A stretch of DNA of 64,000 nt from Octopus sinensis. Its lineage: Eukaryota. How positions within the stretch are numbered: position 1 is the stretch's first letter; each line of letters begins with the position of its first letter. Positions 1 through 64,000 of the stretch are shown here, in pieces. Made by a program: the position numbers and the translations under genes. A model generated the notes under the pieces. It worked only from the letters and a program-made list of their open reading frames with translations. It was not told the origin of the DNA and ran no database searches. Location of the stretch: the NCBI RefSeq assembly GCF_006345805.1, contig NW_021834793.1, positions 6,348 through 70,347 of the forward strand. Reading direction: 5' to 3'.

Positions 1-281
1 CCGTTGCCAGCCTCGCCTGGCCCCCGTGCCGGTGGCACATAAAAAGCACCATCCGTTCATGGCCGTTTGCCAGCTCTGTCTGGCACCTGTGTGGGTGGCA
101 CGTAAAAAGGACCCACTACACTCACGGAGTGGTTGGCGTTAGGAAGGGCATCCAGCCGTAGAAACACTGCCAGATTTGACTGGGCCTGATGAAACCTTCT
201 GGCTTCACAGACCCCAGTAGAACCGTCCAACCCATGCTAGCATGGAAAACGGACGCTAAACGATGATGATGATGATGATGA
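1..281 (+). mobile_element. 3' UTR/tail of an RTE-family retroelement ending in (GAT)n
   Basis: Same ~63-bp units and terminal sequence (cactacactc...catgctagcatggaaa...gatgat) as 2770-3223. Confidence 0.85.
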
Positions 282-304
282 TACATATATACATATATAT
301 ATAC

Positions 305-335
<31 letters not shown>

Positions 336-520
336 CATATATACATATATATATATATACATATATACATATATATACATATATACATATATATACATAT
401 ATACATATATATACATATATACATATATATATACATATATATATACTTATATACATATATATATACATATATACATATATATATACATATATACATATAT
501 ATATATACATATATATATAT

Positions 521-3223
521 GTGGATGGAGCAAAGTACCATCTCGAACCAGAGTAACATGGTGGTGGAACACTGTGGTTGACAGGGCTATCAGACAAAAG
601 AGACAGGCTTGGAAGGACTGGAAGAACGGTGGTAGCAGGGAATTGTATCAGACAGCCAGAAGGGAAGCTAGGAGACAGGTTTATTTAGCCAGAGGAGAAG
701 CGGATAAGAAAAAATTTGCCAATGTTCTGAGCCGTGAGGATGAAAGACTTGAGGTATTTCATGTTGCAAGACAGTGTGTGAGAGAGAATCGTGATGTGGT
801 AGGAGAGAAGTGTGTTCGCATGGATGATGGTTCACTTGCGGTAAATGAGGATGCAGAGAGAGAGGTTTGGAGATGCCACTATGAAAGGTTGCTGAATAAA
901 GAAAATGAATGGGATAAAGAGAGTCTGCCGAATGTTGACCCAACAGAGGGACCAGCTATCCGAGTTGATAGTTCCGTGGTAGCTAAGGCAATTAGAAGCA
1001 TGAAGACAGGGAAAGCCCCAGGCCCATCAGAAATTACTGCAGAGATGCTCAAAATATCTGGCAGTGTCGGCTATAACCTAGTCACCCGTATAGTCAACCA
1101 GGTGATACACGAAGGAGTCATACCCAATGACTGGTGTAGCAGCATACTAGTCAACTGCTACAAAGGTAAAGGTGATGCCTAGATACAAATAATTACAGAG
1201 GTATCAAGCTGTTGGATCAGGTAATGAAGGTTACGGAGAGGGTCATAGCCCAACTAATTAGAGAGAGAGTTAGTTTAGATGAGATGCAGTTTGGGTTCGT
1301 GCCAGGGAAAAGCACCACTGATGCTATATTCCTGGTAAGGCAGCTGCAGGAGAAATACCTAGCCAAAGATAAGCCCCTGTACCTGGCTTCGTTGACATGG
1401 AGAAAGCCTTTGATAGGGTCCCCCGATCCCTCATCTGGTGGTCAATGAGGAAACTAGGGATAGATGAATGGCTGGTGAGGGCTGTGCAAGCCATGTACAG
1501 AGATGCCGTAAGTAAGATTAGGGTTGGCAACATGTACACAGAAGAATTCAAAGTAGAGGTTGGGGTCCACCAGGGTTCAGTACTCAGCCCCCTCCTTTTT
1601 ATCATAGTCCTCCAGGCAATAACAGAGGAATTCAAGACAGGTTGCCCCTGGGAGCTCCTCTATGCTGACGACCTCGCTCTAATTGCTGAGTCACTATCAG
1701 AACTGGAGAAGTTCCAGGTGTGGAAGGAGGGTTTAGAATCGAGGGGCCTTAGAGTCAACCTAGCTAAAACCAAAGTACTAATAAGTAGAAAGGTAGACAA
1801 TCCATAAATATCCTCAGGAAGATGGCCCTGCTCGATCTGTAGAAAAGGTGTAGGTAGAAACTCTATAAGATGTACCCAGTGTAAGCTATGGACACATAAG
1901 AGGTGCAGCAATGTCAAAGGTAGGCTAACTGGGAAGATAGTTTTTGTATGTGGCAGATGCTTGGGAGCATTGACCTCCGAAAATCTGCAGAAAACAACTT
2001 CCGTCACTTTCCGGGGGGAAAAACTAGAAGTAGTTGATAGCTTCCGCTATCTAGGTGACCAAGTCAGTAGTGGGGGTGGGTGCGCTGAAAGTGTAACTGC
2101 TAGAATAAGAATAGCCTGGCCAAAGTTTAGGGAGCTCTTACCTCTGCTGGTGACTAAAGGCCTCTCGCTCAGAGTAAAAGGCAGACTGTATGATGCATGT
2201 GTACGAACAGCTATGCTACATGGCAGTGAAACATGGGCCGTGACTGCTGAGGACATGCGTAAGCTCGTGAGGAATGAAGCCAGTATGCTCCGATGGATGT
2301 GTAATGTCAGTGTACTTACTCGACAGAGCGTTAGTACCTTGAGAGAAATGTTGTACCTAAGAAGCATCAGTTGTGGTGTGCAAGAGAGACGATTGCGCTG
2401 GTATGGTCATGTGGCGAGAATGGATGAAGATAGGTGTGTGAGAAAGTGCCAATCCCTAGCAGTTGAGGGAACCCGTGGAAGAGGTAGACCCAGGAAAACC
2501 TGGGATGAGGTGGTGAAGCACGACCTTCGGACGTTAGGTCTCACCATGGAAATGACTAGAGACCGAGACCTATGGAAGTATGCTGTGCGTGAGAAGACCC
2601 GGCAAGACTAGTGAAGCCATAACCCGTGGCCCCTACCTGGGACTTAGTCAGTCCACCTGTGCATACCTTCCTTCTTGTGACACTTGTGAAGACCTGTTGA
2701 GGCAAGTGAAAATCAAATCAAATCAAATCAAATCAAAATAGATGAACATCAATGGAATTTGTATCCTTGTGGTACCAGTGCCGGTGGCACATAAGAAAAC
2801 CATCCGAACGTGACCGTAGCCAGTACCGCATCGACTGGCCTACGTGCTGAGGGCACGTAACAAACACCATCCGAGCGTGGCCGTTCGCCAGCCTCGTCTG
2901 GCACGTGTGTCGGTGACACATAAGAAAACACCATCCGAGCGTGGCCGTCTGCCAGCCTCGTCTGGCACCTGTGTCGGTGGCACATAAAAAACACCATCTG
3001 AGCGTGGCCGTCTGCCAGCCTCGTCTGGCACCTGTGTTGGTGGCGCATAAAATCACCCACTACACTCTCGGAGTGGTTGGCGTTAGGAAGAGCATCAAGC
3101 TGTTGAAACACTGCCAGATCTGACTGGCCTGGTGCAGCCTTCGGGCTTGCCAGACCCCAGTTGAACCGTCCAACCCATGCTAGCATGGAAAGCGGACGTT
3201 AAACGATGATGATGATGATGATG
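521..3223 (+). mobile_element. 5'-truncated RTE-clade LINE (RT with PHD insertion, 3' UTR tandem repeats, (GAT)n tail)
   Basis: Broken ORFs 574-1182, 1212-1448, 1397-1807, 1961-2611 with KAPGP, QFGF, EKAFD, QGSVLSPLLF, LYADD, RLRWYGHV, RGRPRKTW. Confidence 0.93.
2770..3057 (+). repeat. ~63-64 bp tandem repeat (about 4.5 units) in RTE 3' UTR
   Basis: aaacaccatccgagcgtggccg...gccagcctcgtctggcac... recurs at 2862, 2926 and 2989. Confidence 0.85.
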
Positions 3224-3309
3224 ATATATATATACATATATACATATATATATACATATATACATATATAAATATATACATATATATGACCATTCCGAAA
3301 TATAACAAC

Positions 3310-3340
<31 letters not shown>

Positions 3341-3458
3341 ATATATATACATATATATATATATATACATATATATATACATATATATACATACATATTA
3401 CATATATATATACATATATATATATACACATATATATATATACAATATATATATACAT

Positions 3459-3525
<67 letters not shown>

Positions 3526-3576
3526 CATACATACATATATATATACATATACATACATATACATATATATATACAT

Positions 3577-6581
<3,005 letters not shown>

Positions 6582-6608
6582 AGAAAGAAGCAACAAGAAA
6601 GGATTGGT

Positions 6609-6699
6609 TTTTAGTACAATTGTTTCATACAAGGACAGGCTTTATTACAAGTTGCAAAAATTGCAGCAGATAAAAGTGTCCTGTACTCATCAGCTAAAA
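6609..6699 (-). ncRNA. Type I hammerhead ribozyme
   Basis: Minus strand: ttttag CTGATGA gtacaggaca...tgtccttgtat GAAA caattg TA ctaaaa; perfect helix I, palindromic helix III. Confidence 0.88.
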
Positions 6700-6880
6700 T
6701 ACATTTGAGTTCTCTAGACATCTTAGTGGGTGAGGTTATACTCATGAGATATTGGAGATAGTTCCATTAGAGGCAGATACAGGTTGTAAACAGTTTTCCA
6801 AAGTTCCTTAATGATGATGCACAGTCTTATCACAGATTTTTAAAAAACTTATTAGTTTCGAAGAGAAGATGAATCAATCA

Positions 6881-6950
<70 letters not shown>

Positions 6951-6953
<3 letters not shown>

Positions 6954-8455
6954 TTTGGCATAGTATGAATGATGGATTTGGGTTTTATTATTCACAATTT
7001 CTAGCCAGAGTACGGTGACTAGTACTGGTATTCTATGGTTGGGGTGTTTAGTGGGGTAGTCTATTGTGACCTTAATACTCTGGTGAATGGGGTTAGCTAT
7101 TTGCTGGATGCTCTCTATAGTATTAGTTTCTATTACTATATCAACATTACTCTCTTGTGGGGGTGCCTTTACCACTATGTTGATATCATCAACATAGCGG
7201 GAGTACATGTTTACGAGTATGGAGTTCTGTGCTAGGCGTTCTTTAAGCCTTCTGTCCCACCATACCATGAAAAGATTGGCCACATCACCAGCGATACTAA
7301 CGCCGATGGCTGCCCCCTCGTCCTGGGCATATATTTTATTATTAAACTTAAACGTGTGGCCTTTTAGGGTAACTCTTATACTAGCTCCTAGTGCATGTGC
7401 GATCATTTTCTTTATCTGATGGACATTTGCGGGGCTCCGTATGGCTCTGGTCCATCTGCGCCATCTTTCTATATGTGTCTTCCTAGCCATAGAAGTAATT
7501 GTGGGTGGTCTACCTCCTAAACATCTACTGGGGCAGAAACTACTAAGATTATATTTATCTAAGTATTCATTATTACATGTCAGTCTAAGTAGGAGGCCCA
7601 GTTCTTCTGTGTTGACATTACAGAATTCCACCTGGCTCTCATTGATCATCTCCATGCACTTCTCCACCGCAAAATCTACGTCGATCGATGGGTATAGGGA
7701 TACCACATCCATGCTACCCACCATACATCCTGTCAGGTCACAAGTGCTGTTACAGTCATCGATCCTGCTGAGGAGATCTTCTGTGCTGTCACAAACATTA
7801 GGTGACATCCGGATTATAGGGCGTATGATCATTGAGAGGAAGTAGAAGATTCTGTAATTGCTAGCGATATTCGCTCCACAGACTGGTCTTGTTGGTGGTC
7901 CTGCTATAGGGTCAGTAATTTCTTTATGGTCCTTGCAAAGTCCATTCAGTGCCGGGATATCATTGTTCCAGGCTTGGAAATTATTTGCTGTACGTTTCTG
8001 GGGTCCCAGAACAATTGTCCACATCATCATGTGGGCGTTGAGGACCTTTTCTCTCTCCTCATGTGCCTGTACAGTTGTTAATTTTGTATTGGCGATATGA
8101 GGTTGCATTGCCTGGATGTAGTTCGGTAAGCTGTCTATTGACATCCTGCCGGACTTATCTGTGGGAAGGCATACCACCTCTCCGTTCCTCGTGCGCCACA
8201 TGCAGGTTTAATCCCGAGTTGTTGGGCCTCTGTCTTATTCTGTCTCTGTCTCTTAGTGTATAATCCTAAAATCTGTCTAAGTTTGGTCCTAGCTATAGTG
8301 AACTGTGCTTCCATGTGGTCATTAGTATTTCTTGGGATGTAGACTCTTTTGTTGAAGGGTAATGTTGTTGGATAAATCCGGCTCATGCAGTAAGTTTTGT
8401 CACATACGTTGAAGAATTGAGTGTCAAAGGGGTGGGTATACATGTCAATGGTCAT
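6951..8455 (-). mobile_element. Penelope-like element reverse transcriptase fragment
   Basis: PTDKSGR, KDHK..TRPVC, DVVSLYPSID, FKFNNKIYAQ..G.AIG, ANLFM, RYVDD; frameshift near 8200; runs into (TA)n at 6951. Confidence 0.88.
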
Positions 8456-8793
8456 TTAAAAAAAAATTTTTTTTTATTTATATATTTTTTTTCGATTCGA
8501 TTTATTATTATTATTACTAGTATTGTTGTTATACATACAAGCATATGTAATGATAATAATAAAGTGGATGTAAACACATGAACAAAATAAGAATAAACAA
8601 AAACAAAATACAAATTACATGAACATATATAAACAGAAGATACAAATATTACGGGCATCCCCCCACATACACACACTAAATAAACATAGACGCACATAGA
8701 GATATAAGCATGCGCAAATGAAGACATACAATAGAAATACAAAATGGCTGACGGTTATCAAGGAGAGACACAAATAAGAAAGAAGAAAACAAA

Positions 8794-8838
8794 GGACCAC
8801 TGATGCGGTCACAGGAGTGTGACGAAAGAACTCTGGCC
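8794..8838 (+). ncRNA. Atypical or degenerate hammerhead-like motif next to the PLE
   Basis: ggacca CTGATGCG gtcaca-ggag-tgtgac GAAA gaac TC tggcc; core deviates after G8. Confidence 0.45.
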
Positions 8839-9000
8839 GAAATAAGATTAAGATTAATGTAAAAAATAAATAACAATGAAGCAAAATAACACCAAATATA
8901 TAGTGCGTGTGTTTTTATTGGCTAAACTGGCAAAATAACCATTCCAAAATATAACAATATATATATATGTATGTATATTATATGTATATATATATATATA

Positions 9001-9031
<31 letters not shown>

Positions 9032-9072
9032 TGTATTATATATATATGTATATATATATGTATATATATATG

Positions 9073-9109
<37 letters not shown>

Positions 9110-9160
9110 GTATATATATATGTATATATATATATATGTATATATATATGTATATATATA

Positions 9161-9192
<32 letters not shown>

Positions 9193-9247
9193 GTATGTAT
9201 ATATATATGATATATATATTATATGTATATATATATATATATGTATA

Positions 9248-9285
<38 letters not shown>

Positions 9286-9332
9286 ATATATGTATATATA
9301 TATATGTATATATATATATGTATATATATATG

Positions 9333-9363
<31 letters not shown>

Positions 9364-9406
9364 GTATATATATATGTATGTATATATATATGTATATATA
9401 TATATG

Positions 9407-9458
<52 letters not shown>

Positions 9459-9463
9459 TATAT

Positions 9464-10112
9464 AATAACTAAGTCTCTCTAAAAGAGAACAGCGGCAGCG
9501 TTCCCGGAAAATAATAGTTATCGCCATACTAATATGGCATTCTTATAAAAATAAGAAAAAAGCTGTCCGCTTATTAGCTCCATGAGGCCATCGCCTTAAG
9601 TTAGCTATTTGATACACAAACTGTATCCATATAACCTTCGAACAAGGGAGGTCAGTCGCTCCACCATATTAGTATGGCGATAACTATTATTTTCCGGGAA
9701 CGCTGCCGCTGTTCTCTTTTAGAGAGACTTAGTTATTTTAATATTTCTATTATTGAAAACAAGTGGATGTATTCCACCGAAACTAGGTAAATAAAACCAT
9801 CGAACAGAGATTGTCGGAAGCGACACCTACTGGCTGACTACGCTGCATTGAAAAGGGGCAATACTCCGAAACGCGTCTGTAGCTGCCGGTCAAGTGGTGT
9901 GGAGCGACTGACCTCCCTTGTTCGAAGGTTATATGGATACGGTTTGTGTATCAAATAGCTAACTTAAGGCGATGGCCTCATGGAGCTAATAAGCGGACAG
10001 CTTTTTTCTTATTTTTATAAGAATACCATATTAGTATGGCGATAACTATTATTTTCCGGGAACGCTGCCGCTGTTCTCTTTTAGAGAGACTTAGTTATTT
10101 TAATATTTCTAT

Positions 10113-10115
<3 letters not shown>
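9464..10115 (+). mobile_element. Non-coding PLE pseudo-LTR/retrozyme-like cassette (inverted + partial tandem)
   Basis: 9464-9664 is the reverse complement of 9899-10099; 90-bp direct repeat 9664-9753 / 10026-10115 (period 362); (TA)n on both sides; contains a hammerhead. Confidence 0.85.
9842..9883 (+). ncRNA. Minimal type I hammerhead ribozyme, U3-A8 core variant
   Basis: gctgca TTGAAAA gggg-caata-ctcc GAAA cgcg TC tgtagc. Confidence 0.8.
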
Positions 10116-10185
<70 letters not shown>

Positions 10186-10361
10186 TACATATATATATGT
10201 ATATATATATACATATATATATGTACATATATATACATATATATATATGTACATATATATACATATATATATATGTACATATATATACATATATATATAT
10301 ATGTACATATATATACATATATACATATGTACATATATATACATATATACATACATATATA

Positions 10362-11840
10362 TCTCTCCTCATCCATCCGTAGTACATGATCATACCAATG
10401 CAAATGTCTCTCTTGCATGCCACATCCTATGCTTCTTATGTCCAACATTTCTCTCGGGGCGCTTGAACTCTGTCACCCCTACTGGGTGAACATTTGGCAG
10501 GCTCTCCCTCCTCCCATTCATTGTCCACATTCAGCAGTCTTTCATATTGGCTTCTCCAAGCCTCTTTCTTTTCTGAATCATTAAAAGCAAGTGCACCATC
10601 ATCCATGCTGACACATTTCTCTCCTGTGACATCACAATTTTCTCTTACACACTGTCTTGCAATCCGAAACACCTCAGTTCTTTGGTCCTCACATCGCTGG
10701 ACATTGGCAAACCTCTTCTTTTCCACTTCGCCCTTGACTATATATACCTGCTGCCCAGCCTCACATTTGACTACCTGGTACAGTTCCCTGCTACCCCACC
10801 CCTTCCAGGCTTTCCAGGCCTGTTTCTTTGCTCTAATGGCATTGTCTACCATACTATTCCACCACCATGTAACTCTAGGTCTGGAAGGGATTTTGCGCCA
10901 TCCGCAGACTTGGTCTGTGGCACTCAGCAAGCTGTCCCCTAGGAATTTCCAGCTACCTTCAATGTCTGATGTCTGCAGCTCCTCCCCCCTCTCCTCAAAT
11001 TTCTTGATGAGGATGTCCCTCAATCTCTGACCATGTGAAGGGTTCTTTACCTACCAAATCCTTTTTTGGATTTGTCTGTATCTTGGTATCCTTCTGGCCT
11101 CAAGCCTAAAGTCACTAATGACTAGCCTGTGCTGGGAGGTACATTCTTCACCCGGAGGGTATTTGCATTTAAGAGCAACCCTGCGTCCCACTGTCTGGTG
11201 AGGATGAAATCAATCTGGCTAGCAGAGTCCCCTGATTGATAGGTTATAAGGTGGCTGTCTGACTTCCTGAAGTTAGTGTTGCAGATTAAAAGGTTACATG
11301 CATCACGGAACTGCAGTAGCCTGGTTCCCTCATCGTTTCGGGTGCCAATACCATGGCCATCGTTTACCCCAGTGAAGATACCCGATTCCCACCCAACATG
11401 CCCATTAAAGTCTCCAGCCACAAATATGAAGTCATTGCCACTCATCTTTGAGATAGCCTGTAGAAGGGTATCATAAAAGTGGTCCTTCTGATCATTTGGT
11501 AGCCCTTGCATGTGGGGTGTAGGTGGAGATAATTGTAGCTGTTGTTCTGCTGGACTAGTCTGAGCTTAAGCACTCTATCGCATACCCTAAGAACCTCTGT
11601 GACCTTATCCACTCATTTCTCCATAAGAAGTATGCCTACACTCCCTACATCATCCATGTTACCTTGCCAGAAGACTTTATACCTTTATACCTTGCCTATG
11701 AGGACCCTAGCTGAAGCTCCTCTCCATCTTACCTTTTGTATGCAGCATACATCGACCCATCTCCTTTCAAGCATCTCTACAATCTCACTAGACCTACCTT
11801 TCAGTGCGCCAACATTGACAGTGCCAACTCTGAAAACTGG
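10362..11840 (-). mobile_element. RTE LINE fragment (endonuclease + linker, RT internally deleted)
   Basis: GDFNGHVG, IDFIL, VTWWWN; linker joined near 10476 directly to C-terminal RHLHWYDHV. Confidence 0.88.
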
Positions 11841-11880
11841 GAAGAGAATGTGGGGGGAGGTTTGGCAGGAGGGATGTTAT

Positions 11881-13100
11881 TCAGTGCCTGAAAGATACTG
11901 AAAAACCTATTGTGATCCTTTTATTATGAATTATCTTATTATATCTATTTTCCTCATCGAAATGCTTAAATAGAGATCTGTAAAAAAGCTTAACTAAATT
12001 CATTGTTATTTTTCTTGCATAAGGAATAATAAACCAAATATAATTATCATTTATAGAATTAACAGCATTATGTGTATCTGGACTGACATATGGGGTATAC
12101 TTTTTAGTCTTAAATTTAAGCCTATTTTCATACAGAATATTATAATTGCTACACTTATTCTTATTAATCTTATTACTATTATTAACCATATTATTTTTAT
12201 TATGAATATCATTATTTTCATAATATATGTTTAGCGTATCAACATTATTGGTATTTGTTCAAGAACTTGCATTTACACTATATTTCATTCCTCGCGTACA
12301 TAGGTTATCCTTAAATTCAGTAATGGCTAATTTATTAGTTACCTCATCGGCCTTATTAGCATTTTAATATTTTTATGAGATTTACTACTTTTAATCATCT
12401 TACACACATTTCCACTATTAGATCTACACATTCCATTGTCAACCAATTTACCATTATTATAATATTTATTATAGTTTTCATTTTTATTACAATATACAAT
12501 CTTATGCATGTATCCCGCATTTTTAAGGGCAACATTATAATATTCTGCATTATTGTTAAAAATTTCCTCATTAGAAGATAAAATATGAAACACCTAAAAT
12601 ATTGTTAACTAAAGTTTGTGTAATTGCTTTAGGATGATTACTATTAAAGTTAATATATTTCAAATTATTGTTAGGTTTATGGTATGGCCTATATTGTCCA
12701 GTAACAAGGTTCAGATTAACATGTAAGTAATTAACAGAATCATGTCCATTTTCAATAGAAATAGACAAACCAAATCTTTTAAAAACAGTATCGAATATTT
12801 TCATATACAAATCCAATTTCGTGTTTGAAAGACTATTAATGATAAACAGCATATCATCTTTCTAGAGTCCACCTGTAATATCTGGAAATTCATTAAAATG
12901 AAATAAGATGTATATACCTACTAGATCAGTAACCTGTGTAGAACCAGTCGATCCCACATCAAAAAAATCATTTGTAATTTCTCAAGCCCAGTACTTATTG
13001 GCAAATAAAATAATAGATTTTTGAGCTTTCAAAATTACTTTAATTTCTTTAAAACTAAGGTTAAAATTTTTCCTAGCAAATAAACAGGCGTTATTGAGCA
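11881..13100 (-). mobile_element. Degenerate Penelope-like RT/thumb fragment (second family)
   Basis: YRPYHKPNNNLKYINFNSNHP, LSSNEEIFNNNAEYYNVALKNAGY, IWFIIPY...KHF. Confidence 0.8.
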
Positions 13101-13423
13101 CCATAAAAAATATTTGTCTTGAGTGTAAATTGTATCACTATATTCATAGTTAAATTTAAATTATAAGTTTTAAGTACGCTATCTTCATTATATTAAATGA
13201 TTATATATATATTGAATTATTTAATAAATAATAATAATAATAAATGAATAATTTCGTATAATGCCATATCATGGATGATCAAAAACTTTTCTATTGTAAG
13301 TACATATTTCCAGCTATTTTTCTGTAGGTAATTGATTTATAAATATATATAAACTTTGATTTACAGAGATATTTTTTCCTCTGATAAACTAAGTTATTTA
13401 GTATTTTGTACTATGAATATTCA

Positions 13424-13750
13424 TCATCATCATTTAATGTCCGCTTTCCATGCTAGCATGGATTGGATGATTTGACTGAGGACTGGCAAACCAGATGGCT
13501 GCACCAGGCTCCAATCTGATCTGGCAGAGTTTCGAAAGCTGGATGCCCTTCCTAATGCCAACCACTCCAAGAGTGTAGTGGATGCTTTTACGTGCCACCG
13601 ATGACCAGTCAGGCGGTACTGGCAACGGCCACACTCAAATGGTGCTTTTTATGTGCCACCTGCACAGGAGTCAGTCCAGCAGCACTGGCAACAACCTCGC
13701 TCGATGTTTTGTTCACATGCCACCGGCACAAGTGCCAGTAAGGCAACACA
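13424..13750 (-). mobile_element. RTE 3' tail/SINE-like copy
   Basis: Reverse complement of the (GAT)n-tailed terminal sequence plus tandem units. Confidence 0.8.
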
Positions 13751-14755
13751 GGAATTAATTGCACATTATCTCATAGCTTAGAGAAATATATATTGTCAGA
13801 CCAACAATAATGGATTAAATATTTACTCATTCTCAAACTTTTGAGCTCTTTATTTTAAGTGGCCAGACATACCCTCTTTGAGCTTGTCCCACCCTTTGTG
13901 ACTTGGTCATCGAAACTTCTGCAATGGTCAACAATCAACAGCAAGATGAGCCGAGACAGATTACACTATCCTAAAGGGTGTATGCATGTAACTGGGAACC
14001 ACATGCAAACTTACACTCCCAATGGAAGTCCAAACATGACTTCCACACCAAATAACTTCGGTTACATGACTCTACACCTCAACAGCAAATGACTACAGTT
14101 ACAGCATCCATGCTATCCAACATGCTTGATCATCTAATGGGGCATTTGTTGAATTTGCAGGCTGAATTTTCAGGCCACAGTTAGAAGCATTACTTTGCTA
14201 GCTGGATCATTATAAGGCTGACCGTCAAATGTGGTCAGCACTCGTGAGAGATATAAACTCGTTGGTCAGAGCTGGCTTAACCCACGCCAAATGAATGCCA
14301 ATGCAAGTACAGAGCACAAGTAAGGAGAATAAAAAACAAAATTTTCACAGTTCTATATGCTCTTGGGGACAAAATGACCAATGCCAAAGAAATCGGCATT
14401 GAATCAGCAAAGAAAAAACATGACCATGCTAGAATGTCCCACACCAATAACATGACAATCAATAATAGATCAATTACAGTGTAATAAAGGATCTCTAAGT
14501 AGGGGGTCCGGATGGGTCAGAGAACTACTTACTCTTTATATAAATATGAATATATATCTTAGAATAATTATTATATATAATTATATCTTTTTAAATAACT
14601 ATACATAAATGTATATTTATTGTGGTACCTATTTAGTTTAATATATTTCATCAGAAGATTTTCTTTTGAACTTGTATACATATAATGATTTATACAATAA
14701 TATAAATATAGCCTTACTCTAATTTAGTTTACTTGTACTTGTGATGGCGTTCACC

Positions 14756-15470
14756 CAGGGCTGGTTGAGCTGGCTTCTTCTCTGGTCCTCACGGTATCAC
14801 GAACCATGGCAGCCCACGCTCGATGGTCCTGTGCAAAGTCACTGGAGATAGCAAGCCATTTGCAGTTCCATCTGTGCAGACCTGAGAGTTCAGAGAGGTC
14901 CTCCTTTATCGTTGTTGCCTAGGTCTTCAGCTGCCCACCCGTGCATTTGCACCAGTTGGGGAGAGGAGAAGGGAGGAGGACATCGCGAATCAACTCACCC
15001 TCTGGATGCCGGACTGCATGACCGAACCACCTTAAGCACTGATGTAGAAGCATCGAAGGGAGGGGCTGGAGATTCAGGCGATGACAAAGATTGGCTGTAG
15101 GAGCCCGATCAATGCGTCGGAGAAAGTCATTGTCGAACACCTCCAGCCTTCGCTGATCAACTACCCTCATAGGCCATGTTTCACAACCATACAGGATAGT
15201 ACAAATGCCAGCCTAGTAGATTTGCCCTTTGGTCACCAAGGAGATCTCTCTTCTGTCCCACAGGCTCTGCTGGAGGCACACAAATGCAGATCTGGCAGCA
15301 CCTATGTGACGCTCGACCTTGGCTGCGCCCTGGTCTGTTGGAAACACCATTCAACCCAGGTAGATGAAGGACTCCACATCCTCCAGCTCGACGCCCTCAA
15401 GAACGTTTGGCTGCCAGTCATCTGCTGCGACCAGAGACGTCATCACTTTGGTTTTGCTGACGGTCTAATT
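14756..15470 (-). mobile_element. RTE/BovB-like LINE C-terminal fragment
   Basis: RRLEVFDNDFLRRI, LRWFGHAVR, GGQLKT. Confidence 0.75.
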
Positions 15471-15720
15471 TAGTTCCTTCTGAAAAACTAAGTAAAATTA
15501 TATATTTTTTTAATTTATAGATTATTTTCTCTTTATCTAAGAAATAGTATAGTTTGTAATTATTGTAGCTTTATGCTTTTGTTTATTGCATTTATGGAGA
15601 TATTTCCTCTGATAAACTAAGTAAGTTTGTACTTTTTACTTCTTAGTTACTTAGAATAATGTTTATAGTAGTAAGAATAAATAAATGCGAGCAATTATTA
15701 TATATTATCATTATATGTAA

Positions 15721-15897
15721 TCATCATCATCATCATCGTCGTTTAACGTCCGTTCTCCATGCTAGCATGGGTTGGACGGTTCGACCGGGGTTCTGGGAAG
15801 CCAGAAGGCTGCACCAGGCTCCAGTCTAATTTGGCAATGTTTCTACAGCTGGATGCCCTTCCTAACGCCAACCACTCCGTGAGTGTAGTGGGTGCTT
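15721..15897 (-). mobile_element. RTE 3' tail/SINE-like copy
   Basis: (TCA)n then gtttaacgtcc...catgctagcatgggttggacgg...gagtgtagtgggtgc. Confidence 0.8.
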
Positions 15898-16559
15898 AGT
15901 ACCTATGATATTTAGTGGATATAGTAAAATTATGTTCTTTTGAACTTGTATATAAACATATAAATTTATAGAATAAAAATATTGGATTAACTTAATTTAT
16001 TTCCTTCTGTTAAACTAAATAAAACTCTGATACTTTATTTATTTATATATTATTATCATTATTATGTAAAAAAAATTGGTATGGTTTTATAGTAATCATA
16101 ACTCTATACATTTGTTTAACATCAGTATATTTGGTAGTAATATACTGAGTGAATGAATTGTTGATTAAGAAGTTTTTTATTGAACTTAAGTGTCTGAATT
16201 AAATATATCCTTATTTATTTATCTTTTTTCATCATAATATATGGTAATTTTAAATAAAATATATTTCCTACTCCACCATAAATTTTTGATATATTATACA
16301 CTATATAGGTATGGATATTATATTATAAAATGGCCAGTGATTATTTTTGATTAATATCATTGGAGATGCATAAGAACATTTTATGGCCGTTGTATATTTT
16401 CTTTACTTATTTTATCCATTTGAATTTTGTTGTTCTTTTTATTGTATTTATTACGCATTTGAATTATTAACACTCACACTTCTAAACATAGGTATTTTGT
16501 GAATCAGTAGTTTTGTGATTTCGCAGTCCTCACATGGAATTTCATCTGTTTTTTTAACA

Positions 16560-16646
16560 AAAGCCCTGAAGAGGCTTGTATACATAGATGTGAATTTATT
16601 TTATAAATTCACTAGTGTATATGAGTCGAAACATGTTGTTGACTTT
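16560..16646 (+). ncRNA. Type I hammerhead ribozyme with extended helix II
   Basis: aaagcc CTGAAGA ggcttgtataca...gtgaatttat-tt-(t)ataaattcac...tgtatatgagtc GAAA catgttg TT gacttt; one mismatch in helix I. Confidence 0.72.
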
Positions 16647-17179
16647 ATATTTGTTTTTTAAAGATTTGTTGTGTTATATTATATCTTTTTATTGAATATT
16701 ATAAAGTAAAAAAAATTTTTAGTTTGTCAATTATATTTCTCTATTTCATTATATATATATATGTACATACATAGACCTATATATTACACATATACATATG
16801 ATGTGTGTTTGTGCCTCATTGTCTTGACACCATATGATAGTTATAAATGTCTTTCATGCTAGCCATGTCCTTTGTTTCCGGTCTTCTGTGAAAATATGTC
16901 TGGCCATGAGAAATATTACTTTGGTGAGCATTGATGACTGAGAGGGTATTGTACCATAGAAGATCTGCCTCGACAAATGCTGTCCGACCCTTGCCATCAT
17001 GGAAAAGTGATGGCAGTAAGGATGATTTAATTATGATTGCTCTGTTTAAAATGTTGACTTATTACCCATCAGCTGGTATTGATTAGATCTACATACCCTT
17101 GCACCTCAAATTTATGGTCTTGTAACAATTTTGGATACTATCATTATTATTTGTATTATTACTTTTAGAGTTAGGGTAA

Positions 17180-17835
17180 TGGATTGGCAATATGCCTTGC
17201 AAGATTTGGAAATATGCCTTGCAAGATTTGTTCCAACTGTTCTGAGTTCAAATCTTGTTGAAATTGAATTTTGCTTTTCATCCTTTCAGGCTGGGTAAAA
17301 TAAAGTACCAGTCAAGTACTGGAGTTGATGTAATCAAGTAACTCTCTCCCGCGAGAATTGCTGGCTTTGTACCTAAATTAGAAGCAGTTATAACTTTTAG
17401 TATTGCAGATGGTGGAGTATGTAGATTACCAGAAAAAATATCTTGTGGTATTTAATCTGATCCCTTTAGGTTTTGAGTTTCTTTTGAGAGCCAACTTTAT
17501 CATTCATCCTCTTGTAATTAGCAATAGTAAGTATCAGTTAAGAACAGGAATCAATTAAATATAGGAGCAATTTATTCAATGTTCCCTCTCTCTCTAATGT
17601 AAAGCATTGTCACTGGCAGAATCATTAGTATGTTTAACAATCATTAGTATGTTTGGCATTTCTTCTGGCTCTTTACAACCTCAGTTCAAATTCTTCTGAG
17701 GTTGACTTTGCCTTTCATCTTTCTGAAATAAAAATAAATACCAGTCAAGCACTGTGGTTGATGTAATCTACTAACCCCCTACTCCTAAAATTACTGGCCT
17801 TGTGCCAAAATTCGAAGTCATTACTATTATTATTA
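17180..17835 (+). mobile_element. Three degenerate Deu/Nin-domain-type SINE copies
   Basis: Repeated gagttcaaat...gactttgcctttcatc...aagtaccagtcaag...cttgtgccaaaat, (ATT)n tails. Confidence 0.7.
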
Positions 17836-18850
17836 CTTTTGTTGTGCTTTTTATCTGTAGTTTATCTGTAGTTAAATTCTATGTACCCCTCAGTTTAGCT
17901 TTGACTGAACATTACCAGAAATCAAAGGCTTTTCAGCCAACAGCATCCCATCAACTTTTTTTTTAATAGTGAATTTTGTGTTTGTGTGTATATAAATGTT
18001 TCATGTATTTAACAAGACCCTATGTAGAATGTGTGCAGTGTCTAATAATGATATTTCTGAGGAATTATTGCAGATGTTTGATGCCTCTAAACTTTGCAGC
18101 ATTTTTTTTACAACTTATATTTCAGTTATGTTGGGAACAATTTTTGCATTCATTTCCCACATGCTTTATCACTCACTATCTCTAGATCCTAGTATTTCAA
18201 ATGTTTTCCAACATTTTCTTGAGCAATGTTCTGATCTGAATAAATTGCTGATAAAAATTCTTTCCTAACTTTGTCTCTAATAATGATAATCACTGTACAG
18301 TTTGCTCTCATTTCTTTGTCAGTTTGAATAAGCACATCTCAGAATATTGTTGTGGTTCTGTCATTCTTCTTTCACAGTTTTTGGTGTTTATGCCATTTGT
18401 TATCTTTCTTTGGTAATATTTAAATATTACCCAGTGAACATCATTATTTGTTTGATTAGACCTGTATTTTGTGAACTAAAACTTGATAATTTAAGACAGT
18501 GTAGTTAATTATTTCCTGATGTGCAGTACATAATAACTAATTACTGCCTCTTGTTCAGTTGGTTATATTTTTGAATAGTTTTTTCTGAATATTCTATTAA
18601 GTGGTGTAGTTATAAAGTGTTCTGTTTCAGCTTTTAACTAATAGTTAAAATCTTAGACAGAAGACTTCTAATTGGTAAACCATTTTCATCTTTCTTTCAC
18701 TTTTATCTTACTCTTGTTCAGTATTACCAGAGACTGACCTTTTAGGGGTTTAACTCCACTCACACACACACACTTGTACTTAAGTCTTACGTTCTTTAAA
18801 AGCCTGGAAATTATCTCTAAACTCGAATATACTCAAATAAGGAACATGAA

Positions 18851-18909
<59 letters not shown>

Positions 18910-18935
18910 TCTTTGTTTCTTTTCTGTCTTTGCAG

Positions 18936-19025
18936 ATTGCTGAGGAAGTTGCCAAACTTCTCGAGTTGAAAGCGAAGCTTGGAGATGAATCTGGACCAAA
19001 GAAATTTGTCCTCAAGACTCCAAAG
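18936..19025 (+). CDS. HARS1: Histidyl-tRNA synthetase, first exon seen (WHEP C-terminal half + KTPK; equivalent to exon 2)
   Basis: Polypyrimidine tract + ttgcag|, translation IAEEVAKLLELKAKLGDESGPKKFVLKTPK, |gtaagg donor; 90 nt; resembles vertebrate HARS exon 2. Confidence 0.95.
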
Positions 19026-19685
19026 GTAAGGAAAGTAGCTTTTTTTCCCCTGATTACTTTTTCCAAATTGACTTACAGCTTCACAGGTGCAAATAGTAGG
19101 TGTATTAAGGTTAATGTGTGAGATGATAAGTAAATCAACTGAATATGTTTGTGTAATATAACGGATATGTATATATACACTAAAATAAAACCAAAGCTGT
19201 AGAAATTTGAAGATTCATTACCTCTGTTAGCAACAAAGGGTTACTTTTCATCTCTGTATGTGTAAGAAGAATGATACTACATGGTAGTGAGGCTCAAGTA
19301 TAGTATGTAGAGGGCTTGTGGAGACTGAAGAAAAAAGATCTGTTGGATATGATCTGTTATCTTGCCAAAAAATTAGGTCACAGGTGAGTTGGTAAACTAG
19401 CTGGGTATACTATTAGACATCGGGAGAGAACTGTATTGGAATAGAAATGTAATATAAATGGTTAGTGTGAGGTGGGTGAAAATATCCCACCATACTGAGA
19501 CAGAGGGAAGATAGTTGTAAAAACGCAGGAACAAATACTGAGAACAGAATTTAGGATATTGGGTTTCACACGGATGGACAGTATTGTATCATAAAACAAC
19601 TATATGTCAGACTTATCCAAGTACTAACTTAAAAGCTGCACTTTGTGTGGACTTTTATGTTAGCTCTTGCAGATGGCTAATTGGG

Positions 19686-22385
19686 CTTGTGGCTAGTCAT
19701 TAGCGACTTTAGGCTCGAGGCCAGAAGGATACCAAGATACAGACAAATCCAAAAAAGGATTTGGTAGGTAAAGAACCCTTCACATGCTCAGAGATTTAGG
19801 GACATCTTCATCAAGAAATCTGAGAGGGAGGAGGAGCTACAGACATCAGACATTGAAGGTAGCTGGAAATTCCTACAGGACAGCTTGCTGAGTGCCACAG
19901 ACCAAGTCAGTGGATGGTGCAAAGTCCCTTCCAGACCTAGAGTTACATGGTGGTGGAATAGTATGGTAGACAATGCCATTAGAGCAAAGAAACAGGCCTG
20001 GAAAGCCTGGAAGGGTTGGGGTAGCAGGGAACTGTACCTGGAAGTCAAAAGTGAGGCTGGGCAGCAGGTATATATAGCCAAGGGCGAAGCGGAAAAGAAG
20101 AGGTTTGCCAATGTCCAGCGACGTGAGGACCAAAGAACTGAGGTATTTCGTATTGCAAGACAGTGTGTGAGAGAAAATTGTGATGTCACAGGAGAGAAAT
20201 GTGTCTGCATGGATGATGGTGCACATGCTTTTAATGTTTCTGAAAAGAAAGAGGCTTGGAGAAGCTATTATGAAAGACTGCTGAATGTGGAGAATAAATG
20301 GGAGGAGGGAGAGCCTGCCAAATGTTCACCCAGTAGAAGGACCAGCTATCCAAATAAACAGCTCCCTAGTAGATAAAGTAACAAAGGGTATGAAGCCAGG
20401 AAAAGCCCCTGGCCCATCAGGAATCACTGCTGAGATGCTTAAAACATCTGGTGGTGTGGACTATGGCCTAGTCACCCGCATTGTAAACCAGGTAGTTCAT
20501 GATGGAGTCATACCCAATGACTGGCATAGCAGCACCATAGTCTACTGCTACAAGGGTAAAGGTGATGCTCTAGGTAGAAATAACTACAGAGGCTATTTCT
20601 GGATCAGGTGATGAAGGTCATGGAGAGGGTCATAGCCCATCTCATTAGGGAGAGAGACTGCTTAGATGAGATGCAGTCCGGTATTGTGCCGGGTAGAAGC
20701 ACCACTGATGCTATATTCCTGGTTCGACAACTGCAGGAGAAATACCTAGATAAAGATAAACCCCTATACTTAGCTTTTGTGGACTTGGAGAAAGCCTTTG
20801 ACAGAGTCCCCCGATCCCTTATCTGGTGGGCGATGCGGAAACTGGAGATTGATGAATGGTTAATAAGGGCTGTACAGGACCTTTACAGAGAGGCCGTAAG
20901 GTTAGGATTGGCAATGAGTACAGTTAAGAATTCCGGGTAGAAGTAGGGATCCACCAAGGTTCAGCCCTCAGTCCCCTTTTATTCATCATAGTCCTTCAGG
21001 CAATAACAGAGGAATTCAAGACGGGTTGCCCCTGGAAGCTGATGACCTGGCCTTCATAGCAGAATCACTACCGGAACTAGAGAAGAAATTTCATGTGTGG
21101 AAGCCAGGTTTAGAATCAAAAGGCCTTAGAGTCAATGTAGCAAAGACCAAAGTTCTAGTAAGTAGGAAAACAAACTCACCACACACCCCTTCAGGTAGGT
21201 GGCCCTGCTCGATCTGTAGAAAAGGTGTAGGTAGAAACTCCATAAGATGTACCTAGTGTAAGCTATGGACACATAAGAGGTGCAGCAACATCAAAGGAAA
21301 ATTAACCGAGAAGATAGCTTTCATGTGCGGCAGATGCACAGGGGCAATAGACACCATTGATACTCAGAAAACAGATTCATCACACTCCAGGGGGAGAAAC
21401 TAGAAGTAGTTGATAGTTTCCGCTACCTAGGAGACCAAGTTAGTAGTGGGGGTGGATGCTCAGAGAGTGTTACCACTAAAATAAGAATAATCTGGGCAGA
21501 GTTTAGAAAGCTTCTACCCCTACTGGTGACAAAGGATCTCTCGTTCAGAGTGAAAGGTAGATTGTATAACACATGTGTGTGAACTGCCATGCTTCATGGC
21601 AGTGAAACATGGGCCATGACTGCGGAGGACATGCATAGGCTCGAAAGAAATGAAGCTAGCATGATCAGTTGGATGTGTAATGTCAGTGTGCACACATGAC
21701 AGAGTGTAAGCACCCCGAGAGAAATGTTGGACATAAGAAGCATAAGATGTGGCGTGCAAGAGAGATGTTTGCATTGGTATGGTCATGTACTACGGATGGA
21801 TGAGGAGAGATGTGTGAAGAAGTGCCACTACAAAACAGTTGAAGGAATCCGGGGTAGAGGTAGACCTAGGTAGACATGGGATGAGGTAGTCAGGTATGAC
21901 CTTCGAACATTTGGCCTCACAGAAGCAACAACAAAAGACCGAGACCTCTAGAGATATGCTGTGACTGCGAAGACCCGAAAAATGAAGTGAGTTCATGGCT
22001 CACAGGACGGCCTGCTGTGCTTACCTTGGGTCATTGGGTGACCTGGTATGCTTGAGGAGACCTATTGAGTCACGTACATCAACATCAAAATAAAAATCAA
22101 ACAGAAGTTGTTGCTGTGATACCCGAACTGGTGGCACCATCTGAATGTGGCCGATGCCAATGCCGCTTTGACTGGTGCTGATGGAATGTAAGAAGCACCA
22201 ACCGATCATGGCATGTAAAAAGCACCCACTACACTCACGGAGTGGTTGGCATTAGAAAGGGCATCCAGCTGTAGAAACACTGCCAGATCAGACTGCAACC
22301 TGGTGCAGCCCCCTGGCTTTCCAGACCCTGGTCGAACCATCCAACCCATGCTAGCATGGAAAGTGGAAGTTAAATGATGATGATG
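19686..22385 (+). mobile_element. 5'-truncated, disrupted RTE LINE with (GAT)n tail
   Basis: ORFs 19885-21256 with KAPGP, DLEKAFD, WPCSICRKG; same family as 521-3223. Confidence 0.92.
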
Positions 22386-22466
22386 TTGATGTATATATTT
22401 ATATATATTTGTATATTATATATATATATATGTATATTATATATATGTGTATATATGTATATTATA

Positions 22467-22510
<44 letters not shown>

Positions 22511-22571
22511 TACATATATATATATATATACATATATACATATATATATATATATACATATATATATTTAT

Positions 22572-23635
22572 ATGAGGTTGTCAAGAATGTTCTTGGAGTT
22601 TTTAACCTTTAAATTCAGATGCACATAATTCGGCTCAAACGAAACTTTATTAATTGAATTAAACTTCATCAGAATCAACACACTCTTGCTAATGCAAAAC
22701 AAGTTTATTTATGCCAGTAGCGTAAAAATTCTGTGTTCAGGTTGCAATGAAATCGTTGAAGGTGTGTTTGGCATCATCTTGGTTTTTGAAGCATTTCTCA
22801 TGCAGGAAGTTGTCGAGATGCTTGAAAAAAGTGGTAGTTGTTCGACAAAAGGTCTGGTGAGTATGACAGATGAGGTAGAATTTCGTAGCTTAAATCGTTC
22901 AACTTCTGCAGGGTCAGTTTCGCGATGTGCAGCCAAGCATTGTCGTAGAGAAGAATCGGTCCTTTTCTATTGACCCATGCTGGCTGTTGTTGTCGGAGTT
23001 TCTTATGCATTTCATCCATTTGCTAACCATACTTCTCCGCCATAATGGTTTCGCCTGGATCCAAAAAGCTGTGACCACCAAACAGACCATGACCTTCTTT
23101 TGGTGCAACTTTGGCTTCAGGAAGTGCCGTGGATCTTTGTTGGCATTCAACCACTGAGCTGAGCATCACCGGTTGTCATAAAGAATCCTTTTTTCATCGC
23201 AAGTCACAATCCGGTCGAGAAATGGGTCATTCTTGTTGCATAAAAGAAGGGAAGACAACACTTCAAAACAGGGTTTTTTTTTTTGGTTGTCATTCAATTC
23301 ATGCAGTACCCATTTCTCAAGTATTTTTGTTTTTCCAATCTCTTTCAAGTGGTTGAAAATTGTTGTATATGTTACGTCTAATTCAGAAGCAAGCTCTCGA
23401 TCAGTTGTGTGTGGATTGGCTTTCACTAAGATTCTTAGTTGATTGTTGTCAACATCTGATGGCCGACCACTACGCTTATCTTCAAGACTTGTGTCACCAT
23501 TACGAAATTTCATTAGTGGTTCCTGGGCCAAACACATCATTGAAATCGCAAGCTGTTTCAGCAGCTTTTCGGCCTAGCTTCAGCTGCAATAAGAAAATTG
23601 TGCAAATTTGCTTTTTGTCCATGTTGTATTCAACA
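22572..23635 (-). mobile_element. Mariner transposase pseudogene
   Basis: RSGRP, WVLHEL (WVPHEL), IVTCDEK, LYDNA, YSPDL motifs over frameshifted ORFs. Confidence 0.9.
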
Positions 23636-25382
23636 TTCACTGTCACATCCTGGCGTCGCTACCTCGGTAAAGCTTATTACGGCTCAGTTTTTCTGGCCTA
23701 ATATGCGCCAGATGATCACCGATTGGGCATGCTCTTGTGTAAAATGCCAGTGTTCTAAAATCCACAGGCATATTCACGTTCCTCTTGGACAGTTTTTTCC
23801 TCCAGAGACTCACTTTTGCCATGTCCACACTGATCTGGTTGGACCATGGCCTGTCAGCCGTGGTTTCTCTTACATATTAACATGCGTCGATCATTTCTCT
23901 CGTTGGCCAGAGGCCATTCCAATAGTGGACATTTCCGCTGTGTCAGTTGCTCGAGCTTTCACTTCAAACTGGATTGCTTGCTTTGGAGTCCCTGCTAAAA
24001 TAACCACTGATTGTGGACGCCAGTTCAAGGCTTCCCTATTTTGTGAATTATCACGAATCCTAGGAGTTCATCCCATTTGTACGACCAGCTACCACCCAGC
24101 CTCCAACGGGATGGATGCTTTCACAGGAAACTGAAGGTTGCCCTACGTGTCACTTCTGATCCACAGTCTTGGACAGAATTCCTGCCTATCATTCTTCTTG
24201 GTTGTCGCACTGCTGTTAAAACAGACTTAGGTTTCTCCTCTGCTGAACTCCTCTATGGTACTATCCTGGCACTCTCTGGTACAATGTTAGTGCCAGACAA
24301 CTCATTGCCTCCTGATCCAACATCGTATGTCACTCAGACTTTGCTCATATTTCTTGAGTCTTCCACCCATGAATCCGTGTGACCAGTCTATTCCCTCTCG
24401 TGTCCCTCCGGATATTGACAAATGGACTCATGTTTTGTTCGGGATGATTCTGTCAGAGGACCTCTCATTTCTCCTTTTAAGGGACCATTTCATGCGGTAT
24501 CGCACACATACAAAACTTTTAGTCTCAACATCCATGGTCAGGCAGAGACCGTGTCGGTTGACAGACTTAAAAGGGCACATTTTGAGGTGTCCACACCCTT
24601 CAATGACATGCCAAAGACGCCCTCCTTTGATATTTTACAATCACCTACACATCCACCTGCACATGCACCTTTGACCATACCATCACCTACATCTTCACCT
24701 TCGTCGCCACTACTAACATGAATAAACCCTATGTCACCAGGACTGGCTGCACTGTGCATTGGCCCAAAAAACTCACTAAAACTATTTATATCTGACAATC
24801 TCTTTTGTGTTTCCTGCTTTCTTGTGTTACTGGACAGTTCCAATACTCTGCCAATGAACATTTTGCCAAATTTTGTGCATGCTAATTTATATTTCTTGCA
24901 GTTATTATTCTATTTGACTTATCACATTTTTGTACCATATCTTGTTGATTGCAATCAGTTACCATCTTTGCTCTTTCTTGTGCCTGCTCCAATTATTTTG
25001 TTTTTGTACTTCCGCACTCAGGGGGAGCCTTTGTAGCGGCACAAGTAGTCAGCAACATATTGGATGAGATCTTGCGACAGCCATTGCCATCTGGAGCGAG
25101 ACCTCACCTGCATCCATTTGCCATGTGTGAGATCACAAGGCTCGCGATGGAGAAAACTATATAAAGGGAAAACCTTCTTCAAATTTCTTTTCTTCGGCGC
25201 CACAACACACCAGCACTGGCTGAACAACACTACTGGCTGTGGTTTTCTGCCTGTCTATCTCCAGAGGCAATGCACCCACACTATCAGAGCTTAAGATGGT
25301 AGCTGAGAGTAGCACACTTCACCTTTCCTGTAAATAAACCAGTTGTAATTAGCAGTTGTAAATGCCGGAAGCCTGAACTACA
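23636..25382 (+). mobile_element. Ty3/Gypsy retrotransposon 3' part: integrase pseudogene, PPT, 3' LTR
   Basis: H..SHPG..C..CQ zinc motif, DLVGP, RWPEAIP, ITTD.GRQF, TTSYHPASNG, GPY/F-like GPF; purine tract at ~25020. Confidence 0.9.
25032..25382 (+). repeat. LTR (351 bp)
   Basis: TGTAG...CTACA termini right after agggggag; internal TATATAA (~25158) and AATAAA (~25333). Confidence 0.75.
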
Positions 25383-26365
25383 TAAAGAACAAGTAGAATG
25401 AAGGAAGGAGATGATATTCCTCCGATATCATAAACCTTGCCTTCCATTATTAAAAACCTAATAATTACTCCCTCACAACCCTATATCTTTTTCCCATTTG
25501 AAATTCAAGTGACTTCTATAAAATTATATTAACTATTTGTATTTCCTATTCAAGGAATTTTTTTACAACAATTTCTTTAAATATACACTATAATTTATTT
25601 TTATTATATACCACTCATGACTGTCAAATCAAATATAAATTTAAATATAGCTATGCTGTCCCATTGGATGCTTATTTCAGCAAGACTTCCTTTTGTTCCC
25701 GCCAAAACACCCCTTTTTTTATTTAATTTTTTTCTACACAAACCCCTGTTTTCAGCTACGAAGTATACGAATCTGCAAAAAAATTAGCAAAAATCAGCAT
25801 TTTGGAATTACCCCCACCCCATACACAACTAGACTCAACAGTATCTTAGCATCTATTTATTTTTCATAAGGATATTATGTATATCCGAATATCTTATGTG
25901 ACACTCACTAGTCTTCTGTAACAATATAACATTCTTCTTTTGTATTTGTTTTGATGTATTCTTTTTTCGCACTGAGAATAGTAATATGTAATTAATTTAA
26001 TTATAAATTAAATTAATTTCTAATTTTTTCCATGTTATTTACATGTTAATATTACCATTCAAAACAATCATATGCATGGATTAAATTTTTTAAAACCTCT
26101 AACACCTTCTCTTCATCTTTAATTGTTTGTTGAGTTTCTGTGGGATACATGTTCTATAAATGCTCATAACACACCTTTTATATATATATATATATATATA
26201 TAATACAAATGAGAAAATGGAGAAACAAATTTAGTTTGTTCATCATATATATATATATATATATATATAACGGGAAGCTTACGAAAATAAATAAAAGACG
26301 AAGACAGGTGGAGTACAAACAAACAATTGTATTAGTATGGCGCTCAGGAATAGAAATAAAACAAG

Positions 26366-26403
26366 TCTTTTACGTTTCGAGCCTATGCTCTTCAACAGAA
26401 AGA
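26366..26403 (-). ncRNA. Minimal hammerhead variant (38 nt)
   Basis: Minus strand: tcttt CTGTTGAA gagc-atag-gctc GAAA cg TA aaaga; lies in a ~180-bp island between (TA)n tracts. Confidence 0.65.
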
Positions 26404-26444
26404 TACACAGAAAAGAAACACGGAGAGAAACAAGGAGAGAAAAA

Positions 26445-26508
<64 letters not shown>

Positions 26509-26525
26509 ATATGTATGTATGTATG

Positions 26526-26560
<35 letters not shown>

Positions 26561-26573
26561 ATATGTATGTATG

Positions 26574-26616
<43 letters not shown>

Positions 26617-26629
26617 ATATGTATGTATG

Positions 26630-26676
<47 letters not shown>

Positions 26677-26689
26677 ATGTATGCATATA

Positions 26690-26724
<35 letters not shown>

Positions 26725-26725
<1 letters not shown>

Positions 26726-27045
26726 GTGAGGGCGCGTGGCTTAGTGGTTAGGGCATTCGACTCATGATCGTAAGGTTGTGAGTTCGATTCCCGGCGACGC
26801 GTTGTGTCCTTGAGCAAGACACTTTATTTCACGTTGCTCCAGTCCACTCAGCTGGCAAAAATGAGTTGTACTTGTATTTCAAAGGGTCAGCCTTGTCACT
26901 CTCTGTGTCACGCTGATTATCCCCGAGAACTATGTTAAGGGTACACGTGTCTGTGGAATGCTCAGCCATTTGCACGTTAATTTCACGAGCAAGCTGTTCC
27001 GTTGATCGTATCAGCTGGGACCCTCGTCGTCGTAACCGGCGGAGT

Positions 27046-27047
<2 letters not shown>
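26725..27047 (+). mobile_element. tRNA-derived SINE embedded in (TA)n
   Basis: A box tggcttagtgg, B box gagttcgattcc, central gtgtccttgagcaagacacttt domain. Confidence 0.85.
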
Positions 27048-27079
<32 letters not shown>

Positions 27080-27081
<2 letters not shown>

Positions 27082-28033
27082 TTAAGCAATTAAGGGTTTA
27101 GCAACGAATTGCCTCACCACACACCGAATTTAGAAATAGCAGTCAAAGAGTTATAGCTATTCTTTCTACTAAAAGGGAGATCTCAGTAAAAACACAGCAC
27201 TTGAAAGGCAAACACAGACAGGTAAGAGTGAATGAAATGACGGCAATCTATCATACAATTTTAAGTCACCTACGGACGTACGTTTCGAAATCAAGTTTTA
27301 GGAAAGCATGTGGTGAGGCAATTCGTTGCTAAACCCTTAATTGCTTAAGTATTACTTAAATTTTCCTCGAATGAGGCTTTTACATGCCGAAATCTACTTG
27401 GTGTAATTAATAATTATTCCAAATTAATTAATTTCACCCTTTATTGTTACTGATAACCATATTTTATCCCAGTAAATGACCACAGCATCTTGTCTTGGCT
27501 ACACGCGGGTGGAAGGGGGCTGGTGACACAAACTTTCATTCACACTTTGAATTTCGTGGTACTGGTAATGCTTTGGCTCGCTCTGACACTGAGTCGAGAT
27601 AATGCCTTCTAGTATCTCAAAATTTAATATACAATTATTCATAATTGGAGTATCCTACGCTGATGAGAAAAGAAGTTTGGGTAAGGTAGGATTTCCTAAT
27701 TCTTATGCTTTCCTAAAACTTGATTTCGAAACGTACGTCCATAGGCGACTTAAAATTGTATGATAGATTGCCGTCATTTCATTCACTCTTACCTGTCTGT
27801 GTTTGCCTTTCAAGTGCTGTGTTTTTACTGAGATCTCCCTTTTAGTAGAAAGAATAGCTATAACTCTTTGACTGCTATTTCTAAATTCGGTGTGTGGTGA
27901 GGCAATTCGTTGCTAAACCCTTAATTGCTTAAGTATTACTTAAATTTTCCTCGAATGAGGCTTTTACATGCCGAAATCTACTTGGTGTAATTAATAATTA
28001 TTCCAAATTAATTAATTTCACCCTTTATTGTTA

Positions 28034-28039
<6 letters not shown>
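27080..28039 (+). mobile_element. Non-coding PLE pseudo-LTR/retrozyme-like cassette (second family)
   Basis: 27080-27309 is the reverse complement of ~27705-27934; 147-bp direct repeat 27309-27455 / 27893-28039 (period 584); (TA)n flanks. Confidence 0.85.
27654..27745 (+). ncRNA. Type I hammerhead ribozyme
   Basis: cctacg CTGATGA gaaa...tttc GAAA cgtacg TC catagg; palindromic helix III. Confidence 0.85.
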
Positions 28040-28082
<43 letters not shown>

Positions 28083-28416
28083 TTGTATGCACATACACAC
28101 ACACAAATTATCCCCTTATTCGAATATTTTACCTTTACTAGACCCACACATTGGATTTTATTGTGTTACCTGGATTGTCTATTCCAGCAGAATTTCAATT
28201 TTCCTTGAGACTCCAGTTCAAGAGTGTAGATAGACTTGAGCTCCGGTTTAGTGGTGCATTAGAAATTCTCCAATTTTCTACTCTTTTAGGGCTATAATCT
28301 CTGTCTGTCTGTCTGTCTGTCTATCTATCGTTATATACATACACACTTACATACACATATGTATAACCATTAAAAGATTAAACACAGTTTTGCATGAATA
28401 ATATTTCTTTTTGTAG

Positions 28417-28536
28417 GGCACTCGGGATTTTAGTCCTCAGCAGATGACTATCAGAGAAAATGTGTTTGCTACAATTATTGAGTGCTTCAAGCGTCATGGG
28501 GCTGAGACCATTGACACACCCGTCTTTGAATTAAAG
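28417..28536 (+). CDS. HARS1: HisRS exon (motif 1 region)
   Basis: ttgtag|[40 protein letters not shown]|gtgata; 120 nt, phase 0. Confidence 0.96.
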
Positions 28537-29776
28537 GTGATAACATTTTTTTTTTTACTTTCATTCAAGATAAATATGTTTACTTTCTCTGTTACAAATG
28601 TGATTTAGATTTATTGTTATATGCTACTGTGTGCATGTGTATACAGCAAGCTTTGTTAATACATGTGTGTATGCAGCACAGTATGACCTACAAATGCAGT
28701 TATGGCCTTGTAGTGAAAGAGTTTGTTTTCTAATCATGTTCCAGATTCAATCTCACTGTAGAGCACCATGGGCTAAGTTTCTTCTTGTTTTGCCTTGGGT
28801 CAGTTTAAATCTTGTAAGTGTAATTATTGAGATGGAATCTTGCGAAAACCTGTTGGTGGGTAGTAGACTTAATTCATTGTCCACTTCAACATCACCCTTC
28901 CTTCTAAGTTTGGGTGTCCTTAGTGCAAGGAGTCTTCTCTGTTTTAGACAACATAGCATGTATTTATAGGTTTGTGTGTGTGTATGTATAAATATGTATG
29001 TAGATACATCTCCTGATTTGTCTAAGGGTTGGTTAATCTAGTATCCATTAATCTGCTTGTAATATTCTGTCTCACAAATTAGAGACTATATTAAGTTAGA
29101 GTGTAGGGTTGTTTAATGTAATGTAGAATAAGCATGAATTTGTTTTTAATTGTGTATCTCAGCAGTGAGTGACAATGTTTATTTGTAGTGTAGGGTATTA
29201 ATATACTATAAAATATACATTAATTTGCTTGTAATAGTTTATCATGTATGTATGAGATTGGGTTGATGTAAACTGTGCTGAAGCCAATCAGAATGCATCA
29301 ATGATTTGAGAACCAATTTTGTCATGAAGTGTGATACTGATTCTGCATGAGAAGTAAGTTACTCCTGGAGCATTTAAACTGGCCATATCTGGTCAAAATA
29401 TTCTACCTGTAATATGTTTAAACTAGCCAGATTTAGTCTCTCACACCTACTCTGCATACAGTGTCATTGTAAAAATAAACAATCAAATCATCAAAATCCC
29501 AAATCTGCAAGATAATGTATGATTAATTCAAAACAATATAAATAAACAAGCATTACATTTGACAGAATATTCTGAATACTAAAGGATATGAGTATTTATG
29601 GAATACTCAACCACTTTATAGTTTAGTAAGTAGTTCCAGTTATGAAACAACTGTCAAAATCAATAAACGAGTCTGTCAGTAGAATTAATTAGATTTGTTT
29701 TAACTAAAATGCTTGCAGTTACTTCCCCAGTTGCAATTGTTTTTTTATCAAACCATTTTCTTGTTTCTTCTATCAG

Positions 29777-29872
29777 GAAACCCTTACTGGAAAATATGGT
29801 GAAGATTCTAAACTGATTTATGATTTGGTTGACCAAGGAGGTGAAATTCTATCACTGCGTTATGATTTGACC
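29777..29872 (+). CDS. HARS1: HisRS exon
   Basis: tatcag|[32 protein letters not shown]|gtatcttt; 96 nt; LRYDLT signature. Confidence 0.96.
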
Positions 29873-30491
<619 letters not shown>

Positions 30492-30636
30492 TAAATCTTT
30501 CTCTAATGTAGTCACCCTAATTGTTTATCCATTAACGCTGTTAAACTGATTCAGTTTTCTTTAACACCATTTTTGTATGCTTTAATTTTCAGCATTGCTG
30601 ATTCTCTTAAATGCCATCTAGTTTAACATTTATTTT

Positions 30637-30735
30637 AACCATCAACATCTGTGTTGTTAGGTTTAACTATCAACATCTGTGTTCTTAGGTTTAATCATCA
30701 ACAGCTATGTTGTTAGGTTTAAACCATCAACATCA
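30637..30735. repeat. ~27-28 bp minisatellite, about 3.5 copies
   Basis: aaccatcaacatctgtgttgttaggttt repeated. Confidence 0.75.
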
Positions 30736-30831
30736 CTGCTGATTAATTCACCTTTACTTGATCTCCTATATGTAAATATTACGTTGTACCATATCTGTCT
30801 AATGCATATCTTTATTATTCTATTGTGATAG

Positions 30832-30939
30832 GATATTGATATTGCTGGTCAATATGATCCAATGATCCCTGATGCTGAGTGTGTGAGGATGGTGTCCAGT
30901 ATCTTAACTGAACTCGATATTGGAAACTATGAGATCAAG
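30832..30939 (+). CDS. HARS1: HisRS exon
   Basis: gatag|DIDIAGQYDPMIPDAECVRMVSSILTELDIGNYEIK|gtgagt; 108 nt. Confidence 0.95.
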
Positions 30940-31490
30940 GTGAGTTGATCACATTATAAAGGCAGGTGTTGAGTATTCAAGTTTGTGTATGTGTAAGTGG
31001 CCATGTGAGTTGAGTGTAGGAGATTGTTGATGTGAAGTGGATGTAAGAATCTGTTTGTGAATGAGTTAAAACTGAGAATGAAATATGTACAGAAGAGTGT
31101 GTGGGCAATTGGGAATCGAGTGTGGATATGTGTAATCTCATGAGATGAGTGTAAGAATAGTTTTTATTGAATAAAATTTTAAATTGAAATAGTATTATAA
31201 GGAAATCTTTCATTGGAATAATATTATAATAAAGTTTTCTATTTAGGCAGTGTTACAATCAAGCCATTATTGTAACAATATGATGTGAAATTCTTTTATT
31301 AAGACTATATTATAAGAAAGAAATAGAGTACCAGTTACGCACTGGGGTCGATGTAATCAACTTACTCCCTTTGTCTGTCTTTGTCCCCTATATGTTTAGC
31401 CCCTTGTGGGCAATAAAGAAATATATATTATAAGAAAGTCTTTTATTGACACAGTTTTATAATATAGTGAGTTATTATTATCATTATTAT

Positions 31491-32380
31491 TAAGGTGGTG
31501 AGCTGTCAGAATCATTAGCATGCCGGGTAAAATGCTTAGCTGCATTTCGTCTGTCTTCATGATCTGAGTTCAAATTCCACCAAGGTCGATTTTGCCTTTC
31601 ATCCTTTCGGGGTCGATAAATTAAGTACCAGTGAAACACCAGGGCTAATGTAATCGACTTAACCCCTCCCACCAAATTCCAACCCTTGTGCCTATAAGAG
31701 AAAGGATTATTATTAAAGCAGTGAAGGTGTCAAGCTGGCAGAATTGTTACTGCACCAAACAAAATGCTTGATGGCAGTTCTTTGGGCCCTCTACATTCTG
31801 AATTCAAATTTTGCTAAGGTCAACTTTACCTTTCAACCTTTCAGAGTAAAAAAATAAGTACCAGTCAAGTACTAGGGTTGGTGTAATTGACTTCCCCTCC
31901 CCTCAAAAACTGCTTGTCTTGTGCCAAAATTTGAAACCATTATTGTTATTATTAAGGCAATGAAGGTAGTGAGCTGGCTGAACCATTAATGCATCAGACA
32001 AATGCTTAGTGGCATTTCATCCATATTTACATTTTAAGTTCATACTCTACCAAGGTTGACTGCCTTTCATCCTTTCAAGGTCAATGAAATAAGTACCATT
32101 TTAGCACTGGGGTTGATATAATCAACTTACTCCCTCCCCAAATAGACCTTGTGCCTGTAGTAGAAAGGATTATTATTAAGGTGATGAACTGACAGAATCA
32201 TTAGTGTGTTAAACAAAATGCCTATCAGCATTTCTTCTGGCTCTTTCATCCTTCCCTGATTATTAATAAAGTACTAGTCAAGTACTGGGGATAATGTAAT
32301 TGATTTGCTCCCTTTCACTAAATTACTGACCCTGTGGCAAAATTAGAAAGAATTATTATTATTATTATTATTATTATTAT
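31491..32380 (+). mobile_element. Four head-to-tail Deu/Nin-domain-type SINEs
   Basis: aaggtggtgagctg(g)cagaatc heads near 31492, 31725, 31963, 32178, each ending in (ATT)n; gcctttcatcctttcggggtcgataaattaagtacc core. Confidence 0.85.
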
Positions 32381-33043
32381 CATTTGAAACTAAAATACGT
32401 GTGTACAAATCTTTATTTTGAGCACACATTTGTATGAAACTGAATGTCACAATTTTTGAAAGATGTGATATCTCCAGTATTGAAAGCATGCTGTTTAGAA
32501 TTCAATGCAGATGGGCATAACATGTTCTTTGAATGCAAGATGATTGCATTCCAAAAATTCTTTTGTGTGGCTGACAAGTAGAGGGATTTCCCAATAAAGG
32601 ATAACTTGAAACAATCACTAAAATCCCTACACCTTAATTTAACACCATATTGCCTAGAACAATCTGAGTGGTATAAAATGTGTCATGTAGCATCAAAAAA
32701 TTTGAGTTGCAGGAACAGAACAATAAAAGAATGATATTCTGCAATCAACAGACACATTTGTCCAATCACAATCAAAATCATCATCATCCCCATTGTGACT
32801 TTATGGCAAAATCCATTCCTGGACTCAAATTATATTCATGCATCTGTCACAAATAGATGCAGCTTCTTTTGGTTTTAATCCTTTCCTTCAAACACTTATA
32901 TGTCAAAATCGACAGGAGGCATCATCATCAACATCATCATCATTATAGAAATAATAATAATAATGATGATGATGATAATGATAAAGTCTGCAGTTAATGC
33001 AGTTGGCTAGATAGTGGCCATCACCATCTTCAAGTTTACTTAA

Positions 33044-34123
33044 CCCTTTCGTTACCAAACCGCCCGAAACCGCCTGAAAAAAATTTTGGTTAATGTGACC
33101 AAGCCGCCCAAAACCGCCCGAATTTACCTATTCATATTTAAATGAGAATATCAGAGCAAATCTCTTTAGTACATTCGTGAAAACGCGTATTATACTTTGT
33201 AAAGAGTTCAACTACAGTTTTGTACAAAAATCGAAGTGTAATTTTAATTCCGTGAATTTTGGGAGATTTTTTTCCGAAATTTGTTCCTATTGTGTTTTCA
33301 AAATTTGTAATTCTGACAAAAAATGGATACGAATTTCATTATATCAAGCAGTGAGTCAGAATTCGAAGGATTTTCTACTGAAGACCTTCATAAATCTAAC
33401 TCTATGACTGAAAAAAAAAAAGCATGTGGTATTTGATAATGAATCTGATGTTTCATTTTCTGAAAGTGAAAACAGTGAATCCGAGAGCTCCGACAGCGAT
33501 AAAGAAAATGAATTGGCACCTGAATGGAGTGAAAATTTAAAAACTGTTTCTTTCGGTGATTTTTCTGAAGAAACTGGACCAAGCCACAGACTTTCCCAGA
33601 AGGGTTAAAGCCTTAGACTATTTCTTTTTACTTTTTCGAATGAGCCTATTTGAAATCATTACGGCGGAAACGAACCGTTACGCTAAACGTAAACAAAACG
33701 AAAGAAAGTGGTTTCCCATAACCTTAAATGAAATTAAGACTATTTTGCCATAAATATTATTATGGGTATCAGAAAGTTACCCAGAATAACAAATTCTATC
33801 ATAAAATTTTGTTGTATACCCAACTGAATATTAGCTAATAACCCATTTTCTATAGCGATGTTTAAACAAAATTTTAATAATTTTATATTTTGTTGAATTT
33901 ACCTGTATCTACCTGCAATTAGAGTCACTTTGTGACAAAAGTTATGGTATAGAATTGGTTGAGAACCTTTCATTAAATTATCTTCCAAAAATCAGATTAA
34001 TATATTGATAAATAAAAAAGTTATAGTTTGTTTAATGAAACCAGACTAAATTTATGATTACATTAGAAATTAATTGAAACATATAAGGGGTGTATTTTGG
34101 TCAGAAATATAGTAACGAAAGGG
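33044..34123 (+). mobile_element. piggyBac internal-deletion derivative
   Basis: TTAA TSDs (33040-33043, 34124-34127), TIR CCCTTTCGTTAC / GTAACGAAAGGG; transposase N-terminus (acidic SESE tract, ETNRYA, W..IT..EIK, IMGI.KLP). Confidence 0.92.
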
Positions 34124-34355
34124 TTAAACAGTCTCTATTACAGGAATAAGCAATTGATCATTTGGTGATAGTTGGTGAGACTGTATCACTCAAAAAGGTC
34201 TCTAGCTGAATATGCGTGTGAGCATGGATACATACATGTGTCTGTTTATTCATGTGGATGCAAGCATAGATAAATAGTTTAGTTCACATTGTAATCATGA
34301 AATATTGGGTTCAATTCCAATTATGGCTCCTTTTAACCTTTAGTTGACTCAGGTG

Positions 34356-34900
34356 TTCATCATCATCATTGTTTGACGTCTGCCTTCCATGCTGGTATGA
34401 GTAGGACGGTTTGATGAGAGCCACCCAGGCAGAAGCTTGCATCAGACTTCTGTGACTGTTTTGGCAGGATTTTTGCAGGTGGATGCCCTTCTTAACACCA
34501 ACCACTCAGCAAAGTGGACTTTATGCTTTTTACATAGCACAAACACCGGTGAGGCTAGTTTTGGCAAGGTTTGTACAGCTGAATGCCCTTCCAAATGCCA
34601 ACCACTTTACAGTGTGGACAGGATGCTTTTAAGTGGCACCTGCACCGACAGGGTCACCAAGTAGCCTGCAAGACAAAAATCCTTTGAGAGGGGAGGGGGT
34701 TGATCTTGTGTCAGATGATGAAAGGTTATAGAGAGACAGAAACAGGTGTCTTGCTGTAAAGGAGGTACAAGGTTACCCAACTGGGGAGAGAGAGAGAGAG
34801 AAGCATCAGAAATGAAGACAGAGACAGGTGCACTGCCGCAGAGGAGATACATAGCTACCCAGCCTGAGGGAAGTGCAGAAGAAGGAAAGAGAGAGTGGAA
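34356..34900 (-). mobile_element. RTE-tail-related composite repeat
   Basis: (CAT)n start and tail motifs; similar to 50130-50620 in the opposite orientation. Confidence 0.65.
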
Positions 34901-34916
34901 GACGGCAGGATAGAGG

Positions 34917-36440
34917 TGAACAAAAACAAAAATTAGATGGAAGCCAGTCAGAAGGACTCTATCTGGAAGAGGAATGCCAGAGGACTGGGCACTAAGTATG
35001 GTGGTATGGATATTCAAGGGGAAGGGGGATGCAAGAGGAGTGAAGTTATTGGAGCATGCAATGAAGATAGTGGAAAGAGTGTTGGAGAGGAGAATTTGGA
35101 AAGGGGTGGATGTAGATGAGATGCAATTTGGTTTTATGCCAGGAAGGAGGACAATAGATGCAGTGTTCATTGTAAGGAGATTGCAAGAGAAATACCGAGA
35201 TAAGGAGAAGGAATTGTACATGTGCTTCGTTGATCAGGAGGAGGCATTTGACAGGGTTCCAAGGAAGGTGATTGAGTGAGCATTGAGGAAGAGTGGTGTA
35301 CTAGAGGTAATAGTGAGAGCAGCGATGAGTTTGTACAAAGGGGTAAAGACAAAAGTGAGAGTTGGATCAGAGCTGTCGGAGGAGTTTGTGGTGAAAGTTG
35401 GTGTGTATCAGGGATCTGTGTTGTCACCATTGTTGTTTGCAATAGTGATTGATGTGGTGACGGAAAGTGCAAGAGAGGAATTGATAATGGAGATACTGTA
35501 TGTGGATGACCTTATTCTAGAGGGATTGAAGAAGTTTTGGAAATGGAAGGAGGCATTTGAAAGCAAGGGTTTGAAGATAAACCTCGGGAAGACAAAGGTG
35601 ATGGTGAGCGGGGTGGAAGGAGAAGTGTTAGTAAGGTGGATCCATGTGGTGTCTGTGGGAGGAGGGTAATGGCAAATGCAGTGTTGTGTACGAGATGTGA
35701 GAAATGGATTCATGGTAGATGTACAAAAATGAAGAAGGTGACCCCCAAGACTGGCAAGAGAGCTTGTTTGTGGAAGATGTGAGATAGGAGCTGGAGGGCT
35801 GGCAGAACCAGTGAAAATGTTATGTGATGAGGTTTTGTTATTTGGGAGATAGGGTGGATGTAAGTGGTGGATGTGAAGCAGCTGTGACAGCAAGAGTGAG
35901 ACTTAGCTGGGTGAAGTTCAGGGAATGTGGAGCGTTGTTGTATGGGAAAAGGTTCTCATTGAAGATGAAAGGAAGGATCTATAGGAGTTGCGTGAGAGCT
36001 GCAATGCTGTATGGGAATGAGACATCATGTCTGAGGGGGAGAGAGATGGCAATTTTGAGAAGGGCTGAGAGAGCAATGGTGAGAGAATTATGTTGATAAG
36101 AGGGGACTGAAAACTTGATGGGGATGCTGAGGTTGGAGGAATTGATGGAACTGTTGGCAAGGGTAAATGGAGTTCAGTTTTATGGGCATGTGTTGAGGAG
36201 GGATGAGGAGCATGTTCTGAGGAGAGTATTTGAATTTGAGGTAAATGGACCATGAAAGCGAGGAAGACTGAGGAAAACATGGAGGGGACAGGTGGAGGAG
36301 GAGATTGGGAGGGTTGGCTTGAGAAGGGAGGACGCCCAAAATCAGGTGAGATGGTGTGAGGGCAGTTGCTGTGGCATTGAGGTATATCTGGCCACCCCCA
36401 TTAACGGGGACAAACCCAAATTGAAAACACTGGATGAATC
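34917..36440 (+). mobile_element. Degenerate RTE LINE of a second family (also PHD-containing)
   Basis: QFGFMPGR, AFDRVPR, QGSVLSPLLF, LYVDD, C..C...CTRC.KWIHGRC...VCGRC, YGHVLR. Confidence 0.88.
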
Positions 36441-37002
36441 TTATGAACATAAATCCAATACCCTAACCTCTAAGCCATGTGCCTCCACATATATATGTAC
36501 ATATATACATACATATGTGTGTGTGCGTATATATCTTTTATTGTATGCAGACAAAGCTACATATTTAATACTTGTGCACAAATATTTTATCATACACATA
36601 TACAATACGCATACATACATAGCTGTGCTTATATACTCTATCATATACACATATACAATACACATACATACATAACTATGTATTTTATACTTGTGCTTTA
36701 TACAAGTATTATACTCTCATACAGTATACATACAGCTATGAATTTGATATATTTTATTATAGACATTTATACAATATACTTCATTAATAAAGCTGCAAAG
36801 ATATTACAACAGTTCTTGTGATGTCTTTGCAGCTTTATTAATAAAGCAGATTACTCTGCCTCTGGTATTCAAGTACTATATTTTCCACCTTGTTTTACAT
36901 TTATGTGCTTACTCTGGTATATACAATATATGTACATACATAGCTATGTATTTTATATTTGTGCCTACATATTTTATTTATCTGATTTTTTTCATTTCCC
37001 AG

Positions 37003-37101
37003 GTGAACCACCGCAAACTCTTAGATGGTATATTTGCGGCATGTGGTGTCCCAGAGAAAGATTTCCGACCAATTTGCTCTGCTGTTGACAAACTTGATAA
37101 G
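37003..37101 (+). CDS. HARS1: HisRS exon ending in a GC donor
   Basis: ttcccag|[33 protein letters not shown]|gcaagt; 99 nt. Confidence 0.94.
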
Positions 37102-37530
37102 GCAAGTCAATGTTTGTGATTCATTATATTTGAAGAATATATTTTTACATTTCAATCATTCCATCTAAATTGTCTTACAACTCACCTATGTACAGTCTCA
37201 CACCTAACCTGCCTACAGTCTCAGGCCTCACCTACACATCTCACCTATCTGCATTGCCTCACACCTCACCTACCTACACAGTCTATCACCTCACTTATCT
37301 ACACAGTCTCACACCTCATCTATCTACACTGTTTCAAACTTCACTTGCCTCCACTTTCAGCTAAATAGTCTCCTGTCTAACTAAAACTCCTGAAAATCAC
37401 ACCTCACCATCCTAAAAAGAGAAAGACTTATATGTATCCAGAATAATGTGCACTTGGATACTCTACCTTAAGTAAAGACTAAATGATAATTGCTCTAGCA
37501 CCTTTTCTCACATGTCTACTCTGTCAAGAT

Positions 37531-37660
37531 TGACCTTTAATGATAAGTCTGCTCAATGAAGAATGACCTTTAATAAGTCTGCTCAATCAGGAATGACCTT
37601 TAATCATAAGTCTATTCAATCAGGAATGACCTTTGATCATGCCTACTCAAAAAGGAATGT
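37531..37660. repeat. ~30-33 bp minisatellite, about 4 copies
   Basis: gaatgacctttaat(cat)aagtctgctcaatcag repeated. Confidence 0.7.
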
Positions 37661-38796
37661 CTAAACAAGTCTCCCTCAAATCACACCCTTCCTTCTTAAA
37701 AAAGACGATGTAATCCTGACTGTTCCTGAATAAAAAGGTGGAATGGTTGAATCTGGAATGATTTATTGATTGTTTGATGAGATTACCTGATGTTTAGCAG
37801 CAACAACAACTAAGAATATGTCTCAAATCTCTTCAGCAACAATGTCTCAAATCTCTTCATCTCGTCTGTTTTATTAATGTTATCATGTTGCTAGAAGCTA
37901 CTACATATGGTTCACTTCTACCATATTCATGGTGATAATGTCTGTCGACTCCTCACCAAATCTTTCATTGACTGTTGTTAAGTTCTATAGGTAGAAACAA
38001 AGTTAAAGTTATTCTTTTAATGCCAGACTATGAAAACATTAAATAAGTGGTTCAACTTTTTCACTTGTATGCTTACCTATGAAAAAAAAATACACCTAAG
38101 TATATCTGCCCCAACAAGTTCCATCTGATCCATACAAGCTTGGGAAAGTGGACATTAAAACAGTATTAGTCTCTCTAAATAAAACATTGTACTATTTATT
38201 GACTTACTTCTTTGTAGCTCAGGTAGTAGATTGTAAAAAACACAAATTGTGTGTGTGTATAAAATATTTGTCCTAAGTGCAAAGTAGTCCTGATGTTGTC
38301 TTTGCTCACCTTGTTACTTGTGTTTTGGTGTTCCCTATCAGTTGGTGACCCCTAGAACCAGTATAATAGTCAGTATTATTGTTGCTGAGGACAAAACAAC
38401 CCCTTTAGATGCTGGTGCTGCGATAAAATATATCCAGCACATTGCAAAGTGGTTGGTGAATGGAGATAGAATAGAAATGACGTTTTGGTGTTGCTTAAAA
38501 CACAATGACCTCTCTAATAATGGTGCCAAGATGCATATAAAATGATGATGCATACATGAAATTATAGATATACAAAAAAATGGAAAGCAAGTTTATTTAT
38601 AGACGTATGCCTTTTCACAGATATAAATTTATCATTAGTTGCAGCAGCAACAAGAATATTTGACAGCTATCATGGATTTCTATGCTTGCAAAGTGCTATT
38701 TACTGGTAACTAGTTACTTCCATTCAAGGTGGCTTACTCAGAGGGTCAAAACACCGTATTGTAACCAAAGATTACAAGGTCATGAGTTAAGGTATA

Positions 38797-39280
38797 CAGT
38801 AATCCCTCACCATATTGTGGTGCACTTACTGCGCACTCAGTGCATCACGGATTTTTCTGGCTAATATATGTAAATTTATATCATAGACTCCTCAATATAT
38901 AGTGGGTTTCTGTGGCCGATAGGTATTTATATTTTTTTAGATTTTAATTATTTCTGTGGTAAAATAAGCATTTTCATGCCTATAAATTAATAAATAAAAA
39001 TACAGTACTGTACTGCACTGTATAATACATTAAGTAAAATATATTAAAAGAAAATTCATAGTGTACCATAGATGAGTAAACAAAAAACTGCACTTACTGT
39101 ATGGAAAATGAAACTCGGGAGGTGAGTGTGTGGTATTGTTTTGCATTTATATAATAAATATATACAAATTATAAAAATGATAAAGAATATATACAGTACA
39201 GCACTGTTTCTACTTCACAGATTTTCACCTATCGTAGGAGGTTTTGGAACATAACACGCTTGATAGTCAAGGGATTATTG
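38797..39280. mobile_element. Tigger/pogo-like MITE
   Basis: ta|cagtaatccct ... agggattattg imperfect TIRs, AT-rich interior. Confidence 0.55.
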
Positions 39281-39460
39281 CATTGCACTTATATTGGTTC
39301 ATCACATTATATTAAAGCCACAGTGACTTATGTCGTAAAATCTGAACATATGATCTTGTAGTCAGTTATCCAACATCTTAATTCATAGACTTTGTGCCTC
39401 ATATGATTATAATAATGAAATCTTGCAATATATTTATACATTTTCTTACCATTTTCTAAG

Positions 39461-39554
39461 ATGGATTGGTGTGATGTTCGTAAAGAAATGACAGATGAAA
39501 AAGGCCTTGCCCCAGAGACAGCTGATAGAATATGGGAATATGTTAAATTGAAAG
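39461..39554 (+). CDS. HARS1: HisRS exon (insertion domain)
   Basis: ttttctaag|[32 protein letters not shown]|gtgact; 94 nt, ends in phase 1. Confidence 0.92.
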
Positions 39555-40201
39555 GTGACTTTTATAGTATCTCACCCTTTTCTCTTTCCTCTACTTCCTT
39601 TATGTCTCTTTCAGTTTCTTTATCCTAAACCCCTCCCTCTCTTCTCTTAGTCCTCTGCTTTTCTACCTTCTACATAGTTTGCTCTTTTTCTCTTGTTCCT
39701 ACCTTTTTTTCTCTCTTATGTTGTTCACTTCAATATTTTTGTTTTCTTTTGCTGCTATTTCCTTGCATTTTACATAAAACAATTTCTTACTTCATTTTCG
39801 CCCCCTACCCCACCCTCTGATCTTTTTTTTTTACCAGTCTTTTCTTCCACTTCATTTTCTTTTATTCCCATTTTCTCTTTCACTCATTCTGTTTCTTTTA
39901 ACCTTTTTTCCCATTCTCTTCCACCTCTCAATTTTTTTTTCTTTCTCACCATTTCTATGATAAATCCCTTGAAGCAACAAGAGATCCTTCACGTACTAGA
40001 TTTAACTGCAAAATCTTCCCTAAATTACATTTTGCTATTTAAAGAAAGGCTGACATATCAGGTAATGTAGCTCTAAATAAACTAGGCTTGAAAAGAAAAT
40101 AGGAGGTTGATAATAGGAACACCTTTGATCACAGATGTTCTGGTCCAGATTTGCTCTGTGACCAAACAAAAATAACATCCCACTTATCTTTTTCTTTACC
40201 C

Positions 40202-40258
<57 letters not shown>

Positions 40259-40409
40259 TTCTACTGCCTTCCTCCTTCTTTAGTAAACTCTTCACCAACA
40301 TTCACAAGATTTGTACCTTTCTGGTGTTTATTTGTTTGAGTCCCTGTCACCACTTCTCAGTTAAATTTGAAATCCTTCATTTATTTTTAAAGAACTGTTT
40401 CACTTGCAG

Positions 40410-40537
40410 GCAAAATGGAACTTGTTGACCGATTAAACAATGATAGTGTATTGATGGCACAAAAACCTGCTGCTGAAGGTGTTGCTGACATGAAACTGTT
40501 ACTGAAGTACTGTGACATTTATGGTTGTCTAGACAAG
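40410..40537 (+). CDS. HARS1: HisRS exon
   Basis: ttgcag|(G)KMELVDRLNNDSVLMAQKPAAEGVADMKLLLKYCDIYGCLDK|gtaagt; 128 nt, restores frame. Confidence 0.92.
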
Positions 40538-42080
40538 GTAAGTTGCAAGCTCCACACCTGATGCATCCACATATATTGTTTCAGTTGTGTTGGATAACTA
40601 TGCCTACAGAAGCTGGTGCTTGGTCTCAGTTTCATAGTATTATGAGAGATGCATTTCATCTTTGCAAAGTGGCCAATCTGAGGCTAACAATGTCCTCAGA
40701 GTATCTAACTTATCTTTGGGAGATGAGAAATGTTAGATTGAATTACAGAATGCAGGAAAAGCACATACATTGAAACGCATGACTTGTAGTCCATTTAGAT
40801 GATTTGCTAAAGTAAATATGTTTCTAATTAACAGCAATGATCCAACGTGACACTTATGTGTGTTACCCAGAGAACTAGGTCCCTTCCTTGAGCCACTTCC
40901 TATTGATATCCAGTCCCCATTCTTAATGTTGCCCCTCCCCCACCTCTTAACACCCTATCACACATTTCTCCACCACTTTCCTATCTGCTGTATAATTCTG
41001 CTGCTTGAAATGAAAGCAGGACCTATTACTATATACCATACCATATTACCATCTCTGTACTGCCAGTCACCACTTCCTCTTCTCTGAGCTATATCCAGTT
41101 GGCATCCATCCGCATTCTAATAATTGTCCAAACCCACCATTCATATTTCTCACCCCACACCTGTTCATGTTTTACTGTATTCATCCCTCTATATATAAAT
41201 GACCACCTCCACTCCTATGTCTATATCTACCTCTTATTCTCTTCCCATAGTTTTACAACCTTATCTACTCTCCCTGATTCTTTTGTGTCCACCCTCTCTT
41301 CCATTCGTCGTCTTGGATATATTATCATCAGAGCATGTTCTGTCACCATTGTATTTATCTCTCTTTCAGGCAGCTCTCCAGCCTCACCCCAACCCCACAT
41401 ACACCTATGTAAAATGCAAGTAACCATGAGTCTCCTCTCCCAAGAATAAACTCATTCATGCTGGCTCTCTCTAGAATCTTTGTTAATTGTACCTGAATAT
41501 GAAATAGATGGAAAAAGAATGTAGAAGTGTGTATAGAGCACTGACAGAAAGATATATGTATGTTGGCTTTTATAAAAATTTATTCATTCATATTGAGTCT
41601 ACTTGGTCACAGTGGGGTCTAAATAGAGCCACTGTATGTAGACTACTTTTTAATATGGGCCCTAATGCAGTTTTAACTAAATTAGAGAAAGATTCATTTA
41701 TTACATATTTCCATTGAGCACAGCAGAGAACTGTAGTATCTGTCCCATAGTTCTTAGCATACCAAGCAAGCTGTTCTAACAAGAGGTGAGGTTAGGGGAA
41801 CGGATAGTCTGACATCTTATGTACTTGACTCTGTGTAACCCTAAGATAACAAGGCTGAGAAATAGTACCATAGACAACTGATAGTGTGCTAGATAACCCT
41901 GTAAGGGATTAGAATTTCATTTCTAGTTATCAGCATTGTTTTTCTGAGAGGTGAACAGCTTGCAGTCATGTTTTCAACTGCATAAGTATGCCACTTTCTA
42001 GCCCAGTTAACTAACGGTCTGTTAAACTATAGTCCTATTAAGCTAATAACCAATTAAACTCTAATAAGCCATCCTAGTTC

Positions 42081-42440
42081 ATCATCATTATCATTTAACA
42101 TCCGTTGTCCATGCTGGCATGGGTTGAACAGTTTGGCTAGGGCTGGTAAGCTGAGGGGCTGTACCAGAGTCTAGTCTGATTTGGCATGATTTCTATGGCT
42201 TGATGCCCTTCCTAATGCCAACCACTCTGAGAGTGTAACGGGTGCTTTTATGTGCCACTGGCATAGGTATCAGTTTGCATGACACCAATATCAGCTGTGA
42301 CTATGATTTCATTTGGCTTGATGGGTTTTCTTCTCAAGCACATCATTTGTCATTGCTTCCATGAGGCCCAGTGTTCGGAAGGTACTTTTTATGTACCACC
42401 AGCGTGGGTGCTAGTTACACAATATCAGCATTGACCACAT
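42081..42440 (-). mobile_element. RTE 3' tail/SINE-like copy, degenerate
   Basis: (ATC)n then catgctggcatggg...gatgcccttcctaatgccaaccactc. Confidence 0.7.
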
Positions 42441-43372
42441 TGGCTCCTCTTGTTGTTATTTAGCTCCAAGCCAGTCATAATTGAGCTGATATTCCAACCA
42501 TGATCATTACATCTGTTTTACAGCATTGTATACCCCAGAGTACATTATCCATTGTGTCCAAGATGGAACATCTGATTTGAGAGAGCTTTGGCTGCTATTT
42601 CTTGTAGGTTGGGTAACTATGTAGAAGTTGTCTCTTTGGCTCTTCAGTAAACTAAACCAGTCTAACAGAAATACATGATGCAAGAAGGGATATAAGAAGA
42701 GGTATGAAAGGAGGTGCTAGAAGTCCTAGATTGTGTATGCTTTAAGGTAATTTGATGGCAGATGAACTTAATGCGTGTACAAACAAACTATCATTATAAC
42801 AAATTTAAATCTACTTTATACAACAAATTTATACAATCTTACATATATTTTATATACTTTGTATAAAGTATTCACTCTGTAAATAATCAGTAAATGTGAC
42901 ATGCTAATATTATATCATATGCTATTATATCAGATATACTTATATTATGTCAGAAACACTTATATTATATCAAGCACAGTTGAATTAGTAGCCATTATCA
43001 TATACCCAAGCCTATTCCCCATTTTTTTGGGAGTGGGTAGCCACAACAAGACACATACCAGGCATTCCATCCATTTCCCAGCTGAAAGAGGTGAGCCCCA
43101 TCCTATGCTTGGATCAAGGCATAGAAATGCAACAAAAATTAGTAGTGCCTGACCAAATTCCTTACAATGTTTAGTTAGAGTGGTTCTGTTCTGAGATCAA
43201 ATTCCATTGGGTTTTCACTCTGTTTTTCAGTCCTCAAGGGTCATTTAGCAGATATAGATACCAGTCATATATTGCGATTACTTCTTTTTACAATCTTGTG
43301 ACTTCTCTAAATATCAGAAATGAATAAGTATTGCAACTTTATCAAGTCTAAATATTTCCTTTCTGTCTTCAG

Positions 43373-43445
43373 GTATCTTTTGATCTGAGCCTCGCAAGAG
43401 GACTAGATTATTACACTGGATTGATATATGAAGGTATTCTCAAAG
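43373..43445 (+). CDS. HARS1: HisRS exon (histidine-binding RGLDYY loop)
   Basis: ttcag|[25 protein letters not shown]|gtaaga; 73 nt. Confidence 0.96.
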
Positions 43446-44521
43446 GTAAGAGTGTTCTAAGGTAAATGGACGTTTATACAAGAAGGGAACAAATAATGAA
43501 CTGAAGATCATTATTAGCTTTTAGTTGGTTTTGTATGCACACACTCTTATATAAATGCACATATACATACGCATGTCTTGAATGCACTCATATACTTACA
43601 CACACTGCATGGTCAACAAGTTTGCTTTGCAATCATATGATCCTGGGTTTCATCACACTCTATGGCATCTGAGTCAAGTGTTGGTTACCTTTGCTTCAGG
43701 TTGCCTTGAACCTTGTGTTTGAAATTAGGGTAAATGGAAACTGTGGGTATAGGTCATGTGATCAAACAGCTGAAAGTTTGTCATTGAAACCATCAGAGAC
43801 CCATTTACTTACTTTTCTGTATATACCTGCAAAAGCTCCTATTTCCAGTATTCCAATCATCAGTTGGCAAATCAAGCCTTTGAAATATTCACTGTCTGGA
43901 TACTTTTTGGAATATGAAATGAAAGTTTGAAGAAAATACTTGTCCTTATGTTCTTCTGTTTAAAACCTTTGTGAATGACGTGTGCAAAAACCGCTGCTTC
44001 AAGCTCACACTTTTTAAAATTTCATTTCTGATTGACTTGGTAGCATTATTATAAATGTCTTAAACTCCATACAAGTGTCATCATGAAAATGCATTGATTT
44101 TAAATAATACATTAATATGATTGCCCTGTGCAGGTGCATACATATACACATGTACACTCATACACACGCACAGAATTATTTATTCATGTATGTATTCACA
44201 TATGCATATATACATAAACACACACATATCAAAACATATATTAAGAAAACTTATTAAACATTTCAGAACCAACATTTTTTTTCCAAACCAGAATGAAATT
44301 CAAGGAGGCTTGTATATGCATACAAGATACTTAGTTGCATGCATAAAAGGCATTAACAATTCATTTCTTTCATTCAAACTATTGCTCCCTTGAGTCAAAA
44401 TTCTCAATTTTTTGCTCAAACAAAAGTCACACTGAATCTTTGATTTGAAGCTTCCATTCTTGTGTGGTTGTGCACTATTGACGGTAGACCAGGTAATTTT
44501 GAATTTGTGAGGATATGTGCA

Positions 44522-45060
44522 TACAAGGGTCAGCTGAAGAGTTCATAGGCTGACTAAGATACTCTCATGGAACGTGACCAAATGATGTGATCAGCCTGAT
44601 GCACTTTTGATCAGGTGTCAGAAGACTTTATCATAAAACCTTCATCATGCCAAGTTCATTGTGCAGAACATTCTCTACTGTCTCACAGGATATGCAAATA
44701 GCATTAGTAATTTGATTTATAATCAGCCACCTGTCATCTATCACCATATAGTTAACGCAATCAATGTTTTCCTTGGTGGTGGAAGTTGCAGGATGTCCAG
44801 CATTTGAGCTGTCTTCAAAACTCTCTCTTCCTCTCCTAAATTCAGCTGCCCACTTTTGCAGTGCATCATCCCCTAATGTAGCAACCATGTCAGCATGAAT
44901 GTTCTTGGGGGCTAAGCCCTTTTTCTGCTGATGCCAAATTTTGTCAGTTTTCAAGAGAAGTCACTACTAGTTACCAGTTATTAATAAAATGAGTTCAAAA
45001 TTAATGCATGCAAGATTTCACAGTTCTAGCATCACTCTTCCATAGGCAGCTTAAGTGTAT
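44522..45060 (-). mobile_element. Mariner-derived fragment (transposase HTH region)
   Basis: IHADMVATLGDDA..KWAAEFRRGRESFED...DDR...ILHNELGM-like ORF 44631-44954. Confidence 0.75.
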
Positions 45061-45239
45061 GTGTCTGCACAGATGCACATAAAATGAATACTCACATATA
45101 CACTGATTGTTTTTTTATAAACATTAATTAATTATATGTAAGTGCAGATGTGTGTTTGTATATACATGTGTGTGTGTGTGTGTATGCATGTATATATGTG
45201 GTAAATGGGTATATAAGTATATGTGTATATGTGTGTGTT

Positions 45240-45282
<43 letters not shown>

Positions 45283-45637
45283 GTGTATGTAAACATGATA
45301 TATACTTATGAGTATGTGTGTGTGTGTGTGCATGTGCAATTGCATCTATTAAAGGTAATAAAATATATGTATGTGTGTGCTGCTGTAGGATAAATGGCAA
45401 TAACCATACCTTTTATCTGGTGTTTCTTTTATTTTATTCTCATTTTTCCTCTAATGTAATTGTCTTCCTTGATTCTCCAGATAGGGCCATAAACTAATTA
45501 AGATAGCGATTTGAGAAATTTGATAAGTTTTGAACCATGGCTCTTACAAGCAGCCTTTTGAAATTCTGCAAGTCTTGGTAGCTTCACTATGTAACATCAT
45601 GAGCTGGCTAACTTAAATTTTCTACCTTACCACTCTG

Positions 45638-45727
45638 TTTAAAATCACCTGAAGATGGCAGATTTTTGTCATGATGTAATCTAAGAATTCATCTGTAAAG
45701 GATGCTGAAACAGCTTTTAATTTTAAA
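45638..45727 (+). ncRNA. Degenerate hammerhead-like motif
   Basis: tttaaaatcac CTGAAGA tggca...tgct GAAA cagc tt ttaattttaaa; cleavage-site region eroded. Confidence 0.4.
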
Positions 45728-45931
45728 TCCCATTTGTGTTATATATATATATATTTATTTATTGTGGAGTGCCTAACTAACTTGAAACAAGCAAGCACAG
45801 TTTTATGATTTGTGGTGCCTTGATAATAAAATGAGCTGATTCATTGCTATTAAAAACATGGCTTGTTTTTTTTCATTTTAAGTACATATAATGATTACAC
45901 TTGTAGTATCGTCTTCCTTCATACTTTCTAG

Positions 45932-46113
45932 GTTACACCTATAAATCAGATTCTGGAGATTCAACAGAATCCGTTGCTGTTGGCAGCGTTGCTGGTGGAG
46001 GACGTTATGATGGCCTTGTTGGAATGTTTGACCCAAAAGGCAAAGAAGTACCTTGTGTTGGTGTCAGTATTGGAATAGAACGCATCTTCGCCATTATGGA
46101 AGCTAAAGTTTTG
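45932..46113 (+). CDS. HARS1: HisRS exon (GGRYDG and motif 3)
   Basis: ttctag|(G)[60 protein letters not shown]|gtaagg; 182 nt. Confidence 0.96.
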
Positions 46114-47493
46114 GTAAGGTTTAGAGACATAGCAGAATGTTTTACTTAAAATAATTTCAATTTCAACAGTAAATAGCCCCTTTTTCAACAGTATTTATTA
46201 TCTTGCTGTCAGACTACTAAGTATGTAACACATATTCAATTATTGGTTGTAGCTATTTCACTTATTAATGCTTTGGGAAAGGCATCAATGTTATAAAATC
46301 ACATTTCTGTTTACCTCAATCAATAAACTTATTCGCATTTTAATTGGTATTTTCGTCCCATAAAAGTTAAACAATTTACTTTATTGTCAATTAGCACCTG
46401 GTTAGCTCTGTTCAAACCAGCCTACATCACAAAGCATTCCACTCATGACCACTCTACCACTCTACCAAATATAGTATATGTACAATTACATTATCCAATG
46501 TGTACCACTTTTTTTAAAGATGATTTTTAGGGAAATTTGGCTGCTATTTCTAGCATGTTGAGTGACTTTGTAAAGCACCTTCATCAATTATGTCATCATT
46601 AGTATTGGTATTGTTATTTAGCATTTCAGCTAGACCATCTTGTCTTGTTTTGCAGTATATCTAGGACTACATTAATTAATGCGTCCTTCTGTTTATGATA
46701 GTAAAATATTATTTAAGAAAGATTTTACTAAATCCCTACATAAATGTTCCTCTCTTACTCTTAAAATTGACTCAAGCACTTAAAACAATTAAGTGAATGC
46801 ATGATACATGTTAACCAAGTCATACTTGCTTGTGAGAGATGGCTGTGGGTTTTTATTATTTTGATTAATCTGTCTTGCATCAATAAAACACAAATGAACA
46901 TAACTTTTGTAGATTTAAAATGGTTTGGAATATAAGGTATTGGACTATCAACTCAAAGACTGACAGTCAATATGTACCAAAGGTGTTGTTGAACACTTAA
47001 AACTGGACACATTGCTTTTGATAAGATGTAGACCCAAGTATCTTTGCTTCACTAATTCATCTACTATCAAATACATTGAGGTACACACACCCTGGCACCC
47101 CTTCTTATATCACTAGTTTCTGTAATTTAGCCTTGCACTTTTTCTTAGAGTCTGTGACACAACCTGCTACCCTTTCTTGCATCACTGGTTTCTGTAATAC
47201 TTGTGTATTTTACTAGTAGGGTTTGGTAGTTTGATACCTTACCTTCCTTCTGAAAAAGGATATGATACATCACTGCAGATCACCCAAAACATGCATTAAA
47301 TAGGTAATGGAATGTTTAGACCAATAGATCAGCATGATTTCTTAGTGAGTATCATATTTTCCTACACTTATCAAGAGCTGACCACCAGTTACCAAAACCC
47401 TTGTGACCTATGGCAATGTAGTGTTGTTGTGATTTGTGAATTTTATAATACAATTGTATAAAAGTGAATGATATATCTGTATTATTGTTTCAG

Positions 47494-47610
47494 GCTGACA
47501 ATGCAAAGATCCGAACAACCAGTACGGAGGTATATGTTATTTCGGCTCAAAAGAACTTACTTGAGGAACGGATGAGAATTTGTTGTGAACTTTGGGATGC
47601 TAAAATCAAG
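47494..47610 (+). CDS. HARS1: HisRS exon (start of anticodon-binding domain)
   Basis: tttcag|ADNAKIRTTSTEVYVISAQKNLLEERMRICCELWDAKIK|gtaaga; 117 nt. Confidence 0.95.
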
Positions 47611-48454
47611 GTAAGAATGATGATGATGTTACTGTGATTTAACCCCAGGCCAGCCCTGATTGTGCAGTCCTATGATCAAACTATGATCATTCCATCATAT
47701 TTTGATGAATAGTGTACTCTAGACTTGTCCAGGAACCTTTTTTAAAGGTAGCAGGGTGTGGTTTGATGTCTGTCTGGTTGTTTTTTCTAATAAATTGTGG
47801 AACCACATAGGAACCCTCTTGTTGGATTGTAGCTGAAGGATCATTTCTTGCAGTGATGCGGAGCCTTAGATTTTGGTGTTGTATGTGGAGGTGGAGATGT
47901 TTGATTCTGTCACTGTGTTATGCTTTTGGTCCAGGTGCATTACCATTCTTTTACTTTGTCTACCAACTAAAACTAGACATCACTCCCCATCATAGTTATG
48001 TTATTAATATTTAGTTGCAAAAGCAATGATTCAAAAAATTTTCACTCAAGATGATGATAGTCAAATTTCATTTGTTCAGTTGTTAACAATGTCTGGTTTG
48101 TTAATGTTAACAACTCTTCTGTTGGTGATGGTTAAATTGTAATAAGACATAATATATATTAGCAACAGAGGTAGTATTAATACCAAGAGGTAATGTTTAA
48201 CCCTACTTAAGTGGGGATAAATATTACCTCTCTGTAATAAGACAGTCTATAACTTAAGTATCTATAGTTAGTGTGTGAAATGTTAGTTTTACATAGGATT
48301 TGTGCTACAGAGGACAGTGGTTACACAGTTCACTGCATCAGCCTGTCTAAAATGGTGACTTCTTTCTTTTTTGTACCATCTTTTTTCTTCATTAGACCAA
48401 TTACTTCTATTTCTCATCTTGAAGAAATTTCTATTTTAAAATCTTTTAAACATT

Positions 48455-49950
48455 AAGGATATGAAGACAGTTCCTGGGCTGTCAGGAATCATTGCCAAGA
48501 TGATTAAAATTTCCAGTGGTGTAGGATACAGCCTTGTCGCCCATTTATTTAATCAGATTATTCAGTGAGGCACCATCCCCAATGACTGGTGTAGTAGTAT
48601 CATAGTTAGCTGCTACAAGGGTAAAGGTGATGCCTTAGACAGAAACAACTACAAATGTATTAAACTACTACACCAATCCATGAAAGTTACTGAGAGGATT
48701 ATAGCTCAATTGATTAGGGATAGAATTAAAACTAGATGAGATACAGTTTGGTTTTGTGCCTGGGAAGAGTATCACAGATGCTATCTTCCTAGTGAGACAG
48801 CTGCAGGAAAAGTACTTGGCCAAAAGTAAATCATTGTACTTAGCCTTCATCAACCCGCTCTGTAATATGGTGGTCTCTAAGGAAATTAGGAGTAGAGGAG
48901 TGGCTCATTACAGCTGTACAAGCCATGTACAGTGGTGTTGTCACCAAGGTTCACTTCTCAGCCCACTCTTATTTATTATGGTCCTCTAGGCCATAACAGA
49001 GGAATTGTGCCCATGGGAACTGCTATATGCTGATGACCTTGCTCTTATTGCAGAATCTTTAGCAGAATTAGAGAAGAAATTTCAGGTATGGAAAGAAAAC
49101 CTGGAATCAAAGGGCCTTAGTGTTAACCTAACAAAGATCAAAGTTGTTAGTAAGAAAGAAGATAAAGCTCTCTTTCCATAAGGTATGGCCTTGATCACTA
49201 TGTAGGAAAGGAGTTGGAAGAAATTCCATTCACTGCACCCAGTGTAAACAATGGACACATAAAAGGTGCAGTGGAATCTTTGTACGTGGCAGATGGGCAG
49301 GAACAATAAGCATTAAGAGCACACAGGACTTAGATTCTCTTAAATGTCCAGGAGGCTCTCTTGAGGTTGTTGATAGCTTCTGTTAGCTAGGTGACCAAAT
49401 TAGCAATGGTGAAGGGTGTTCTGAAAGTATTGTTTCTAGAATAAAAATTGGGTCGGGGGAAGTTCAGAGAGCTATTACCTCTGTTGGCAACAAAAGGACT
49501 CACTCTCAGAGTGAAAGGTAGACTATATGATGTTTTTGTGTGAACTGCTATACTCCATGGTAGTGAGACATGGGCTCTGAATGCAGAAGACATGCATAGA
49601 CTGGAGAGAAATGAAGGTAGTAATCTCCATTGGATGTGCAACATCAGTGCGCATGTATGAGAAAGTGCAAATGTATTAAGAGAAAAGTTGGGTATAAGGG
49701 GAATCAAATGTAGCATGCAAAGGAGAAGATTATATTAGTTTGGACATGTGATGCATATGAATGAGGTCATCTATATAAAAAAAGTGCCGATCATTGAAAG
49801 TAGATGGTACCCACGAAAGAGGGAGACCCAGGAAGATGTGGGATGAAATAGTAAGGACCGATCGTAGGATATTGGCCCTCATGGAGGAAACGACAATGGA
49901 CCAAGATGTCTGGTGATACAAAGTTCTTGAGAAAACCTGTCCATGTCAGT
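48455..49950 (+). mobile_element. Degenerate RTE LINE
   Basis: PNDWC, DAIFLVRQLQEKY, LYADDLALIAES, HGSETW, GRPRKMW homology with 521-2611. Confidence 0.85.
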
Positions 49951-50129
49951 GAAACTGAGTTCTAGAAGTGCTGTGTGTCCCACCCACACTTAACAAAATT
50001 TCTCGCACACTCTACCACAACAAACCAAACTGCATCTCTACATCTCTTCCTCACATTTCCACTTCGTGTACTAAGCTTACTTCCCACCTCGCCAATCCTG
50101 TCCTCTGGGCCCTGTGCCACTGTATTATT

Positions 50130-50620
50130 GCTCTCTGCTAGCTTCTGACCTGTCTCAATAGCATGACTATTTCTATCTTCATTCCTGATCTCTCTTTCTC
50201 TCTCTCAGGTAACCTTGTACTTCCTCTGCAGCAAGACACCTGTTTCTGTCTCTCTGCCTCACGATAACCTTTCATCATCCGACAAAAGATCAATGCCCCC
50301 TCCCCTCTCAAAAGAGGGCAAGTACTTGGTGACCCTGTCAGTGCAGGTGCCACTTAAAGGCACCCAGTCCACACTGTAAAGTGGTTGGCATTTGGAAGGG
50401 CATCTAGCTGTAAAAACCTTACCAAAACTGACCTTGCCTGTGCTTGTGCCATGTAAAAAGCACTAAGTCCACTCTGCTGAATGGTTGGGGTTAGAAAAGG
50501 CATCCAGCTGTAAAAATCCTGTCAAAACAGTTACAGAAGTCTGGTGTGGGCTTCTGCCTGGCCGATTCTTGTCAAACCGTCCTACCCATGGCAGCATAGA
50601 AAGCAACCTTTAAATGATGA
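50130..50620 (+). mobile_element. RTE-tail-related composite 3' region
   Basis: Duplicated gtggttggc...gggcatc(c)agctgtaaaa motifs ending in taaatgatga. Confidence 0.65.
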
Positions 50621-51136
50621 CAATTTAAAGAGACATTTTCATCTGTTTTGATTTACTGTGATTATTGACTATTAATGGATATATGTTGTCTTTGAATCAT
50701 CCTTTTTGTAGTTATCAGAAAGTTGTAGAGTGGCAGACGAAATGTTTTATGAACTTTTACAATGTGAGTTCAAAATTTACCAAGATTCATTTTGTCTATC
50801 ACATTTCTAGTACCAATGAAAGAAGGTATACTTAAGTATTGATTATTTCTCCCATTATTTGTGATCAGTGCTAGAAATTATTATTATTTAAATTTTGGTA
50901 GCAGAATAGCTGAAATGGGAACTCACCAAATTTAATTTTCCACAATGTTTAATTTTATCTCTCTTTACATTCTGAGTTTAACAACTGCTTGAGATAACTC
51001 TGCCTTTCAGACCCACCTGCCACACAAGGTAATGGTGATAAAATGAATTATATAGTGTCAATTGCCTGTAAAACGTGCAGTTTGCTATAACAAACATACA
51101 AAATACCTTATTGTTGTTTCCTGTTCTTCATTACAG

Positions 51137-51283
51137 ACTGAGCATTCCTACAAAAAGTCTCCAAAATTGTTGGACCAATTTCAGTATTGTGAAAACAGTG
51201 GTATTCCTTTGGCCATTATTATTGGAGAATCTGAAATTGAGCAGGGTGTTGTCAAACTCCGTGTTATTTCTACCAGAGAAGAG
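51137..51283 (+). CDS. HARS1: HisRS exon (anticodon-binding domain)
   Basis: ttacag|TEHSYKKSPKLLDQFQYCENSGIPLAIIIGESEIEQGVVKLRVISTREE|gtaagc; 147 nt. Confidence 0.95.
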
Positions 51284-52254
51284 GTAAGCATCTATTTTCA
51301 GAAAGGGTGTAGAATTTCAACTGATTGTAAAACTTCCTGTCATATTTTTATTGACCGTAAGGACAATATTGTAGAAGCAAAAGGGCAAGCATCTGCTTGA
51401 TTAATTGCTCAAAAGTCTTGTGTTCAGATCCACTGTAAGCCTGTCATTTTACATGTACCTAAGTTTGCTTGAATTAAGGTTATGTAATGCAAAAACGTTT
51501 AGGGATTTTGTATGAGATAGATTGTCATACAATCAAGGGGAACATATGTTTTCTATTTCACAAACCAGAAAGATTTCTAAGGCACATTCACAGTCTTTTT
51601 TTTCCTTTTATTTTTATGTCTTTTAATATTATGGAAGCATATTGGCTGTCAGTTTAAGGAGCTGGGCTACAAGCCACATACAATTGTAATTTCACACCTT
51701 ACTGCAACCAAGGGATTGTACTACTGAGCAAAGTAAATAATCCTGCTGGCACCAGTTTAATTTACCGAACCTAATTAGTCTCCCCTCCATCACGGAGTAG
51801 TTTGTAATAGGAAGTATATCTCAATAAAAATACAAATGCTTCAACAAGTAAACCATCTCATTGATGCAGTCATGGAAAAATAGATGTAAAAATAATTTGT
51901 TTTTTTTCTTCGAAAATTGTATTATGTGTTTTCCAACCTTTACATCCTAACACAGTGCCAAACAACTTTATCAAGGATACGTTATTATGCCATGTGTTCC
52001 TGGCAAAAATAGTTAACTACAGGATGTCTGGGCTAACTTTGACAGTTTGCATATAAGGAACAAAAAACAGTATCCTAATCCAAAAATATAAGTGTTTTTA
52101 AAAAATAAAAAAGTTTCAATTAGATTATGGCTGAAAGATAATAGTTCACTTAAACTAGCTGCCCTCAGCTTCTATCATGGCCTCAAGACAGCTCCTGAAC
52201 CTGGTGTATGCATTCCTCACTGCATTCCTGGAAAGATCTTTGAACACCTCCTTG

Positions 52255-52920
52255 ATCTTGGCCACCAGCTCAGCCACGACTACAATTTTACTTGACTTGA
52301 CGGATCTTCTCACACACAGCATATCACCAAAGGTCTCAGTTGCTAGTCATTGCCTCCATAAAGCCTAAAGTTCGAAGGTCATGCTTCATCACTTTGCCCC
52401 ACGTCTTCCTGGGTCTACCTCTACCACAGGTTCCCTCCACAGTTAGAAATCAGCACTTCTATACGTAGCTGTTCTTGTCCATATGCATCATATGACCTTA
52501 CCAGCACAGTCGTCCCTCTTGCACATCACATCTTATGCCTTTTATGCCTAACTTTTCTCTCAAGATGCTTACACTCTTTCATGCATGCACACTGACATTG
52601 CACATCCAGTGAAGCATACTAGCTTCATTTCTTTCAAGCCTATGCATGTCCTCAGCTGTCACAGTCCATGTTTCACTGCTGTGTAGCATAGCTGTTGACA
52701 CACAGGCATCATACAGTCTGCCTTTCACACTGAGGAAAAATCCCATTGTTGCCAGCAAAGGTAGGAGCTCTCTGAACTTTGCCCAGCCTATTCTTATTCT
52801 TGCAGCTCTCAGAGCATCCTCCTCTGCAAATGACTTGGTCACTTAGATAACGGAAACTATCTACTAGCTCTAGATTATCCCATTGGCAGTTGATGGAGTC
52901 TATTTTCTGTACATTTAACT
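52255..52920 (-). mobile_element. RTE LINE C-terminal fragment
   Basis: ORF 52579-52842 ARIRIGWAKFRELLPLL...LHSSETW. Confidence 0.85.
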
Positions 52921-53197
52921 ATAATACAGACTACATATAGTTTGTATTATCACAACTGTCACATGAAACTGAGTAACAGTTTATGAAAAGTTTTTATTTT
53001 TCAGCTTTCATAAAATAGTGTGTGAGTGTATGTGTGTGTGTGTGTATATAGTGCAGGTATCAGTTAGAGGGGTTTAATACCTCTAAGGGATAATTAAATC
53101 CAAAATCGCTCCTGGTTATTACCTGGGTAGGTACAGTCTTTTGTAAGGTTGTACAGTAGCAGGTGGTTCAGTTGGTAAACCGTAGTTTAGGTTATGT

Positions 53198-53251
53198 AAC
53201 TCATGGTTTTCACTGGTATGCCTTAAGGCATACCAGCGAAAACCATGAGTT
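53198..53251. repeat. 54-bp near-perfect palindrome
   Basis: aactcatggttttcactggtatgcct|taaggcataccagcgaaaaccatgagtt, centred on TTAA, one mismatch. Confidence 0.85.
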
Positions 53252-53274
53252 TCCCATTGTTATTATATCCATTT

Positions 53275-53318
<44 letters not shown>

Positions 53319-53689
53319 ATATATATTTAGATGGTAAATGTTTTTATTTTTCATCCCTTCGATATTTTATCTCAAATAGTGGTCCGTAATTTAACTGTCC
53401 ATGTAACTCTCTAGCGTGCAGGTAGTCCTATGATGGTTACCTCTTATGTGTTTAAATGTACACTCTATTTATAGGAATAACATATAGTCTACTGACTTAA
53501 TGTTTACATGCTAGGCCAATGGTATGGGAAATTTCTAGTATTCCAGATTACCCTTTGATAATATTAATTACTGATAATTTTTTGGATAATTTCCGAAATG
53601 AAAAAGCCGGCATATTTATTTACCACCAACAAGGAGTTGTGCTTGTGCTGTTGATTTGAAAAATTAGAATGTATAAAAATTAGAATGTA

Positions 53690-55260
53690 TAACAGAGGAA
53701 TTCAAGACAGGATGCCCCTGGGAGCTCCTCTATGCTGACGACCTTGCTCTAATTGCTGAGTCACTATCAGAACTAGAGGAGAAGTTTCAGGTGTGGAAAC
53801 AAGGATTAGAATCGAAGGGCCTTAGAGTCAACCTAGCTAAAACCAAAGTCCTAATAAGTAGGAAGGCAGGCAAACCACAAATCCTTCAGGTAGTTGACCC
53901 TGCTCGATCTGTAGAAAAGGCGTAGGTAGAAAATCTACAAGATGTACCTAATGTAAGCTATGGACACATAAAAGGTGCAGCAATGTCAAAGGAAGGCTAA
54001 CTGGGAAGATAGTTTTTGTATGTGGCAGATGCTCAGGAGCAATAAACACTAAAAATGTGCAGAGAACAACTTCCGCCACATTCCAGGGAAAAAAGTAGTT
54101 GATAGCTTCTATTACCTAGGTGACCAAGTCAGTGGCGGGGGAGGATGCACTGAAAGTGTAGCTGCTAGAATAAGAATAGCCTGGGCAAAGTTCAGAGAGC
54201 TCTTACCTCTGCTGGTGACAAAGGGCTTCTCGCTCAGAGTAAATGGTAAACTGTATGATACGTGTACAAACAGCCAGGCTACATGGCAGTGAAACATGGG
54301 CCATGACTGCTGAGGACATGCATAAGCTCGCAAGGAATGAAGCCAGTATGCTCCGGTGGATGTGTAATGTCACTGTGCATTTTCGACAGAGTGTAAGTAC
54401 CTTGAGAGAAAAGTTGGACCTAAGAAGCATCAGATGTGGTGTGCAAGAGAGACGATTGGGCTGGTATGGCCATGTGGTAAGAATGGATGTAGATAGCTGT
54501 GTGAAAAAGTGTCACACTCTAGTGGTTGAGGGAACCTGTGGAAGAGGTAGACTCAGGAAGACCTGGGATGAGGTGGTGAAGCATGACCTTCGAACATTGG
54601 GCCTCACCAAGGTAATGACTAGTGACCAGGACCTTTGGAAATATGCTGTGCTTGAGAAGACTCGGCAAGCCAAGTGAGACCATAACCTCGTGGCCTATGC
54701 CAGGGGTGTAACCATCCCACTTATGCATACCTTTCCTTCATTGGATACTAAACTCTGCTTGCGAAGACCTGTTGAGGCAAGTGAAATCAAAATCAAATTT
54801 GATGACTGGCATCCATGCTAGTGGAGCGCTAAGAGTACCATCCAAGCATGATCATTGCTAGAGCAACAAACTGGTTTCCGTGCCAGTGGCACGTAAAAAG
54901 CATTATTTGAGCATGATTGTTACTTGCATCGCCTTACTGGCACTTGTACTGGTAGCACATGACAAAACATTCAAGTGAGGTCGTTGCCAGTGCCACTGGA
55001 CTGGCTCCTGTGCATGTGGCACATAAAAAGTGCCATTTGAGCGTGGCCGTTGCTAGTACCGCATGACTGGCCCTCATGCCAGTGGTACATATAAGCAGCC
55101 ACTACACTCTTGGAGTTGTTGGCATTAGGAAGGGCATCCAGTTGTAGGAACTCTGCCAGATCTGATTGGAGCCTGGTGCAGCCATCTGGTTCGCCAGACC
55201 TCAGTCAAATCGTCCAATCCATGCTAGCATAGAAAGCAGATGTTAAAAGATGATGATGAT
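53690..55260 (+). mobile_element. 5'-truncated RTE LINE with tandem-unit 3' UTR and (GAT)n tail
   Basis: LYADDLALIAES, PHD remnant, ORF 54243-54677; very similar to 1618-3223. Confidence 0.92.
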
Positions 55261-55294
55261 GGATTGCCTCGTGTATATATTAATCTAAGGTGTA

Positions 55295-55365
55295 CCTGCT
55301 GAAGAAGGCTTCGCCCAGCAAATTATTTTATTTTCTAAAATAAAGTCTGAAACCATTGGTCTAGG
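55295..55365 (+). ncRNA. Type I hammerhead ribozyme
   Basis: cctg CTGAAGA aggctt...aagtct GAAA ccattgg TC tagg. Confidence 0.8.
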
Positions 55366-57479
55366 AGTTAAATGGTAAATATCTTTATTTTTCATTCCCT
55401 TCAGTATTTTATCTCGAATAGTGGTTCGGAATTTAACTGTCCTCTCTAGTGTGCAGGTAGTCCTATGATGGCTACCTCTTATGTGTTTAAATGTACACTG
55501 TATATATATATATATAAGCTCCAATTTGATATTGGAGCCCAATGCAGCCCTCTGGTTTGTCTGATCCTGTCAAACCATCCAACCCATACCAGTATGGAAA
55601 CAGATACTAAAAGATGATGATGACTGGGTCTTTGATTTCAGTTGTAAGCTGATTTCAGGCAAATTGATCCTTTTAATTCCACGCTGGGAACTTAATTGCC
55701 TTGTAAGTCATAAGGGAAGTAAAGAGAGCAAAATATGTGATAGGTCTTGTGTGTGAGGTGTTAGTTGTTTTAACTGACACCTCTCATGCTATGTTTGTTT
55801 AATCATTAATGAAGAAAGATAATTTTAAATCTTAATTGTTATATGTTGGTGTCTTTAGGACTGGAGTATTTTAAAACTATTTTATGTTGCAGATGTAAAC
55901 CCCTTATTTACTATACAGAATGTCTCTCTTTATGACTGGTGATGAGCACACACATCCTTGAATATATATTCTAAGCCCAACAGGTTTTTAAAGACTGCTA
56001 ATTATTGTTTAGCTCCTGATGAGCCCTGACCGAGCAGATCTATGATCAAAAGGCATTCCAGTCACGACCATCCTGTGGTTTCTTACTTGTGTGCTGGGAA
56101 CCCAGAAGCTACATTTCTGAATGACCTTTTCTAAGGAGATTTGGCCGTTATTTCTATTACATCAAGCAACCTCATAGTTTCCCTGGTGTTATGGTGTACA
56201 GTAGGTGGAAGACAAATGTCACTACAAGTAGGGTGTTTGTCTAACACTGGTAATAATTTCAGATGACCTGATACCTTTGCCTAACAGCCAGGTGAACTGA
56301 GGAAACTGTACACCAGTAGATATATATGGGGTGTGTGTGTCTCCTTGTCATGACATTGTGTGGTAATTGTAAATGAATGTCACTAAGACAAGTGACATTC
56401 TTTGTTTCCAATCTTGTGTGAAGACATATCCAGCAATGAAGAACTATTAACTAATTTGGAAACTGGTGAGGTTTGGCAACAGGAAGGGCATCCGGCTGTG
56501 GAAAATCTGCCTCAATAAAATTATCTGACCCATGAGGGATGGAAAAGTAAAAGTAAAAGTCAAAGCAATAATAATGATGATGTGGTGATTGGTGAGCTAC
56601 TGACTGATTTGTTAAGTCACCATTTAAAACTTCAATTTCTTATTGAGACTGTTGTATAATTTACATGAACCATGTAAGACCCTCTATGCAGTTGTTTGCC
56701 TTGCTAGAAACAAACAGCCAACTCTTCCTCAAACCACATCCTACTCTCTTAAAAAGAGAGGCATTGGCTGGTGTAGCTGAAGGTTCACTCTTCCCACAAA
56801 TAAGATTAACAATAACAATCATTTACTTGTTGTATATAACCATGGTTGAGTTATAGCTCTGAGTTATAGCTGTCGACATTATCATCTGTTTTCCATGCTG
56901 GCATGGTTTGGAGGTTTGACAGGAGCTAACAAACCAGAGGACCGCATCACGCTCCAATGTCTGCTTTAGTTTGACTTCTATGGTTGGATGCCCATCCTAA
57001 CACCTGCCATTTTACAGAGTGTACTGGGTGCTTTTTAAATGGTACCAGCACTAATGAAATTACTAAATAACTCACAAGACATTACTCCTCAACTGAGGGC
57101 TGGGGAGTGGTAGCTTTATGCCAGGTGATGAGAGATTAAAGTATGATAGAGGGATAGGAACATATGTCAAGCAACAAATGTCATGGTTACTCCAGTTGGA
57201 AGAAGAGGAGGATGGTGTGAGGGTGTGTCAGAGCATACCTTCAAGTTAGTGGAAGGTGAATAAATAAAGAGAGTGGTATGAGTGAGTATGCAAGTTTGTG
57301 GGAGTGTGAGAGGCAAGTAGTAAAGGGATAGAGAGAAATGTAGTAATTGGTCAGTCATGAATATCAGTTGGAGGAGGTAGGTGTGGGTTGGTGGGGGTAA
57401 TAGGTGAGGATGTAGTTAATTTGGCTTGTGTGAGCATCAGATTGATAGGTGATCAGAGGATTGGCTGGTTAGTGTTGCA

Positions 57480-57990
57480 GATCATCAGGTAGTTTCATCA
57501 CAAAACTGTAGCTTTGTTCTGTCCTCATCTCTGGTACCAAAACTATAACCTCCATCACACCATGCTGCCCAACATGTCCATTGAAGTAATCAGCCATGAA
57601 AATAAGGTCACTAATGTTCATCATTGAGGTAATCTGAAAAAGGGTATCATAAAATCAATCTTTTGTTTATCTGACAGTCCTACTTTTTTGGAAGCACAGG
57701 CAAAGATAATAAGTTGATGATGTATTTTCCAAGACTAGTCTAGGCATAGTTATCCAATCACACACTCTGACTACCTCAATCACTTTATTCACCCAGTTCT
57801 CAGCTAAAATTATCCCCGTGTCCTCCTTACAATCACTATTGCCTTTCCAACAGAATTATATCTGTTCTTTGCCTGTGAAGTATCTGGCTGAGGTCCCCTT
57901 TATCTTCTTGCATGCAGCACACATCTACATTCCTCCATTCTCACATTCCAACAATCTCACCAAACCTACCTTGGAATGTGCTTCCATTGA
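57480..57990 (-). mobile_element. Degenerate RTE endonuclease fragment
   Basis: Recognisably similar to 11380-11830 (aagggtatcataaaa, gactagtct, ctttccaacagaa, atgcagcacacatc). Confidence 0.6.
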
Positions 57991-58528
57991 CTGTGCCTAC
58001 TCTAAGGATGTGGGCAGGGTGGAAAGAGTAAGTAGGGACCCAGAGAACAGCATTCAGCATCTGGTAAGAGGATTTGCAAGGATGCCTGCAGGCATATCAG
58101 TTATGCAAATCAAAAATACTGTTCGTCTTAGTCACATTTGCCCAGATCCGCATACACTTAATGCAAAGCCAACTAGTTAAAGAAAGGTTAGAGGTAAAAA
58201 TATTCAACATTGCAATCATATAAATGAATTGTCAGTTTTAGTGATACTGTTAGTTATGGTTCCTAAGCTGTGGCTCGGAGGACTGGGACATTTGAGAGTT
58301 ATATATCATAACCTTAGATACCTTGTAATGGTAGTAACTGTATATAAATTCCCAACCTCTTAGTTTTCTAAAGACCCTCTTGAATTAGCCATTCATGCTA
58401 TCAAAACTAGATATATTCACATACAAAATGTATAAAAAACCTTATTTACATGACTGAATATATAATACTTTGAAAAACATTTCATACAGAAAAAAAAACT
58501 CTAATTCTTGCTTTTAATTTCTTTTCAA

Positions 58529-58891
58529 CCCTTTTGTTACCATATTTCTTTTGAAAGACATTGCTTTATTTCAGTTAATTTTGAAAATAATCAAGAATTT
58601 AGTTGAATAAGTTTGTCATTATTAAGCTGATGTTTGTAACATAAATTAACATAAAATCTTGATGGAAGGTTTTAATTTATATAACTTAAACTCTCTTGTT
58701 ATCATATTTCATTGTTTCAATGAATTTTGAAAATAATGATGAATTTAATAAAATAATTTTGTCATTATTAAGACAGTGCTTGAAATATGAATTAACATGA
58801 AATTTTAATGGAATAATTTTATTTATATTACTTTAATACAGGAAATCTGCACCATAGAACCAGATACATTTTCAGTATAGTATCAAAAGGG
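58529..58891. mobile_element. piggyBac-type MITE just upstream of the last acceptor
   Basis: tcaa|cccttttgttac ... gtatcaaaaggg|ttaa; internal ~110-bp duplication. Confidence 0.7.
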
Positions 58892-58929
58892 TTAAATCTA
58901 TCTAAAATATTTGTTCTTTTTTTTTGCAG

Positions 58930-58986
58930 CGCACAATTCCACGAGAAAGTTACATCAAGGAAATCAAAAAAACACTGAAAGCTTAA
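58930..58986 (+). CDS. HARS1: HisRS terminal coding exon
   Basis: T-rich tract + gcag|RTIPRESYIKEIKKTLKA-TAA; resembles the HisRS C-terminal helix; followed by AATAAA. Confidence 0.85.
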   Translation, partial: RTIPRESYIKEIKKTLKA

Positions 58987-59047
58987 ATTGAATAATTTAA
59001 TTCTAGTTTGCTGCAAGATGTTTTGGGCCAATTTTGTTTGCTTTACC

Positions 59048-59053
59048 AATAAA
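59048..59053 (+). promoter_or_regulatory. Candidate polyadenylation signal of the HisRS gene
   Basis: AATAAA 62 nt after the stop codon; further AATAAA hexamers occur downstream. Confidence 0.5.
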
Positions 59054-60178
59054 TGAAACCATTTGTAAACCTGCTTTTGCTTCTTACTACCCCATTCCCT
59101 AGGTAATAGCTAACATAGCATTATATATTTGTAAATGAGAATTTAAAAGAAACAATGACAAGTCATGCATTACATGCTGACCATTACAATAAGCAAAGAT
59201 CTTCATATATGCACATTAATTATAAATTATGTTGATGATGCTGGTTTTTTTATTACTTTTCATAAATAATTCAGGTGATTTTTGTGAACATTTAAGTAAA
59301 AAAATTTAAGGAAATTATTTCAGCTCCCTTAATTTAGAAAGGCATTCCATCTTGCTTAATTGAAAACTTCCCCAAGAATTTTAAATAAAAATTAGTTCTT
59401 GGAATTTCTTACTTTTTTTTTTACTTTCAAAGTACTTTTTAATTAATAATTCGTGAGACAAGAAACAAGATCTAACAGTGAAAACTGCTTCAAATCACAT
59501 TGTGTTATCTTAAAAAAGATGGGTTTGCCAAATAACTTGCAGGACAAGAAAGGCCAAGAAAAGGAAAAAAAAAACAAGAGAAAAGGGAAAGGCCCTCTCA
59601 ACTAAGTGATGGAGGTATTTGAGAGGGTGGTGAGGTGATTTTTATGCCAGGGACCAGCAGATACATGGCTACCTGACATTTATATATGAGTAGGTGGGAG
59701 TATCTAGGAAAAGGGTAAGATGGTAGTGATTGAGTGCCAGAGCAAAACCTTCAAAAAGCAAGAGATGATACAGGCAGTAGATCAAGAGGGGAAGTCAATG
59801 ACAGGAGAGTACAAAATGGCTAGAGATGGGGATAGAAGTGAATGTAACAAGTGATGAACAGAGGTGCAGCTTAAGGGAAAATATCAGTTGGTGGGGGAAT
59901 GACATAATAATAATTGCATGGAAGGTGTTTATAAGCCATTTAAAAGCACACAAAAACCATTAGATTCCGTACTGCATGGAATTTTTGTCAGTGAACAGGT
60001 CACAGTCTCAAAGTGGCGAAAATATTTTGGCAAATTAAATTTAAATATTGAAGTGAATCTAATGATTTTTGTGTGTTTTTAAATGGCTTATAAGCACTTT
60101 CCACACGGAAATTATTTGTTTCAGCACATGACCTCAGGTCAGGTCACTTGCTGTGCAAATACATCTCTGTAATATATA

Positions 60179-60575
60179 TCTATTATATAAAATCCGTTCT
60201 GTCTGTGTGTGTGTGTGTCTTCTAGGATCTCAGGCATCCTTCATCCGATTGCGCTCAAATTTGATATGTAGATACCGACGGTATCAGGGCATGTATAAAT
60301 CTTGAAAAAATTACACAAATCGATTCCAGGAGAGAATGCAATCGATAAGGCCATGGGAACATGCATTTGTACGTGCAAGTACGTCAGCTGTTGCAATCGA
60401 CACTAAACATACACAAGAAAAATGCACGTGCAGTTTGCACAAAAAAGCAGCTGGCTTGAAATAATGCCACAAAATGCAGTATATTTAAGAGACCCAAAAG
60501 GTAAAGTGCTATGAAAATAAAATACTGCTTTTTATTCAGCACCGTCCATTAAAGGGGGGGGGGGCGTTTTGCTCG
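60179..60575 (+). mobile_element. Probable non-autonomous Helitron
   Basis: 5' TCTATTATATAAAA + gtctgtgtgt microsatellite + ccgatt...aaatttg block; 3' GC-rich stretch then CTCG|T (CTAG-like). Confidence 0.55.
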
Positions 60576-60657
60576 TATATACATATATATATATATATGT
60601 GCTAGCGCGGAAAACGGACGTTAAATGATGATGATGATGATGATGATGATGATATAT

Positions 60658-60750
60658 GTTTTCTTCACGTGAATAAAGAGTGTGAAAAATTCTAGATTAA
60701 ACTTTACTCTTTATTCACCTAAAGAAAACCATGTTTTTTGCATGATGTAA

Positions 60751-60789
<39 letters not shown>

Positions 60790-60894
60790 TTTCTTCAGGT
60801 GAATAAAGAGTGAATGGTCTATTTTCTGAGAAATTCTAGATTAAACTTTACTCTTTATTCACATGAAGAAAACCATGCTTTTTGCATAATGTAA
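60658..60894. repeat. Two tandem fold-back units
   Basis: ttttcttca(c/g)gtgaataaagagt ... actctttattcac(c/a)t(a/g)aagaaaa occurs twice, separated by (TA)n. Confidence 0.75.
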
Positions 60895-60896
60895 CA

Positions 60897-60907
60897 TATA
60901 ATATATG

Positions 60908-60962
<55 letters not shown>

Positions 60963-60993
60963 GTATATATATTATATGTATATAATATATATG

Positions 60994-61060
<67 letters not shown>

Positions 61061-61256
61061 GTATAATATATATATATATGGTATATATATATATGTAGAT
61101 ATATATGTATATATATATATATGGTATATATATATATGTATATATATATCTATATATATATCTAATATATTATGTATTATATGTATATATATGTATATAT
61201 TATATATATGTATATATATATATGTATATATATATATGTTAATATATATATATATG

Positions 61257-61305
<49 letters not shown>

Positions 61306-61466
61306 GTATTATATATATTATATATATATATATGTATATATACATATATATATATACATATATATATATATGTATATAGTTTTGTATATATGTATATGTA
61401 ATATATATAGTATATATGTTATGTATATTGTATTATATATATGTATATATATATCCTAGATATATG

Positions 61467-61499
<33 letters not shown>

Positions 61500-61950
61500 G
61501 TATATATATATATGTATATATATGTATATATATGTATATATATATGTTATATATATATATGTATATATATATTATGTATATATATATGGATATATATATT
61601 ATGTATCTATTTATGTATATAATATATGTATAATATATATATATGTATATATATATTATGTATATATATATGTATAGTATATATATCTATATATATATAT
61701 GTATATATATGTATATATATGTATAATATTAATATATATATATATATATATATAATATATATATATTATATGTATATATATATATGTATATGTGCCCCAG
61801 CATGGCCACAGCTCATAAGCTGAACTGGAAAAATCAAAATCAAAATCATATATATGTAATATTATATATTATGTATAATATATATATATATATATTATGT
61901 ATATGTATATGTATATATGTATATGTATATATATATAGTGTGTATATTAT

Positions 61951-61991
<41 letters not shown>
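60897..61991. repeat. Degenerate (TA)n/(TATG)n microsatellite array
   Basis: Direct reading; similar arrays at 282-520, 3224-3702, 8958-9463, 10116-10361, 22390-22571, 26453-26724. Confidence 0.95.
61792..61848 (+). mobile_element. Isolated 3' terminus of the CR1/L2-group LINE
   Basis: gtgccccagcatggcc shared with 6485-6500, then a stem-loop and (AAAATC)n tail. Confidence 0.75.
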
Positions 61992-61994
<3 letters not shown>

Positions 61995-64000
61995 TACAAA
62001 AATTTCAAATATCCCTAAACAAACAAATTGAAAGCAGTGAAAAGTCCCGCCTGAAAATAAAACTGTTGGAAATTGAAAATTGTCTGCAACTCTCCCATGA
62101 GAAGGAAAGAGCAGACAAAGAAGCCTGGGCTATAGACAACATAAAAACTAACCCCAGAGCTTTCTACAGGTATGCCAAAGAAACAGCTACGGTGCACTGT
62201 AGGATAGGGCCACTCCTTGAAAAGGATGGCACACTCACAGGAAAACCATGAGGGTAAGTGAAATACTGATGAACAATTCAAGAGTGTTTTCACTCCACCC
62301 TTGGGCATTTCCAAATCAGCAATCCAACTGACTTCTTTACCACTGCAGATATAGAATCAGAGCGGCGACGATAAATTACATCGATATAAAGGAAGACGAT
62401 GTAATAAAGGCTATAGATGAAATGAAACAACTCAGCTATTGGCCCGATGGATTCCCGCAATCCTCCTAAAGTATGTAAGAGAGTCTTAGCAAGACCACTG
62501 CAGTTCCTCTTTCAGAGCTTCCTTGCAGCTGGCAAACTTCCAAGAAAACTGAAGGAAGAAAATATGCCCTATTCATAAAGGAGGTAGCAAGCGAAGGCCA
62601 AGAACTACAGACCTATCTCTCTGACCTCACACCATCACAACTGGGGTCATGGAACGAATAGTCAGAAGGAAACTAATCACCTTCCTTGAAGAAAATACTT
62701 GCTTGCCTGACACCCAACATGGTTCCGACCAGGAAGAAGCTGCTTAACTCAGCTCCTGCAGCACTATGACTGGGTGCTGAAACATGCTCAAAACCACTCA
62801 AATGTGGAGTCATATATCTCGACTTCGTAAAGGCCTTCGATAAAGTCGATCATGGAATGATATGTCACACTGCGTGATCTTGGCATAGTTGGAAAACTAG
62901 GAGAATGCTTTCACGACTTTCTGAAGAATAGAAGTCAGGTGGTAGTAGCCAATGGGGCCACTTCCATTAGCACGCAAATAGTGAGCGGTGTTCCACAGGG
63001 CACTGTTTTGGGACCACTACTGTTCATAATGGCCCTCTTCAGACATGCCTCAGGCCGCGGAGAGCCACGATCACAAGTTATGCAGATGATACAAAAGTTT
63101 ACAGGCAATACAGAACCCTGAAGACACTAAGCACCTGCAATAAGCTGGACGAAATATACAAGTGGGCTGAAAAGAATAGCATGCAGTTCAATGCTGAAAA
63201 GTTTCAAGCTATATACTATCAGCATGCAAAAATGAATGCAATACCAAGGAATACACTGGACCCGGAGGGATTGCAATCCCAGAGCACAATCAGTGCGTGA
63301 CCTGGGTATTCACATGAGTGATGACGCGACCTTTCATGTACATGTTGCTAAACTGACAATGAAATGCAGACGGCTGGCTGGATGGATTCTTAGAACCTTT
63401 AGAACAAGAGAACAAGAAACCATGATGGTCCTCTGGAAGCACCTTGTCCTAAGCCACTTTGACTATTGCTCTCAGCTATGGTCACCATCCAGTGTCAAGT
63501 TGATCACAGAATCTTGAGGCGATCCAACGAAGCTACACGAAGAAGATAGCCTCTATGCAGAATGTAAGCTACTGGGAAGACTCAAGAGATTAAAATTATA
63601 TTCCCTGGAGCGTAGGCGTAAAGATATGCCATATATACATCTGGAAGATCCTGGAGGGAAGTGTCCTGAACTTTGGCATCGAGAGTTACGCAAATGCCAG
63701 AACTGGGCGCCACTGCGTGTGTGCCTAGGACTCCAACTTGCCATCAAGATGTAGGACAAGATTGTGTGATAGCCTGGGCTTCCGAGGCCACAGCTCTTCA
63801 ATATCCTCCCGAAGAACCTGAGAGACCTGCATGGGGTGGATACAGATGTCTTTAAAATGGAGCTGGATCTCTTCTGTCAGGTGTCCCAGATGACCAACTT
63901 CATGGCAGGAGGGGCAATGAGGGCAGCTGCATCGAACTCTCTGATGCACCAAATAGCAGTTGCTATAAAGCCTCCTGAAGTTGAAACCAAGTAGCAACAC
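61992..64000 (+). mobile_element. Second CR1/L2-group LINE copy, many frameshifts, runs off window
   Basis: NIKTNPRAFY, SGVPQGTVLGPLLF, WILRTFRTR, DYCSQLWSP; colinear with 4480-6450; starts in (TA)n. Confidence 0.9.

Follow-up and report, generated by a model that had tools for sequence, protein, structure and literature searches.

Insertions of a 362-nt octopus hammerhead retrozyme likely record a Penelope-type enzyme copying one small RNA from both DNA strands

How does a sequence that encodes no protein come to lie between (TA)n arrays with an inverted arm, a partial tandem repeat and a ribozyme? The question is raised by positions 9464 to 10115 of a 64,000-nt stretch of Octopus sinensis DNA, referred to here in its entirety as the window (NCBI RefSeq assembly GCF_006345805.1, contig NW_021834793.1, positions 6,348 to 70,347, forward strand). 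A sequence-only reading had proposed a young insertion of a non-LTR retrozyme, placed by a Penelope-type route from a circular or multimeric RNA of ~362 nt. The family data presented here support that proposal, with the circle as its conjectural element. At a probability of roughly 0.78, we favor a model in which the window cassette is a young non-coding 362-nt hammerhead retrozyme copy, likely inserted by a borrowed Penelope-type RT/GIY-YIG enzyme that copied a single, probably circular, RNA by priming from both nicked strands of the target. The cassette behaves like a circle mobilized by a Penelope-like element (PLE) but is not a PLE, and the non-LTR retrozyme is a kind of element that is already known. 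Comparisons with published systems refer to the accessible portions of the papers cited.

The window cassette and its hammerhead

The inverted arm was correctly recognized at the outset: 9464-9664 is the reverse complement of 9899-10099 over 201 nt with 2 mismatches (9622/9941 and 9538/10025). The terminal direct repeat is likewise present, at 91 nt and not the 90 first given; its copies, 9663-9753 and 10025-10115, are 100% identical and spaced by 362 nt, in agreement with the proposed period. The first 2 nt of this repeat are common to the inverted arm and form a microhomology at the junction. The cassette is non-coding, as claimed, with a longest ATG-started frame of 38 codons on either strand, and the reported (TA)n flanks extend over about 8960-9463 and 10116-10362. 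The GC content of the 362-nt unit is 41%. The features are:

8960-9463, no strand: left (TA)n array, the target microsatellite, from sequence and flank identity; it is preceded by the 3' terminus of an unrelated Penelope-like repeat of GIY-YIG type
9464-9664, minus strand: inverted arm, equal to unit positions 9899-10099; its outer end is off the family rule, at neither 10052 nor 10115
9663-9664, no strand: head-to-head junction with 2-nt microhomology, unit position 9899 joined to unit position 10025
9663-9753, plus strand: 5'-truncated partial unit, the last 91 nt of the monomer
9752-9775, plus strand: weak snRNA-promoter-like (PSE-like) site, 64 nt upstream of 9816, of putative function
9754-10115, plus strand: full 362-nt monomer
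9816-9832, plus strand: 17-nt site duplicated by a LINE in other copies and empty in the window copy
9832-9891, plus strand: predicted type I hammerhead, from descriptor match and covariation
10046-10052, plus strand: first fixed end site of the family (CTATTAT), the tail-minus end
10053-10115, plus strand: 63-nt "tail" between the two fixed ends; the right arm of the window copy stops at the tail-plus site, 10115 (CTATTAT)
10116-10362, no strand: right (TA)n array, from sequence

The two arms of the window copy differ at 2 of 201 nt and disagree at both rare sites that both cover; the left arm carries the majority alleles and the right arm four rare substitutions. We looked for an empty allele of the insertion site and recovered none, the left flank being itself a repeat. 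Among the listed contigs of runs X15, X16, X19 and X3, none bridges the junction (contigs drop rare variants). The cassette occupies the TA run directly after the end of a member of another high-copy GIY-YIG PLE family (1,563 candidates), represented by an RT fragment at 6949-8207 (minus strand) and a 3' end at 8454-8960 (plus strand) and without homology to the unit. Elsewhere in the window, 4317-6464, 241-2611, 10436-11050 and 23544-24134 hold a long LINE RT frame of 715 aa, an integrase-like fragment and several fragments resembling RTE elements, all labeled from their translations only.

A ribozyme had also been placed within the cassette, and a structural descriptor gives a single type I hammerhead match in the 64-kb window, with cleavage predicted after GUC at the same position, 9877/9878; Rfam at gathering score gives 0 matches in the window. 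Helix I has 6 bp (9842-9847/9878-9883) plus a distal helix, in which a G>A at 9837 of the window copy disrupts one pair; helix II has 4 bp (9855-9867) and helix III is palindromic (9871-9876). The core reads UUGAAAA (9848-9854), with U3-A8 replacing C3-G8, a variant described for PLEs (PMC4209133). The match is not due to chance, since a 36-nt hammerhead stretch has 163 exact copies in the genome and its reversed control 0, and a relaxed pattern has 2,693 matches and its control 49. Among 19 sequences of related subfamilies, 91.5% of cells are paired, 6 of 20 pairs are altered on both sides and the palindromic helix III is preserved through a double change; slid controls are 27-44% paired, a comparison biased in favor of the structure because it was drawn from the same 19 sequences. 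The isolated hammerhead region folds no better than shuffled sequences (z 0.27), and structural support thus comes from covariation. Folded as a circle, the 9754-10115 monomer reaches -106.9 kcal/mol (z -4.0), with 0 of 100 shuffles as stable.

A promoter matrix built from the upstream regions of 11 of 20 U1 loci (8 pseudogene-like loci and 1 duplicate were dropped) and 2 U2 genes ranks the PSE-like site best of 724 sites in the unit, at 6.7 bits against 6.4 for the next best. This score is reached by 0 of 1,000 shuffles within a fixed interval and by 112 of 1,000 somewhere. The 64-nt spacing to 9816 equals the spacing in U1, a weak hint in the sequence that 9816 may be the transcription start of the unit; arm inner ends are not enriched at this putative start (0/120). 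Newt satellite 2, a tandem hammerhead repeat whose snRNA-type promoter is internal, would be a precedent if the weak motif is real (as cited in PMC2220036); the newt promoter was shown experimentally, whereas the octopus promoter is a weak positional match.

Copies of the unit and the pairing of their ends

The proposal presupposed that the unit is repeated. In the 2.7-Gb assembly that is the source of the window, the best 40 of 1,376 candidates hold 113 matches, many at 98-99% identity and many in tandem (up to 99%). Related hammerhead motifs number about 2,700, in subfamilies down to about 75-85% identity. Arrays on many contigs show one hammerhead per 362 nt and reach about 7.6 units, and the longest arm, of 2,741 nt, contains no coding DNA. 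The family thereby has the marks by which retrozymes are recognized: a hammerhead in each unit (with the U3-A8 core), dispersed tandem units in the range of 150-450 bp from dimers to multimers (362 nt), no coding capacity (38 codons) and GC below 50% (41%). Two consecutive hammerheads, the sign of an "active" retrozyme in bioRxiv 10.64898/2026.07.22.740005, are found at many sister loci but not in the window copy. With its single ribozyme this copy is likely unable to make circles itself, a dead end for circle production; it is an ordinary and slightly off-rule member of its family.

At least half of the unit's sequence words are present in 20 public runs from 9 studies with four organism labels; no RNA holder of the unit is listed among the runs that contain these words. 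Runs X2 and X14, whose status as RNA is a guess, hold 392-nt contigs (362+30), one of which wraps round the unit; these fit a 362-nt circle, a tandem transcript or DNA equally. A seven-unit array (L297-L303, G000:C1:28.19 Mb) consists of two variants that alternate by unit, as dimeric-circle copying or DNA-level duplication would produce. Weak profile matches at L212:6019-6209 and L202:185-326 point to remoter hammerhead repeats, of which one has the canonical core CUGAUGA.

We extracted 80 distinct complete insertions from 98 loci. Of these, 62 are head-to-head; the other 18 have a single arm, and several of them are pieces cut off by another insert. In 54 of the 62 (52 without two second copies from local duplication) one outer end lies at 10115 and the other at about 10052. 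The remaining eight comprise one scored 10115/10115, which is the window copy and whose left arm in fact stops at 10099-10100, one scored 10052/10052 and six with one end elsewhere. Thirty of the 98 loci had been picked for a 10052 end. A second set of 30 loci, picked for a 10115 end and including two that overlap earlier sets and two near-duplicates, gave a 10052 partner in 19, a 10115 partner in 0, a single arm in 9 and no class in 2; the tail is thus one-sided in 19 of its 21 two-armed loci. Both fixed ends, 63 nt apart, read CTATTAT followed by TA, and exact end-plus-TA junctions occur 308 and 1,199 times in the genome.

This anatomy is that of PLE insertions, which carry a truncated copy in inverse orientation, are tailed on one side (PMC8557442, PMC3846280) and are biased toward (TA)n (PMC8557442). 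In vitro work shows cleavage and extension on both strands of the target, with the tail delimited by two RT start sites, and a dimer is predicted (PMC11167929). The octopus insertions place an inverted 5'-truncated copy beside a partial tandem in 62 of 80 cases, carry the tail on one end only in 54 of 62, with the window copy as an exception, and favor AT-rich or (TA)n targets. Non-LTR retrozymes are expected to show a target site duplication (TSD) longer than 4 bp where one is present. A 12-bp TSD is visible at the non-TA site L130; at the window copy and most others the TSD is hidden by (TA)n. The end pattern of the family likely records a Penelope-type enzyme copying one small RNA from both DNA strands. 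The suggestion that the cassette was copied slightly more than once around its template needs amending: the partial tandem with an inverted end stands, but it is better read as two cDNA arms set head-to-head than as a single pass of 1.25 turns.

A probable single template and a proposed borrowed enzyme

Were the two arms copied from one RNA? The arms of a locus differ by 0.0065 per nt (60 two-armed loci with 14,534 nt in common), the tandem units of a single arm by 0.0072 and shuffled arms by 0.018 (lowest 0.0127 in 1,000). Allele sharing between the arms of a locus is as close as that between tandem units and argues for one RNA template, primed twice. From these sequence comparisons we infer a single RNA, either circular or an uncleaved multimer, and probably circular. 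The cleavage site is crossed by 93 of 114 arms and crossed twice by 29. Inner ends at this site (2/120 against 2.3 expected) are not enriched, and hence cleaved linear monomers are not the template. Junctions overlap by at least 2 nt in 42 of 60 cases (BLAST-based).

Some details of the arms stand apart. Unit positions 9917-9923, at a short palindrome, are a hotspot of inner ends (13/120 against 2.3 expected), and two loci on different contigs, L023 and L137, have an identical junction. RNA editing written back into DNA was considered as a source of shared rare alleles and is not supported: 14 of 43 are A>G, but 8 of these come from two loci of a diverged subfamily, and the remainder is 6 A>G against 2 T>C.

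We envision the following scenario. An snRNA-type promoter in each unit might, on weak grounds, start transcription near 9816. Hammerheads of neighboring units are predicted to cut at 9877/9878, and the released monomer would be ligated into a circle. An AT-rich target would then be nicked on both strands by the putative Penelope-type enzyme, with reverse transcription starting at 10115 for one strand and at 10052 for the other, as the observed end pattern suggests. Each arm extends back through the unit for a variable length, often past the cleavage site, presumably by rolling-circle copying, and the junction overlaps show the arms to be joined via a few bases of microhomology. At the window copy the second arm, which ends at a look-alike motif at 10099, may reflect mis-priming or later trimming.

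Several points count against this model. The tail of 63 nt exceeds the 30-40 nt usual in PLEs; no coding PLE with the unit or tail was found in the loci searched; the window copy is off the end rule and its arms are unlike at both shared rare sites; and the promoter match is weak, with no arm stopping at 9816. In addition, 8 of 9 predicted Xenopus retrozymes failed to cleave in vitro (bioRxiv 10.64898/2026.07.22.740005) and transposition of PAc is independent of its hammerhead (PMC11167929).

Arm-to-arm allele sharing could also reflect one dominant source at a time or later conversion between arms, in which case the two arms would stem from two RNAs or two events. The window copy, with 2 differences in 201 nt and majority alleles in its left arm, fits that account, as do a few loci with discordant arm alleles such as L040 and L059. 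We nonetheless judge it unlikely, because the arms agree at position 9865, a nearly 50:50 polymorphism, in most loci where both of them include it and because the strict 10115/10052 pairing requires one coupled event. The unit might instead be the pLTR of an undiscovered autonomous PLE, whose 5'-truncated or solo pLTR insertions arise from uncleaved linear multimers with no circle involved. Hammerheads, including the U3-A8 variant, do occur in PLE pLTRs (PMC4209133), Xenopus retrozymes match pLTRs (bioRxiv 10.64898/2026.07.22.740005), and our sample covers 50 of thousands of GIY-YIG loci. Against this stand arms that span up to about 7.6 consecutive units without coding DNA, the finding that a LINE is the only long neighbor shared across 265 loci, and the expectation that arrays would shrink with each round on linear templates; taken together they make a pLTR origin quite improbable.

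That LINE, described below, could in principle be the mobilizing partner, with the inversion produced by L1-style twin priming, since it is young (15 copies differ by 0.4% on average) and physically linked to the unit. Classical twin priming yields non-overlapping segments, whereas the retrozyme arms overlap in sequence and stop at two fixed sites in (TA)n; moreover, the LINE lies inside the unit with its own TSD, occurs also as 5'-truncated and LINE-TSD-LINE forms, and has no 3' end in common with the unit. We regard this origin as very improbable. Hardly credible is an assembly fold-back artefact or single-copy curiosity: the window does lie on a small contig (G000:C11264) and its exact junction has no independent support, but the junction is asymmetric (9899 to 10025) with two substitutions between arms, 62 insertions of like architecture have different junctions, and at least half of the unit's words occur in each of the 20 public runs, which bear four organism labels.

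Borrowing by the retrozyme would require a lender, and the genome has many GIY-YIG matches, 150 of 5,029 candidates having been scored. One family has intact 781-aa frames with RT and C-terminal GIY-YIG domains and a CxxxCxxC linker, is TA-bounded, and is of Neptune/Nematis type by the description in PMC8557442. Its two ends lie about 35-40 nt apart, and it carries a degenerate U3-A8 hammerhead whose palindrome is identical to that of a sister retrozyme subfamily. A locus of another coding family (L218) is head-to-head with one tailed end. The idea raised at the start that the unit is the pLTR of a coding PLE was not borne out in 50 PLE loci and 9 more, a small share of the 5,029 candidates: the unit profile matched only separate retrozyme insertions in the 50 loci, and PLE proteins compared with the 265 retrozyme loci revealed no sense fusion and no RT or GIY-YIG ORF belonging to the unit. 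No PLE examined shares sequence with the unit, and the partner is thus a class and not a named element. In a retrozyme relative at L284:1030-1722 both arms run into the start of an antisense PLE ORF, consistent with a chimeric template or an inverted target duplication. A stretch of shared unique DNA beside the unit, once considered a PLE body, is actually the L1/Tx1-type LINE.

The octopus unit resembles the metazoan non-LTR retrozymes (coral, Mytilus with 350-390 bp and axolotl, PMC7229834; vertebrate survey, bioRxiv 10.64898/2026.07.22.740005) in its non-coding tandem units of a few hundred nt, the single type I hammerhead that each unit carries, a GC content under 50%, dispersal from monomer to multimer, a well-folded monomer and coexistence with PLEs. 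It is unlike them in combining a U3-A8 core with a full-size hammerhead, and RNA circles have been demonstrated for the published retrozymes while that of the octopus unit is predicted from sequence. Two-armed head-to-head insertions with two fixed ends find no mention in the accessible text of PMC7229834 (where "inverted" occurs 0 times) or of the 2026 vertebrate survey. EN+ PLEs (Neptune/Nematis, Naiad and Poseidon PAc; PMC8557442, PMC3846280, PMC11167929) share the partial tandem with an inverted 5'-truncated copy, the one-ended tail, the (TA)n bias, two RT start sites and, where visible, the larger TSD. The octopus unit differs from them in lacking an RT or GIY-YIG ORF and in its 63-nt tail, compared with 30-40 nt, and its sequence matches none of the termini of the coding PLE families examined in the genome. 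The minimal hammerheads of the Schistosoma PLE Cercyon (PMC4209133) show the same U3-A8 core covariation and a short palindromic helix III that favors dimeric folding; unlike these, the octopus hammerhead has helices I (6 bp plus distal) and II (4 bp) of canonical size and lies within a tandem retrozyme.

The mobilization of animal retrozymes is still a hypothesis, for which the published support, in the portions of PMC7229834 and bioRxiv 10.64898/2026.07.22.740005 at hand, is co-occurrence with PLEs and pLTR similarity. The octopus family offers a countable footprint: unlike-paired fixed ends, allele-sharing arms and passage through the cleavage site. It also bears on the open question of how the tail and inverted structure of PLEs originate, and a 362-nt substrate with intact candidate enzymes in the same genome makes a model of one RNA and two primers directly testable. 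We found no prior description of the family, the strict end pairing, the same-template arms or the LINE target in the openly accessible literature searched.

A LINE that inserts into the retrozyme

A 5.3-kb LINE is present in several sister copies. It has APE, RT and zf-RVT domains and a zinc knuckle in ORF1 (PF03372, PF00078, PF13966, PF00098), and we take it from its domain order and familiar motifs to be of L1/Tx1 type. Its exact 3' ends fall at the 9816-9832 site in 34 of 39 cases (28 of 33 plus six more), well within the definition of target specificity as more than 20% of copies at one target; the five exceptions are one at the 5' boundary of a U1 gene (scored at 125 bits by Rfam), three that use ATAC-type sites and one within TA. 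A 5'-truncated LINE with TSD (L120), an insert of 64 nt (L121), two tandems of LINE-TSD-LINE form and TSD alleles that for the most part follow the host unit show that the LINE targets the unit independently. Young LINEs differ by 0.4% (mean, 15 copies) and their host units by 1.9%. LINE and host haplotypes correlate at r 0.15 among young loci (197 of 2,000 permutations) and at r 0.45 over all 23 loci (3 of 2,000); a weak link among the young LINE-bearing loci may exist and counts against the favored model.

Older copies suggest that the LINE switched its target from U1 to the retrozyme. An older full-length LINE (L174:1660-6960; 93%), headed by 17 nt of U1 and encoding an almost identical endonuclease, lies between two U2 genes, and another older copy (L170:6952-7122) lies at the start of a U1 gene. 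Target-specific LINEs of the Tx1 clade (Tx1L in Tx1D, Tx1-Mar, Keno in U2; PMC4494074) similarly combine APE and RT, use one site in another repeat and pile up in tandem; the octopus LINE differs in its retrozyme target and in having older, near-identical copies located at the starts of U1 genes or at ATACTT sites. The literature on target-specific Tx1 LINEs, to the extent of the text of PMC4494074 available, contains no retrozyme as a LINE target.

These observations lead us to a speculative picture, of a cephalopod-type system in three layers, that we consider tentative and on balance doubtful. An snRNA-type promoter would feed a U3-A8 circle; a PLE dimer would copy a single circle onto both target strands, with one subunit working from each of the tail-bounding sites; and a LINE homing to snRNA-type transcription starts, having switched from U1 genes to the circle with its endonuclease almost unchanged, may use the host ribozyme to process its own RNA. 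If true, the tail and the inverted structure that all EN+ PLEs display would follow from double rolling-circle reverse transcription by a PLE dimer.

Two loci illustrate the variety of LINE-bearing copies. A head-to-head array of about 29 kb (L063-L066, G000:C3:72.50-72.53 Mb) has five units that each carry a full LINE; four of them belong to one arm and the fifth to its partner. An origin of the array by rolling-circle copying of a composite of unit and LINE was considered and rejected, as the five LINE copies carry different haplotypes, which favors independent insertion. At L061:7138-7211, the 3' region of the LINE contains a near-perfect 74-nt hairpin, about 50 nt longer than in sister copies.

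What the first reader, a model, noticed from the sequence alone, without database searches (positions are those of the whole stretch)
27080..28039. Second, unrelated cassette with the same architecture (period 584); inverted arm preserves the intact helix I
Seen: a 230-bp inverted arm, a 147-bp direct repeat and a hammerhead at 27654-27745. The sense copy reads catagg (mismatch to cctacg), whereas the inverted arm encodes cgtagg, the perfect partner. Two families with one geometry imply a shared mechanism. Inference: the intronic sense ribozyme, about 670 nt upstream of a HisRS exon, acquired a weakening change after insertion (it is also a CpG-type transition, so it may be neutral), and the inverted arm can sequester its 3' half.
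Basis: partly seen in the sequence, partly recalled or inferred. Interest (0 to 1): 0.7.

Follow-up and report, generated by a model that had tools for sequence, protein, structure and literature searches.

The report
Head-to-head retrozyme in HisRS intron
This is one copy of a common, protein-free jumping repeat that carries a predicted self-cutting RNA motif and sits back-to-back in an intron of the histidyl-tRNA synthetase gene; its mirror arm is likely a by-product of how Penelope-type enzymes paste it, and its one weakening mutation is likely ordinary decay rather than protection of the gene.

Summary
In detail: a 232-nt inverted arm, a 147-nt direct repeat at period 584, a type I hammerhead motif, and A at 27741 where the arm and the family have G (183 G against 2 A genome-wide). 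The cassette lies in a spliced HisRS intron, in sense.

It is one copy of a young dispersed non-coding family (non-LTR retrozyme) with Penelope-like insertion marks: TA microsatellite targets, variable 5' ends, two fixed 3' ends, and head-to-head pairs in 36 of 89 loci. In 24 of 26 classifiable pairs one arm ends at each fixed site, and paired arms share alleles (805 of 815 sites). This points to two primings from one template.

The selection story is not supported. The two arms differ at the family's average rate (0.93% against 0.92%). Sixteen of 115 copies carry a similar ribozyme-damaging change. Masking by the arm is no commoner than in shuffled pairs. In folding, the arm abolishes the ribozyme with A or G. 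One result cuts the other way: five of this copy's six private changes cluster in the ribozyme, which is unexplained.

The autonomous partner was not found. This scan has already noted the same kind of element on other DNA of this genome.

The parts
27049..27079 (.). (TA)n target microsatellite, left flank
   Evidence: sequence; 116 of 138 family 3' ends have TA-rich flanks
27080..27309 (-). Inverted arm: 5'-truncated copy covering unit positions 396-584 and 1-43; its 3' end lies at the short fixed site (unit 43). Holds only the 3' half of the hammerhead, with family G at the site matching 27741
27310..28039 (+). Forward arm: 1.25 units of the 584-nt repeat; its 3' end lies at the long fixed site (unit 146)
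27309..27455 (+). First copy of the 147-nt direct repeat (pseudo-LTR-like terminal redundancy)
27893..28039 (+). Second copy of the 147-nt direct repeat; 27937-28039 is the ~100-nt 'tail' between the two fixed 3' end sites
27648..27751 (+). Type I hammerhead motif with extended helix I, long helix II and 2-bp palindromic helix III; predicted cleavage after C27739
   Evidence: sequence; folding; alignment and pair count; activity not tested
27741..27741 (+). Private G-to-A change at a CpG; gives a C-A mismatch at the second pair of helix I
27785..27785 (+). Variant shared by both arms (partner position 27229); the 23-nt word holding it occurs nowhere else in the assembly
28040..28080 (.). (TA)n target microsatellite, right flank
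   Evidence: sequence
18936..19025 (+). HisRS exon upstream of the host intron (end of the WHEP domain)
   Evidence: (PF00458, E 0.002, below cut-off)
28417..28536 (+). HisRS exon downstream of the host intron
   Evidence: PF13393, E 0.0014, below cut-off; GT-AG joints in 4 of 4 RNA-type runs

Best explanation
The cassette is one insertion of a young, dispersed, non-coding 584-nt repeat that carries a predicted hammerhead ribozyme and was likely pasted into a TA microsatellite by a Penelope-like retrotransposon enzyme, which likely primed copying from both ends of the DNA cut on one uncut template, so the inverted arm is likely a by-product and the G-to-A change likely neutral decay. Shown here: family size, TA targets, two fixed 3' ends, one of each in head-to-head pairs, shared alleles between arms, average mutation load. 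Inferred: the enzyme cuts both strands of (TA)n; one DNA end starts reverse transcription at unit 43 and the other at unit 146; each cDNA stops at a variable point; the two are joined 5' to 5'. The forward arm runs through the cleavage site for 730 nt, so its template was a circle or an uncut multimer, not the cleaved linear monomer. In HisRS pre-mRNA the antisense arm is made first and is predicted to capture 27705-27936 as a 232-bp duplex, so the ribozyme would not fold whichever base is at 27741.
For: Family: 147 matches at 40 scored of 2995 candidate places; 185 exact 3'-core words. Census of 89 loci: 36 head-to-head, 48 single-orientation, 5 complex; 118 of 138 3' ends fall in two windows (72 at unit 30-63; 46 at 130-156, 4 of these from a related repeat); 5' ends are scattered; TA-rich flanks at 116 of 138 3' ends and 27 of 138 5' ends. 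Long+short ends in 24 of 26 classifiable pairs (10 of 36 had an end elsewhere), against 50% expected, p 4.6e-6. The unrelated 362-nt family shows the same in 15 of 18 head-to-head loci (its query ended at one of the two sites). Opposite arms agree at 805 of 815 polymorphic sites against about 579 expected. The word with 27785A occurs only in this cassette's two arms. Arm-to-arm differences: 83 in 9019 positions family-wide, 2 in 216 here. 16 of 115 ribozyme-spanning copies have a core or helix-breaking change, and 52 of 115 carry U4C. Masking in 29 of 41 cases against 74% after re-pairing. Helix pair probabilities are 0.0 with the arm, for A and for G. Intact 781-aa RT plus GIY-YIG frames that end at (TA)n exist in the genome. 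Literature: partial tandems, inverted 5'-truncated copy and a tail at one end only (PMC8557442); two internal RT start sites, both strands cut and extended, predicted dimer (PMC11167929).
Against: No autonomous element with nucleotide similarity to the unit was found in 50 GIY-YIG loci. Five of the forward arm's six private changes lie within 99 of its 730 nt, all in the ribozyme; a hand estimate for uniform placement is about 2e-4 before correcting for choosing the interval afterwards, and no donor copy exists in the assembly. Both arm-to-arm differences fall in the sense ribozyme. Arm differences are slightly denser in the ribozyme family-wide (1.26% against 0.85%, p 0.15). The damage rate of 16 in 115 is biased low, because many loci were picked by an intact 3'-core word. 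Equilibrium folding cannot exclude fast local folding and cleavage before the arm pairs. Xenopus retrozymes are depleted in introns (Li et al. preprint), so selection on genic copies is plausible in general. The circle was not observed.
Confidence: 0.8

Rival explanations
1. The insertion mechanism is as above, but this sense-intronic copy persisted because its ribozyme was silenced: selection on HisRS pre-mRNA favoured the masked arrangement and then the 27741 change.
For: G is ancestral. The change lowers helix I pairing from 0.94-1.0 to 0.0-0.64 without the arm. Private changes cluster in the ribozyme. The host gene is essential by established knowledge, and retrozymes are depleted in Xenopus introns.
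Against: With the arm present the base makes no predicted difference. Of five changes in the ribozyme only 27741 breaks a predicted pair: 27648 adds a G-U, 27690 keeps a pair as G-U, 27695 and 27746 sit in loops. Masking frequency equals the shuffled value. The same G-to-A arose separately in L031, which lacks the other private alleles. The window's other cassette has an arm that misses its ribozyme.
Confidence: 0.1
2. The clustered changes in the forward arm, 27741 included, arose in one error-prone patch at or before insertion (reverse transcription errors, an edited or variant template, a template switch) or are assembly errors, rather than slow decay afterwards.
For: Six private changes fall in 27595-27746, and no change private to one arm lies in the other 800 nt of the cassette. 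Four of six are A>G or T>C. None of 8 runs shows this copy's allele at 27695 where covered.
Against: Four of the six lie outside the arm overlap and may simply be source alleles like 27785A. Six changes in 584 nt rank 82nd of 100 copies, not an outlier. 27741 is a CpG transition that recurs in L031.
Confidence: 0.25
3. The unit is a satellite or fold-back DNA element spread by recombination or DNA-level transposition, with no RNA step.
For: Tandem arrays of up to four units and inverted ends occur. No partner enzyme was matched.
Against: Fixed 3' ends with scattered 5' ends, dispersal over many chromosomes, TA targets and a conserved ribozyme core are marks of target-primed reverse transcription; 48 of 89 loci have no inverted arm.
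Confidence: 0.04

Closest known systems
Metazoan non-LTR retrozymes (Cervera and de la Pena 2020, PMC7229834: passages and the mussel section read; Li, Clavereau and Pollet 2026, bioRxiv 10.64898/2026.07.22.740005: parts 1-3 of 5 read, supplements closed)
   Same: Non-coding, low-GC repeat in monomers to short tandems, with one type I hammerhead per unit; PLEs occur in the same genome; a 2-bp helix III as described for invertebrate motifs.
   Different: The unit is 584 nt, against 170-400 nt in the 2020 paper but within the 51-972 bp range of the preprint. Helix II spans 61 nt. Head-to-head insertion and two fixed 3' ends are not described in the parts read ('inverted' occurs 0 times in PMC7229834). 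Cleavage and circles were not tested here.
Insertion architecture of endonuclease-bearing Penelope-like elements (Craig et al. 2021, PMC8557442: 12 passages read)
   Same: 5' truncation, partial tandems forming pseudo-LTRs, an adjacent inverted 5'-truncated copy, a tail at one end only, (TA)n targets, hammerhead in the repeat.
   Different: No reading frame; the tail is about 100 nt instead of 30-40; the partner clade is unidentified.
Poseidon element PAc of the green anole (Frangieh et al. 2024, PMC11167929: parts 1-2 of 4 read, covering the main text)
   Same: Two internal reverse-transcription start sites define the tail; AT-rich target; both strands cut and extended; uncut RNA is the template and ribozyme mutants still insert in vitro.
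   Different: PAc is autonomous.

Membership tests
Type I hammerhead ribozyme | Core C3-U4-G5-A6-N7-G8-A9, GAAA and NUH cleavage triplet | tested here: met
   CUGAUGA 27660-27666, GAAA 27728-27731, GUC 27737-27739; conserved across copies except U4C in 52 of 115
Type I hammerhead ribozyme | Three helices, helix I open-ended | tested here: met
   94.6% of 815 cells paired in 23 distinct copies; this copy has one mismatch in helix I; helix III has near-zero probability in the monomer fold
Type I hammerhead ribozyme | Covariation or match to a curated model | tested here: inconclusive
   One two-sided change, 118 of 500 shuffles as high; no Rfam hammerhead match
Type I hammerhead ribozyme | Self-cleavage | not testable with these tools
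   needs a transcription assay
Non-LTR retrozyme | Non-coding unit in tandem repeats with a type I hammerhead in each unit | tested here: met
   584-nt period; up to 4 complete ribozymes in one arm (L018); this insertion holds only one complete ribozyme, so it is not an 'active' copy by the preprint's two-motif criterion
Non-LTR retrozyme | Dispersed, recently amplified copies | tested here: met
   185 exact core words; median private divergence 0.5% over 100 copies
Non-LTR retrozyme | Expressed as linear and circular unit-length RNA | tested here: inconclusive
   family sequence is present in 4 of 4 RNA-type contig sets; contigs cannot show ends, strand or circles
Non-autonomous Penelope-like element | 5' truncation, partial tandem, adjacent inverted copy, tail at one end, microsatellite target | tested here: met
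Non-autonomous Penelope-like element | Sequence shared with the pseudo-LTR of an autonomous PLE | tested here: inconclusive
   no match in 50 loci drawn from 147 GIY-YIG hits, which were 150 scored of 5029 candidates
Autonomous Penelope-like element | RT and GIY-YIG reading frame | tested here: not met
   the whole cassette is 960 nt between TA runs; no frame of 170 aa with RT or GIY-YIG motifs within the unit copies

The most novel reading that the evidence does not exclude
Head-to-head retrozyme insertions record a dimeric Penelope-type enzyme that primes both ends of one double-strand cut on a single RNA circle, one subunit at each of two fixed start sites about 100 nt apart. Every such insertion then puts an antisense arm ahead of a sense arm in either direction of host transcription, so most copies silence their own ribozyme at birth and seed introns with long perfect dsRNA.
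Probability: 0.45. Interest if true: 0.55.

Novelty: new member of a known kind. Interest (0 to 1): 0.25.

Why it matters
The locus itself is ordinary. The family is a usable natural record of how Penelope-like enzymes integrate, a step that PMC8557442 and PMC11167929 both leave open: the one-site-per-arm rule (24 of 26) and the shared alleles between arms make a two-ended priming model testable in vitro. It also offers a reason why sense-intronic hammerheads can be tolerated without selection: the insertion geometry masks most of them. The 232-bp duplex 480 nt upstream of a 3' splice site could be an RNA-editing substrate (inference, untested).

Tried and rejected
Rfam at gathering score and at E up to 10: no hammerhead match. 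Search for an empty allele or second haplotype of the flank in the assembly: only the window itself matched in full. Search for a donor or sister of this copy's private alleles: none; L031 shares only 27741A. Autonomous partner: no nucleotide match in 50 GIY-YIG loci, only nearby non-autonomous relatives. HisRS first exon: not located in the contig by motif scan or by Pfam WHEP search, so whether the 362-nt cassette is intronic is open. Sequencing runs: no holder on record as RNA; the runs laid were contigs and could not confirm this copy's bases or show an empty site. I first read 27690G with 27695C as a compensatory pair; in the minimum-energy fold one is a G-U pair and the other a loop base, so it holds only for a small alternative hairpin. 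I considered that the ribozyme must act as a dimer: the palindromic helix III allows it (PMC3088659, passages), but invertebrate motifs with a 2-bp helix III cleave as monomers (PMC7229834), so it is not claimed. That 99 of 102 arms run past the cleavage site is partly built in, because loci were chosen by a word that spans it. A search for kinetic data on helix I mismatches found no paper; my recollection that only the innermost helix I mismatch slows the chemical step is from memory. Orientation bias was not testable without annotation. Literature searches for twin priming in PLEs and for cephalopod hammerheads listed no paper describing this family or the one-site-per-arm rule; subscription papers and the preprint's supplements were not seen.

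Full report
Observation. The region 27080-28039 lies between two (TA)n runs. It holds a 232-nt inverted repeat, 27078-27309 with 27705-27936, and a 147-nt perfect direct repeat at period 584. A type I hammerhead motif can be read at 27648-27751: helix I 27654-27659 with 27740-27745, core CUGAUGA, a 61-nt helix II domain, GAAA, a 2-bp helix III with a palindromic loop, and cleavage predicted after C27739. Rfam does not match it; the long helix II is the likely reason (inference). The sense copy has A at 27741 and C at 27746; the arm has the family bases at both. The host gene is HisRS on the + strand: the anticodon-binding exon at 51137 passes the Pfam cut-off, and the two exons flanking the cassette give sub-threshold WHEP and tRNA-synt_His matches. 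RNA-type contigs join the exon ending at 19025 to the exon at 28417 in 2 of 4 runs and show the downstream GT-AG joints in 4 of 4. The cassette is therefore intronic and in sense, 672 nt from the next exon. The genome is an animal genome of 2.72 Gb; earlier notes of the scan call it octopus-like, which I did not test.

The family. A search with the 584-nt unit gave 147 matches at 40 scored of 2995 candidate places, 92-98% identical for full units. Exact 24-letter words across the ribozyme's 3' core occur 183 times with G and twice with A. I examined 89 distinct loci: the 30, L031 and L032, and 60 regions fetched, less three duplicates. Of these, 36 are head-to-head, 48 single-orientation and 5 complex. 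Of 138 arms, 72 end at unit 30-63 (mode 43) and 46 at 130-156 (modes 146 and 153; four belong to a related repeat in L066). The 5' ends are scattered. TA-rich flanks follow 116 of 138 3' ends and 27 of 138 5' ends. This matches the published pattern of Penelope-like elements: partial tandems, an inverted 5'-truncated copy, a tail at one end only, microsatellite targets (PMC8557442, passages). The two end classes fit the two internal start sites of reverse transcription shown for the anole element PAc (PMC11167929, parts 1-2 of 4). A non-coding tandem unit with a type I hammerhead is a non-LTR retrozyme (PMC7229834, passages and one section), and a 2026 preprint derives these from PLE pseudo-LTRs (parts 1-3 of 5; supplements closed).

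How the inverted arm arises. Of 36 head-to-head loci, 26 have both ends in the two classes; 24 have one of each, 2 have two short ends and none two long (expected 50%, p 4.6e-6). This cassette follows the rule: arm at 43, forward copy at 146. The unrelated 362-nt family shows it in 15 of 18 head-to-head loci among 28 examined, with the caution that the query ended at one of its two sites. Opposite arms agree at 805 of 815 polymorphic sites, against about 579 for random pairs. The word holding 27785A occurs only in the two arms of this cassette. Fifteen alleles private to one examined locus are carried by every copy in that insertion; 15 are in some copies (9 of them in the related repeat of L066) and 107 in one copy only. 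The arms thus come from one source. The forward arm runs 730 nt through the cleavage site, so its template was a circle or an uncut multimer. The most likely mechanism is two primings, one from each end of a double-strand cut, by a PLE enzyme; PAc cuts and extends both strands and is predicted to be a dimer. These steps are inferred. Intact RT plus GIY-YIG elements ending at (TA)n exist in the genome, but none of 50 loci examined shares sequence with the unit. The partner is unidentified.

The mutation. G is ancestral: 141 G and 1 A among other sampled copies. The other A copy, L031, lacks this copy's remaining private alleles, so the change recurred, as expected at a CpG. It is predicted to cost 5.8 kcal/mol and to drop helix I pairing from 0.94-1.0 to 0.0-0.64. 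It is not unusual in number: arms differ at 83 of 9019 overlapped positions family-wide (0.92%) and at 2 of 216 here (0.93%). Sixteen of 115 ribozyme-spanning copies carry a core or helix-breaking change, a figure biased low by how loci were chosen, and 52 of 115 carry U4C.

A result against my reading. Five of the six changes private to the forward arm lie in 99 nt of the ribozyme, and both arm-to-arm differences fall in its sense 3' strand. No donor for them exists in the assembly. Only 27741 breaks a predicted pair; the others add or keep a G-U pair or sit in loops. Four lie outside the arm overlap and could be source alleles. The cluster fits a patch of errors or a variant template better than selection for inactivation, but it is unexplained, and no independent reads confirm the bases.

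Sequestration. In equilibrium folding, the upstream arm reduces all ribozyme helices to probability 0.0 in the whole cassette at 37 and 20 degrees, and helix I to at most 0.03 in nascent RNA ending at 27750, with A or with G. The masking is real as a prediction, and it removes the phenotype on which selection at 27741 would act, unless local folding and cleavage outrun the arm. It is not enriched: among 33 of the 36 head-to-head loci (L017, L029 and L059 left out as split, cut or mixed), 29 of 41 arm-direction cases with a complete ribozyme are masked, against 74% after random re-pairing. A head-to-head insertion puts an antisense arm first in either direction of transcription, so orientation bias is undefined for such copies. 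In the window's 362-nt cassette the arm misses the ribozyme. Orientation bias in single-orientation copies could not be tested without annotation. The Xenopus depletion in introns keeps weak selection plausible in general.

Novelty. This is a new member of a known kind. The 584-nt unit had no look-alike in the scan's notes, but the same kind of element, with two fixed ends and head-to-head arms, was noted before on other DNA of this genome; those notes are unchecked, agree with results I had already computed, and corrected my reading of the 362-nt family's core. Searches listed no paper on this family or on the one-site-per-arm rule; subscription papers were not searched. The family-level integration signature is the part worth keeping. 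The locus-level story of a ribozyme silenced to protect HisRS is not supported. Interest 0.25.

Noticed in passing
window 9463-10115: The other cassette: a 362-nt unit of an unrelated young family (copies 98-99% alike), head-to-head in (TA)n. The inverted arm covers unit positions from 146 upward and misses the ribozyme. Private G-to-A at 9837 lies outside the proximal helix I. Family ends are at unit 299 and 362; this copy's arm ends near 345-359.
   Followed up: partly
window 27595-27746: Six private changes of the forward arm cluster in 152 nt, five in the ribozyme; four are A>G or T>C; no donor in the assembly. Unexplained.
   Followed up: partly
family, unit position 352 (window 27661): 52 of 115 copies carry the U4C core variant, a whole young subfamily. 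PMC3088659 reports U4C lowers activity in vitro yet supports viroid infectivity.
   Followed up: partly
L161-L175 (e.g. G000:C1:207473500-207480500): A young autonomous PLE family with a 479-aa first frame and a 781-aa RT plus GIY-YIG frame, a C-x4-C-x2-C linker (fits the Neptune-type motif of PMC8557442), ending at (TA)n, some copies with inverted 5' pieces.
   Followed up: partly
L066:660-2400; L034, L059, L153, L172: Related repeats share only the tail region (unit 47-167) with this family; L066 holds a tandem of period about 551. The tail may hold the enzyme's recognition signal.
   Followed up: no
window 26727-27048: A very high-copy tRNA-headed SINE-like repeat lies directly upstream, in the same TA tract (summed contig depth of millions).
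   Followed up: no
window 12489-13104 (-) and 6951-7433 (-): Fragments of two other RT-bearing elements, similar to PLE-like frames in L078 and L056.
   Followed up: no
window 23439-24324 (+): Broken integrase-like frames of an LTR retrotransposon type inside the same HisRS intron (seen; label from recall).
   Followed up: no
window 18936-51283 (+): HisRS exons found at 18936, 28417, 29777, 30324, 30832, 37003, 43373, about 45930, 47494 and 51137; the first exon was not found in the 70-kb contig.
   Followed up: partly
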